Positions 1 to 64,000 of a DNA stretch of 64,000 nt are shown here, one piece after another (the first letter of the stretch is position 1; each line of letters begins with the position of its first letter). Source of the DNA: Euglena gracilis. Lineage: Eukaryota. The position numbers and the translations under genes are program-made. The notes under the pieces are model-generated. The model ran no database searches. It was not told the DNA's origin and saw only the letters and a list, made by a program, of their open reading frames with translations. Location of the stretch: contig CP154954.1 in assembly GCA_039621445.1 (NCBI GenBank), forward strand, positions 32,326,012 to 32,390,011, written 5' to 3'.

Positions 1-3000
1 CACCACCTGTGCAGAGGCTTCCTCTGGGCCTTCCGGGGCCTCGGGCTCCGCCTCCGCCTCGGCCTCCTCCCCCTCTGCGTAGCTGGGGTGCGACGACAGC
101 GGCGACGACCATCCACTGGCCACCTGGCCCTCCTCCTCCTCCTCTTCATCCTCCTCCTCCTCATCCGACGTGAACACCGGTGGGGGCCGCCCCTCCTCCC
201 TGGCGATGTTCCTCCGGATCCGCCGCTCGTAGATCCGGGCCGTGCGCAGCAGGGACTCAGGCACCCCCTGGGAGGTGCTGGGCTTGGGTCAGGCCTTGGG
301 CTTGGCCTTGGCCTTCCCTCATTGTGCGGCCCGCTTGGCCGCCCGCTCCTTCTTCTTTTCCGACCGCTGCTGGACGGCCTCCTTCCGGGCCTGGGCCTCC
401 GTCGCCTTCACCTCCAGCAGCTGCTTCAGCACCTCGGACTCCACCACCGTCCACAGCGGCTCGGACTTCTCCACGGCGTCCTGCAGCTGCTTCCACAGCC
501 CGGTGTTGTCCACCGGGCAGGCCTCCTGCACCGCGTGCCGGATGTGCTCGGTGTACTCCACCGGCTGCACTTTCTCCTTCCCCGTCAGGACCGCTACCAT
601 GTGCGGGGGGTCGGGCGTCCAGTTGAGGAGGTGGCCCACCCGCACCGCCGAGGGGAGCTGGAGGAGGAGGAAGCTGTCCACCTCCACCGGGCGCCGGACA
701 GCGCGGCGCCACAGGTAGTCCACCACGGCCCAGTGCAGCGCGTCGGGGGAGCCGTTGGACTCGCGGTCCCAGAAGATGACGGGAGGGACCTGAGCAGGGG
801 TAGCAAAGGGGGTAGGTATTGTGCAGGTGCGCATTCGAACATCATATGGAATGCCAACAAGGATATGGGATGCAACAATTTTCAAACGCAAATAAGAATG
901 CGCACATGCGCAATCATCCCAATGAAGGGAGGATTGCGCAGGTGCGCATTCACGGCCAGGGATCCATCCGAGCACTCTCCAGGCGGATTATGCATCCCGA
1001 CTCACGGCGTTTATGTAATGGCATTGACTCAGAGGTTCAGGGACAGGGTCGCAGACACATACCTTGAGCCTGTCCAGCTCCGTGTCGTGCAGGAGAATGT
1101 GGAGGGAGAACTTCACCGGCCGGTGGCGCTGCGCCCCGAACTCCACCACCTCGGTCCTCACCCAGCAGTCCACATCCAGCCGGTGCTTGGTGGCCACCCG
1201 CCGGTGGATGTGCTCCACCGTGGCCAGCGCCAGCGCCGGCGGACCGAACACCACCACGGGGACGTCGTCCGCCACGACGTACATTTGCGGCGCGATCGCC
1301 ACCCCCCTCTCCGCCTGCACCACCACCATCCGCACCCTAGCCTGCTCCGCCTGCATCGGCACCCCCGCCTCCGACGCCGCCGAGTAACAAAACACTCTCG
1401 CCAGGGTCTTCTGCTGCCCCTGGACCTCCCGCGCGTAGTCCACGCAGGCCAGGTGCGCCGGGTCCTCCGTCACCACCACCTTCGGTCTCGGGCGCGGGGC
1501 GGCCAGGCTCTCCCGCAGCGCCTCGAACTTCACCGACGTCCAGACCTCGGCGGTGGCCAGCGCCGTGAAGGGCGGGCACGTCGCGTCCTCCCGCCACTCC
1601 CAACGCCCGAGCCGCACGACCAGATGGCGGAGTGCGACGGCCTCCTTGAATCTCCATCTGGCAGCCCTGTCCTCCACTGCGAGGGGCAGGGAACGGGAGT
1701 GGTGGGGAGAATGCGCAGGTGCGCAATCGAACCATAACATGCAGTACACCCCACACAGAGCACTCAATGTCCAGAGCAAGATGCATCCATAACATTAGAT
1801 GGGACAAAATGCAAACGTGGGTGGGTGACAGAAGCACACCAACGTCCGGGTGGATGAAGCGGTTGGCCTCCGTCCAGTGGAAGTTGACCCACATCTCCAG
1901 GCAGGCGTCGCTCACCGCCTTCTCGAAGTCCTGCAGCTTGGGCCTCTCCCCCAGCAGCGCCGGCACCACCGCCGCCCGCGCCTCCGGCGTCATCAGCATC
2001 CGCAGCGACCGCAGCGCCGACACCGTCAGGCCCTTCTTCGTCGCCTCCAGCTTCCGCAGCGCCTCGATGGCCTGCTGCCCCAGCTGCTCCACCCAGCGCT
2101 GGAGGGGGCCGTACGCCTTGGTGGCCATGTCCTGAGTGTGAGAGGCGGGAGGCAGGTTTATGGTCATTCCAAAGAAAGGGCCAAATGCGCACATGCGCAT
2201 TCTTCTCTTATGTGAGAAGAATGCGCATGTGCGCAATCATGTGATGCCACACACAGGCTGTTGCATTCCATCTCCCGTACTCTGACCACCCACATTGCAT
2301 CATCATCCATTACCCCCATAGAGCACAAAGCACACCGTCTTCTGCGTCCGGTCGTACCCCGCCTTCTGCAGCGCCACCGCCAGCCTCACCTTCGGGTTGG
2401 CCTCCGCCCGCACGTCGTCGCCCAGCAGCAGCGCCGCGAAGCTGCTGAGGGGGAGGCCGTGGACCTGCATCTGCTGCGCCTGGTTGTCGCCGCCGGCCAG
2501 CTGCCGCATCGCCACCGGGGTGCCGTGCTTCAGCACCCTCGCCAGCACCCACCGGTACTGCTCCGGCACCTCCCGCCGCTCCTTCAGGAAGTCCTCCGCC
2601 ATCTTCTTCAGTGCCGCCGTCATGTGCTGCCCGCCGACCACCACGTACTCCCGGTCTGTGACGAGACGCACGAGGCAGGCAGGGGGGTGGAAAGAAACTG
2701 CAAGCCAGGTATGGATACCAAAACCAGTGCATGTTTGCGCGGGTGCGCATTCCTCATTTCACTCAATGCATATCCATCCATAAATTTATTATGCAAAGCA
2801 ACTCACAACCAAAACAATGCGCATGTGCGCAAACACACCGATGGTGTCCGCCGCCCACACCACGACTCTCTGCACGGTGGGGGGGGGGGGTTGGTGCGCA
2901 TCGCCTCGTAGACGCGGTCCACGTCCTCCGCCACCAAGGACCGCACCTGCCCCTCTCTGCAGGCCAGGTCGAAGCGCACCTTGGTGAGCTCGATGCGCTG

Positions 3001-3198
3001 CTCTCCCGGCAGCAGCCAGTCTTCCGGCCTCCCGCCCGCCCAACTCGCGATGGCCTCCACCACGCGCTTCTTCTTCTTCCTCCGCCTCTCCTCCTCCGCT
3101 TCCTCCCCCTCCCCCTCTGCCGGGCCTTGGGTGGGGGGTGCCTCGAGGGGCTCCGGCACGTCGGGGGCTGAGGGGGCTGGCGATGGGGGGCGGGACAT
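1..3198 (-). pseudogene. 5-exon gene for a ParB/Srx-like N-terminal-domain protein (~685 aa to the first TGA; frame stays open to the window edge past two TGAs). Exons 3198-2839, 2655-2336, 2131-1840, 1676-1063, 789-319(<1)
   Basis: Four GT-AG introns (2838-2656, 2335-2132, 1839-1677, 1062-790) join the separate ORF-track fragments in phase. The spliced N-terminus GQVRSLVAEDVDRVYEAM..PTVQRVVVWAADTIDREYVVVGGQHMTAALKK resembles the ParB/Srx/DGQHR core. One 1-nt frameshift in the G12 run at 2879-2890, and in-frame TGAs at 319-321 and 289-291. Confidence 0.7.
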
Positions 3199-3750
3199 GG
3201 GGGTGCCGGTGCCCTGCGGTCGAGAAATGGTACATCACTCTCTGTGTACGGGGCGGCAACCCCTATAGCCCTCAGTTCATTTATTTGAATTGATGCATCC
3301 CCCAGCCCTCCCGAGGAAAAAACCATCCAAAATGATTTTTTTTTTAAGCATGCCTCTGAAAGGGCCAGAAAAGGCGATTTCGACAGCGGCGGCGCCTGCT
3401 GCGGTGCCGATTTTCGGAACAGGTCAGGGGAAGTAGAAATATTTCGGATGCACAATTTTGAAAAGTCCTGAGGTTTTGTTTTTGTCGAAAATCACTGAAC
3501 AAAATTACACCCTCTGACGTGTGCAATGCCAGTCGCGCAGAATCGCGTACTGTACGCGGAGTTTTTTTGGCTGAAAAATTTGTGCCCAGCTGCCCGAAAC
3601 GAGGCTCCGCAAGACCCGGGGCTTCCGCCCCGGTGTTCGGCACACTTGGGGGCACCCCCCCAGGCCTCCCAATCGTTCCAGAACGTCGGATGAGTGCAGC
3701 GCCTCCGTGTCCCGGGTGGTGGGGTGCCCCGCTCGGTACGGGGCCCCAGC

Positions 3751-4050
3751 TCAGGCGACGTCCTCGTCGGGGTTGGCTGGGAGGTACACGTCGGGGCCCG
3801 TGGCGGGCGGCACGGGATCGGGGATGCGGCCCGCCAGGTGGGGGGCGCTGAGACCGGCCCGGGCCTCTGGGCCGACGCCACGGAGGTGGGGGACGCCCGG
3901 GACGCACCACCGCGGAGCCGCCGGGACGGGCTGGCCCGCCGCCTGCAGCGCGGGGGGAGCGGGTTGCTCGAACACGGACCGCCGAACAGGGGCTGCGCCG
4001 TGCGGAAGGACGATGGCGGGTGGGTGCTGGCGGGGCATTTGCCAAGTCAA
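3751..4050 (-). CDS. Pro/Ala-rich small ORF, or a terminal exon of the transposase-like gene
   Basis: GC-rich coding-like segment (MPRQHPPAIVLPHG...) with a possible phase-0 acceptor (CAG|CACCCA). No recognisable domain. Confidence 0.3.
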   Translation of the reverse strand: MTWQMPRQHPPAIVLPHGAAPVRRSVFEQPAPPALQAAGQPVPAAPRWCVPGVPHLRGVGPEARAGLSAPHLAGRIPDPVPPATGPDVYLPANPDEDVA

Positions 4051-4467
4051 TTCGCGAAAAAGAAAACGTGGTCACACACCGCACCGGGTCGTTCAGTGGG
4101 TCTGTGTACTCCCAACGATCGAAATCACTTGTAATGCGCATCCGCGCATTACAAGTGATTTCAGATAAGTCTGTCATATATAATTAGTTTGCGCACATGC
4201 GCATTCTGTTGTAATGACCTCTCGGTCAAGGCAAGAAGGCGACTGGTTGGCAGAAGCCGTCATGACACGCTGTATACACCGAGTAGCCAGTGGAATAACC
4301 CATGACACAGCGGCTGCACTGTCCACTTAGTACCACGAGTGAGTCGACAAAACCAACACAATTCAGAACATCTAGTACAATCACTGCTGAATGCGCATGT
4401 GCGCATTCAGCAGTGATTGCGCTCATGCGCATTCAGCACTGATTGCGCACATGCGCATTCACACCGT

Positions 4468-6975
4468 TCATTCACATTCTTTTGGTATTGACTGACAAAC
4501 GATCCTCTTCCATATGCCCCGCCAGTTCGGAACAGCTGGTTGCACCGGGGGGACGGCGACTGGCTGGGGCTTCGCCTTCGGCTTGCCCTTTGGTTGGGCC
4601 TTGGGCTTCGCCTCCGGTCGGACGCGCCCGGCCACGCCGTCCCACGCCCGGAGGTACTGGACGACCTCCTCCTCGCTCCGCCGAGCGCACAGGCCATCTA
4701 GCTCCCGCTGCACGTCCTCGTTGGGCAGGTTGTCCCCGACCAGGGCGAGGAAGGCGTACCGCATCGTGGCCGTCGCGTCCTCCGGGGTGAGGTCCACGGA
4801 CAGCAGGCTGGCGGGGTGGCTCCAGTCCGCGGGCCAGGGCTCGCCCACGGAGTACTCCCGCTCCGTCAGCCGGGCCACATAGCGGACCACGTCGGACACG
4901 GACTCAATCGCCACCCCCGGTCCGGGCACCACGGGCAGCCGCTGCTCCGCACCGCACTGTTCCAGAAGGTCCTCCACGTGTCCGCGCACCGTGTCCACCC
5001 ACCGCTGCCCCACGTTGCCACCCCGCAGCGCCCTGACACCGGGCCGACCGGTCTCCAGCAGCGCGTACAGGTCCCCCACCTGATCCGTGCTCACCGCCAG
5101 GGGGTGCCGCTCGTTCTCCTGCCCGAGCCGGGACAGCGCCGCCTCGCTGAAGCAGGCCGCGGGCAGGGCCGCGTGCCACGGCATCCAGCACAGCATGGCC
5201 ACACCCACAGTCCGGATGTACTCCGTCCGGCGCTCGCCGGGGGCCTCCAGACGCAGCAGCAGGGCGAGGCTGCCGTGCAGCACCTCGAGGGCGTGTCCAC
5301 CGGTGCCAGACTGTCGCAGCTCCCAGTGGCAGGTGCGCACCATCTCCCCCAGGACCAGACACGCCGGAGCCCACTCCCCCAGGAGATCCGCCAGCGCCGC
5401 CAGGATGGTGCTGTCCGCCCGCAGGATCCGCACGACCTGGTTGGCATCCCGCAGTGCAGACTCGGCCCGCTGCAGCGCCGCCTCCCCTTCCTCCGCACCG
5501 GCGATCGCGCGCTCGGCCCGGGACCAGGGGGCCTGCCCGGCGCACACCCGCACCAGCTGCTGCCGGACGTGGGCCTCGGCCGCCTCCAGCTGGGCCCGTC
5601 GCTCCGCCACGGTCGTCGCCCGCTGCGCCGCCTCGCGCTCCACCACGGTCATGCGACGCACCAGACGGTCCCGGAATGCGCAGATGCGCAATCGGGTGTC
5701 CCGTGGCACCAGCAGGAGGGCCCCCAGCCACCGCTCCAGGGTCTGTAGGTTGGGCCGGTGGAAGCTGCCCGTACCGCTTCGGGCCAGGGTGCCGCTCTGC
5801 ACGTAGAGGAAGAGGGGCAGGAACCGCCGGTATATGGTGTGCACCAGCTGTTTGTAGGGGTGCCACACCGCGTACAGCATGGGGAGGGGCGTCAGGGCAG
5901 CCGACACGTCCCACCGCTGCAGCTCCCGGCCGTACAGCAGCTTCGCCACCCGGTACCAGATGTTCTCGTCCACGAGGACCGGCACCGGGGTGGCGAGGTG
6001 GTCGGCGACCGAGCCTTGCAGGTAGCGCAGCACCTCCAGCAGGCCGACCTGGGCCGACACGGCGTGGTCGCCCATGAGGAACGGACGCCACGGCAGGGCC
6101 TCCACCCGGGGCCGGCTCACGTCCAGGGGCACCCGGAAGTCCGTCGCCGGCAGGTCCCAGTCGGCCACCGCCCGGATGCGTTCCCGCAGCCGTCCGCCGC
6201 CGTACTCCGCCAGCTCGGTACCGACCAGCAGGTGCCGCTGCCACAGCTGCTCCAGGGAGTAGTGGCCAGGGAACGGGGGCACGGGGTCCACGAGCGGCAG
6301 CACCGCCACCACCACCACGTTCAGGTGGGCCTCCATCTGGCGCGGGGTGTTGCGGTACCGCCGCTTGTAGTAGTTGTCGAACCACAGCACCGCGGGGTTC
6401 CCGGCCAGGTCGCGCCACAGCTCGGCCTGCCGCGCCAGGGCCAGCCGGGCGCGGTCGGCGGCGGAGTGCAGCAGGGCGGCTGGGTGGACCCCGCTGGGGC
6501 GGAGGAAGCGGCCCAGGGCGCGGGTGGCGGGCAGGGGGACGTCCTCGGCGGCGACGCGGGGCTGCGGGGCACGCGGGCAGGCGTGCTGGCGGTGGGCCCG
6601 GTACGAGGCCCAGGCGTCCCGCAGCAGCATCTCCGTGCGCTGTCGGCGGGGGCGGCGGGTCAGCTCGGCCAGGAGGTGGTCGCTGTCCGGGGAGCGGCGG
6701 AACGGGACCCGGGTGTGGGCCACCAGGACCACCAGCTCGTACAGGGGGTGGGGCGGGTCCACCACGGCCGTGACGAAGTCGGCGTACGTGGCGACGAAGG
6801 TGTCCCGCACCAGCCGGCCAATGATCTTGCGCGGTGGCGCAGGCGCGGGCGGCGGGGGTGTGCGCGTGCCTGGCCCGGTACAGTGTCTGGGGTTGGCGGG
6901 GCATGGGGAGGTTGAGGTGGGTGTAGGGACTGCCGACTGGCGGGAGCCGCCGAGACAGCAGCCAAGGACAAACAA
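4468..6975 (-). CDS. Putative DDE (RNase H-fold) transposase with a large helical/coiled-coil insertion; true start uncertain
   Basis: Ordered motifs: VLWFDNY (D, ~6373-6384), hydrophobic strands, PVLVDEN (D, ~5962-5973), YAVWHPYK (H, ~5860), a long helical insert, then FSEAALSRL (E, ~5140-5148). Strong GC3 codon bias. The likely ATG (MPRQPQ, ~6904) appears frameshifted relative to the main ORF. Confidence 0.55.
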   Translation of the reverse strand: MFVLGCCLGGSRQSAVPTPTSTSPCPANPRHCTGPGTRTPPPPAPAPPRKIIGRLVRDTFVATYADFVTAVVDPPHPLYELVVLVAHTRVPFRRSPDSDHLLAELTRRPRRQRTEMLLRDAWASYRAHRQHACPRAPQPRVAAEDVPLPATRALGRFLRPSGVHPAALLHSAADRARLALARQAELWRDLAGNPAVLWFDNYYKRRYRNTPRQMEAHLNVVVVAVLPLVDPVPPFPGHYSLEQLWQRHLLVGTELAEYGGGRLRERIRAVADWDLPATDFRVPLDVSRPRVEALPWRPFLMGDHAVSAQVGLLEVLRYLQGSVADHLATPVPVLVDENIWYRVAKLLYGRELQRWDVSAALTPLPMLYAVWHPYKQLVHTIYRRFLPLFLYVQSGTLARSGTGSFHRPNLQTLERWLGALLLVPRDTRLRICAFRDRLVRRMTVVEREAAQRATTVAERRAQLEAAEAHVRQQLVRVCAGQAPWSRAERAIAGAEEGEAALQRAESALRDANQVVRILRADSTILAALADLLGEWAPACLVLGEMVRTCHWELRQSGTGGHALEVLHGSLALLLRLEAPGERRTEYIRTVGVAMLCWMPWHAALPAACFSEAALSRLGQENERHPLAVSTDQVGDLYALLETGRPGVRALRGGNVGQRWVDTVRGHVEDLLEQCGAEQRLPVVPGPGVAIESVSDVVRYVARLTEREYSVGEPWPADWSHPASLLSVDLTPEDATATMRYAFLALVGDNLPNEDVQRELDGLCARRSEEEVVQYLRAWDGVAGRVRPEAKPKAQPKGKPKAKPQPVAVPPVQPAVPNWRGIWKRIVCQSIPKECE

Positions 6976-7336
6976 ACATCCGTAAGAAGGGGTACAAACC
7001 GGTCAAAGGACACTACCACGTAACGTCTCAACAATGCGCATGTGCGCATTCATCGTACGATCTGGTGGTAACATACGACTGAGGGAGACGTAATGTACAT
7101 TGTACGACACAATGCGCACATGCGCATTCTGCAGTACAAGGTGTAACGGTCTGACAGCCGGTCTGAGGTCGTCTCGGTTGTGATCGAATGACTGCAGCCT
7201 GTGGGTGTGATGGCCAGCTGCAGAAAACAACGTTCACACTCAGCTACGGCACGCCAAGCCAGGTGTTGGCGTGTGACAACAGTGGATCCAGTGTCGTGCG
7301 TGGCCGCTCCATTCATCAGCTGCGGGGGTGGCTGAC

Positions 7337-7800
7337 TCACAGTTCAAAACCACACTCAACAGGAAAAGACAGTCGGAACACAACCGCCAGGTAAGCATGT
7401 AGCACACCCCGTACCAACACTGGGCCTGCAAACCACGAGCCCGACTGGAAAGCAGTCCTTCGCGCCTCGGGGGGAGGGGGGTGGTAACCACCGCCATCAC
7501 CAACACACCGGCACCCGTGCACCAGCCCTGAAAGGAGGGGGGGGACAAAATTCATCCGGACATCCTCAATGCGCAGGTGCGCATTCTTCACACCATTGGT
7601 CTGAATGCGCGTCTGCGCATTCAGACCACCCGGGTCTGCCACACGGTCAAACACCCACACGTCCACCCAGGTCGCATCCCCTCCTGCTCTCACACGCACC
7701 GGACCAATTAGAACCTTCCAACTGGAAACAGGTGACCCACCGCAGCATGGTGGCCCCGACCCCACACATCACCACCCCTTTCCATCCAGATCACCCCAAT
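7337..7800 (-). CDS. Possible third element gene with a palindrome-containing intron (7629-7528)
   Basis: A GT...CTTTCAG 102-bp segment holds two palindromes and joins ...WVFDRVADP to GLVHGCRC... in frame. No recognisable domain. Confidence 0.25.
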
Positions 7801-8321
7801 TCGGATCTCCAACATCCCGCAATACTGCTGCCTCGGCGGGGTGTGGGGGTGTAGCTGACGTCAGGGGGCAGTCACCTCACAATCTTCTTCGTAGCCAAAT
7901 GCGATACAGAGCACACTGTGAAAAAAAGAAAACAAGCATTCGGCACGCGTCAAAATATTAGAGCGCTCCCGTTACGCGATTTGGATGCTGGTTTCAAAGC
8001 GCACGCGACACGTTCAGAATGCGCACCTGCGCACTCCGCGTCCAAAATGCGCGGATGCGCATTTTCACTAAAACTGCCTAAATTTTGTGACTCAACAAGA
8101 AAAGTGCATTCCCGGCCGTCTAAGAAGAAAGGTACACTCAGGCAGCATAATTCGCATTTAAGTTTTAGAGTTTCTTTGCGCAAGCGAAGGAAAATTGTTT
8201 GCTTCATTTCTCGTCGCAAAAAGTGAGATTCAGCCCGTTTTTTGTGTTTTCGGCTGTCACGGTGCACCAACAGATCGACGGGAATCGCATCAGAGCTCAA
8301 GAGTTTTTCACAATTGTAGTG

Positions 8322-9399
8322 ATGAGTGGCGTGGGGGGGGGTTGTCCCTCTCCTGCCCCCTGCCCCCTGTCCCCGCAGGACCTCGGCAAACTGTTCCCCG
8401 AAGCGTCCCCAGCGACCCCCGGGGCTGACCCGCCCCGGGCGAATGTGTCTGACACCCAGCGATGGTTGACGGCGTCCGCCTTGCGGGTGGGTGAAACCCC
8501 CGTTGTTTTCTTTAGGGTGGATCAGGGGTTGATCTCAGCTGTACGGGGATGTCCTGGACAACAAGGAAATTGGGTGAGCTGATCAGATTTAAAACAGTTT
8601 GGATCCGGAAAAATTCATTGTTAGAAAAATTCGAATTTTCACCAAAAGTGCTGGTTTTTTATCATTTGTGATGAATTTTTTCAGCAAAAGGCAACTCGAG
8701 ATTCCAAAAGAAATGGTCACAATAGTCCTCTGGGTGTCTTGCTTGTAATTTTGCATGCCTAAACAGACTCCAAAATTGAGCATCTGTCACACCCCATCTT
8801 TTTGTGTGTGAAATTTGATTAGTCAGCTCCTCCCAAACAGCGTTGGGAGGGTATGGGAAAAAACGGTGGGAGAAATGGGTGGTTTCGCGTCATTTTTGTT
8901 TCCCGTCATTTTTGTCCGGATTGTGTGACCCAACGGCAAACAAAAGCCACTGTCACAGCAAGAGAACCATCCCTGCCGCGTGGCTTCCCGCCCCACTTCA
9001 TCTTCCCCTCCCCTTCCCGGCCAGGCTTCGTTGGGCCGATGGGTCGGCTTCATATATGCCCGGTTTTTGTGTTGTGCTTCCACCCTCGCGGTCTGCTGTC
9101 CACCGCGGCGGGCTGCAGGGGCATTCCCCCGGCCCCGCGCCGCCTCGGTCCCCAAATTCCAGAGCCTGAGGCCACCCCGGCGCCACGCCCGCCGTGGCCT
9201 TGTCCCCGAGCCCAGCCACTGGCCCATCCCTCCTCAGCCGGATCGCCCCCAGGGACTCCGGAGAGGTCGGGGTGGGCGGTGCGGCGAGGGGGGAGGGTTG
9301 GAGAGGCTGATGGCATTAGAGCCGCCGAAGGAGTGGAGCAGCTGCAACTGGGCTATTTCTATCCACTGCCAGCCGTCAGGATCAGGCCCGGGCATGGGT

Positions 9400-9470
<71 letters not shown>

Positions 9471-12400
9471 CCTGCGTGAGTGGCATTCCGTGCGCCTGCG
9501 GCGTCCCTGTCGGAGACGTGCGAGCCCAAGCCTGGCCCGGGGCCGCCCCCAACCCGGAAGGTCTCCGACTGGGGGCAGGCCCGCCCTTTTTGGAGACAGC
9601 GCTGCTCCTCCCCCTTTACCCTCTACCCCCAGAGGGAAAGGCCCGGCCTGGCGGGGAGCAGGCCATCATCCAGACGGTGAAGGTCCATTTCGAGGACGCG
9701 GCACGGGACGGCGCCACCGCCGTGGGCCGCATCGCGGAGACGGCGCGGCGGCTGCAGTCGGGCCCCGCGGAGCTGACGGCGCCCCGCATCATCTTCCACC
9801 TCGCCCAGCGGTGTGGCGCGCCTCTCTCCCCGAGGGGCACCGTGGCGCAGTCATTTCGGGCCATCACAAACCCCTCCAAAACTCTTTATCAGCCCCCCGT
9901 TTGACGGTGGCCGCATGGCTGGTTCATCTCTGGGCGCTGAATTTGCAGCCGCATGGAGTTCATCATGGGAATCCCAGAATGGTGGCCTGTTAGTCCCCCA
10001 AGCCTCTTGAAATGGCCGCCTGGTTGCCTGCAATATTTCGCCATACTCAATCAAAAGTGGTCGATAATGGCGCGAGGACAAGAGACAAACGGAATAACCC
10101 CCAGAGCATAGGTAGTTCATACAGTACAAAGGGAAAGGGGTTTTATTTGCAGGAGGGCATTGGTCGGTACCAGCACCTGGAACTCAGTAATCATCGAAGC
10201 TTTTTGTTTTTGTGTCGAACACGTTAGATTTCTTTCATACCGCAGGTTTCTGTGCGCCATCCTGTCGTACATCCATACATTCAGAATCCCCTGGCACCTA
10301 AACAAACTTAATTAGGTGCACGCGCGCGCGCACACACACGTCAAGAACAAAAGAAGGAGCCTGAACCCGTTGAACATTTGTTCACATCTCTGGGAGCGAT
10401 TAAACCCCCCCCCCAAATGGTATTGCACCCGCAGCTCTATTGGACGGCCGCCTCCGGCGGGGGGGGGGGGGTGCAGCACTATTTGGACCCGCAGCACTAT
10501 TGGACTGGGTGCCTCTTAGTCCCGGCCTATCACCACAGGCACCCTATTTGTCTGCTCAATGTCCTTCTCTGAGGCTAGTGAGGTCGTGTGGTTCATCTTC
10601 GGACGACTTTTGTGAGTTGCTTGGGTGGGAATTTGCCCCCTTTCCCCTCTCTGCGGATAAAAAAAGGTGCCTGCAGTAGGCTGCACCAGCTTCTACGCAT
10701 TTCACATTGCTGTGATTTGGGGGGGGGTGCAGCACTATTGGACGCTCGCTTCATCCGGCAGGGGGTGCAGCACTATTTGGACCCGCAGCTCTATTGGCCC
10801 CGCAGCACTATTAGGGGGGGTTTACGTGTTTTTTCCTGGCAAACAAATTCGCACCAGCTTTACCAACCCAAAGCCAAGCTCCAGAACATTTTCATTTGGA
10901 GTTGTCTCCCCCTCAAGCATGGAAGGTTGACAGAGGAGTGCTTGAACCGTTGTGTTCTGCAAACATGCCACGGACGGCACCGAACACCCCAACCACACCC
11001 TAGCACACACCACAACCCCATGCACACAGGTGTGGGAGTGCAGGTTTCCCATCCCCTCCTTCCCCTGGGGACGCTGGCGGCAGGGAAGGGCGACCTCCGC
11101 AGCATGCAGGGCTACGCCTCCATCCTGCGGGAGGTCGGGGCGCAGGTGGTGTACGCCGGCGCGGCGGTGGCGATCATCGTGCAGTCCCACGCCCTACCCT
11201 ACCTGGCAGCCAGGGCCCCCGGGGGCATACAGACATTATATGGCGCACTCAGTGTGCAGGAGGGGGTCAGGCTTCTTTTTAATTTGGAAGAACCTCCGCC
11301 GGGGGGGGTCCAGTTACCGCCGGCCATAAACAGACAAGAGGCCTTGTGCAACCGAGGGGGGTCCATGTCCAGAGCATAAATTCATTTAACACCTGTGTGA
11401 CCCCCCCCCCTGGGAGGGTTTTGAGAGTGGGTGGGTGGGTTGGGACCCCAGGACCACCCTGGGGTGGGGTGCGCCATGGGTCAGGTTTTGTATGGCCAAA
11501 TGCCGGGCCAGAAAAATTTTTCCCAGCAATTTCGGCCGATTTTGGCTGGAATTTGGGGGTGTGGGTTTTCGAAAAAGTGCATGGGTGGGTTTGGGCCCGG
11601 GAAAAGGTGCCCCCCCCCCCCCGGTGAAATCTGTGGTCCTGAGGCAGGGGATCTGGGAGGAGTTCAGGGATTGGTGCTCATCCTGAAACAGATAACTGCG
11701 GATAATTACGGATAACTACCGATAAGTCTGAAATCCCCAAATACGGGTAACTCTGGACACCTACGGATAACCACGGATGAACCAGAACTTCAAATACGGA
11801 TAACTGCAGACAATTATAGATAACTGCGGATAAGCCAAACGTTCACCAGTGGAAACAGAAGCCTGGCGGGGGTAAAATTTTCCTCTTCTTTTTTTGTAGT
11901 TTAATTCCTGTGAAATTTGCTTTTCTTTTTGTTTATCGGTCTCTTTCGGGGTCATCTCTGCTGTTAGAAATGAAAACAAAAGTGTCATGTGGTTCAAAGG
12001 CCAAAAATTGCTTTGTTGATTGTTATTCGCGAGGTGCGGAGGGAAAAGTGGTGCAGCCCCCCATTCCTTGGAAGAAAATGGTACACCACAGCATGTTCGT
12101 GGGAGGGGATTGCTTGTGGGGGCACCAATACCTTCCCTGGGCAGGGAACACCCAGCCCCGGAGCCAGGGTTCGACAAAAGGAGGGCGTACGTGGTTCAGG
12201 TGGTGAGCCCTCTTGGACCATAGGGAGGGTCCGGACCATACCATTGCTTAACACCTGTCCCACCCCACTCCCGGGGGGGGGGGGGTAACTGACTGGTTTT
12301 TTCAGAGTGACTGACTGATTTTTTTGGCCAAGAGCCCCCCCCCCCGGGGATGGGGTAGACCCGAAAATGGGAAAGTGGCTGGCCCGGCGCCGAAGGCGCC

Positions 12401-15400
12401 GGAATTTTTTTGGATTTTTTGAGGCTTTTTGGCCAATTTTCATTGCCTCCTGAAGAGTGGCCGATCCCCCCGGGGGTGGGGGGGTAAAGTGACTGACTGG
12501 TTTTTTTCGGAAAAAGTGACCCCCTCTCCCCCCGGGGGTCGCTAAGCAATGGTATGGTCCGGACCCCCTCTTACCTGCCAAGGGGGGTCCGGACCCACCT
12601 TGGGGGGGGTACCCGGAACCCCCAAAAAGGTCAAACTTTTCTGCCTCTTGAGCTGAAGATTTTTGGCCTTTTTGACAAGTTTTTGCCCAATGAGTGTCCA
12701 AAATGGCATTTTTGGTGGTCTTGGGGGCCGAAAATCGGTCACCCAGACCGCGCCACTGCTCAGGTGGGGTGGGGGTGTCCCCCCTCCCCTGCTGGACAGG
12801 AGGGGGGTCCAACCCACCCCCCCACCTACCCTTAGATTGAAGCCTGCCCAGAGCCCTGCAACCGAACCCCCTGGTCCTGCTGGGGCCATATTACTGGCGA
12901 CTGTTGCCCAGGCTGAGGATGTCGGGAACTTGCGTATTTATTTTGCGGTGATGCACATGTGCAGATGCACACAACCCCGGCAAACATTCATCCACAGAGT
13001 AACCTCTCTGGCGATGGCTGCCAGTCACCACGACTGCCATTTTTTCCATTAAATGCACCACTGATCCATCCCCCCCCCGCAAATTTATACCCCAAATCAC
13101 ATCCAGGAACATATTTAAGTTGGGGAAGATGGGGGCATCATATTAATATCATTTGTTTTTTGTTTGTTTGTTTTAAAAAAAAAATAGCAAACTCAAGAAA
13201 AGTCGTATTTTTTGCTCAATTTCTTATTCGCCCCCCCCCCCGCCTGCCCCCGTACGCCGGGGTCCGCAAGACGGAGGGGGACCGGGCGGCGGATGCCCTG
13301 CCAGCCGCCCTGCCCGCCACCGCCGCCGCCGTGGGCTGCTTCGCCGTGACCGCCGTCGCCCAGCAGCTGCTGACGGTGGAGGCCCTGCTGGGTGCCCTCA
13401 GCGCCGCCCTGGTGTGCCACCCCCCCCCCCGCCGGTGCCGGCCCTCCCCCCCCCCCGCAACGCAGTGCTCACTCCCAGTTCCGTGAATTCCCCGACGTGC
13501 CACTTGGACGACAGAAAGCAGGGCGGTGCCGGCATGGATGCTGCCAGTCTTCGTCAGCCATCGTCCAAACACATGCTTTTTTCCCGGCACACCTGTGTCC
13601 GACCAAGGGTCCAGCATAAAGCCTCCTTTAGTTTTCTGGGCATTTTCTGCGTTCCGCCTTTGAAGTCCCGGATTTCCAGGCAAGGAGTGGAGTTCTCACG
13701 AAGCGCAATCAGAGGCAAACTGCCCCCAAGCACAGGCTCCCCCAATGGATTCAGAGCCAGACCGACGGAGGGCATTCCCTTTTCCGCCCGGACCCCCATT
13801 GTGCAGGAGGAATTCGCGCACTGCAACCTGTCCGACCAGCCAGCCATGGCCCTCGACGTTCTCCGCGGCGTCCTCCTCCTCCTCCCCTGCGTGTTGCACT
13901 GCCCGGTCAAGCCCAGCTCGGCGGTCCTGCCGCAGGTGTTGCCAGGGCCATGGGGATGACTGGGGGTGTTGCGGTTGTTGTGTTGTGTCCTCGCACCTGT
14001 CTGCTGATGGCGCCTGTGTTTTTTCTCGGAATCCAAACGGAATCAATGCAATTCCATTGTAATGTTCAGATGTCAGGATCAGAGTGGGGTGGTATTTAGA
14101 ATGTCGGAGGACGTTTTATTTGGTCACATTTAGAGTTATGCCTGGACCAGAATCTGACAGGGAAATTGCTCACCTATAAGAGTCCCCAGCAGAGATTTTT
14201 TTAAGTTTCATGACCTGGGGTTGATGGGTCCTGGTTGTGGTTTTCTTCTATTTTCGGCTCAAAGTGCCGAAAAAAAATTTGGACCTCAAAATTGACCCCT
14301 CCAATAGTGGGTGGGTGGGTCTGGACCCCCCCGGGTCCGGAGGAAACCTCTGGTCCCCAGACATGCTGGGGTTGCATAGAATTTAGTCCAATTTTGTGTT
14401 TTAAGTTGTTGCATAATGAAATGTAAGTGTGCAATTGGGCAATCGACCGTGCCACTGCAAAGCTTTGCACCATTCTTGCTCTTGGTGTGTCATTTTTTTT
14501 GTTTTAGGGTTTGTTTTTTGAAAAAAGCGTGCAGGATATTATTGCTTTTTTCCTCATTCTGTGTCCCTTGGGAAAAAATGTTATTGATTGTTTCAAATAT
14601 GCTCTATTGAAAATGTTTCTAAGGCAGCCATTGATTTAACGACCTCCCCCCTTGGGTGGGTCGTCAAGTCCGTCCAGGGGGGTCAAAAATTTTTGTGTTA
14701 TTGATGGGTTAGGAAACAGGCCTAATTTTTGGCCTAACTTGTACACCTGACACCAATCTTTTAGTCAGGCCTAAAGTTAGGCCTCACTCCTGGCCCTAAC
14801 CCAATTCCGTCAATAACTCAAATTTTTTGGCGGCTTAACGACCTCGGGGGGGGGGGGTCGTTAAGTCAATGGCTGCCGTTTCTAAGTCCTCTCCAACCAA
14901 GTCTACATCCCAGAGAGGTCCTAAAGGAATTACAACTTGCTTTTTTTTGCATTTTTGGAGTGCATATTTTGAGATACTTTGTGGCATTTTCTCCCCCTGC
15001 TTATTGTGTTGGGGGCACGTCTAAGCAATTGTGAAGTGATGCTTAATTCTAATGGAGGTGCATTCGGAGTCATCCGTTCAGTCTGGTAAGTGTGGGTAGG
15101 TGTCTGAGGCAGGGCTTCGCTTGAGCTGAAGGGAACCCCACTCCCCACAATGGGGGGGGGGGGAGGCCAGACAGCCAGCCAGCCTTTTTTCCAGTCTCTC
15201 CCCCCTCGTCGATGATTGCATTTTTTTCCTGTCTATCCGCATGAAGGGCGGCTGGATGGTGACAAATTTTTGGCTTGCCGGTGCAAAAATGGGCTAAAAA
15301 GATCAGCATAAAATGGTTTTAAGAATAAGGCAGGTCAAAATTTTGGTTACAACGTCCATTTTTTTCACATCATTTGCAGTTTTGGGGCATTTTTGTGCAG

Positions 15401-18400
15401 TTTCAATTTTTCGGTGCCCGGTTCTGCCAGGGGAAAGTGGGGGGGGGTCAGCCACGGCCTTTTCCAGCCAGTCCAAAATTTCCAGCCTCTGACCTGGATC
15501 TCCCCCTGGAGGTTTCGTTTGGAGACGCCGTGGTCTGAGGTTATGGTTGGTGTTTGTGGACAGGAGGAGGTATGGATGTGTGTGAGATGTGCGGGGGTGG
15601 TACTACTCCCCCCCACGCTTGGGCCCTGCCCCGGCCCTGCCCGTGGCCGCTGCCCCGCACCCACCGCGCCTGGACCGCCTCCCTGGAGGAGGACTACGCC
15701 TGCTATGCCGAGGCGCTGGCCGCCAGCCTCGCCCGCCACCCGCCCACCACCGCCGCCCTCTCCCGCCCCGCCCCCAGCTCAGCCCGCACCTTGCCAGACC
15801 CCCGCCAGCCAACGGCCCCCACACCCCCACCTGGTAGGTCACACACGGGGTGTGACCTGTGTGTGACCACTGCCCCCCACAACCCAGCCACAGCGCCTCA
15901 CACATGCCTCCGTGTGCACCCATGTGGGCCGGGGCCGGCCCAGAGGGGGGCGGGCCGCACCTGCTGGCGCTGCTTGGCCGGCTGTGGGCGCAGTGCTCCA
16001 CGGTGCCGGCGCTGCAGCCCACGGCGGCCGTGGTCGAGGAGGTGCTGGAGGCGGCGCTGGCCTCGGGCCAGGGCTGACCGGGGATCCCGGCACCCGGATG
16101 GGGGGCATGTGTGGTCAGACCACCTCCCCACCTACTTGGTGGGGGAGGGTCGACCCCCCCAAAAGTAGGGAGGGTTAATATACAAGTATACATATGTGTG
16201 TGTGCTTGAATGCATGTATGTATGTGTGTATGTATGTATGTATGTATGTATGTATGTATGTATGTATGTATGTATGTATGTATGTATGTATGTTTGTTTG
16301 TATGTATGTATGTATGTATGTATGTATGTATGTATGTCTGTATGTATGTATGTATGTCTGTATGTATGTATGTATGTGTGTGTATGTATGTATGTATGTA
16401 TGTATGTGTGTGTGCGTATGTATATAATACCCGTGGCGTTTTGTGACGTCTGGTTTTCCCTTCATTGCACTTTTTCATTTTGCCCATGGGCATGTGTTCC
16501 CCCCCGCCACCAAGCCGTCCCATGCAGCCCTGCTTTTGGCCCCCTCGTGCAGCGGCTCCTGGCCAAGGGCTCACTCCCCCGGGACCCCAGGGTGGGGCTG
16601 GGGAGGGGAGGCACGGCGTGGGTGGCTGGATGTGCCCTGGGGGGGGTCCCCCGGTCGGACGGCGCTCACACTCACACGGCTTCGCCCGTCAGTCAGTTCA
16701 CAGTTCAGGATCAGTGCGCCCCTGTCCCCAGCCCAGCACCACTACCACCCGGCCGGGCTCACCCGCGACGTGTTCCCGGCGTCCTGCATGCGTGTCCGCT
16801 GCCCGGCAGCCCGTGCGTGCCGTGAACCGTTGGTGCGAGAACTGAGCCGGCTGGGCCTGGTTGGTACCCCCAAAAAGGCAAAAAGTCCAAATGCAGCCGG
16901 GTTCTCATTTTTTCAGTCAAAATTTGGAGGTGAAAAACCAAAACCCGCTCAAAAAATGCCATTTTGGAAATATTGACCCCTTTTTTAAATTTTGCTTCGC
17001 CGGGTGGCTGGTTGGCAGGCCCAAGTGTTGTTTCAGTGGATCCCCCCAGAGGGGGGCGATGCTCAGGTGGGAGCTGCTGATGGGGAAAAAAGGTGCTGCT
17101 GGAGTGACCCAACCTGGGGTTGGGTCACCTCCGGCTTCAGAATCAAAAACCCCTGGCCCCAATTCTCCTTTGAAAAAAATCAAGCGGTGCAAAAATCCAA
17201 ATTCTCAGAGGTTGGAAAATGCAAGTTGCCCCCCCCCCTTTGGAGGACCCAGTTCAGGCAATCGGCTAGACCCCCCCCCCTGGATCCTCCAACCTGGGGA
17301 AACTGGGGTCCAGCCAGCACCTTTTTCCAGCCGGCCTCAAGAAAGTCATTAAGAAAACCCCTGTTGGGGCAGGGTGAGGAGGGTGTCACAGCTATGGGGA
17401 GCGCTCCAGAGGGTAGGGCCCCCCCTCCTGGACTGAGGGGGTCCGCCCCTCCCCACCTGTCAAGCGGGTCAAAAACCCACCAAAGAGCTCAATTTTTCCT
17501 TTTCTTTTGGCAATTTCTCAATTCCCTTTTTTTTTGGCAATTTTGACAAATTCTGTCAAAATTGCCAATAAGGTGGTCCGAACAGCCTCAACCAAAAGGT
17601 CAAATTTTGGGAAATGCCATTACATGACCCGATATTTGGGGTCCCCCCTGGGGCGTCCCACGCAGGGCTGGGTAGGTTGGAGGTGTCTTAAAAAAGAGCC
17701 TGGTGTGGGTGTGGGTGTGGGCAGGTTACAAAAAGTAAACCAGGTTTTGAATAGTGCTGAACTCTTAATGTTTGCATGCGGATGTGTGCAATAAAGGGAC
17801 GGGAATAAAGTTTGAATGTTTAGGGTTTGCTGGGCACCTCTGGAGCGTTCCTATGGCTTTGTTTTAGGTCGCTGCACATTTTTTGAGAAATTTTGGGGAC
17901 ATCGATCGATTTTTTTGACCCAAAAAATGACCAAAGACAGCAGAGGCGGAAGCATGCCTCACTGTATTAGATTTTAAATCGGCCATATCTCAGGCTAGGT
18001 GGAGAAATCAAAATACCGTTAGATCGAGCATTCTTAAGGGCTTCAATTTAGGTCTCCAAACATTTTGCTTGATTTTGCTCCATTTTCGAGATATTTTGCA
18101 TTTCCGCGATTCTTTGGGCCAAAACAGCCCGAAAAAGGCCCGAAATGGGCCGGAAATTGGGCAGGAAGGGAGTTGCAAAAAAAATTGACCACAAGGACAT
18201 ATGCATTCCTAGCTTTAATTTTAGGTCGCAGACGTTTCCTTTGATTCCCACCATTTTTGAGAAATTTTGGGGGAGATGTTTTGATCCAAAAATGGCGGAA
18301 AACGGCGAAAAGAGGCGGACGCTGTGTTGGACCGTAAATCGGCCATATCTAAGGCGAGGCGGGGGGTTACAGGGAAATAGAAATACTGGTACATTAGTCA

Positions 18401-21400
18401 CTTTAAGGGATTCAATTTAGATCTCAGACATTTTGCTTGATTTTGCTTCATTCTGCAGATGATTGGTATTTCGCGATTTTTGGCCAAAATGGCCGGAAAA
18501 TGGCCCTTGGGCCAGGGAGGGAGGTGGCAAAAAATTACGTACAGACATATGGAGCGTTCCTAGGGCTTTAGTTTAGGTCGCCGGATATTTCCATTGATTC
18601 CCCACCATTTTTAGGAATTTGGGGGAATCAATTTTTTAACCCCAAAAGACCGAAAACCGGCAAAGTCAAAAGCATGCCTCGCTGTTTCGGGCCGTAAATC
18701 GGCCATATCTCAGACTGGCAGGGAAACCAAAATACCGTTAGATCGGCTTTAGGTCTCCAGACATTTTGCTTGATTTTGCTTCATTTTCGAGATATTTGGC
18801 ATTTCCGTGCTTTTTTTTGGACCCAAAAATGGCCCGAAAAGTGGCTGTTTCTCAGGCCACCCGGGGATGTGAGAAAACCAAAAATACGGTTAGATGCCGT
18901 GTTCTGAGGGCTTTATTTGATGTTCAAACATTTTCTTTCATTTTACTTCATTTTCGAGATATTTGGAAAATTTTATTTTTTTGGCCCGGTTTGTCCCCCC
19001 CAAAAAAACAGGCCAAAATCGGCCGAAAACGCGCCAAAAAACGAGGCTGCAGAATGGGGGCATAATTTTGGCCATCCGTGGAGTCACTGGGAAAGCCAGA
19101 TATTGTTGGATAGAGCGTCGCACGGGCTTGAATTCTTCCACTGGCCCCCTTTGGACGACTCGGCGTTCTTGGGGAGTTATTTCCAAAATACACATTTTCT
19201 TGCTGGCAGATAGACACTGTTTTATGGTCCCTTTTTTGGATGTGGGCTCATTAAAACAGGCGTAATTCAGGCCAGACGCAAAATTAGGACTATAGGGGTT
19301 CGGTGGATGCGGGGGACCTTGGGGGATGAGATAACTTCCTGAGGTGGGACACCGGAAAGGTTGGTGCTCCCGAGGTTGCCCTGAGAGGGGGAGCTTCGCT
19401 CTCACCCATAAAGTGATAAGAGCTCAGCGACCCCCCAATCATAAAGCCCCCCAGGGGGTTTGGTTTTGCCACCCAAATATAAAGCCCCTCCTGATACCAG
19501 ACAATGGTGTCATTCAGGAAAGGGTAAAAAATTTGGGGGTGCAGCATCTTTTTTTCGCCAGAAATGCTCCATTTTTTTGGATAAAATTGCACATTTTGGG
19601 TGAAATAGGAGGCACACATCAAAATTTTGGCATGAATTTGGTATTTGACTGCAGTTAAAGGCCACCAACGTTTTTATAGCCCACCCAGAAAAGTTTGATG
19701 TTCACCCCCAAACACAAAGCCCCCCCCGGGGGTCTTGAAATCCCGCCCGAATATATCTCCGGGGGGGGGGGCTTTATATTTGGGGGGGTTACCCAGCAGT
19801 GGTCCAACCGAAAATTCAGAGTCCAACTTTGTGTCAACAGCCGGCGGGGGGTGGGGGGGCGGGCAGCGCGGGCGACGCCGCCTGGCAGCGGCTGTTCGGC
19901 GTGTTCCTGCAGACGGCGTTCCGCTCCGCGGGCATCGCCGTGCCGGTGCCCCTGCCGGGCCGGGGCCGGGGCAGCAAGCCCCCCCCCCCGAAGGGGCCAG
20001 TGACTCAGTGGTTGAATGCCGGTGTCCTTGTAGATGGCGCGGTAAGATTGCGCTGCTGAGGTGGAAACTGTGCAGCGACGTAGACCCTTTGAGGGGGCTG
20101 CGGCAAATCGACGGGGCCCTCCCACCACCCCGGCATGCACAAAAGGCTGCCTCCCATGCACGAGGGGCACCGGGGGCGCCATACGGCCCCCCGGCCGCCC
20201 ATGGGTTACTGGTATTTTCAGAATGACTGACTGGTTTTGGCCCAAACCCTTCCTCCCACAGGGGGGGGGGGGGGCATTAAAGAGACCTGGCGCTGAAGGC
20301 GCTGGAAAACTTTTTGGCTTTCCCCCCCACAATTGTGGTCAATTTTGTCTTGGATCCCAGAGGCCAACAGAGTGGCCAACCCCAAGGGGGTGGTGACTGA
20401 CTGGGTTTGGTCAGAGGGGCAGTGACCCCCCTCCGAGGTCGGTATAAAAAATTTGTCCGGACAGCAGTTCCACCTTGCTCGGAGGGTGCCCTGCCGCCCG
20501 GCCAGGTCCGCAGCGCCACCTCACCGCCCGCAGTGCCGGTGTTCGACCTTCCCGGGGCCCTGGCGCTGCTGCAGGCCGTCCGCTGGCTGCCGGTGTGGCA
20601 CAGCAGCCTCGTGGGCCTGGCCCTGCCCAGGCTTTGGCCGCCGGGCCGGGAGCCCATTGCCCCGGGTCCCATCGGGGGTGCCGGGGGCGAAGGGGGCGAA
20701 GGCCTGGCCCATCTCATTGCTGTGACGCGCTGGGGCTGTTGGGGCAGCTGGAGCCGCCGCGCACGTTGGGGACGAGTCCCGGTGTGCCTGCCACAACCTG
20801 TGGAGGGACAGGACTGGATGTCTCAGCTGGCTCAAACTCGCCACCAGACGAACTGCCCCCCCCCTCAATGGGATTGCAGGTTTGATGTGGCTTTGTTGCG
20901 TCGTGGACATATTGCTCTGATTTGCGGGCGTGCAGGAACCCCAAAGGCAATTTCAATAAACTTTTGAATTCAGCAAGCAAATAATTCTCCCAAGTGCTTG
21001 TCCAATTCCAGCCTTTCCGCTTCCCCCGGGGGGCGTTGGGGACTCCAGGGGGATCTCCGCAAGTATCCCAAACATCGGAAATTTTGAAATAAATGGAAAG
21101 AAAGAAGTATCCGAAACATCGAAATAAGGTAGGCCTGATTCCGATCCAGTTGAGCCAAATTATGGACGAAATTCGGAAAATTCGGGCAAATGTGCGACTG
21201 GAAAATCTTCCAAATCGGGGACCTAACTCTCAGCCCAATTTTCTCCCCAAGTTTAACCAATTTTCGCCTCGCCGATCCAACCCTGATCCGATTCCTAAAT
21301 AGCACCCACTCGCCCGCATTCGGCGCGGTTCCATGCGCCGCAGGTTCGAAAAGTCAGAAATTTCGGAACCGGGTGCCAGCAAACACCCCCTCCCCCTGGA

Positions 21401-24400
21401 GTCCCCAAACACCCCCCCCCCCCCGTGGGGGGCTGTTTGGGGGGTTTGCTGCCATCCCGTGCAAAGCCCTGTGCGCAAACCCGTACACTAATGCTGATTT
21501 GATGTGTGTGCCTACCCCTGCACAAACCCGCACGTGCTTGGACCGATATTGGCTCTTGCCAATATCGGTGCGCAACCTTGACACAAACCTGTGCGTAAAC
21601 CAGAAATCAGTTCAGAGAAAAAGATGAAATGGAAAGCAACTTTCAAAAAAAACAACACAAATCGCATTTCTGACAAAAAATCTAAAATTCTGTGACCAAT
21701 GATATGCACAGGTTTGCGCACAGATTTGCACATGGGTTTCTGCAGGTTTACGCACCGGTTCTCAAACCCGTGCGCTAACCTGTGCACAAACCCTTGTGCA
21801 CAGGGTTTGCATATGGAGGGCGGTCCATAAGGGACAGGAAATTTGCCTTTTTTCCCCTGTTAAGGAAAAGCTTGAGGCCCAAGGGCCCAAGGGTCCGAGG
21901 GCCGAACCGGGACTGGAACGTGGTCGAAACTTAAAAAGTCGAAAAACACATTTTTTGATATTTGGCTGCTTTGGTGATGATCCATGGATGCCAGAAACCA
22001 TTTTTTCCCAACGCCTACCTGTGTTTGCTGAGAAACTCTGAATTTTCACCCATTTTTCCTGTGAAGTTTTCATTCAATTTGCTGGAATGGCCCTCAAGCC
22101 CGTAAGGCTGGAAGGCGCACAGGGAGGACCGTAAGGACCTTTTTGTGCGTATGGTTGTTTGCACAGGTTAGCTTGCAGGTTTAGCAAGCGCATGGGTTTC
22201 AGGATTGCACATGGATTAGCGGCACAGAAGTGCGCACGGATTGGTGCAGAATTTTGCGCAAGGGTTTTCCCCATGGATTTACACACGGACTTACCAGGTT
22301 TGCGCTCGGGTTTGAGCACGGGGTTGCAGACGAATTTGCGCACACATGTGTGCATGGATTTGCGCATGACTTTGTGTGTGGGTGTGCGCACGGCTTGTGC
22401 ACGGGTTGGTTGTGTGGCTTTGTGCAAGGATAATAGCCGGCTTTTGGCCCAAAGGCTGGCCAATGGCCGGTCCAGGCGTGGAACGGGGTTAAAAATTGAA
22501 AAATTCAAAACATTTTTCATTCATTGCAAAATTTGTGCCGTGGGGGATTGACGATGGTCGGAGGATGCCAGAAACCATCCCCCCCCCCTGAAGTGGACTG
22601 GTTTTTTGCCAAAATATGGCCATTTTCCGGCCGTTTTGCTTGTGGATTTTCCATTGAATGTGCTTGGACAGATAATTTTTTTCATGTTTAGGGAAAGAAT
22701 GTCTTGGCGGACGGGTTAGCATACAATGTTGTGCCCAGATTTGCACACATTCTAGCGATTTAAAAACTGATGGCAAATGGGGTTTTGAAGTTCATATTTC
22801 AGGCGAATCTGAAAGTTTTTGTCAAAATTCCATGTCAATGGAAATTTCAAGGACTAGGTCAAAAAGCTGATGAAGAATGGGTTTTTCCCTCAATGGGTTT
22901 TTTGTTGTTCCGCCCCCACCACGCCACCAGGGGGGACACAACATGTTGGGTGGGGGAGATTCCCCTCTCTCCGGGTTTACTGAGAGAAGGCTGATCCCTG
23001 CCTGCATGCTCACTTTGCAGGGCCTGCCCCATTCCCGGCGGCGGTGGTCCACATCTTGACAGAGTCCGACGAGAAGCTGTGCGACCACGCCTCAGCGTTT
23101 CCTTCCGTGGTGGGGGCCCTCTGAGCAGCGACGGGCCCTTGCCCACATGTGAGGCGTGGGGGAGCTGGTGGGGGGGGGGGGTTGTCTGTGTCTGTGTCTG
23201 TGTATATGCATGCTGTGTGTGTATATGTGTGCTGTGTGTGTATATGCGTGCTGTGTGTATATGTGTGCTGTGTGTGTATGTGTGTGTGTTGTGTGTATAT
23301 GTGTGCTGTGTGTGTATGTGTGTGCTGTGCGTGTATGTGTGTGCTGTGTGTGTCTGTGTGTGCTGTGTGTGTAAATGTGTGCTGTGTGTGTATGTGTGTG
23401 TATGTGTGCTGTGTGTATATGTGTGTGCTGTGTGTGTATATGTGTGCTGTGTGTGTATATGCGTGCTGTGTGTGTATATGCGTGCTGTGTGTATATGCGT
23501 GCTGTGTGTGTATGTGTGTGCTGTGTGTGTATATGTGTGCTGTCTGTGTATGTGTGTGCTGTGTGTGTGTGTGTGTGTTCTGGAGCTGGTGGGGGGTTTG
23601 TGGTTGGCAACGGGACAGTCGCTGCCCCCGCTGCACCGTGAAGTCGGTGCAGGCCGCACTGTGGCCCTCCTGCGCGTCGCAGCATTTTTTGGGCTCGGAC
23701 CCATACCAAAGGGTTGGCCTCCCCATGCTGGCACAAAGAGCAGGGAGGAGGGAAGGCATCGGCTGGAAAACGTGACGGGCTGTCCTACTGTGGCGTGCAA
23801 CGATCACACACAATGCCTGCATCCTTCCCATTCAGTGACTTGGTCACTGGCTGACTGGGGGTGGGTGACTGGTTTTTTCAGAGTGACTGATTTGGCTTGT
23901 CTGGGGGTTCAGCAAAACCAGCAAAGTAACCCAGCACCAAAGGTGCTGGCAAATTTTTTGATTATTTTCGCATTCATTGTCATTTTTTTCCCCTTGAGTT
24001 CCACCAACCCCCCCCCCCCCGGGAGGTTGTTGACTGGTTTTCAAAAAAAAAGTGCCTCACTGGTTTTGGAAGAGTGGAAGCGACCCCCCCCCCCAAGGGG
24101 TGAGTAAAATATTGCATGGTCTATCCCCCAGGGAGTCCAAAGCAGAGCCACAGCCCTCCGTCATCCCCACCCTCCTCCTCTCCCTGGAGCTCACCCTCAG
24201 CCAGTGCCCGGACCTGCCGCCCAAGCTGGCCCCTTCGACTGGGGACCCTGTTGCGGTTCCCCCGCCGCCCGGCGCACAGGGGGAGCCTTCCCTGGGCACC
24301 CTTGCAGCAGGGCCTTTGAGCGACGATCTATTTCGGCAAACTTTGAGTTGTGTGTTGCCTGTATTTTGATCATGCACAATTACTACCGCCGCCTCCAGCT

Positions 24401-27400
24401 GTAGGACGCACATTTATTTTAGATCCGACCCCCAGGTTTTTTGAATCCGTCCGCAACGCCTGGAGTGCCTCGTGAAAAAGCTGAATTGCGCCACCCGCCA
24501 TTTTCGTTCCTTCCGTTTCAGTTTTCCGCGCCTTGCTCCATCGGCGGGGGTGGTGCACAACGTCAAATGCCGCAGTTTGCACAAATCGTTTGGGGGGGTC
24601 ACACAACCTGGGGTCTGCACACACCCACCGTTCAGGCCATTGGCATTGGTTTTCCTCTTTTCCATGGGCCACACTTCTGTCCGAAAGGCCGCCCCTGCCG
24701 CCGGTGGCCCTCCCCCAGATGGGCCCCCACCGCCCAGCGCGGCGGACCCCGGCGCGTGGCTCGGGCGGCTCCGGACGCTGCTGGAGGCGCTACGCAGCCC
24801 AGCTGTCTGCCGGAGCGTCGCGGGGACGAGCGGGCTGGAGCTGCCGCTGGCGGTGCACGTGCTGGTCACCGCCGAGGCGGTGGTGCAGCGGGTGGAGGGC
24901 CTCGCCGGTTCAGAGCCTGGCCAAGGTGTCTGTCACCTGCCTCCGGGTACATCCCCATTTTTTTTGACAGCTCATGTGTCATGTGTCAGCTGGGCGTATT
25001 GATTCTATATGTGTAGCTTTTTTTAAAAAAAAGTTCTATCACATTGTTTTTGGTACTCCAGTTCCAACGCCCTTTTTTTTTTGAAGAAAAGGCTGTTTTT
25101 TTTTCTCTGTGATGTTTTGTATTTGTTTGTGTGTTGTGTGTGTGATTTTTTTGTTGTGTTTGTAAGTCACCAGGTTGCGAATTTTTCCAATGTGAGAAAC
25201 GCATTGCGGTGCCGAGGGCCATAACCAGGCTGGCAATTCACGGCCCGGACCCTGGGCACGCCAACCTTTCCCACATCCACCGAAAATGAACTGCCCAACC
25301 GCCGGTTCTCCCCCGCAGGCTCCCTTCGGCCTGCCCTCGCCTTTGCACCTCTCCACGAAGGAGTGATGGCCGTCGTTGACTGGTTTTTGGACTTCCTGGT
25401 GCCCAGCCATCCGCCCCACCGGCTCGGGCTGCCCAACTGTTGGGCAAGTTGGGGGGTGGGGGGGGTGCATTTGGTGCCCGCAGGCCATTGGACGCTGACG
25501 GACCGACCCCGGGGGCTGGCCCGAGGGCCGGCCGGCATCGCGTCAGCTTTGTATCTCTCATCCATTCCATCCATTCCTCTCTTCAAGTCAAAGTCGCCAT
25601 CAACCCTAATTCGTCTCCTCTTCTTTGCACTTTTAGCAGAGCACCTTGGTGGAGGGGAGGTGGGACCGCTGTTGCACTGGGTCTTGGGTGAAGTGGCCTA
25701 TTCAAAGTTATATTTTCCGTGCCAAATGGTGCAATGTATATTTTAAGGACGTAGTTTCGGACCCCAAGGCTTAGGAGGCATAAACTGCCCATGATAAAAT
25801 TGACCAGGCGCATTGGAAATCGACCCAAAAATGGCAACAAAAAACCCCCAAATTTTTTAAGTGCCAGAGTTGACTTGAAAATTTTGGAGGTTTTTTGACG
25901 GTGTAGGAGGGGAAGCGGGAATCCGCTTCCTTTTTGGGGGGGAAGCGAAAAAACGCTTCACCCTGAACTTTTTGAAATAGCTAAAAGTGCACATATTTTT
26001 TGAATTTTGACATCGGCGGAAGCGGATTACCGCTTCCTGTGAAACTTTTTATGGGGAAGCGGTTATCCGCTTCCTCCACTTCACATAACAACAAGTAGGC
26101 ACCTTTAGAACTGGCATCAACCTCATCAACATAAGACATCATCCAACGTCTTTGCTACATTAAAACAATTGTCACCAAAAGAAGCCTTATGGCAGCAATC
26201 ATCTGCTGGAAAGCACAAAGCAGGGGAAGCGTGTTTCCGCTTCCTATGGGTGGGCCAGATAAAGTAGTTGCATGTGGGGAGCAGGTTCGGCGATGGCCGT
26301 TCTCGCCCTATGCCACTGGGGGACTTATATTGGTGACGACTTCAGTGCCCATCTACTGTTGTCTAACCCCTGGGTCAGTTATGGCTTCACGAGAGGTCTC
26401 CGGCGGCTGAATGGTGACTGCCTGAACTGTGCTTGAAATATGCCTGGACTCAGTCTGATTGTTGTAGTGCCATCTCGGATGGTTCTGGGAGCGGATGGGT
26501 GGTGGGTTTACATGGCTTACAAGCAGCGTGTTTAGAATTGATTGGGGAACGGAGGCAAAAAGGCCTCTGTCCAGGTATTTTGGTGGTGACTTTGAGTGGG
26601 CTGTTTTGCTGTGGGTTGCTGGACACCGTGTTTTGAGGCTCCTTTGAGGACGAAAGTTGCCGGGCATGGATTAGTTTGCATGAGGCTGACACTCTGTCTG
26701 CAGCACAAAGTGTTTCCACCAGGCTGAAAGCCAACGGAGTTGTCTTGTTCAAGAAGGGAGGCAAGCATAGAGCGGGACAATGGGTCAGGCACAATTGAGG
26801 GGGCTGAGGATCACTAAAGATTGGAACCAATCTCCTTAAACCCTGTGAAACCGTTTTCCAGGTCCATTCAGTGCTTAAACACAGCGTCCTGGAATAGGTT
26901 CTGTCATTGGGATGTGAAGGTGTCCCCAAATACCTGGTGTGCGCGGGGGGTGGGAGTGATGTGCCAGAATCAAATTGTTGAATGCACCTGGAATTATGCC
27001 AGCAGTGGAATCCGATGAACACTTCACACAAAAGTTGGAATGAAGCGGAAACCAGCTTCGTCAGGGAGGAAGCGTAATCCCGCTTCCTCCCTATGCGGGA
27101 AGCGGTTTTGCGCTTTCTCTTTGGAATGTGGCCCCCTCCTACCCACAGGTGGTTGAGACAGCAGAAACGGGACGTGCAGAGACTGATAAGACTGGCTGTG
27201 TGTCTCCGTGAGCCTTCTGGGAGTATGGTGAGTGTGCAGTTCACCAAGTCATGTGCTGCCGAGAGCCATCGGTAGGCCTTGAGGACAAAGACAGCCCTCC
27301 GGAGCCCCTCTCCTGACCAGTAACTGCCGGGGGTGGGCCATAAACATGGCCTGGGAGGAACAAATGGACGAAACCTCACAGATAAGACCCACCTGCCTGC

Positions 27401-30400
27401 GCTTTGGCCGGGGAAGAAAGAACTTGAGGGGGGGTTTGAGACGCAATTCCACATAGCTGGATATTTTTGGGGGGCTTTGCATTGTATCTCAAGTTGAAAG
27501 GGGGCCTGTTTAAAGGGGAAATGGCCCAGATTTTTTGATTTTCAGCAAAATGTCTGGTACTCCACTTCCAGCCTTGAAGGTGGAGTAGAAGATGAAGGTT
27601 CCATCACAGCACAAGCTAAGCCTTTGTCCACTCACCAACACCCGAAACTCCATCACATACGGCCTAGGTTGAATTGTGTATGTGCCAGATGTGGGCTGCG
27701 GGTTCCGACTTCATCTCCCCCTTGTTTTCATGCTCCTTCAGACCACTCAGGCCTTCGAAGTCATGGCCTTGAAAAATTCAAATCGTCAGGAGGAAGCGTG
27801 ATTCCGCTTCCTCCTGGCCAATATGAAAATTTCAGGGGGTTTCTGCTGTATGCATCCTCGGAACCTGCGCCTGCCCCTCATTTCCGCTGATTGGCGTCAA
27901 TTAAGGAAGCGGTTTTTGGTAATCACCGCTTCCTCTTCTCCTCTCTGTCCTCGTGAGGCCCCATTTTGGGTCATTTTGCGTTTCGGCGCCTCGGAGTGCA
28001 GTAAAACTGGGCAGTGACGAAGCGGTTTTTCGCTTCATCTGAAAATTTTGTGCACTTTTCGCCGATTTCGGCTTGCACTCAAAACTTTATACCCCTTTTC
28101 GCTCATTTCAGCCGCCTATAGAGGTTCGTTACTCCAAGCCAAAACACCGGCAGAAACGGCCCAAATACGGCCTCTTCCAAGAAAAGCTAAAAATTTTGGG
28201 GGTTCAGACGAAGCGTTTTTCCGCTTCCTCCTCTTCCACTTTCCGCTTCAAACCGTCCAAAATTGTTGGGCAGTTTATGCCTCCTAAGCAAGGGGTGCAC
28301 TTATTAGGGCACTGCGCACTTATTCGGCAACAACACAAAATACTTAATTCTCCAACACTCTTTTTCAGCATTTTTTCCTTCTTGCGATGGCAAGCTATGA
28401 GTCAACTGATTATGTGCCACCAAATGTGGGCTTGGATGATAGGGGTATTTGGTCTGAGAAGGACAGTTCTGAGGGTTTTGTGTGCTTTCAGGCGTGAGAA
28501 GTGACAGCGATTTCTCTTTTGGGCACTGTTAAGGAGGTAGTTTCGGACGCTTGGGGGGTGTGCACTTCTTAGGGCACTGCGCATAATTAGGGCACTGCAC
28601 ATTTATTGGGGGGGCGGTCAGCCCAGGAAGCCAGGCCGCCGGGGCGGGCGGCTGGCGGGGACGGCGGAAGGGCAGCGCCAGGCTGCCGCCCCGCCCGCCT
28701 TCGTCGCCGCTACGCAGGCCGCCCTCGGGCTGCTCAGCAGCGACCTGTGCACAAGCCCGGGGCCCTCCGGGCTTCCCCCAGTGCCCAACGTGCGTGGGGT
28801 CCCTTCCTCGGTCCGTCTCTGCTTCCCGCGCCTGGTGGCCGGTGTGCGACGGGAGGCGCCAGGGCCATCTGACAACCATCGTGGGGGGGGGCCCTGCCGC
28901 CACCCGCCCCCCAGTGCGGTCCCCTTGCCCCACTGCCGTGCGGGCCCCTCCACTGCCGTCGCTGTGCTGGACTGCAGTCCCGCGTCAAGACCAGGCTGTT
29001 CTTTTTGCTTTTTGGTGGAGGGGGCACCCCATACCCCTGTGGGCGTGGGGTGCTGGCGGACCCCTGGAAGCCTGGGTGGAACAAAGCAGCCTGGCCAGGG
29101 CAAACCTTGGAGTGTCAGCTGCTACGCATCCTCCAGGTGTTCAGGTGTTGAGGGAAACCTGATGGGGACCACTGAGGGTGTATTGTCAGAAAATGTTAAC
29201 AACGTTAAACAGCAGTTCAGTCAATTTCTCATCAACAACCACCTGAGATTTACCAACTGATTTGAAATTAAGTTAAGGTGGCCAAAATTCCGCGAAATTC
29301 ATGCGATTGGGTTCTGAAAACTCACGCTTTGACAGAGCTGATTTGCAAGAGCAATCAGCACCACAGCTTACTGACCTCAGGATTGCTGCAGTTTGATGGT
29401 TTTTGCTATGGCCAACTTTTTCATGACATCCAATTTCTGGGTTCTTGTCCAACCATCGATGAGGGCTGCCGGCATGCAATGTGCACGGTATGCCGGTGCC
29501 CCCCCTCTCATTGGGACAAGTGGGACCAAGCAGGCAAAAAAAAGCTTCAGGTTGGTCATATTTTCTTCAGGTATATTTTTTTGGACATCTCTGTAGATGT
29601 CTGTTTTCTTTGTATCTCTGACCAATGGATGCATTTTTCCGCCTCCTTGGGAAGAGTTTCTCTACGAAGGATATTCCTGTGGAGATCAGAACATCGTTGG
29701 ATAAAAATGGTGTAAAAATTTCACTCCAAAAGCGTTTTTGTCTTTTTTTTGCTTTGCAAAATGCTACTCTTATTTGGTGATCAATTCCCGAAGTTAAAAT
29801 CTTCAGCAATCTCAATCATATGATGGTCACGCGGCCAGGGTCAGGGCTGTATGGGAATCCCCGAAACCCCATGAGTTGTGGGGGACGGGTGGCCCCTCCC
29901 CACCATCCCGTGTTTCCGGGAACGGAGTGGTGGGTGGGGGAGGGTCGACCCACCGCTGCCCACGAGGCCTTCCCGCACAGCCTTGGGCCGGGGGAGTGGG
30001 GCCAGCGCCCGGTGCAAATCCACCCGGGGTTGCTCCGCAGGTCCTGCGCACCGTCGCCCACGCCAGCCCCGCCGCCGCTCCCGCGCCGCCCTCCCTGGGC
30101 CCCCCGCCGCCGCCACTCCCCGTCCCCTCCGCTCCCCCGCCGGGCAGCCCCGCCCCCGGCCTCCGACCGCTGTGGCACGGCCGGCCGCTGGCTGGGCCCC
30201 GCCAAGCCCTGGACCCAAACACGCCCCCCCCCCCCCGTGAACCCCAGGGCTATGTGGGAAACCCCGAAACCATTGGGTGGTGGGTGGGGGGTCCGACCCG
30301 CCCACCAGGCTGCCAGGCCTTCCCGTACAGCCCTGGTAAACGTGGCTGGAGGTACGCAGGCTGTGGTTTGGTCGGCCGGGTGAAGGGGGGTTTGAAAAGA

Positions 30401-33400
30401 ATTGGTTGGGCAAAATCCGGCTCCCCAAAGCAGAATCCAAAATCAAACGTCCGGGGGAAATGCTCGGTCGACTTGGCAGGGGGCGGGCAACAGTCCCGAG
30501 GAGGGCAGCGGCTGCAGCGACACCCTCGCCCGGTTTGCCACCCCCGTCCCTGCAGGGAACGCCGAAAACCACTGGCGCTCCGCTGTCCGGTGTGGGGGCC
30601 GCCTGCTTCAGTGTTGGCATTCCGGGGGGCAGGACTTGCCCTGGGGAAATGCCGTGGGGATAATTCTGGACAAGTTTCTGTCTACATTTTTCCTGCCTTT
30701 TCGAGGAGGCATCCAATTTCAGTTTTCCCGTCCACTTTCAGAAAATCCAATTTTCCACCATTCAGGAAAGTCTGTTTTTCGTTACACCATCAGGCCATTC
30801 CCAGGGGCTCCCCAGGGGCTTGAAGAAGAGGGGCCTGGAATATGTAAAACATTTAGAAGTAAAGTATTTACTTCTAAATTTGTGCTGCTGAATTTTCCCC
30901 CCAAAAATAAACTGAAAACAAAATGATAACATCTATTTTAAAGCATACATATGTTATTTAAGAATCATATTGTTTATGCCAGCATTATTTGTGTATTAAT
31001 GATAAGTATAATAATAAAATCACTTCAAACAAAATTATTTGGCTATATAAATAGAACAGCAGTCAGAATGATTGTAATTGGAAATGTTTCTTAATATCTT
31101 AGGTGATTGGTGAAGTATTTTCAATTGGCAGCAAGATTCTACTTGCCCCCCCCCCTGGGGGCAAGTAGAACCTGCAGGCGGGGGATATGGCGGCACCCGT
31201 GTCCAACCTCGGGGGAAAATCGGGGTATTCTTTACGGATTCCTGGAGGGTGCCCCTTTTTGAGAGTTTTATTTTAAGAATTAAGGACCAAGTTGGGCCAG
31301 CCCGGGAATCTCCCAAATGGAGACCTAACTTCCGGTCTAACTTTTGTCCTCAACGGGGCTAATTTTCCGCGCGCCGGTCCGAACCCTGACCCTATTCATG
31401 AAAATAATGGCTGTCCTCCCAGAATCTGAGTTTATTCGCCCGGATCCGGCATGGTTCAGGGCACTGCAGGACCGAAAAGTCAAAAGGCGGGACGTGGGCG
31501 CCACCATATGCACCCTCCCCCCTGGAGATTCAATTCAGCCCCCCCCCCCGGGGAGGCGGGGCAAGTAGACTCTTGCTGCCTTTTTTTTAATTATTTATTA
31601 TGTTGAGTGTAACGTTGCTAAGTGAAGATTATATTTTAATTAATACAATGGATTAATGCAAGACATGTATGTTCAAGTTGTTCAACCACCTTGTTCAAGT
31701 TATAAATAATGCAAAAAGTTGTGCATCTGCTTTTGTCTTGTGCTGTATTTTTTGTGCCGAGTTGGGATTAGATTTGGGCTTAAAGTTAGAAATAGCGTTC
31801 GGGTGTGGATTTAAACAGAAATATGCCAAGTTTAGGCTGAATTAGGCTTAAAATGGCACCGGCTTAACCACCCCCCAGACAATTTTGCCCCCCTGCAAAG
31901 TTAGTGGACAGATCTTTTTGGCCCCACCCCCCCTCAAAGTTTTTTTGGCGACCCAAAACCATTGATAAATTGTTTAACACTTTTCCTAAAAGGAATCTGG
32001 TGTCAAATGCTATTTGTATGTTTTAGTTTTAAGGTTCTTTTCATCGGACAGCAAAATGTTGTGGTTTTTCAGATTACCCCCCAAATAATGTGCCCCGAAG
32101 GGGCACATTATTTGGGCATCCGAAGGCGAGAGCCTGGGGAGGTATATATTATTCTGGTGGTTTATTATTTGGGCATATTTTTCAAACTTAAAAAATGCCC
32201 CCGAAATGAAATACTTTGACATATTTTCTGATTCTTGCAATTTTTGACACTTCTTTTATGTTGATGCTACCTGAACATTTTGGAAACGGCATATTTTTGC
32301 CAAAATATGCTGGTTTTGGATGGAAATTGCTTGCTTGATTTCCCTCTCAAGGGCGTGGCAGGGGGGATGTATCATTTGGGCAGCCAAAGTCTAAGGCCAG
32401 GGGGATTTGGGGGTTTAAATTATTATTTCTTGCTTTTATCGCCTGCTGATTTCCAAGAAAAAATCTTTTTTTTTTACGGTTTTGTTGCTTGATTATGGTT
32501 TTTTTTTGCATTTTGTAATTTGAGTTGGAAGCGTCTTTAAGATCTGGAGGAAATTTGCATTCATTTCTTTATAAAATCCTTCAACCTCCAGAAATTTTCC
32601 TGACCAATTTCATCAATGCTTTTTCACGACACCTCAAAGAATGCAGTCTCCTCTGTGTTAATTTTTTCTTTCCTTGTAATGAATGATTCGAAGAACATGC
32701 CCTGGTGGTGCGCATGCGTGCGTGATGTGATGTGATGATGATGATGTTAATGGCATAGCTTGTGTGAAGGACGTCCGCTCCGGGTTTTTTTCCCTTGCAC
32801 AGAATGAGCCTGCGTTATGAAAGAGTCTTCACTGCTGATTTTTTTGAAAAGTTTTCGTTCTCCAACCAGCCCAGGGTTGGCAGTGGCAGAGGAGGTTTTT
32901 GAGCGCTTGGCAGTGCACGCCCATGGGCTTCCTTTCATGCCCAGCTTGCTGCTCTCTCTGATCTGCCAGAATAGCATTCTCAGGAGCGAACACTTTTGCA
33001 AACACCTGGGGGTGGTATTCCAACCGAGTCAAGGTGTGTGGCCACGTTATGTCGGTCTGCCAGCCCATGGCCTCCTTTTGCAGGTTGCCGGCGGCTCACG
33101 TGGTCCGCCTCTGCTTCGCCCTCCCCTCCGCCAGCCTATCTCAGCAGCTGTGCATCGTGCCGTCCACCAGCCAGTGGTTGACAAAGGGAGTGGGGGTAAG
33201 GCGATGCAGACACACTCCCGAGGGTGGGGTGTGTACCATTTCAAGTGGCAGCCAGCCACACAGTAATGCCCCTCCCAAGAAGGCCCGCTCGCATGGGGGA
33301 CGCCCCAGAGAGTATGGCATGTCAGTGCATGGGTGTGGGGGTATTCCAGGTGTCTCTTCTGTCTCTGCGTCTGTGGCTTTGGCCCAGAGTGAAAGATTAA

Positions 33401-36400
33401 CCACACCCTCAAATTGAAAGCCCCTATATGGGCTTTCTATTTGCCTCCCAAGTCAGGCAAAGAAGGAAAATTTTGGTTCTACAACAATTTACTGCAGGAA
33501 ATGATCCATGATCCATGATCAATGATCCATTGGGCAAAAGTGTGTGCATTTGAGGAAAACTGGGAGGTGCATAAAGAAACTTTGGCCTAAAAATAGAACT
33601 TGATTACGGTTGAAAGCACCAAAGTTTGAGTCCTCCCACCTTGAGGTGTTGAAATCATCAGGGTGGACAAAACTTATGATAGACCATCATAACTTATGAT
33701 TGACCATAAAGTTTTTGTGAATTACCCAAATTTTGCCATATTTTTTGCCATGTTTTTGACCGGGTGTCAGCCTCCCTTATCCTCAGCCCAAAATGACAAA
33801 AAATGGCTGGGAAATGGTCTTAAATTGCCCAAAATGGCAAAATGAATGAACATTGGCAGATATTGACCCTCGATGGCTTTTTTTGAGGCAACCTAGCCGG
33901 AATTTGGTATTTCTTCAATGAAAAGTATGGGCGAAACAACTCGACACATGGCACAAAAATGTTAAGAAGTGCTTGAATACCAATGAAATTTAATGTATTT
34001 TTATTTTTATTTTTCATTTTAGGTTAGTTTTTAATTAAATTGATTAATAATCATTGATTATTTTTCCAAAAAATCAAGTTTTCACCAAAATTATAAATTT
34101 CACCGTTTTTTAACCGTAATTTTTTTTGCCCTGTTAACTGCAGTATTTGACCAAGTTATATGAAACCAGGAAAACTTCCCATTCTCAGTCTCCCCGATAA
34201 AGAATGGGCCATATTTGGGCAATGCAATGCAATCTCTCCCACACCCACACGCTCGATGCACCGAAGCGTCAGAATTTTTCAGGGTTAACGTGAGGAGCGG
34301 AGAAGGTTTCTTCTCCTGGTTTTGCTTTTTCAGGTTGTGGGGAGGCTGTGCAGGCCGGGGGGGGGGGCATTTTCGATCCCTGGAGGTTGGAGGTTTGGGT
34401 TTTGGGGTGGATGGTGGTCTGTCACCCTCCTCCCTGCCAGCCCGTTTGGCCAAAATGGCTATTATCAAGCCGGCTTTGTGTGACCTCCACGTGGGAATCG
34501 TTTTTTCTCACGTAATTTTTTCATATAAAACTCTTATTTTGCAAGAATTTCCGAAACTACTGGTAATTTGTCAAAGCTTGCCACCAGCTCCTGGCGCTGT
34601 GCCGTCCACCTCCCCACCTTGCCGGGTCCGCAGCAGCTGCCTGAGTCACCTTCTGCTCAAAGGGCCCCTACCGTTATGTCCCTCGACCGGATCGGATTCA
34701 CTCGATTCACGGATTCCCTCGATCGGATTCACAGATTGCTGAACTGGGATGTGGCTGTATGTGTCATGGGAGTGGGATGTAGTTTTATGTTTTGGGTTTT
34801 GTTCAGTTTTTTTTGCAGTGCTTTGGTGGGGAAAAGCCACACGAGACTGTTGTACACCTTGTTTTGTGTTTTTTTTTCAAGTGTTATTTTTAAAAAAGAA
34901 GTGGAACTTCGCCAGGAAGCACAGATGCATAAAAGCAGCAGGGGGGAAATGCAAAATCGGTTTTTTTTGTGTTTTTTTTTGATTGTGGCAAAATTTGACT
35001 TTCTTGCTTTTTTTTTCCTGGCCATTTTTGGATTTTTTTCTGGAAAGGTTTTGACTTTGAAAAATTCCTCGTTTTGGCCCCGATTTCCCCCCGCCACCAA
35101 AATTTTTGTCAACTTTTTGCCATTCTTGCGTTTTTTTGGTCAACAAATTGCTTATTTTTATGCAAAATGGAAGTTTTTCCCTGGCCAAAAAAAAATCGGT
35201 GGAAAAGTGTTCATCCTCTCCAGTGGAAAAGTGTTCATCCCGGGGGAGCTCCTGAAGGATCTTATGTGCTATTGTTTGTGTTCACTTTTTTTTTAACACC
35301 TTTAATGTAAAATAACGTTGGCTTGTCCCTGTTTGCAATTGCAAACATGCACAGTCAGGGCGGACCTAACTTAGGTGGCCGGATTCGCACTTAAGCTTTT
35401 TTCCTTTGGATGCGCGCAATTGCGCAAATGCACCATTTTTTTGTAACCCCTGGGAACCTGTACCCTGACACCTAGAACACGATTTAAGAACCGTTACACC
35501 CATCTATTGGAGGGGATTAACTCCCAGTGGTCTGGTGTGCATGCTGCGTGTGAATATTTTGATGCAACCCACCCATCTGCAATTATTTTTGCACGAACAC
35601 CATTTGTTCTTAGCAGAAGATTTTTTTTCGTCACTGCCTTCTGGCCACAAAAATAAAATCTTTCGGGTTCCCCAAAACACCAAAATTTTCCACCACTACC
35701 ACCACCACCACCACCACCACCACCACCACCACCACCACCAAAACCACCACCACCACCACCACCACCACCACCACCACCACCACCACCACCACCACCACCA
35801 TCACAGCATTGTTCAGATCAACTAGAAATTTTTGAGGGTCACAGTCACCTTTTTTTTAATTCTCAAAATTTGAATTATGGGCTGGAGGCGCCTTTGTCCC
35901 GCTATTTCACCTTCGCTCCTTGAAGTTGCAACGTCCCCAAGCGCACCTTTATCAAAGGTGCAACACACAAAATTCACCTCATTGTGTGGTTCCATTTTCA
36001 ACCTTCCTTTCTGTTCTCCTGGCATTGTCATCGTGAATCTGCCCCAATGTTCTTTTTTATTGTTTTGCTCTCCGCATCCTCATCTCCACAGCACTCAATC
36101 TGGGTCCACCAACTGCCACCTTTTAAAGCCATGGAGGACACATTAATGTTGCCCTGTGATGGATGCCGTGTGACGCACACAGTCCTCCCACCAGCCCTCT
36201 GGGGAGCCCAACCTTTGGACAGCAAGGCATTTCCGAATTTTGATCGGGGTTGGTGTCAGACAACAACTTTCTGATGACAAAAGCCTTGCTTCTTTATGCT
36301 TTCTCAATCTCCCCTATTTTGCAAGGTCCTCCACCCCAAAACCGATGCAGTTCTTCAGCATAACCAGGAGAGCCGAGGTGGGCTGCCGCCAAAAGAAAAC

Positions 36401-37197
36401 AGGGAGCAAGATAATAGGGTTGGTCTGTTAAAAGCACCGAATGAAAGTGGAAGAGTGGAAGGGCCTGCAAAAAGAGATACCCAAAAATATCCGGAAAATA
36501 GTTGGAGCCAGTGGGTGGCAAAAGTGTCCGGGCACGGAGGCCTTGGGACCTGGAATGGCGATAAAATGTAGTTTCTGGAATTTAGTGCATTTCGCGTTTC
36601 TAAAATACGAAAATGATATTTTTTAATGTTCAGTTCAACACATTCCCAAAAACGTAAATTTAAGTTTTGGGGGCCCATTTCTTAAATGGGTGCTGTTTTC
36701 GGTGTAATTTTTTCGGGGCGGGCTGAAAAGAAGGCACTTCTCACTTGGCGTTTGTGCTTCGTCGTCGGTGTCCCTTCCTCCCCTCTCGGTCTGCTTCGGG
36801 GACTGGGAAAGCTCCGGCCTGCCGAAGTCCGGCTGGACCAAAGGATTTTTTCAGAGAGCCAAAAACGGCAAAAAGGGTGCATTTGGGAACCCGGTCCAGT
36901 GCCATGGTTAAATCCCCAACCCGTTCCAGATAGCAAAATTTTGCGGAATAAATTGTGGTGTCCTACCGGTTTTGGACTCCCAGACATTTTTACGAGAGGA
37001 TACTTCCCCAAGCCAAAAAAAGGGGAAGCGCGCACGGCAAGTTGCATCATTTTTTATTACAGCCTCCGCGGGATATCAAGAGAGACCCTGCATCAGACCT
37101 TTGCCCAGCCCTGGCCTGTGCGGGCGGCGCTTCCCCGGCGAGATACACTAGCTTGCCACCCTCCGAGTGGTTGAGCCTGGACCATGCCACTGCTTAG
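8322..37197 (+). CDS. Large multi-exon GC-rich host gene, unknown product. Supported exons include 8322-8330, 8379-8486, ~9480-9810, ~11045-11207, 12879-12905, 13252-13411, 13807-13939, 15645-15833, 15944-16065, 16538-16591, 16704-~16812, ~19865-19970, ~20500-20700, 23021-23122, 23630-~23712, ~24150-24273, 24703-~24925, 25319-~25443, ~28620-28789, 30041-~30210, ~30494-30589; later exons to ~37197 are tentative
   Basis: GC3-biased exons. Seven consecutive junctions from 11207 to 16704 were checked in frame (e.g. ALPYLA|LGPYYWRLL|YAGVRKTE; LPQVW|PLPRTH; EAALAS|GPLVQRLL). The 3' half and the stop codon are not resolved, and this could be more than one gene. Confidence 0.6.
9403..9468. repeat. 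(TG)n microsatellite
   Basis: Directly visible. Confidence 0.97.
10403..10822. mobile_element. MITE with AACCCCCC termini and TA target duplication (Tc1/mariner-pogo-like)
   Basis: TA|AACCCCCC...GGGGGGTT|TA, with internal repeats GCAGCACTATTTGGACCC. Same end type as 59596-60305. Confidence 0.6.
11208..12878 (+). other. Euglenid non-conventional intron (AGCCAGGG...CCCCTGGTCCT)
   Basis: No GT-AG. CAG at +4..6 pairs with CTG at -8..-6, and removal keeps the frame. Confidence 0.75.
12906..13251 (+). other. Euglenid non-conventional intron (GCCCAGGC...GCCTGCCCCC)
   Basis: CAG at +4 and CTG at -8 with extended pairing. In-frame join ...CTG TT|G TAC GCC. Confidence 0.8.
13940..15644 (+). other. 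Euglenid non-conventional intron (TGCCAGGGCC...GGCCCTGCCCGT)
   Basis: 7-bp end pairing CAGGGCC/GGCCCTG and an in-frame join. Confidence 0.75.
14623..14877. mobile_element. MITE with GGCAGCC termini and a perfect 8-bp TSD
   Basis: TIR GGCAGCCATTGATTTAACGACC / GGTCGTTAAGTCAATGGCTGCC. GTTTCTAA at 14615-14622 and 14878-14885. Confidence 0.9.
16066..16537 (+). other. Euglenid non-conventional intron (GGCCAGGGCTG...CAGCCCTGCTTTT) containing (TATG)n
   Basis: 8-bp end pairing. Removal eliminates the TGA at 16075 and joins the exons in frame. Confidence 0.8.
16190..16425. repeat. (TATG)n microsatellite
   Basis: Directly visible. Confidence 0.97.
17740..19450 (+). repeat. Interspersed repeat with internal diverged tandem units, related to 47766-53443
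   Basis: Shares CCAGGTTTTGAATAGTGCTGA, GGCCATATCTC...AGGTCTCCAGACATTT and CCCATAAAG.GATAAGAGCTCAGCGACCCC with the later element. Confidence 0.7.
21460..22430. mobile_element. Foldback-like element built from GTGC(G/A)CAAACC motifs, apparently interrupted by another repeat (~21810-22140)
   Basis: The motif runs forward in the left part and reverse-complemented in the right part. The inner segment resembles 55910-56160. Confidence 0.5.
23123..23629 (+). other. Euglenid non-conventional intron (GAGCAGCGAC...GTCGCTGCCCCC), mostly microsatellite
   Basis: 7-bp end pairing. Removal eliminates an in-frame TGA. Confidence 0.7.
23182..23578. repeat. Complex (TG/TA/CTG) microsatellite
   Basis: Directly visible. 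Confidence 0.95.
24274..24702 (+). other. Euglenid non-conventional intron (GCACAGGGG...CCCCTGCCGCC)
   Basis: CAG at +4, CTG at -8, and a phase-0 in-frame join. Confidence 0.65.
25911..28250. mobile_element. Degenerate element marked by about 12 GGAAGCG-N6-CGCTTCC palindromes, with decayed coding-like segments between them
   Basis: Copies at about 25911, 25941, 26018, 26055, 26225, 27042, 27068, 27098, 27792, 27905 (longer spacer), 28019 and 28210. Confidence 0.6.
31127..31580. mobile_element. MITE with GGCAGC termini
   Basis: TIR GGCAGCAAGATTCTACTTGCCCC / GGGGCAAGTAGACTCTTGCTGCC. T-rich flanks could be a degenerate TSD. Confidence 0.8.
35690..35800. repeat. (CAC)n microsatellite
   Basis: Directly visible. 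Confidence 0.97.
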
Positions 37198-38472
37198 CGG
37201 CCCCCGGGGGGGAGGGGGAGGCATTTTCCACTGTGAAAAAAACCAGTCAGTCACTTTACCCCCCGGGGCGCAAAGTGGTACTCCCCCGGGGGGATCGGCC
37301 ACTCTACTCTGGAATGAGGAGGAAGAGGCAATGAACATATTCCAAAAAGCCAAAAAAAATTTCCGGCGCCAGGCCGGCCACTTTTTCATTTTCGGGCCTA
37401 CCCCACCCAAAGTTGTGCAAAATGTACAAAATTTGGCAGGAAAATGGCCGCAACTCGGGCTAAAATAAAAAGTTTTTTTTTGGGGGGGCGCGAGGCATGG
37501 TTTTACAGGGCATTCAAAGGGCTTCATTTTTTGCTCTCCGGAATTTCCCCCTAATTTTACTTTATTGTCGAAAATGGTCTTTTAGGGCCGCAAAAGCCGG
37601 AACAGACGCTTGAACACCGGCCAGGCGTGTCGATTAACGGCGAACGGGGGGCACAATGCGCACCGTGCGACACCTCCGGAAATATTCCACGTTTTCTCGG
37701 CCAAATCGCGAGCAAAAAAGATAATCGAATAAACCTTTTTTTGACCGATTTCCCCCCCCCCCTCTTGGTCAGAAAACCGTGCGTGGCCCGCTTGCGGACC
37801 ATCCCTCCCGAGAGGGAACCAATTTTTTTTGGGTCACCACTATTCCGGTGTTTTTCTGCAATTTTTCCCCTGCCAGGTCATACTCTTACCTAGCAGTCCC
37901 ACAAAGACTGGTTTTTTTCAGAGGTGGAGTCTGCAAACCAAAAGTCTTTGAACCACATGGCCGCCTATTGCCAACCCAAGGGCAAATGGGGAGGAGACAG
38001 CCAAAAGGAGCAACCACTCGATAAGTAAAAATGACAAAATTTACAAATGACAAAAACCTGCTTTAAAAGCAGGTTTGTGGTTTTGGTGAAATTTTTTGGG
38101 ACTGGGAGGTTAATTATAATTGTGCTGTGGCAAATTGAAGAACCACCACTCCATTCCATCCTGCCGTCCTGACAGGGCTGGTTCACTGTTCCTTATTACC
38201 AAAGAAAAGACACTGGGGTTTGCAAAAAATGCAGCATGCAGAACCACCGCTGTGAGGCCTATGAGTGGAAACATGGGTATTGAATGCGACGCCAGTAGAC
38301 AACTTCGTTCTCAGTGAAATTCCACCCTTCTGGGTGGACTTTCAATTGCATTCTGAGGAATGTCCAGCATGCTGGAAACCATCATGAAGTTCCACTTTTG
38401 CCTCAAAAAACAATGAAATCAAAGCAGCAGAAGGACAGAATGTGCAGACAGGCGACCATTGTTCCTCTCACT

Positions 38473-38628
38473 TTACATCTTGAGCTTGGTCCTCCTCCAG
38501 TGACGCCGCTTCTCGTTGTATCTTTGCTTGCTGTTGGTCTTGAATCGGACCCAGTACGGAATAGGCCTGTTCTGCTTCATCTTCTTTCCGTACTTCAGCT
38601 TCTGCTTGAGTGTCTTGATGGCACCCAT
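38473..38628 (-). CDS. RPL39: 60S ribosomal protein L39 (eL39), 51 aa, intronless CDS (below the ORF-track cutoff)
   Basis: [51 protein letters not shown], with the hallmark QNRPIPxW and RRHWRRTKL motifs. A polypyrimidine tract plus AG lies 11 nt upstream (probable trans-splice acceptor). Confidence 0.96.
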
Positions 38629-38703
38629 CCTTCCGAGGTCTGAAAAAGAAAAGAGGGACGGAAAAAAAGGTCAAATAAGGATTGACGTAAATCGCGGATT
38701 ACG

Positions 38704-41700
38704 ATGCACATGCGACGAGCTGTGTCCGTTTTTGGGAGGTGTGACGGAAACTTCTTCATTGGCCAAAAAAAGCCTTATCAGGTGCAGATCTCTGAATGGA
38801 TTGAGGAACTACGCTGTTCCGAGCCCAAAATACATTGAGATCTATCAGAGCGATTTTAGCCGAAATGCGTACCCACTGGAGCTCCTGGGTAAAAATTATT
38901 TGACACTGGTTGAAAAATTTCACACTTTTTTCTTTCAGGAGGGTCACATGTGGACTTTGCAAAGTTGTTGTACTCGTTTGCAGGTTTGTGTTGTTGCAAC
39001 AATGTTGTGTGAACATTTTGTGCACCATCAGATCAGGTGGAAAATAAGAAGTTTGAAGTGTACGTTGAGGACTTCAAGAAGCTTGATAGCATAATTGCCG
39101 AGAAAGGCCCATTCTGGGCTGAAGAGAAAATTTTTCAGTCCCCAACTTTCCAAGGCTTGTCAGAGGGCTTCAAGTTCATTCTTGGTGTGTCCCCTCCATT
39201 TGTGTTTCCATCCCTCGACACATTTTGAAATGATTTTTGACAGTTTCTCAGGGAAAGTGGGAAAATGAACACCCGGGAATGTTACACTCAAAATCCGCTC
39301 TCACATTGAGGTTCACTGCACTGGGGTGCTCAAATTTTTGCAGATGAAGTGCTTTCACGTCTGAGCTCTCACTCGTTGATTGGAAAAACACCGAGGTTGC
39401 TCACTGCAGCAGCGTCCACTCATCTCTGCCATGTGCCAAGTGTCAAAGATGACATGGCAGTGACTGGTTTTTTGGACCGACGTCTGCCAATGATTGATCC
39501 CTCTAATTTCGATCCCTCTAATCTCTTTTCTTTTTTTTGAAGTTGAATACTTGCAATGACATGCACGTCGTTAAAAAAATTCACAGGTTGGATTCAAAGT
39601 GAAGGTGCCATCGACCGCCTGGAAAACGTTCGTTTAGCTTATAAGGAACTTGTGAACGAAGCCCGGAAGGAGACAACAGCAACTGTGATTGTTGCAAAGG
39701 TGTGTTTGTTTTGGGAGATGGGGTTTCAAGGTGTCAATTTGGGGTTGAGAAGGCATTTTTTTTTGAGTTTTGAAAATTCTGATAAAATCAAATTTCATAA
39801 GAAAACTCTGAGGAAATCAATTGATCGGACATGCATTTTTCAGTCCGGAACAATAAATCGAAACCTCAGGGGGTCGACCCTGAAGGAATTTTTCCTTGCA
39901 CGATGCACGATGTTCTCTGGGTGGGGCCTCCCAGTGACCACCCAAACCCACGGACCCCCCCATGAAATAAAGTTTGGGCGGCAAAGCCGGGCTGGACCTA
40001 GTGCAAATTTTTTTGAAAAAGGGTCACAGTGGCTGAGTGGTTTTCAGGTTTCAGCAAACAACAGGTTAGCCCCCATGATCACAACCGTCACAAAATGTTC
40101 ACAAAAGATTTTGTTCTGCAAATGCATTTGTGCAGGCTTGTGAAAGAATGAAAGAGTCTGGATTGGGGTTGGGGTCGCTGAGCTCTGATCTCTTCGAGGG
40201 TAGGTGATGAGATGAAAACCGCGGAATCACCTCGATCCCGGCCCAGTTCAAAAATGACCCAGAAATGGGCCAAAAGGCTGAAAAAATGGCCGTAGCTACA
40301 CGAAGAGTTGGGGGAAAAGAAAAGCACACTTGGATTGGGCATTCCAAGGCTTCATTTTTGGTCTCCGGGCATTCCTTTGATTTTGCCTCATTGTCGAGAT
40401 ATTTTGAAAAGGTCAGTTTTGACAAAAAAAACGGCCCACCCCCCCCCCCTAGTCGAATGACCACCCCTCATTTACGACCACCCCCCGGTCACAGGTTGCA
40501 GGTCATGGGGGTGTTATGACCCCCCCCCGGGTCACAGGTTGCAGGTTGCGAAAAATTTAACACCACCTTACCTGTGACCGCCTCCTCATTTACGACCACC
40601 CCCCGGTCACAGGTTGCAGGTTATGGGGGTGTTACGACCCCCCCCCCCCCGTCACAGGTTGCAGGAACCCGGTCATACGACAGGGGGGGGGCGGGTAAAA
40701 GAACAGGTATTTGTTCGCAACTCGACCGCCACCTAACCCTGACCCTAACCCTAACCAAAATTTTTGACTCTGCTGTTTGGGGGTGGCGGTCAAGTGGCGA
40801 ACAAGAACCAAAAAAGCACCCCCAAAATGGCAATTTTGGACCACAAAAGCACCACAAAAGCGCTGGAACACGGGCCAGGCGCGTCGGCAGCTAAAGCGGA
40901 AAATGGGGGCGATAGACTCCAGGGGCATCTGACCGACACTTCCAAAAGAGATTCATTTTCTTGAGATATCTTCTGTCGATTTTCTTGAGGTTAATATCTT
41001 CTTCTCGCGCCTGTTCCGTGACAAAAGGGGATTTTGTTATGGGGGGGGCAGCAGGCCACAGTGCTCTAGTTTCCTGTCGCTGGGAAATCCTAATTTCACA
41101 ATTCTGATATTCGAAGAGAAAAATTGTTTCTGTGTGGTTCATTAAGCATCTTAAAGCAAACAGCACCAAAAATCACGACAAGTTTCGCCTTAGATTCTGG
41201 CCGATCCGACGATCGTGGGCGTATCTCGGGCTGCGTGCAACGTCAGGGTGCCAAGTCTCATCTCGTGGGCGCCCCTCATTCGAAAGCTCTTTTCAACAGA
41301 TTTTTCCATGCTGCACGCTACTCTATTTCCAAACAGGGCCAATTTTCACCAAAATTGGTTTTTCCCTCCCAAATGGCAAATTTCATTGTGGTGCATGCTT
41401 AAAACAGTCATCTCAGGACCTCAGGGCCATTTTGCGGCACTTTTTATGACATTTTTAGGAATGACGAAACGCACGCCAGTTTTGGACAGAACCGGCGTCC
41501 CCAACCCCGGGTTTTAGGACAGAACCAGCGTCCGGAAAACCCGTGGGAGGGACGCGGTTCTGTCCTGAACCAGGCGTCCCAAAAGCCGGTCATTTTCCTT
41601 CACATTTGTATGAATTTTTTTTTGGAAGGGGGGCTTAAGAGTTTTTTAGAAGGGGAGCTGGACTAATTATTGGTGGTCTTGCAACTGGTCGCCCCGATCA

Positions 41701-44700
41701 CCAATGTTTGCTTGGCCATCACCAACAGTCGCTAGCGACCACCAAAAAATCCATCACCAATTTCCCGCAATGAGCCCCGCTGGGCCATCGAGCGAAGCGA
41801 GTGGCCCAGTGACTGCTGAATCTGTAAGTGTCGGTCGATTTCACTAAAACCCATTTTGTCTGGGCCCGCACGCCTGTCTTGAATTTCATTCGACTGAAGT
41901 GAAACCCAAAAAGTGTTTTTTGGCCCAATACACCTAACGCCTGAATATTTCGCACTTCACACCGCACAATTTTGCATTTCCCGTCATTTTTTGTGCACTT
42001 TATCCCAAATTTTTTGCACCTCGTCCCAAAACCGTTCCGAAAATTTTTGCACTTGGATTGGGTGTTTTGCACAATTGTCCTTTGAAATCTCAACCGGAGT
42101 GCATCTTTTTCCATTGCGCAGTGCAGGTGCAGTGCAAAAATTTTTGAGACCTTTGGGCAACTTTTTTTGAGGGCGCTGGGCAAAAATTTTGACAGGTTGG
42201 GGCATATGTTTTTGCCAGCCGTGGCAAACATTTCAGACGCTAGGTGTAACGGGCGCCTGAATGGAAGTCGGCTGACATGAAAAAGTTCAGCCTGAATTCC
42301 GTTTGAGTCTGGAAATTCAAGACAGGCGTCGGGCAAAGAAAATAGGCCTTAAAGGAAACCTGAATTGGGAAGCCCTTGAACGCCCTATCTGATAGCCCGA
42401 GATATGGCCGATTAACGGCCCTAAAAGCGCGGCAGGCTTCCGACTCCGCCGTTTTTGACCATTTCAGACAAAAAAAGTTAAAAACGTGTTCAGCCCGCCA
42501 AATGCCTGCCCTGAAATTCGTGGTCATGAACACGTTTTCAATGAGGGCATTTGTGGCAATGACACGTTTTCAGTGAAGGCATCTGTGTTCAGGCACGTTT
42601 TCAGTGAGGCATCTGTGGCAACCCCCAGCAAGAAAAATCGGCGTGCAAAATCGCAATCATGAAAAATCGGCGTGCGGTTGAGAGGCCGGGTGGTCCTCAA
42701 CGGGTGAGGCGGGTCGGGGGCAGGCTAGGTTGCCTTGGCACAACGACAGGGAAGGGGCGAAAATCACGGCACACGACAGGCTTTACACAAAAAAGAGCCA
42801 TACTTTGGTGGCCGCCGCAAATCTTGGCAATGAAAATGATATGCCAAACGGCAGGCGTCACAGACAACTTTGTTCAGCTCCACACAATTTGGATTTTCGG
42901 AATGGCAACACCACAGAAACCACATTTCTCCTGTTTCATAGGCAGTCGGGACACGAACGCGAAAACATCTCGTTGAAGTGGGGGAATTGGCGCTCTGAGG
43001 AAGGCAACACTTCTCCCCGGTCGTTGTTTTGCGGAATGCCCGAGCGACGGCATTCACGTATGTCTGAAAAGAGGTTGCCGAACGATTCCCTGAAACGAAC
43101 AAAGTTCCCGACTGCTGCTCACGTTGAGCCACACATTGTTCGATGACGCTCGCCTCATCGAACAACAGGCTGGGTTCCAGCTCCCATCCCGTCCAGGCAA
43201 CAAAGAAAGCATCCAGCTCAGGATAAGAGGCTTGCCGATGTTGACACAGTTTGGCGAACTCCAAACAGTTGGCAACAGCAGCAAGCTCTGCACCCACGGA
43301 GCCGGACTTTTTCTTTGTGTTGCCATGTGCCAGCAAGGTGCCATGACGGGGTCAACCTTCGGCTTCTTGGCATCTTGCTGGTATACCGCGAGAGCAGCCA
43401 GGAACAGTTCCGTCCTAGGGGGTGGTGGCAAAAGACCATTCACAAAGTTTGCCGTGCGTTTGGCCATATTGGCAGGGCTGCGGGAAAAAGGAAAAAAAGA
43501 AGAAAAAAAGGAAAGGACACGTTTTCAGTGAGGGCATTTGTGGCAATGACACGTTTTCAGTGAAGGCATCTGTGTTCAGGCACGTTTTCAGTGAGGGCAT
43601 TTGTGGCAATGACACGTTTTCTATACACAAATTGTGGCTGAGCCCAGATTTCAGCCTGAAAACGTGTTCAGCCAGGGGCCCCCGAAGGGGGCCTCTGAAC
43701 ACGTTTTCAGGCTGAAATCTGGGCTCAGCCACAATTTGTTTAAAAACGTTTTCAGAGCCCGCCAAATGCCTGCCCTGAAATTCGTGGTCATGATTCACGC
43801 AAGGGGTCAAAAACGCCAATTTGTGAAATTCGGACCCAAAAAACGGCGCCCTCACTGAAAACGTGCCTGAACCCGGATGCTTTCACTGAAAACGTGTCAT
43901 TGACACAAATGCCCTCACTGAAACCGTGTTTGGGCCGATTTTGAGACTTTAAAAGTCTTAAATCTTCGCCCAAAACACGGTTTCAAACAAGAACAGTGTT
44001 TTGGGCCAAGGTTTTAGGGGGGCCCAGGGGCGACCACGGCGCCTTCGGCGCCGCGGTCCCCGCCCCTGGGCTCCCCCTAACTCTTGGCCCAAACACAGTT
44101 CCTGACACAGAAAACGTGCCTGAACCCGGATGCCTTCACTGAAAACGTGTCATTGCCACAAATGCCCTCACTGAAAACGTGTCACCCCCCCCCCTCTTTT
44201 TTTTCTTTTTTTCTTTTTTCCCGCAGCCCTGCCAATATGGCCAAACGCACGGCAATCTTTGTGAATGCCACCTCCCCCTAGGACGGACCCCCTTCATGGC
44301 ACCCTGCTGGCGCAGGGCAACACAAAGAAAAAGTCCGGCTCTGTAGGTGCAGAGCTGGCTGCTGTTGCCAACTGTTTGGAGTTCGCCAAACTGTGTCAAC
44401 ATCGGCAAGCCTGTTATCCTGAGCTGGATGCTTTCTTTGTTGCCTGGACGGGATGGGAGCTGGAACCCAGCCTGTTGTTCGATGAGGCGAGCGTCATCGA
44501 ACAGTGTGTGGTCCCCTGACCAACCCCCTGTGCCTCGTGCTGTGTCCCGACTGCCAAAACACGAGAAATGTGGTTTTTGTGGTGTTGCCATTCCCAAAAA
44601 TCCAAAATGTGTGGAGCTGAACAAAGTTGTCTGTGACGCCAAACAAACAAAGTTGTCTGTGAACAAAGTTGTCTGTGATTGGCATATCATTTTCATTGCC

Positions 44701-47700
44701 AAGATTTGGCAAAAGAGCCAAAGTATGGCTCTTCTGTGTCAAGAAACTGTGTTCGGGCCAAGACTTAGGGGGAGCCCAGGGGCGGGGACCGCGACGCCGA
44801 AGGCGCCGCGGTCGCCCCTGGGCCCCCCTAAAACCTTGGCCCAAAACACTGTTCTTGTTTGAAACCGTGTTTTTAAAGTCTCAAAATCGGCCCAAACACG
44901 GTTTCTTTGTGTAAAGCGTGTCGTGTGCCGTGATGTTCGCCACTCTGTTTCGTTGTGCTCCAAGGCAACCTAGCCTTCTGTTGTGTTGTAGAGTGCCCCC
45001 GACCCGCCTCACTCGTTGAGGACCACCCGGCCTCGCAACCACACGCCGATTTTTCATGACAGTGTTTTTTGCTTTTTACTCAGGGTTGCCACAGATGCCC
45101 TCACTGAAAACGTGCCTGAACCCGGATGCCTTCACTGAAAACGTGTCATTGACACAAATGCCCTCATTGAAAACGTGCCTGAACCCGGATGCCTTCACTG
45201 AAAACGTGTCATTGCCACAAATGCCCTCATTGAAAACGTGTTCATGACCACGAATTTCAGGGCAGGCATTTGGCGGGCTGAACACGTTTTTAGGCTGAAA
45301 TCTGGGCTCAGCCACAATTTGTGTATAAAAAAAATCGAGAAAGGCTTTTCTGGCCGCCTCCCAGACTTGGAAAAACCGTTTTCCAGCCGAAAATGAGTGT
45401 TTTTTGACCCCCCCCCCCAGCCCCCGTTCTCGAAAACCATGCATTTTGGGTCATTTCCAGTTCAAATCCAGTCAGTAGCCCAAATTCGGGCGGGGGGGCC
45501 CCCCCCCCCCCCCCGGGAGTGCCAAACGGTAGACTGGGGGGGGGTAGTGGGTAGTCGGCCGACCAATTGGGTAGTCGGCCGACTAATTGGTCGGCCGACT
45601 AGTCGGCGGACCAATTGGGTAGTCGGCCGACTACCCACTCTAATGTACTAACGGGTCAAAACCGCCGACTTTTAAGCCCCCCCCTGGGAAAATTTTTTTG
45701 TCTAAATCACCTCAAAACCAGTCAAAACCCACCCAAATGGCTCCAGAACCCCCCAATCGGGGGTGAATATGCAAAAAAAAATTGGGGGAAAATGTCCATT
45801 TTGGGCCACTTTTGGCAAAAGTACACCTCTCCCCATTGAATTTTCAATATAAGTCAAAATTTGCACAAAAAGGTCTTATCAAGCCAAGTCTATTGCCAAC
45901 ATAGAAGGGATTTTGTTATTTGAGGGGGGGGGTGCGGGGGGGGGCGGACCCCCCCCCCCCGCCTGTGCCAAAGTGAGCCACAAAAATGACTTAGCCCCCG
46001 AGTATGTTGCCAACACAGAAGGGATTTTGTTATTTGAGGCTCGGATTGGGGTGGAGGGGGGAGTTTTCTGCCTCTCGTGATGCAGAATGCTTGCATTTCT
46101 ACAGTATTTTCATGTAAACCTGTTTCATCATTGGTTTTTTACCACTCCGGACCAGGCTTGTGCTTAGTCGGGTGCCTACCCCACGGGGGGGGGGGGGGGT
46201 GCTAGGGGCAGGCACCCCATAGCCCCCTTTCCGTCCCCCCCTCGGGGGGGGGTAGGGTTTTGGGGGGTGCCTGCCCCTAGCAGGCACCCCCCTCCGACCC
46301 CGGCGCCGAAGGCGCCGGGGGCCCGGAAAAGGCCATTTTCAATGAAAATTTTCTGGGTCCGGCCCGGACCCCTATCCCCCCCCCGGGGGGGGTGTGCCTG
46401 CTAGGGGCAGGCACCCTATAGCACCCACCCCCCCCCCTCCCCCCCCCCGGTTGGTAAGCACAAGCATGCTCCGGACCCCCATCAAGGGCCCACCGACCCC
46501 CCACTGACCAAAGATTTCCATCTGGGGGTGTTTATTTAGGCGTAAGACACTTATTTGGACCCATTCGGACCATTTCCGGGTGTTTTGGGCCCGCCACAGA
46601 CCATTTTTATGACCGCCGACTAGCCCGTTGGAAACATGTGCCAAACCCCAAATTCCACGTGTTGCTTTTGCAAACAACACCACCTTTTTGGGATCTGGCT
46701 CTGACGTTGCCGGGGGGCGGAACATAGCAGCGGGGGAGGTGGGAAATCTACCGCTTGGTAAAACCGTCAAAATTTTTTTTTTGCATATGACCAGGGGGGG
46801 TGGTCGTACGCCCCCCATTACCTGCAACCTGTGACCGGGGGGTGGTCATTATAAAGGGGTGGTCGTTGGACAAAGGGGAGGGGGGGCTCCGTGCGGATTC
46901 CTGGGGGTGATGCCGACCTGGTCGGCCCGACCCCTGTTGGTGGGATACCGACCCCCAAAATCCGCATAACCCCCCCCCCACCTTTTGGAAAATTAAGCCT
47001 TCGTTTGAATAGGTCAATTGTTAAGTAAGGTAAAATTTTTAATTAAAAAAATTTAATAAACCCCTTTTATCCGCCAACCCCTTTTCGGGTGCAAGTCGAC
47101 CTAACCCTATCCCTTTCATTAACAAAATAAACCCCTTTTATCCGCCAACCCCTTTTCGGGTGCAAGTCGACCTAACCCTATCCCTTTCATTAACAAAATA
47201 AACCCCTTTTATCTGCCAACCCCTTTTCGGGTGCATGTTGATCTCGCCTTTTGGAAACCCGGGGGGGGGGTAATGCAGATTTCTGGGGGTGATACCGACC
47301 TGGTCGGTATCACCCCCAGGGGTAGTTACCGACCTGGTCGGCCCGACCATGGTCGGCATCACCCCCAGGATGGTCACCCCCAGGAATCCGCCCGGGGCCG
47401 GGAGGGGGGGTACCCACTACCCCCCCCCCCCCCCCTGTCTCGCCGACTAGCTACCGACTAGGCCTAGTCGGCGGACCAATTGGGTAGTCGGCCGACTACC
47501 CACTACCCCCCCCCCCCCAGTCTACCGCCTTGCGCCCCCCGCGGGGGGTCGAGTGAAATAAAGTTGGGTCCAGCCCGGCCAGCTGGCTGCAGGCTGGGCT
47601 GCCAACTGGGCTGCCCAGCTCACCTATCCCTGCATTTTCCCCTTCATCACAGCTTCCTCCTTCACAGCCCCCCAGCACCTTGATCCAGCACCACCCATCA

Positions 47701-50700
47701 AAAGGTCGAAAATGGCAAAAATGTTTTAGAATTTTTTTTTCATCGACCCAGCCCAGCCTGGCCCTCTCCAGCCCCGAACCAGGTTTTGAATAGTGCTGAG
47801 CTCTTAATAAGCGCGCACCCACCCCTTCATTGACCAGGTGTTGAATAGTGCTGAGCTCTTGATAAGCGCACCCCCACCACCGACGGTCCGGCCCGGCCCG
47901 GCCCGGCCGGCGGCCCGGCCCGGCCCGGCCAGCGGCGGGCCGGCGGCCCGGCGGGCCGGCCAGCGGCCCGGCGTCCCAGCGAATCGTTTCGGGCCCCAAA
48001 ATTTTTTTCAATTTTTTTCGACTTTTTTGACCCGGGTTTGACCCAAAGTCAATGGGTTGGCGGCTCAAAACGGGGCTCTGGCGGGTTGGTCAACGACGGC
48101 TTTTAGCCATTTCCAACCATTAGCTACCATGGACCAATTGCCTGAGTGGTCAAAGACTATGCTGTTGAAATCAGATATCACTTCGGCAGAGACGAATATA
48201 AAACATTTTGGTGGAAACATTTCACATTAATTCAGGGTTTTCGTTTTTTTTTAACTTGCCTCCTGAGCCCTAAATGCTCTCTAAGCGAATTGTACAGTCA
48301 GTATACACGTAGCTCAGTGGTAGAGCACTCGGTTCACAAGGTAGCGGTTGTGGGTTCGATCCCCACTGTGTATAATTTTGCTGAATTAAAACATACATAG
48401 AAGCATATGTCATTTCAAACCAAAAATTCATTTTTGAGGGAATCGAACCCACGACCGATAGATTGTAAGTCGAGTGCTCTACCACTGAGCTATGCGCCTC
48501 TCTGACACATGTTGTCTGAAGGGAAAAATACTAATACATACAGGGAGAATCTTTTTGCATTACTAATATGCAATGAAGGAAATCACACCAATGGAAACAA
48601 AAAATTTTCCGGTCGAATATTGCACGAATATTCGACAATATATTTCACAACATTCGAACGTTCGATTATTTTGAAACATTCGAATATTCGTCGAATATTC
48701 GAATGTTCGAAGCAGCCTTAGCAGAAATGCCAAAAATAAAACAATGAAAAGAGAAATGAAAAAAATAAAAAATAAACATAAAAAAATAAAATTAAAAAAA
48801 CGTCACGTGAAATGATATGACATGGGGGGTGTGGGGGTGTGAGGGGGTGTGTGGGGGGTGTGGGGGGGGTGTGGGGGTGTGGGGGGGTGTGGGGGGTGTG
48901 GGGGGTGTGGGGGGGTGTGGGTGTGGGCGGTGTACCTTGTAGAGACCAATCTAACAACGTTGAGCGGGAAATATTCTGCTGTTTGGACAAGAATCGTAAC
49001 CCTGACCCTACTCCTTCAAATAACCTCACAAAATCTTTTTGGCCACAATGAAACACCATCGGGTTCTTTTGCAGAAATCCCAAAAATAAAAGAATGAAAA
49101 GAGAAATGAAAAAAAATAAAAAATAAACATAAAAAGAAAAATAAAATGAAAAGGGTCACGTGAAATGATGTGACATGTGTGGGGGGGGGGGGGGGTGGGG
49201 GGGTGTGGGTGTGTGGGGGGGTGTGGGGGGGGTGTGGGGGGTGTGGGGGGGGGTGTGGGGGGTGGGGGGGGGTGTGTGTGGGGGGGGGGGGGGGGGGGGG
49301 GTGGGGGGGGGGGGTGTGGGGGGTGTACCTTGTAGAGACCAATCTAACAACGTTGAGCGGGAAATATTCTGCTGTTTGGACAAGGATTGTAACCCTAACC
49401 CTACTCCTTCAAATAACCTCACAAAATCTTTTTGGCAACAATGAAACACCATCGGATTCTTTTCCAGACATGTCAAAAATAGTAGAATGAAAAGAGAAAT
49501 GAAAAAAAAATAAAAATAAACATAAAAACAAAATAAAATAAAAAAGGTCACGTGAATGATGTGACGTGGGGGGTGTGTGTGGGGGGGGTGTGGGGGGGTG
49601 TGGGGGTGTGTGTGGGGGGTGTGGTGGGGGGTTGGGGGCTGTGGGGGGTGCGCTGGGGGGGTTGGGGGGGGGGTGTGGGGGGTGTACCTTGTTGAGACCA
49701 ATCTAACACGTTGAGCGGGAAATATTCTGCTGTTTGGACAAGAATCGTACCCTGACCCTACTCCGTCAAATAACCTCACAAAATCTTTTTAGACAAAATG
49801 AAATACCATCGGGTTCTTTTGCAGAAATGACAAAAATAAAAGAATAAAAAGAAAAATGAAAAAAATAAAAAATAAACATAAGAACAAAAATAAAAATAAA
49901 AAAAGGTCACGTGAAATGATGTGACATGTGGGGGGTGTGGGGGGTGTGGGGGGTGTGTGGGGGTGTGGGGGGGGGTGTGGGGGTGTGGGGGGGTGTGGGG
50001 GGGTGTGGGGGGTTTTTTCCGATTTTTTTCCTACTTTTTTGACCCGGTTTTGAACCAAAGTCAATGGGTCGGCGGCGCAAAACGGGGCGCCGGCGGGTCG
50101 AAAAACGCTCGTTTTCGGCTCAATAACAGTTTTTTTGGGTCCGGGAGGCCAAAAAACATCGTTTCGGGCAAAAATTTTTTTCGATTTTTTTCGACTTTTT
50201 GGACCTGGTTTTGACCCAAAGTCAATGGGTCGGCGGCCCAAAGCGGGGCCCCGGCGGGTCGAAAAACGCTCGTTTCCGGCTCAAAAACAGTTTTTCCGGG
50301 GCCGGGAGGCCAAAAAACATCGTTTCGGGCAAAAAAAATTTTTCGATTTTTTTTCGACTTTTTGGACCCGGTTTTGACCCAAAGTCAATGGGTCAGCGGC
50401 CCAAAGCGGGGCCCCGGCGGTTCGAAAAACGCTCGTTTCCGGCTCAAAAACAGTTTTTCCGGGGCCGGGAGGCCAAAAAACATCGTTTCGGGCAAAAAAA
50501 TTTTTTCGATTTTTTTCGACTTTTTTGACCCGGTTTTGACCCATAGTCAATGGGTCGGCGGCCCAGAGCGGGCGCCTGCGGGTCGAAAAACGCTCGTTTC
50601 GGCTCAAAAACAGTTTTTCCAAAAAACATCGTTTCGGGCAAAAAAAAAAAAAAAAATTTTTTCGATTTTTTTAGAACTTTTTGACCCGGTCTTTGACCCA

Positions 50701-53700
50701 TAAGTCAATGGGTCGGCGGCCCAGAACGGGGCGCCGGCGGGTCGAAAAACGCTCGTTTTCGGCTCAAAAACAGTTTTTTTATTTTTTTTTTTTTTTGTTT
50801 TTTCTTTTTTTTCTTTTTTTTGTGTTTCTTTTTTCTTTTTTCCTTTTTTCCGGGAGGCGCCAAAAAACATCGTTTCGGGCAAAAAAAATTTTTCGATTTT
50901 TTTTTTTTTTTTTTTGACCCGGTTTTGACCCAAAGTCAATGGGTCGGCGGCCCAGAACGGGGCGCCGGCGGGTCGAAAAACGCTCGTTTTCGGCTCAAAA
51001 ACAGTTTTTCTGGGTCCGGGACGCCAAAAAACATCGTTTCGGGCAAAAAATTTTTTTTCGATTTTTTTCAACTTTTTTGACCCGGTTTTGACCCAAAGTC
51101 AATGGGTCGGCGGCCCAGAACGGGGCGCCGGCGGGTCGAAAAACGCTCGTTTTCGGCTCAAAAACAGTTTTTCTGGGTCCGGGACGCCAAAAAACATCGT
51201 TTCGGGCAAAAAAATTTTTTTCGATTTTTTTCGACTTTTTTGACCCGGTTTTGACCCAAAGTCAATGGGTCGGCGGCCCAAAACGGGGCACCGGTGGGGC
51301 GAAAAACGCTCGTTTTCGGCTCAAAAGCAGTTTTTCTGGGTCCAGGAGACCAAAAAACATCGTTTCGGGCAAAAAATTTTTTTCGACTTGACCCAAAATC
51401 AATGGGTCGGCGTGTCGAAAAACGCTTGCAATGAGTACATTAGTCATCGGTCAGTTGGTCAAGTGGCTAAAGACACCAGCTGCAAATGCTGGTCCTCTAC
51501 GGGGGCGTGGGTTCGAACCCGCACTGATCGTTTTTCTGTATGAGAATGGCCAGAAATGGCCCAAATTGGCCAAAAAACGCCCGTATCTCGGGCTGGGCGG
51601 GGAGTTGCGGGGAAATCAAAATACCGGTAGATAGAGCGTTCCAAGGGCTTCAATTCAGGTCTCCGGACATTTCCTTTGATTTTGCATCATTTTGGAGAAA
51701 TTTTGAAAACATCGATTTTTTTTTTTTTTTTCCCCCGAAAACGGCTAAGTCGAACAGAGGGAAAAGTGTACAAAACGGCCGTCTGCGCCGAAAACGCCCG
51801 TATCTCGGGCTAGGCGGGGAGTTGCGGGGAAATCAAAATACCGGTAGATGGGGCGTTCCAAGGGCTTCAAATTAGGTCTCCGGACATTTCCTTTGGTTTG
51901 GCTTCATTTTGGAGATATTTTGAAAATTGACATTTTGAGGGGGGGGGGGCTCATCCAGGGGGGGCGGGTAAATCCTACCGAGTTTGGACCCCTTCGCGCG
52001 TGAATAACTCGGGCCTGGCGGGGAGTTGGGGGTCAAACCCAGGTGATTCGGAAACTAGGAATCCAGTCGCTCGTGACTGAAAAAAAAAATTTCGGGAACC
52101 GGGCCGGGATCATGGTGATAATCCGTCGGTTCTCCAGGTGGCCCCGACCCGGGGGGGGGGGAGGGGGGGGGGGGGCGAGGGGGGGGATTTCGACGGTGGT
52201 AAGCTTCGCTCTTACCCATAAAGGGATAAGAGCTCAGCGACCCCTCCATACATACCGGCCCACTCCATGGAGCTCTTTTGCCTGAAATCCATAGGTTTTG
52301 TACCAGAAACAGGGCGCCGGTGGCTCGAAAAACGCTCATTTTCGGCTCGAAAACAGTTTTTCCAGGTCCGGGAGGCCCAAAAACATTGTTTTGGTCAAAA
52401 TTTTTTTTCGATTTTTTCGACTTTTTTGACCCAGTTTTGACCCAAAGTCAATGGGTCGGCGGTCCAAAACGGGGCGCTGGCGGGTCGAAATACGCTCGTT
52501 TTCGGCTCAAAAACAGTTTTTCTGGGTCCGGGAGGCCAAAAAGCATCGTTTCGGGCAAAAAATTTTCGATTTTTTTCGAGTTTTTTGGCTGAAAACGGCT
52601 AAGTCGAACAGAGGGAAAAGTGTACAAAATGGCCTGAAACGGCCCAAATTGGCCAAAAAAACGCCCGTATCTCGGGCTGGGCGGGGAGTTGTGGGGAAAC
52701 CAAAATCCCAGTAGATAGAGCGTTCCAAGGGCATCAATTTAGGTCTCCAGACATTTCCTTTGATTTTGCATCATTTTCGAGAAATTTTGAAAACATCGAT
52801 TTTTTGACCCCCCCACCCCCCGAAAACGGCTAAGTCGAGTAGTGGGAAAAGTGTACAAAACGGCCATCTGCGGGCTGGGCGGGCGGGGAGTTGCGGGGAA
52901 ATCAAAATACCGGTAGATGGGGCGTTCCAAGGGCTTCAAATTAGGTCTCCGGACATTTCCTTTGATTTGGCTTCATTTTGGAGATATTTTGAAATATGAC
53001 ATTTTTTGGCAGTCCAAAGGGGGGGGGGCTTATCCAGGGGGGGGCGGGCCGATCCTACCCAGTTTGGACCCCTTCGCGCGTGAATAACTCGGGCCTGGCG
53101 GAGTTGGGGGTCAAACCCAGGTGATTCGGAAACTAGAAATCCAGTCGCTCGCAACTGAAAAAAAAAATTCCGGGAACGGGGCCGGGATCATGGTGATAAT
53201 CCGTCGGTTCTCCTGGTGGCCCCGAGGGGGGGGGGGGGGGGGGGGGGGGCGGGGGGGGGGGTTTCGCCGGGGGTAAGCTTCGCTCTTACCCATAAAGGGA
53301 TAAGAGCTCAGCGACCCCTCCCTATCCCCCGAGGGGGGGGGGTCCAGCCAGCAGCCTTTTTGCCAGCCGGAGGCTGACTGGGGTCCTTAAGACCCCGATT
53401 CCCTGAGCTCAGCACTGCACAAAACCTGGGGTTGGGGTTTGAGCAGTTGGTGTTAGGGTATCAGCTTGGATGAAGAAACCGAATTTTCAAACGAATTTTC
53501 AAAAAGGATCGTCCCTCCTTCTGCAGGAGCCAAGTGGAAACGACTTGGCGGAGATCAGGAAGCAAGTGGAAGAGCTTCACAAGGAAAGCCCCTTGAAAGA
53601 TTACAAGCTGGTTCTTGAGACAAAGGTTGCCTGCCCGCCCCATGGAGGGAGGTCGGGTTTTTGGTTTCCGTGCTGACCCAGGCAAACTCCCTTGAAAATG

Positions 53701-56700
53701 GTATTTTCAGGTCCCCGCTTGCCTTCAGCAAGGGTCAGGGTTCTATATCGAAAACTGTGTCTTGGACGCCGGTTCGGGTGGTAGCCCGAACCGGCGTCCT
53801 AGGCACCGGCTTCCCCAAATACCCATTTGGCGATTTTGGTCGGAATTTGTCACCGATCAAAATTGGTAGATTCTGCACTTCTGAAGCCATGTTACCCATC
53901 AATCGAAAGCTCTCCTCAAGGGCTTTCGACAGATGGCAACAGAATTCATCCATAGTGCATGAAGCTCCTGTTTTCAGCAATCGTGTATTTCAAAATTTGA
54001 CACCTTGATTTGTCAAATCCCAAAGTTCAGGTGCCATAGGCATATCAACCGATCGCTCTCCCCACTTGGTACCCACAGAACCAGCCACACTGCACAACGC
54101 TCCGAATATCGACGATCCTATTTTCCGACCCTGTTTGCGAATTCGAAATTCCACTGTTTCACCTGCCATGTTGCCCCTTGATTAAAAGCTCTTCTCAAGG
54201 GCTTTCAGCAGAAATGAAGCTTGGATTTCAGCCATGCTTAGAATACCATGCCATGCATGGTATTCTATTTCCAAGAATCCCCAAATTGGCCAAAGGGAAT
54301 TCATTAAACAAAAACCCCCAATTTCTGGCCTTTTGACCTGAAATTGGGTAAATTTTGCAATATTTTCCTTTTGGTCAATTTTGGGGAATTTCTGAAATGA
54401 ATACCATGCAGCGTGGCTGTCAGGCTTTTGCTTAAGGGATTGCAGTACCCCCCCCCCCGGGGGGGCTGGACTAGTGGGATTTCTAGCAGACCCCCCCGGG
54501 GGGGGTCTGCTAGCAGGGCTAGGTAGTGGGAAAAATTAAACGAAATCCGCAGGGGACGATTTTTTCGGCTGCAAACCACCAATAACTGATTTTTTTCAAT
54601 TTTTTTTGAGACCGACCAGCATCAAAAATGCCATTCCCCCCCCCAAATTTGACGAAAATTGCCAATTTGGGGGGTTTCGGGGTCATTTTGGGGGGGGTCA
54701 GATTTTCACCAACAAGACCGGGACCCCCCCCACCTATAACCCCCCCCCCTTCGGCTGACTAACCAAACCGGATCCAAATCTGATCCCAGGGCACACCGTT
54801 GTGCACCCGTGAACAGATCACGGGTGCACAGGGCATCACCAGTGAATGGAATCCTTTTTTTTAATTGTCCTTTTTTTTCTGTTCACCAGTGAACCATTCA
54901 CAGTTGCTGTGGCGTTCACCAGTGAATGCACCCCGATTCCTCACATGGGGAAGCCCGTTATTGGTTTAACAGTTTTAAGGAAGTTCGCCCGGCAGCCATA
55001 TTCTACTCCCCCCCGAGTGTCCAGGGAGGGGGAGAGCTTTCACTGGCCCCTTCTCAAATTCCTAAGCTGTTTTCAGCAATTTTGTTTTGGTTTTTGTGTT
55101 TGCACTGGGCACTGCTCTCCTTTTTTCCTTTTGCAAGGTTGACCCATCCATTGGTGGAGGATATATCTTGGAGGTGTGCAACCAGGTGGTGAACAGGAGT
55201 GCAGCTGCCGCCGCCGCAGAAACAGCTGCTTTGGCGAAGGTGAGTTCCGCATTGGCTGTCTGAGAATTTCTTTGAATGATTTCTCACTGTGCAGGAGAAT
55301 GATGCAAAACACAGTTCTGCTTCTTTTTTTTGTGTTCCCACCCCTTCCCCAGTTATTTCACTGCTGGTTTCTGATTTTTTTTTGACTCGAAAAATCCCAC
55401 AATTTAGCCCCGATTTCCCCTGAGACCAAAGTAAAAAAGGGCGCAAAATGGTGAGCACTTAACGTGGGCCAGGTCTGTTGGGGGCACAATTGGGGGGGGA
55501 GCGCAGGCTTCTTTTTGCCACAAGGGGCCAAAGGCGCTTGGCCCCCGAAAATGGTCATTTTCAAGGGGAAATTGGTTTGATCGGCAGGCATGTGGATTTG
55601 CATGCGGGGTGCTTCTCACAGGCAGACCCCATGGCACAAGGCACCCCCCCCCCCCGGGTTGGCAAAAGAAGCCTGTATAACTCCAGCTGGGTTGGCATTT
55701 TCAGCCAGAAATTTGAGGTGAAGACCCAAAAACCACCCCAAAAATGTCATTCTTGGCCATTTTTGACCCTTGTTTTCAAAAAATTTCGGCGCAATTTTCG
55801 GTCCAGCCCCACTTCGCCGGGCTGGGCCAAATTTTGTTTCAGTGGACCCTCCCCCCCCCCCCCGGGAGAAGTCTGCAGCCTGGGGATAGATAAGGCAAGC
55901 CCAGATAAGGGACGGCAAGTTTTCATTTTCCCTTCAGGAGCGCCCCTTGAGGACCGCCCTTGGGCCCAAGGGACGGACAATGACCGATCCTGTGGCCGAT
56001 CGAACAGGGCCAAAATTCAAAAAGTCAAAACGCATTTTTTGGCATTTTGGATGGATGGGCGATGGTCAAAAGGATGCCAGAAATCACTTTTCCCTCTGAA
56101 GCCGACGCATTTTGGCAAAATATGGTCATTTTTTCGTCCATTTTTCCAATGAATTTTCATTGTGTTGGGATGGGAAGTTCTTTTTTCCGTTCAGGATCAC
56201 CCTGCCCCAGCCCAGCTGGGAGGTGCTGGCTGGCTGAACCGCCCCCCCCCCCCCAAGGAAAGCCCTTGGCCTTCGCGCAGGATGGCCTTTTCAACCATTC
56301 CTGACCTCCCCCCGGGGTGTGGAGCTCGCTGGGCAGGGTGGCCCAGGCTGGGCCACCCTGCCTGAGTGGCATGGGGCAGAAGATGTTTGAGAGACATGGT
56401 TGCCGGCGGCCCAGCCCAAAAACCGCATTTACGACCACCCCCCGGTCACAGGTTGCAGGAACCCGGTCGTACGACAAGGGGGGGGGGCGGGTAAATGTAT
56501 TTGGTTTTGCGGAGGGGAGAATGGGGGTTCCAGAATGCCCCCCCTCCCCGCTCAATTGATACCCTGCCCGGTGAGGGCCAGCTGGCTGCACCCCCTGGGA
56601 ACTGACGAAATTCCCTGCCCCCAGTCCAATGTCAACGCTTCTCCCTCTGGTTTTATTCCGTTGCATCCCCCAGGCCTCTGCGGCACAAGTGGATTGGACG

Positions 56701-56823
56701 TCGCTGCCTGCTGCCCCGCCTCGCCCTTCCCCCTCGGCCCCCGACACCTTGATCCGTCTGCTTGGCTCGGTGGTGGATGACCTTGCAGATGCGGACAAGG
56801 TGGAACAGAAGTACGGGGCATAA
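38704..56823 (+). CDS. ATP5PO: Mitochondrial ATP synthase subunit OSCP, 267 aa. Exons 38704-38738, 38782-38888, 38939-38983, 39032-39184, 39587-39699, 53527-53625, 55138-55239, 56674-56823
   Basis: All seven introns are GT-AG and in phase (804 nt total). Arg-rich presequence MHMRRAVSVFGRCRSLNGLRNY, OSCP motifs FAKLLYSFA and LETKVDPSIGGGYILEV, and a euglenozoan-type C-terminal extension. Confidence 0.92.
40450..40700. repeat. Tandem ACGACCACCCCCCGGTCACAGGTTGCAGG subterminal-type repeats; also at 46790-46875 (inverted) and 56425-56490
   Basis: Directly visible. Confidence 0.75.
41931..42246. mobile_element. MITE with TA target duplication
   Basis: TA|CACCTAACGCCTGAA...TTCAGACGCTAGGTG|TA, with internal TTTTTGCAC motifs. 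Confidence 0.75.
42480..45320. mobile_element. Foldback structure: ~1.1-kb diverged inverted arms (42480-43620 / 44110-45290) with ~30-bp AAAACGTG sub-repeats
   Basis: The arms are reverse complements of each other. There is an internal near-perfect hairpin at 43627-43739 and a second inverted pair at ~43920-44110 / 44745-44905. Confidence 0.85.
42764..43460 (-). pseudogene. PHD-finger protein remnant; an inverted, deleted copy lies at ~44230-44740 (+)
   Basis: EKCGFCG (seen in the second copy; frameshifted here)...VVCDACRLAYHFHCQDLRRPPKYGSFLCKAC fits C4-H-C3. Confidence 0.7.
45529..47527. mobile_element. TIR element (GGTAGACTGGGG...CCCCAGTCTACC) with AGTCGGCCGACT palindromes, containing nested repeats
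   Basis: About 35-bp inverted ends. It interrupts a repeat that is contiguous at 60333-60490. Confidence 0.7.
48303..48374 (+). tRNA. tRNA-Val(CAC)-like sequence, probably a pseudogene
   Basis: Paired acceptor, D and T arms, A box TAGCTCAGTGG, B box GGTTCGATCCC, followed by TTTT. The anticodon stem is broken. Confidence 0.7.
48428..48499 (-). tRNA. tRNA-Val(TAC)-like pseudogene
   Basis: Intact A and B boxes and D arm. The anticodon stem is mismatched and the 3' acceptor strand is lost. Confidence 0.65.
48720..50010. repeat. Tandem ~350-390-bp satellite (about 3.5 copies) with A-rich and (GGGGGT)n tracts
   Basis: Recurrent GTCACGTGAAATGAT...GTACCTTGTAGAGACCAATCTAAC. Confidence 0.92.
50012..51420. 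repeat. Tandem ~162-bp satellite (about 8-9 copies; further copies at ~47985-48090 and 52310-52580)
   Basis: GTCAATGGGTC recurs at about 50060, 50221, 50384, 50546, 50704, 50935, 51098, 51261 and 51398. Confidence 0.95.
51449..51530 (+). tRNA. tRNA-Leu(CAA)-like sequence with long variable arm, probably a pseudogene
   Basis: Acceptor GGTCAGT/ACTGATC, anticodon stem CCAGC/GCTGG, variable hairpin, B box, then TTTTT. It has G instead of U at position 33 and a T loop one base short. Confidence 0.7.
51540..53325. repeat. Direct duplication of a ~0.7-kb block (51540-52245 and ~52625-53325)
   Basis: Colinear near-identity of the two blocks. Confidence 0.85.
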
Positions 56824-57657
56824 TCACGGTGTGCTTCCCTGCTGTGTAAATGAATCAGATCTATTTGGGAAACCTGTCCCATTTTGTTGGCGCCCCGAGG
56901 TGTTGAAAAAATTGGTGCCCCCACTGGCAAGTGCCCCCCCCTCTGATGCGCATGAGGGTTCTAAGGGAGATGGGAAAAATGGGTGAAAATTTGGCTGTCC
57001 GGGGGCGGCTGTGCCCTCCCGGGTCCCTGCCACTTCTTTTTTTGTCCTTTTTTGCCCAATTTTTAAGCTGTCCCCAAAATGTCCCCAGCAGGGGGGGGGG
57101 GCATTTTGAATTGAAATTTTGAAGGAAGAATTGGGGCCGAAAATGGGGAATTTTTCCAAATCAAAAATTCCCAGCCAGGGTTTTTTTGTCTTGGAAACCC
57201 TGGGGGGGAGGGAGGGGGAGGGGGGTGGGTCCGGCCGGTTCCTGCTGGGGGACGGAGGGGAAGCCGGCAGGCCATTTTTGATCAATTTTAATGTTGAAAA
57301 CATCCAATTTTGTTTTGACATGGTTCAGGACATGACTAACCCCGTGAGTAATTGCCGCGGTGACATTCACCACACAGCCAGCTGAGAACAATCTTCTGAG
57401 TTGGGCCACGGGGGGGATTTGAACACAGCAGGCATCTTGCCACCAGGGGGTGGCCTTGTGCTATGGGATGCTTGATACAGCAGGGAGGGGTCACTGCAGT
57501 CAGTTTTGTGTCCTGACCAGGGGGGTAACCTTTTCGAAAACTCTCGCCTTAAAAATGATCCCTGGTACTGCTTTTTTAAAAAAAAAAAAAGGAAGCCTGG
57601 TGCCAGATATTTTGAAATGTTCGCCGACCTGGGAGGGTCACCAAACTACCTCTGGAC

Positions 57658-57904
57658 CAGGGTTTTTTTTTAGTCGTGGACCCCGGGGGGGCAGGGGGGG
57701 GTGGGTCCGGCCGAGCCCCCCCCCCGGGGGGTCCCCCCGGAGGGGGGTGGGATATACTTTTCGGCGCTGCAGGCGCAGAAAAAATGCTATTTTTAGCACT
57801 TTTCGCGATTTTTCGGCCATTTTTTTGTGGGTCCCCCGGGACCCCTCCGGGGGGTCCCCCCTCCAGGGACCCCCCCTCCCCCCCGGTCTTTAAAAAAACC
57901 CCTG
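57658..57904. mobile_element. hAT-like MITE (CAGGG termini, 8-bp TSD)
   Basis: CTCTGGAC|CAGGGTTTTTTT...AAAAAAACCCTG|CTCTGCAC (one mismatch in the TSD). Confidence 0.8.
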
Positions 57905-58551
57905 CTCTGCACCTGGAACCTGTGCTCCAGACAAAAAATGATGGGAAACAAAAATGACTGGGAAGAAACACAAAAAAAATGTTGGGTAGATTTCAATTTG
58001 GAAAAATGAATAAATAAATTAAAATTTCGGAAATTGTGGCCATTTTGTGGGTCTTGTGATAAAGATCTTTCGCAACGATTTCTGTGGTGGTCTTCTTTGA
58101 GGTTTCTTTTCATGCAAAGAAGGCCCCGGAAACTGACCACATTTCACAACCCTGTGTTTTTGTGTCTGAGATTTGATTACACTGAAAGCTCAACAAAGGG
58201 TGTAAAAATTTCTGGGTGAAAAAAAACGCCGGAGAAAATGACAGGAGAAATTGGCTTCATTTCTATTCCTGTTGTTTTTGTCCAGATTGTAATTCGAGAT
58301 TATTGTTTAGCTCATGGATTCGCAACTTTTGGGTTTTCGCGAACCTTATTAAAGCTATTTTTCAGTCAGATCGACCGACCTGCTGCAGGTTCCATGTAAT
58401 GTCTGAGTGAAGTCAGGCTCTGTTTAATTTTCCGGAATTTCGGAATAAGAGATCTGTGCGTCGTGGCTGAATTCTGAAGCCATCGTTGGACGTCTTGATG
58501 AAAAGAGCTTTCGATCGAGGGGCGACATCGCATTTACCCCGGGGGGTCCAG

Positions 58552-58923
58552 CAGGGTTCGATATAAGGAGGGCATACATGGTTTAGGTGGGGGGTGTCCC
58601 CCCCCACCGCCCTCCTGGCCCACCCCCCCCCACCCCGACCCGGGGGGGTACCCGGGACCACCCCAAAAAAGGGACAATTTTTTCCTCCGGCGCGAAGCGA
58701 AAATTTTTGCATTTTGGCCAATTTTTGCCCAAAAAGTGCGCAAAATGGCACTTTTGGTCGTTTTGGGGGGGTCAAAAATTTTCGGCCCGGCGCTTTGCGC
58801 CGGGCCAAATCGGTCACCCTGACCGCGCCACTGTTTAGGTGGGGGGGTGTCCCCCCCACCCCCCCCCCCCCCGGCCCGCAGGGGGGGTCCGGACCACCCC
58901 CCCTCTCCTTATATCGAACCCAG
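58552..58923. mobile_element. MITE (CAGGGTTCGATATAAGGAG TIR); related copy at ~12165-12846
   Basis: Inverted ends, and internal similarity to 12570-12830. Confidence 0.7.
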
Positions 58924-59595
58924 CCTTTTTTCCTTTGCTTTTGGGGGGGGGGCAATTTCATAAAAAAATCTGCAAAACGACCGATTGTGATCGCTCTTCT
59001 GGTTGAAACCATCTGAAATTTGCTTTCAAATGGTCCAGGAATGAAAAAAGCCAAGATTCAAATCCAGCGAGCTGGTTTGGCATTTTTCTATTTCAGCATA
59101 CCTCCCCTCTTGGGGGAGGTCTGTTGCAGGAATTTTTTTCAAGACAGAACAAAAGCAGTTATGGCCGCGGTGGTTGGTGAGAAATTGTGTGATCCCAACC
59201 CCAGGGAATCAGACGAGTTAAGCTTACTGGAATGGACAGCTTACTGGAATGCGGCTTCTGTGCCTGAGTGGCCGCTTGAAGAAACAGCATTTGCTCATTT
59301 CTTCAGGTTCTGAGGAGTGGACAGGACTAACCCATACACACATTTGTGTGTCGACCTTTTGGCTGCACTCAACGTTTTCTCGCAGCCTGTTGATCAAATG
59401 CCGCGCAATCAAAAATCATCAGTGTTTCGCATTTCCGAGGTTTTTCCCGTTTTGGCCGGCTCACCTGCTTTTTCTCAGGGGTATCCATGGGGTGGATGGC
59501 CTGCAAAGGGAACCGAGGCCTCGGCCTTCTTCCTTCCCGAAAGCCGAGGATGGGAAATTAGTACCATACCAGGGAATTTCTTAAGCCGGGGGGTA

Positions 59596-60305
59596 AACCC
59601 CCCCCCCCATTTAAACCGACCCGTCGGTTTAGGACTTTTGGGTTGGCGGAAATCCTGGAGGGGGTCGGTTTAGACGGGGGGTCGGTTTCAGGGGAGCACA
59701 CGGCTGGCCACGGAAGCGGGTTGATGTTAGCAAGGCAATTTCAATTGGCAAATGCCCAATTTGGTCGGCCAATTCCTAAATTTGAGGGACAAATGCCTAA
59801 TTTGGTCAGCCAATTCCTAAATTTGAGGGACAAATGCCCAATTTGGTCGGCCAATTCCTAAATTTGAGGGACAAATGCCTAATTTGGGATGCAAATGCTT
59901 AATTTTTGGGGGCAAATGCTGAATTTTGGGTGTAATATCCAATTTTTGGTGGCAAACTGCCTAATTTTGGGTGCAAACTTCAAATTTTAGATAGCAAATG
60001 CCAAATTTTGTAATTTTTTGGTTCCAACACCAAATTTTCGGAGGAAAATGCCCAATTTGAGGTGCAAACTCCAAAATTTGGAAGCAACTGCCTAATTTTG
60101 GGTGTAAATCTCAATTTTGGGTCATCAAAACTATTCAATGAGCATGGACGCTCTTTCCGTTGGCGGCTTCCATTATGTTGTGCATGTTTGTCATCCAACT
60201 TGCCATGGGTCGGTTTATTTCTTTTTTTGGTTGAAATTCTGCAATGGGTCGGTTTGGAAGGGTAGGTCGGTTTAGAAGGGGAGTCGGTTTAAATGGGGGG
60301 GGGTT
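59596..60305. mobile_element. MITE with AACCCCCCC-ATTTAAACCGAC TIRs, TA flanks and internal ~39-bp tandem repeats
   Basis: The TIRs and the internal repeats at 59750-59885 are directly visible. Confidence 0.8.
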
Positions 60306-60523
60306 TACCCTACCCCCCGGGGGGGTCCAGCTAGCAGCCCAAATTCAGGCTGGAAGCCCCCGGGGGTGAAGTGAAATGCAGTCGGGTCCAGCCCGGCCGG
60401 AGGCCGGGCCGGCCAATTGGGCTACCCAGCTCAGCTGTCCCTGAATTTCCCCCCTCATCGCAGCTTCCTCCATCACGGCACCCCGGCCTTGACCGAGACA
60501 CCTCGGGCTCCGCACTTTGCCAT

Positions 60524-61800
60524 TGTGAGGCCAATGGCATGCCTTGCTCGCCGGCGTTTGGTTGCGCGATTGTTTTGGTGCGCTGGGCTAGGAGGTCCCG
60601 CGTAGTGCCTTTTGTCGCCGGAGTTGGCTGACTCTTAACTTGCCCTTCGACAGCCAGAGAGGACAGGAACAGAGTTCACGAACGAGGAAGAACTGAGAAA
60701 AGAAGTCAATATCAATTCAGTCTCCAGAGCACGAACCAGACGACTATCAATTGAGAAGTCAGTTGTCAAATTTCAATTTCGACTTCGATGAGCAATGCAG
60801 TGGAGAAGAAATTGGAATTATATGGCCACGGACGTCCTGGAGGAGTGGCCGCAGCAGCTGGAGACCTTGGAGATGCGGTCAACACGTGGCAAACCGTGGC
60901 CGTTCTTCCCACCCAGCCCCCCACCCCAAAAATTTCACAGCACAAAAACCCCACCAATGACGGCCACGGTCCTTGGACCACTGTGGCCAGAAGGCCAAGA
61001 AGACAGAAGCCAGCCCCAGCCCTTGGTGGGCCAAGACTGGGCCATGGGGGCCCAAAATGCTTCACAATTGGACAATCAAAGCCCACACATCAGGGGCCAG
61101 AAGATGGGGAGATGGAATAAAGGCCAAGGAGGTCAACACCACAGGGGCCATGGGGACCAGTTTCACAAGCAAATCCCCTCAGGATGGGGCAGAAAAGGTC
61201 TGCCCAACCCCCCCAATTCATCTATCACAACAGCCCCTCTCAAGGGGACAAGGGGGGCCACAGCAGCCCCCCTAGATTTCCAATGGGGTTGGAGGCCAAG
61301 AAGAAATCAAGCCTGGAAGACCACAATATGGATTATGGAAAAAAATTTACACATGGAAACCTTGGAGACCAGCAGGGTGGACCCACAGTGGCCACCAAGA
61401 AGCTAAGGATGCTGCTGGAGAAATCAGTGTACGTCTGATTCCCAATTCCCCTTTCCCAATTCCCAAAAGCCTTCGCTTTCGCCTTGGCGCACCTACTTGG
61501 GAACTGAAAATCAGAGTAACAGTAAAAACCCTTTTCCCACTTCCCAAGAAGCAAAGCACGGAGCAATGCGGGGAGGACGGACTGGAAATCCAAGTCCGGT
61601 CCAAGGAAAGGAAGGAAAAGGTATCAGAAGAATACCACCTGTGGAGAGAGAAGGGGCACCCATTCTATCTAATAGGATTCTATCTAATAATAATTCTATC
61701 TAATAATCTAATAATAACACTAATTCTATCTAATAATTCTATCTAATAATACCCATTCTATCTAATAATCATTCTATCTAATAATATTCTATCTAATATC

Positions 61801-61837
<37 letters not shown>

Positions 61838-62744
61838 TCTATCTAATATTCTATCCTAATAGGATCTGCTTCCATCCTAACTTCCTCAACGGAAGGGGAC
61901 AGAAGCATACGCCTGGTACACATCCCCCTCCCAGGGCTATGCCCGATTTCCCCTTTGGACCAGGCATTCTGGCCACAGGGATTTCGGACACAGACCTGGT
62001 CTGTGGGAGGTGCACCCTGGCGCATCCACAGGGGCCCTTTCCGTCGCACAGGGGTCCACTCCAAGGGGGGGGGGGGGCGGAAAGGAGGGGACCCAAAAAG
62101 CCTAAAACGCGCAAAATGGTTTCACCTATTCTGCGGTGGCTTATGGGTATATAGTATATTATAGCCCACTGGGGAAAATGGGGCTGGCAGGTTTCCTTGC
62201 CAAGCAAACCCATCCACCCAGTTTGGGTGTGCCCAAGGCACTTGGGGTTGGGTCCATGGGCATTCCAGGAAAACCCCTGGGGAGGGTGTGGAAGGAGGGG
62301 GCCTCTGACCAGTCAAACCTGGGCAGGGCGCATGGCCAGTCAAACCTGACCACGCAAAAGGAAATCCTACTCTACAAAACCAACTGCCGGCGACAGCATT
62401 TGCCCCGGGGGGAAAAGTAGAGTGGAGTGGGGGGTTGGCTTAGGCCAGAAAAGTTGTGCTGTCTGGCAGCCTTAAGGCCTCAAACGGCCGAAAAGAAAAG
62501 AAAGGGAAAGGAAAAGAGGCCGTCGGCCCTGTGCGCTGCGTGTCGCACGCCCGCAAGAGGGGAGAGGGGAGAGGGGTGTGCATGCATGCGCACGGAATCC
62601 TGCACATGGCAGCATCCCGGTGGGAACTTACTAGCGGCGAATACCGCAAAGGGTCTTCGAAGGGGCTGTTCGGGCGAATACTCAAACAGGGTGTCAGGCG
62701 AATACCCGACGAGGGTGCTGAAAGACGCCGCATTGGCGCTGACA
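60524..62744 (-). mobile_element. Probable 3' LTR (~430 bp) of a minus-strand LTR retroelement, split by a 1.8-kb insertion
   Basis: Ends TGTGAGGCCAATG / CATTGGCGCTGACA (TG...CA, imperfect inverted repeat). A purine-rich tract (GATAAAGGCAGGTGAGG) lies immediately upstream on the minus strand. Confidence 0.55.
60613..62395. mobile_element. Solo-LTR-like insertion, 1783 bp
   Basis: TGTCGCCGGAGTTGG...CCAACTGCCGGCGACA, with flanks GCCTTT / GCATTT (6 bp, one mismatch). Internal ATTCTATCTAAT minisatellite at 61661-61862. Confidence 0.7.
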
Positions 62745-62750
62745 GACACC

Positions 62751-64000
62751 TCACCTGCCTTTATCGGCTGGGCGTTCGCGCACCTCACGCCAGTAGTCGT
62801 GTTGGGGGTCCCCTAATGGGTCCTCAACCAACTCCAGTTGGCGTGGGGAACGCGGCGGAGCTGATTCACTCCGAATGGTGTTGAGCTCCGGATCGTTGAC
62901 ATCAAAGGAAGGGGTCTCCCAGTCCTTGATCCAATTATCCGGCAGCTTCTCCCTGGTACGTTCAGCATGATGCTGAAGATAACGTTGGAGTTGCTCCCAG
63001 AAAATTCTGGGCAGCATCACCGGCCAGATGATGTAATTCATCCGGGGGTGATTCGCAGGCACCTGCGGGGGCATCCCCGGGGTCTGCTTGAAGTTGATGT
63101 CATACATCCACCTCGCTGTCCGAGCTCTTGCGGTATGGGGCCGTAATACAGCCGCCAACCAACCTCTGAAGTCCACCAAATCGTGTTCTTCAGGAGGCCA
63201 CAGTGGCAAGGCGTATCCGCCATGCTGACGCTTGGAGAACAGGGGGTAAACCTGTGTCTCCCAGTCGCCATCAGTCCAGAGGTAAGGCATTCTTACCTTG
63301 GCGTGTTCCTCGACGGCGAGGCGCATTGCCCCAGCGTCGATCTGGAACTCACGGGCCATTCCCGTGTGGCGGTAGCTTTCTACCTTTCGGAAGTCGGAGT
63401 GCTTCAGGCGGCCTTCCACCTGCTTGTACTCCTTCTTCCACTTCTCCAATGTCTCCCAGTGCTGGGGGACAATGGTGGCGACTGCTCCATCAGCAGTCTG
63501 CACGAACTTGCCTCCTATACAGTTGATGCACAAGGCAGGGATATCCCTGTCGTGAGCATTCTCACTGTAGGAGTAGTTCAAGCTGTGCTTCCAGGCATTC
63601 AGGCACTCGCCACATACGAGCGCCACACAGTTCGGCACATATGCCCTGTGGTGGAACCACGAGGATTGCACCTGCCGCTTGCACACATGCACAAGCGGTT
63701 GGTTGTGCCGCACATGGTGGCACACGGTGCACGTCCAGGCAAAGGACGTGCCGTGCTGGAAATCCAACACGCAGTCCTCGCCAAAGTACTGTGCCAGTAC
63801 TCTGGGTGAGCGCCTGTTCCAGAATGTCCAGGTATGTTCCGGGACATAGTGGAAAGGTTCTCCGCGGACGAAGAGGGGCTGAATCCATCGATTCAGTGAC
63901 CCTGTCTGGTGCCTAATAGCAGCCAGTTTCTTCGTCCTCTCTTCCACGGTACCTAGTCTGGTCAGGATATCCTGGGTCCAGAGCTGGGCATCCGCAGACA
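62751..64000 (-). CDS. Intronless ORF (>415 aa, open at the window edge) with a Cys/His cluster; terminal ORF of the putative LTR element
   Basis: The frame stays open beyond 63947 to the edge. It contains CTVC...HVC...C..VCGEC...CINC, and its stop lies 6 nt before the putative LTR. Confidence 0.7.
   Translation of the reverse strand, partial: SADAQLWTQDILTRLGTVEERTKKLAAIRHQTGSLNRWIQPLFVRGEPFHYVPEHTWTFWNRRSPRVLAQYFGEDCVLDFQHGTSFAWTCTVCHHVRHNQPLVHVCKRQVQSSWFHHRAYVPNCVALVCGECLNAWKHSLNYSYSENAHDRDIPALCINCIGGKFVQTADGAVATIVPQHWETLEKWKKEYKQVEGRLKHSDFRKVESYRHTGMAREFQIDAGAMRLAVEEHAKVRMPYLWTDGDWETQVYPLFSKRQHGGYALPLWPPEEHDLVDFRGWLAAVLRPHTARARTARWMYDINFKQTPGMPPQVPANHPRMNYIIWPVMLPRIFWEQLQRYLQHHAERTREKLPDNWIKDWETPSFDVNDPELNTIRSESAPPRSPRQLELVEDPLGDPQHDYWREVRERPADKGR

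What the first reader, a model, noticed from the sequence alone, without database searches (positions are those of the whole stretch)
790..2838. Every intron of the ParB-like gene carries the palindrome and no exon does
Intron 1 (2656-2838) has 2 copies, intron 2 (2132-2335) has 2, intron 3 (1677-1839) has 1 and intron 4 (790-1062) has 3. The rest of the intron sequences look unrelated to each other. This suggests the short introns are kept as carriers for binding sites so that sites continue through coding DNA. The >2.4-kb transposase exon is the largest gap in the array.
Basis: seen in the sequence. Interest (0 to 1): 0.72.

Follow-up and report, generated by a model that had tools for sequence, protein, structure and literature searches.

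The report
Palindromic sites fill a transposon's introns
A multi-copy jumping gene in a eukaryotic genome carries the same 20-letter palindrome in every non-coding stretch, including all four introns of one of its own genes, most likely as landing sites for a protein the element encodes; plant and algal transposons are already known to do something similar.

Summary
Window 1-8124 is the right part of a GC-rich, multi-copy mobile element. Its minus-strand accessory gene has four GT..AG introns at exactly the stated coordinates. They carry 2, 2, 1 and 3 copies of GAATGCGCA-NN-TGCGCATTC (two copies have one mismatch). No exon of that gene has a copy, even allowing two mismatches.

One detail is wrong: the long "transposase" ORF is not an empty gap. 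It holds an exact copy at 5677-5690, near its middle.

The motif is functional, not chance: 14 exact copies against 0.01 expected. ORF fragments of relatives only about 35-40% identical in protein read into their own introns and encode the same motif there. A more distant relative (L001) has a different dispersed palindrome, again with one copy inside its transposase ORF.

Best reading: an array of binding sites for an element-encoded dimeric DNA-binding protein, spread through all non-coding DNA. That introns are kept specifically as carriers is possible but not shown.

"ParB-like" and "transposase" got no profile or fold support here. Splicing was not seen in the RNA data I could lay.

Closest precedents are VANDAL21/VANC21 in Arabidopsis and the ParB-like PAG3 gene with inverted-repeat arrays in red-algal Plavaka elements. 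I call this a new variant of a known kind.

The parts
1..8124 (.). Right-hand part of a GC-rich multi-copy mobile element. It runs off the left end of the window.
   Evidence: GC is 0.64-0.66 here against about 0.44-0.59 beyond. In DNA run X8 the summed contig depth is 12-66 over 1-8016, against 0.5-4 in bins 8351-8684 and 9019-10000. 24 and 12 contigs break into unlike flanks at 8124 and 8125 (tables 2 and 7).
2839..3198 (-). Accessory ('ParB-like') gene, exon 1, with the ATG at 3198-3196. It contains the frameshifting G12 run at about 2877-2890.
   Evidence: Other copies lack 2 letters at 2882 (table 4).
2656..2838 (-). Intron 1 (183 nt, GT..AG, GC 0.49). Motif copies at 2736-2749 (1 mismatch) and 2818-2831.
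2336..2655 (-). Exon 2. It carries the ...YVVVGGQH... stretch that prompted the 'ParB-like' label.
   Evidence: No family hit. Atlas lead of 0.89 to ParB_N/DUF6551 clusters.
2132..2335 (-). Intron 2 (204 nt, GC 0.50). Motif copies at 2186-2199 and 2222-2235 form a 50-nt hairpin-capable inverted repeat.
   Evidence: RNA fold z-score -4.6.
1840..2131 (-). Exon 3.
1677..1839 (-). Intron 3 (163 nt, GC 0.54). One motif copy at 1712-1725, 35 nt from the 3' splice site.
   Evidence: The intron position is kept in relatives: 15 of 19 N-side tails end in [TA]V.
1063..1676 (-). Exon 4, a conserved 204-aa domain. Residues 113-204 have an Alba-like fold.
   Evidence: 49 homologs at E<=1e-3. AF2 pLDDT 89.9. 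Foldseek Rpp25 6.7e-4 plus many Alba rows. VIA Z 7.7 and 7.3.
790..1062 (-). Intron 4 (273 nt, GC 0.52). Motif copies at 820-833 (1 mismatch), 899-912 and 935-948.
   Evidence: RNA fold z-score -4.1. The 5' splice site is kept in relatives: 24 of 27 C-side tails start with V, 12 of them with VC.
319..789 (-). Exon 5, with the stop codon at 319-321.
4135..4457 (.). Intergenic cluster of five motif copies: 4135 (1 mismatch, centre of a 42-nt palindrome at 4121-4162), 4190, and 4392/4418 (1 mismatch)/4444 at 26-bp steps.
4471..7002 (-). 844-codon open frame of the putative DDE-type transposase. Homology to relatives starts at 6828. No start codon was identified.
5677..5690 (.). Exact motif copy inside the long ORF (it encodes ..LRICAF..), 1233 bp and 1358 bp from its neighbours.
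7035..7619 (.). Four motif copies upstream of the long ORF: 7035, 7113, 7570 and 7606 (1 mismatch).
8018..8124 (.). Terminal segment with two motif copies (8020, and 8048 with 1 mismatch). It is shared with a far more abundant short repeat family.
   Evidence: Depth 2048.8 in bin 8017-8350 of X8. Loose ends before 8015/8018 and behind 8124/8125. Joints place a motif copy 15-25 nt before 8099 in other copies (tables 2, 5, 5c and 7).

Best explanation
The 20-bp inverted repeat GAATGCGCA-NN-TGCGCATTC is the recognition site of a dimeric, sequence-specific DNA-binding protein encoded by the element.

The first candidate binder is the product of the five-exon accessory gene. It has an Alba-like nucleic-acid-binding fold and possibly a ParB/Srx-like N-terminus. 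The second candidate is the N-terminal part of the putative transposase.

Sites occur in the terminal segment that non-autonomous derivatives share, so they probably act in cis in transposition. They also occur at intervals of at most about 1.4 kb through all non-coding DNA of the element, so the protein can occupy the whole element. This would mark it as 'self', for example for anti-silencing or DNA/chromatin modification as in VANDAL/VANC and as proposed for PAG3.

Introns carry sites because they are the only non-coding DNA inside the gene. Where a long ORF has no intron, one site is written into the coding sequence instead.

Shown here: the anatomy, the enrichment, the avoidance of coding DNA, the conservation in orthologous introns, and the lineage-specific palindrome in a relative. 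Inferred: that a protein binds, which protein it is, and what binding achieves.
For: - Enrichment and confinement: 14 exact copies against 0.01 expected, and 20 of 21 copies with up to 1 mismatch lie within 820-8061.
- Extended palindrome: the flanks are AA/TT in 14 of 20 copies on each side, and C follows in 18 of 20. This is the form expected for a dimer.
- Coding avoidance: 1 of 20 copies in 4517 coding bp, P = 9e-7.
- The terminal 107 bp, shared with a repeat family about 30-170 times deeper, holds two copies. Other copies join a motif to the last 26 nt of the element.
- Conservation: ORF fragments of exon-4 relatives (33-40% identity for the top hits) read into flanking introns and encode the motif in 6 of 49 proteins (P0009, P0010, P0013, P0016, P0053, P0056). 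That is 7 hits in 1632 tail residues against 0.22 expected. The positions are similar: 90-112 nt after the 5' splice site against 114 nt here, and 22-75 nt before the 3' site against 35 nt here.
- Intron positions 3 and 4 are themselves conserved.
- L001, 34% identical in the long ORF, has a different palindrome, AGTCCGCG-N6/7-CGCGGACT. It has 4 copies: one inside its ORF and three just after the stop. This fits co-evolution of site and binder.
- The exon-4 domain folds with pLDDT 89.9, and residues 113-204 match Alba/Rpp25/Pop7 nucleic-acid binders.
- Precedent: the VANC21 motif lies in introns, intergenic and terminal non-coding DNA of VANDAL21 (PMC5735166, passages read). ParB-like PAG3 has adjacent inverted-repeat arrays (bioRxiv 10.1101/2025.02.11.637652, section 8 read).
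Against: - No binding was measured, and no tool here can test protein-DNA recognition.
- Neither protein has a recognised DNA-binding family hit.
- The ParB-like call is unsupported by profiles, BLAST and PDB sequence search. Exon 2 has no detectable homolog by word search.
- The Alba match has Z below 8, which the tool warns may be only a common arrangement.
- Only the closest 6 of 49 relatives show the motif in their tails. Many tails are short, and DNA of those contigs could not be fetched.
- Differences among this genome's own copies were listed only in part (40 of 466). None of the 11 listed intronic differences falls in a motif, but the chance of that by luck is about 0.2, so it is uninformative.
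- No transcript evidence shows that the gene is expressed or spliced.
Confidence: 0.55

Rival explanations
1. The strong form of the first reader's idea. The introns are maintained by selection specifically as carriers, because the binder needs a site at least every 1-1.4 kb. An example would be a ParB-like clamp that loads at sites and spreads only a short way in chromatin. On this view intron loss is selected against.
For: - Intron positions 3 and 4 are conserved in relatives down to about 25-30% identity.
- The motif sits at similar distances from the splice sites in the closest relatives.
- Intron motif density is 2.2 times that of other non-coding DNA.
- The only long intronless ORF has a site written into its coding sequence 1233 and 1358 bp from its neighbours. 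L001 also has one in its ORF.
Against: - All four introns being hit is expected 21% of the time under uniform spread over non-coding DNA. The density excess has p = 0.052.
- Conserved intron positions are common without any such role.
- L001 has at least 1598 bp with no copy of its palindrome.
- P0025 may keep the intron-3 position without an obvious motif.
- The ParB identity is unproven.
Confidence: 0.2
2. The motif is only the transposase's subterminal or cis recognition repeat, in the manner of En/Spm TnpA sites or Ac subterminal hexamers (recalled from memory). The internal copies are neutral by-products, for example of abortive gap repair or internal duplication, that survive wherever they do not break a codon.
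For: - Two copies lie in the terminal 107 bp shared with abundant short derivatives. Other copies join a motif to the terminus.
- Coding avoidance alone is explained by purifying selection on the proteins.
Against: - Internal copies extend at least 7.3 kb from the end. They are kept in orthologous introns of proteins only about 35-40% identical, where neutral sequence would be unrecognisable.
- A copy is tolerated inside the ORF.
- Internal transposase sites would risk aberrant cleavage (general knowledge).
Confidence: 0.15
3. The palindromes act at the RNA level. They would form intronic hairpins that help or regulate splicing of GC-rich pre-mRNA, or feed small-RNA pathways.
For: Introns 2 and 4 fold far better than shuffles because of paired motif copies: z = -4.6 and -4.1, and 0 of 200 shuffles fold as well.
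Against: - Intron 3 has a single copy.
- 11 of 20 copies lie outside the gene, in intergenic and terminal DNA, and one lies in an exon of the other gene.
- A 9-bp arm with a 2-nt spacer is a poor RNA hairpin but a typical dimer site.
Confidence: 0.07
4. The sites are bound by a host transcription factor (promoter or enhancer elements captured by the element). Alternatively, they are tiny mobile palindromes or introner-like insertions that created the introns.
For: - CpG-rich palindromes resemble many host factor sites.
- Palindromic repeats with the same core exist as REP-like repeats in bacteria, so the core is not unique.
Against: - There are no exact copies in the 56 kb of host DNA in this window.
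- A relative carries a different palindrome.
- The introns share nothing but the motif, and no terminal repeats were seen at the intron ends by eye.
- Intron positions are old, so they are not recent insertions.
- The bacterial loci encode no relative of the element's proteins.
Confidence: 0.08

Closest known systems
VANDAL21 (Mutator-like) transposons of Arabidopsis and their anti-silencing protein VANC21 (PMC5735166; passages read with 'find')
   Same: [quoted passage not shown] This includes introns of the element's own genes.
- The motif is rare elsewhere in the genome.
- Related elements have different motifs.
   Different: - The VANC motif (YAGTATTAY) is a 9-bp non-palindromic site arrayed as same-orientation tandem repeats. 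Here the site is a 20-bp inverted repeat, single or in pairs 26-36 bp apart, with one copy inside coding DNA.
- No homology to VANC was tested or seen.
- No methylation data are available.
- The transposase here matches no Pfam family.
[quoted passage not shown] Also the ParB-like plus DNA methyltransferase gene of Ectocarpus Sola1 (PMC12477816, one passage read).
   Same: - A eukaryotic DNA transposon with a second gene said to be ParB-like.
- Inverted repeats in the same element, proposed to be bound by that gene's product.
   Different: - The ParB-like domain is not confirmed here.
- No 2OG-oxygenase or methyltransferase family hit was found.
- The exon-4 domain is Alba-like.
- The repeats are dispersed through at least 7.3 kb, including every intron, rather than forming an adjacent tandem array.
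- The long ORF has no Plavaka or EnSpm Pfam hit.
- Figures and supplements of these papers were not seen, so intron placement of their repeats is unknown to me.
Bacterial ParB-parS partition systems (recalled general knowledge; also summarised in the Bostrychia preprint, section 8)
   Same: Palindromic sites for a dimeric binder, several copies near its own gene.
   Different: - This is a nuclear eukaryotic transposon with spliceosomal-type introns.
- No ParB_N, HTH or CTP-motif support was obtained.
- No ParA partner was seen in the part of the element that lies in the window.
En/Spm (CACTA) TnpA and its 12-bp subterminal motifs (recalled, no call)
   Same: A two-gene DNA transposon in which an accessory DNA-binding protein recognises repeated short motifs near the ends.
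   Different: TnpA sites are confined to a few hundred bp at each end. Here the sites run through the whole visible part of the element, and the terminus is not CACTA-like (...CTAAG at 8124).

Membership tests
ParB/Srx-type DNA-binding proteins | N-terminal ParB/Srx domain detectable by profile or fold | tested here: inconclusive
   - The exon pieces gave no hit in Pfam, PHROGs or NCBIfam, in the PDB sequence search or in tblastn against phages.
- The Atlas feature search gave ParB_N/DUF6551 clusters only at 0.88-0.89, below its 0.9 line.
- In this copy the domain is split by a frameshift and by intron 1, so the whole domain could not be handed to any tool.
ParB/Srx-type DNA-binding proteins | Helix-turn-helix DNA-binding domain after the N-terminal domain | tested here: inconclusive
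   Exon 3 (97 aa) gave no PDB sequence hit, no usable Atlas hit and no family hit. It was not folded.
ParB/Srx-type DNA-binding proteins | Cognate palindromic sites near or within its own locus | tested here: met
   20 copies of a 20-bp inverted repeat within 820-8061, 8 of them inside the gene.
PAG3-type transposon accessory genes (ParB-like + 2OG oxygenase) | 2OG-dependent oxygenase domain | tested here: inconclusive
   No Pfam or NCBIfam hit in exons 3-5. The confident exon-4 model is an alpha/beta domain with an Alba-like C-terminal half. Exon 5 (156 aa) was not folded.
PAG3-type transposon accessory genes (ParB-like + 2OG oxygenase) | Inverted-repeat arrays beside the gene inside a DNA transposon | tested here: met
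   The copies are dispersed rather than in tandem.
DDE (RNase H-like) cut-and-paste transposases | Membership of a described transposase family by profile | tested here: not met
   No transposase family appeared at E<=5 for any of the 9 members of A1 in Pfam, nor in PHROGs or NCBIfam for the window's protein.
DDE (RNase H-like) cut-and-paste transposases | RNase H-like core with an acidic triad | tested here: inconclusive
   - Conserved WFDN (6 of 6 sequences that cover it), and invariant D345 (LVDxN) and E594 (EYxRT).
- The model has strands at 204-209, 231-236, 342-345 and 376-380, and a long helical insert at 434-561.
- Foldseek found no match at E<=0.001, and the VIA rows are all coiled-coil matches to 434-541.
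- The core alone was not folded.
DDE (RNase H-like) cut-and-paste transposases | Terminal inverted repeats and target-site duplication | not testable with these tools
   The left end lies outside the window and no genome is held. Only the right end, at 8124/8125, is defined.
DDE (RNase H-like) cut-and-paste transposases | Many copies with different flanks | tested here: met
   Depth 12-66 against 0.5-4 in the flanks, and 36 contigs diverging at 8124/8125 with agreement of 0.37-0.43.
VANDAL/VANC-type self-recognition (anti-silencing) | Element-specific motif concentrated in non-coding DNA of the element, including introns of its own genes | tested here: met
VANDAL/VANC-type self-recognition (anti-silencing) | Homology to VANC, and loss of DNA methylation on binding | not tested
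   No VANC sequence and no methylation data were at hand.
Alba superfamily (Alba/Rpp20/Rpp25/Pop6/Pop7) | Alba fold (beta-alpha-beta-alpha-beta-beta with a long hairpin) | tested here: inconclusive
   - Model residues 113-204.
- Foldseek: 6cwx_B at E 6.7e-4, and many Alba rows with probability 0.98-1.00.
- VIA: 6ahr_F Z 7.7 (rmsd 3.3, 91 aligned) and 1nh9_A Z 7.3 (rmsd 2.5, 72 aligned).
- Z is below 8, and N6-methyltransferase rows at Z 4-5.6 cover 61-204.
Introner / MITE-derived introns | Introns related to each other or to a repeat family, with terminal repeats or duplications at their ends | tested here: not met
   Only the motif pair is shared between introns. The positions of introns 3 and 4 are conserved in distant relatives.

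The most novel reading that the evidence does not exclude
This is an undescribed family of eukaryotic DNA transposons. Neither protein matches any Pfam family, and there are only 8 and 49 relatives among billions of proteins. The family uses a spacing-limited 'coat'. An element-encoded dimeric binder (a ParB/Alba-like accessory protein) must load at a palindrome at least every ~1.4 kb to occupy the whole element.

On this reading, selection keeps old introns in the element's own genes as site carriers. Where no intron exists, it writes a site into the coding sequence. Introns would then be maintained for a DNA-level function of the mobile element itself.
Probability: 0.2. Interest if true: 0.75.

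Novelty: new variant of a known kind. Interest (0 to 1): 0.5.

Why it matters
If the sites are bound by the element's own protein, this adds a third, independent lineage to a short list of transposons that recognise and probably modify themselves. The two known cases are VANDAL/VANC in plants and the ParB-like accessory genes of algal giant transposons.

This lineage has some unusually clean features:
- a long palindromic site that is easy to test by EMSA or DAP-seq;
- conservation of the site in orthologous introns across deep protein divergence;
- a site embedded in coding DNA.

It gives a concrete way to ask whether introns of mobile-element genes can be retained for what their DNA carries rather than for splicing. 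Both proteins are unannotated families, so even their basic classification would be new information.

Tried and rejected
- RNA evidence for the four junctions. I laid one raw RNA run (X21, about 5% of it read), a metatranscriptome (X19), a run guessed to be RNA (X15) and a DNA run (X8).
  - None of the 15 listed joints is an intron of this gene; 18 further joints were not shown.
  - X21 gave 78 reads, 72 of them only partly matching. Most belong to another locus that shares a low-complexity stretch at 3073-3105.
  - X19 record 11 (1775-2109) and X15 record 3 (1732-1977) cross the intron 3/exon 3 border unspliced.
  - Coverage is too thin to say anything about splicing or expression.
- No whole genome is held, so the genome-wide motif scan and the alignment of copies could not be done.
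- Earlier notes of this scan: nothing relevant.
- Related DNA.
  - The JGI metagenome scan gave one locus, L001.
  - Viral contigs gave none for the protein or the single motif, and 3 unrelated loci for the double motif.
  - The genome contigs double-motif scan returned at least 120 bacterial stretches (Bradyrhizobium and others). These look like REP-type repeats, and none encodes a relative of the element's proteins. This was a dead end.
- Exon 2 word-based homolog searches, both 'longer' and 'near', found none. The Atlas found nothing for exon 3. tblastn of exon 2 against phages gave only chance-level tail-protein rows.
- Fold search of the whole 844-aa model gave only coiled-coil matches.
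- Homodimer prediction of the exon-4 domain returned no verdict: score 0.00, the alignment was not used, and its own fold was uncertain. This is not evidence either way.
- The ten longest ORFs of the host flank had no Pfam hit, so the host taxon was not determined.
- No upstream exon or start codon for the long ORF was found by tblastn with relatives' N-termini.
Full report
WHAT IS THERE

The first 8.1 kb of the window is GC-rich (0.64-0.66) and differs from the ~0.44-0.59 GC DNA beyond it. Laying contigs of a DNA run on 1-10000 shows that this is a repeated element with a sharp right end.
- In X8 the summed contig depth is 12-66 in every bin of 1-8016, and 0.5-4 in bins 8351-8684 and 9019-10000.
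- 24 and 12 contigs run into unlike sequence at 8124 and 8125, with agreement of 0.37-0.43 (tables 2 and 7).
- The last 107 bp (8018-8124) has depth 2048.8, so this terminus is shared with a much more abundant short repeat family.
- The element runs off the left end of the window, and no genome is held. Its left end, terminal repeats and target duplication are therefore unknown.

THE GENE AND ITS INTRONS

On the minus strand the four stated intervals (2656-2838, 2132-2335, 1677-1839, 790-1062) start GTGTG or GTATG and end CAG. Their GC is 0.49-0.54, against 0.69-0.72 for the five exons, and joining the exons keeps one frame open across all four joins.

The only break is a run of twelve G at about 2877-2890. 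Contigs of other copies in two runs lack two letters there (table 4). With those two letters omitted, the spliced CDS is 2055 nt and is open from the ATG at 3198 to the stop at 319-321, giving 684 codons. The window's copy is therefore either a frameshifted copy or a homopolymer assembly error.

Independent support for introns 3 and 4 comes from relatives. A phmmer search with exon 4 found 49 proteins at E<=1e-3 (12 at <=1e-10, none <=1e-30). All are unnamed ORF fragments called on metagenome or run contigs (looked up 10 proteins, 7 of them from this set and 3 relatives of the long ORF).
- Of the 19 that extend at least 6 residues upstream of the exon-4 start, 15 end in [T/A]-V. This is what reading through ...(A/G)CAG|TG gives. 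The residues before that are rich in Pro, Leu, Ser and Cys, as a pyrimidine tract would be.
- Of the 27 that reach the exon-4 end, 24 continue with V and 12 with V-C. This is what reading through |GTnTGy gives.

The splice sites of introns 3 and 4 therefore sit at the same codon positions across this family.

RNA evidence was sought but is uninformative.
- None of the 15 listed joints is one of these introns; 18 more joints were not shown.
- The one raw RNA run gave 78 mostly spurious reads from about 5% of the run.
- Two contigs (X19, and X15, whose RNA status is a guess) cross the intron 3/exon 3 border unspliced.

THE MOTIF

The core TGCGCANNTGCGCA occurs 14 times exactly, against 0.01 expected; 0 of 100 shuffles reach 14. 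All copies lie between 899 and 8033.
- With up to 1 mismatch there are 21 copies (0.18 expected), 20 of them at 820-8061.
- With up to 2 mismatches there are 27 (2.35 expected). The only addition inside the element is 6828-6841.
- The flanks extend the symmetry: AA precedes in 14 of 20 copies, TT follows in 14 of 20, and C follows that in 18 of 20. The full site is GAATGCGCA-NN-TGCGCATTC, two 9-bp arms around a 2-bp spacer, which is most often CA/TG.
- Copies stand alone or in pairs 26, 28 or 36 bp apart. The pair in intron 2 forms a 50-nt inverted repeat.

DISTRIBUTION

| Region | Copies | Length (bp) |
|---|---|---|
| Introns | 8 | 823 |
| Exons of this gene | 0 | 2054 |
| Long ORF | 1 | 2463 |
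| Remaining non-coding DNA | 11 | 2463 |

Two of these copies (820 and 2736) have one mismatch. All 8 copies in the gene lying in introns has P = 4.5e-5 under uniform placement. At most 1 of 20 copies in coding DNA has P = 9e-7.

The long ORF is not an empty gap. It holds an exact copy at 5677-5690 (reading ..LRICAF..), 1233 bp and 1358 bp from its neighbours. The largest gaps in the array are 1358, 1317 and 1233 bp.

IS THE MOTIF CONSERVED IN ORTHOLOGOUS INTRONS?

DNA of diverged copies could not be fetched. However, the relatives' ORF fragments read into their flanking introns, and the motif leaves a recognisable peptide in each frame: C-A-x-A-[HQ], [LMV]-R-x-C-A, or A-[HQ]-[LMV]-R.
- In 44 such tails (1632 residues) there are 7 of these peptides, against 0.22 expected from shuffled tails; the maximum was 3 and 0 of 2000 shuffles reach 7. 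In 8880 residues of the homologous cores there are 3.
- The carriers are P0009, P0010, P0013, P0016 (both sides), P0053 and P0056, that is 6 of 49 proteins. Four of them are among the best hits at 33-36% identity.
- The distances are similar to the window's. After the 5' splice site of intron 4 they are about 90-112 nt, against 114 nt here. Before the 3' splice site of intron 3 they are about 22-75 nt, against 35 nt here.

At this protein divergence unconstrained intron sequence would be unrecognisable, so the motif is under selection in these introns. More distant relatives show no such peptide. That is expected if they use other sites.

The one related locus found in JGI metagenomes, L001 (34% identity to the long ORF), has no copy of this motif. 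It has four copies of its own palindrome, AGTCCGCG-N6/7-CGCGGACT. One lies inside its intronless ORF (1599-1621) and three lie just after its stop codon (2250, 2344, 2465). A dispersed, lineage-specific palindrome with one copy written into the long ORF is therefore a trait of the family.

THE TWO PROTEINS

The 844-codon frame (4471-7002) has only 8 relatives at E<=0.001 (36-48% identity, unnamed).
- No Pfam hit appears for any of the 9 aligned members, and nothing in PHROGs, NCBIfam or the PDB sequence search.
- The alignment has a conserved WFDN and invariant LVDxN, VWHPYKQ and EYxRT.
- The AF2 model (pLDDT 66.5) places the first two on or after strands 204-209 and 342-345 and has a long helical hairpin at 434-561. 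This is compatible with a DDE transposase carrying an insertion domain.
- Fold searches returned only coiled-coil matches.
- 'Transposase' is therefore an inference, which I rate at about 0.6.

For the five-exon gene, no exon piece hits any family.
- The ParB-like call rests on the pattern ...V..V.........Y.VV.G.H...A.. around the frameshift and intron 1, and on an Atlas similarity of 0.88-0.89 to ParB_N/DUF6551 clusters, below that tool's 0.9 line.
- Exon 4 folds confidently (pLDDT 89.9 with 50 sequences).
- Its residues 113-204 match Alba-superfamily nucleic-acid binders: Foldseek 6cwx_B at 6.7e-4 and many Alba rows, and VIA 6ahr_F Z 7.7 and 1nh9_A Z 7.3.
- Weaker N6-adenine methyltransferase rows (Z 4-5.6) cover residues 61-204.
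- The Z values are below the level at which the tool trusts a match, so this is a lead that the protein binds nucleic acid, not a classification.

HOW IT MOST LIKELY WORKS

A 20-bp inverted repeat is the form expected of a site for a dimeric DNA-binding protein. The following all point to a binder encoded by the element, which recognises the ends and also occupies the whole element through sites at most ~1.4 kb apart:
- the motif is confined to the element;
- it is present in the terminus shared with abundant short derivatives;
- it is conserved in diverged relatives;
- a more distant relative has replaced it with another palindrome.

Introns carry sites because they are the only non-coding DNA within the gene.

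Whether introns are retained for that purpose is open. Uniform scatter over non-coding DNA would hit all four introns 21% of the time, and the 2.2-fold density excess in introns has p = 0.052. On the other side, the conserved intron positions, the conserved motif placement and the in-ORF copies are what the carrier idea predicts.

The RNA-hairpin, host-factor and introner alternatives are weaker, for the reasons given under the rival explanations.

COMPARISON WITH WHAT IS KNOWN

The closest working analogue is VANDAL21/VANC21. [quoted passage not shown]

The closest proposed relative by gene content is PAG3 of red-algal Plavaka and other giant transposons. [quoted passage not shown] A ParB-like plus methyltransferase gene is also reported in an Ectocarpus Sola1 element (PMC12477816, one passage read).

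Membership in either family is not established here. I found no ParB_N, oxygenase, methyltransferase or known transposase family hit.

Searches for ParB with transposon, alga or accessory-gene terms and for the motif core with transposon turned up no description of this element family or of this motif in introns. This covers only the open-access library that was searched.

VERDICT

This is a new variant of a known kind. Interest 0.5.

Noticed in passing
window 8018-8124: The last 107 bp of the element has summed contig depth of about 2049 in X8, against 12-66 for the rest of the element. Contigs differ from the window before 8015/8018. An abundant form joins 8037 back to 7568 through 9 other letters (depth 306). 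This is probably a high-copy miniature derivative family that shares only the terminus and its two motif copies.
   Followed up: partly
window 8685-9018: A second, unrelated repeat lies just outside the element. Depth is about 250 in X8 and 125 in X15. There are many length-variant joints at 8713-8895, and 30 contigs diverge after 8924.
   Followed up: no
window 1-288 (minus strand): An open frame continues beyond the accessory gene's stop codon and off the window. It is rich in acidic residues, has no start codon and is preceded by a short K/P/A-rich stretch. It could be a further exon or the next gene of the element.
   Followed up: no
window 4121-4162: A 42-nt near-perfect palindrome (90% over 42 nt) is centred on a one-mismatch motif copy, so here the symmetry extends about 14 nt beyond the usual 20-bp site.
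   Followed up: no
L001 1599-1621, 2250-2272, 2344-2366, 2465-2487: A distant relative of the long ORF on a metagenome contig has its own dispersed palindrome, AGTCCGCG-N6/7-CGCGGACT. One copy lies inside the ORF, in a loop that varies in length among relatives.
   Followed up: yes
L002-L121 (bacterial genome contigs): Pairs of TGCGCANNTGCGCA 8-38 nt apart are common in Bradyrhizobium and some other bacterial genomes and MAGs. Up to 9 core copies occur per 8 kb (L010, L117). They are presumably REP-like repeats unrelated to this element.
   Followed up: partly
window 48303-48374 (+) and 48436-48492 (-): Two tRNA matches lie 61 nt apart on opposite strands (48.3 and 39.7 bits; the second covers model positions 8-63 only). 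They sit in a 2-kb stretch with strong GC skew of 0.376.
   Followed up: no
window 9400-9470 and 10430-10810: There is a (GT)n microsatellite of about 70 nt. There is also a cluster of short repeats of the form ...GCAGCACTATTGGAC... in host DNA next to the element.
   Followed up: no
window 3073-3105: 21 and 20 raw RNA reads of X21 match only this 32-nt purine/pyrimidine-rich stretch of exon 1 and then run on into other sequence. An expressed gene elsewhere therefore shares this low-complexity stretch, and these reads are not evidence that the element is expressed (table 7).
   Followed up: partly
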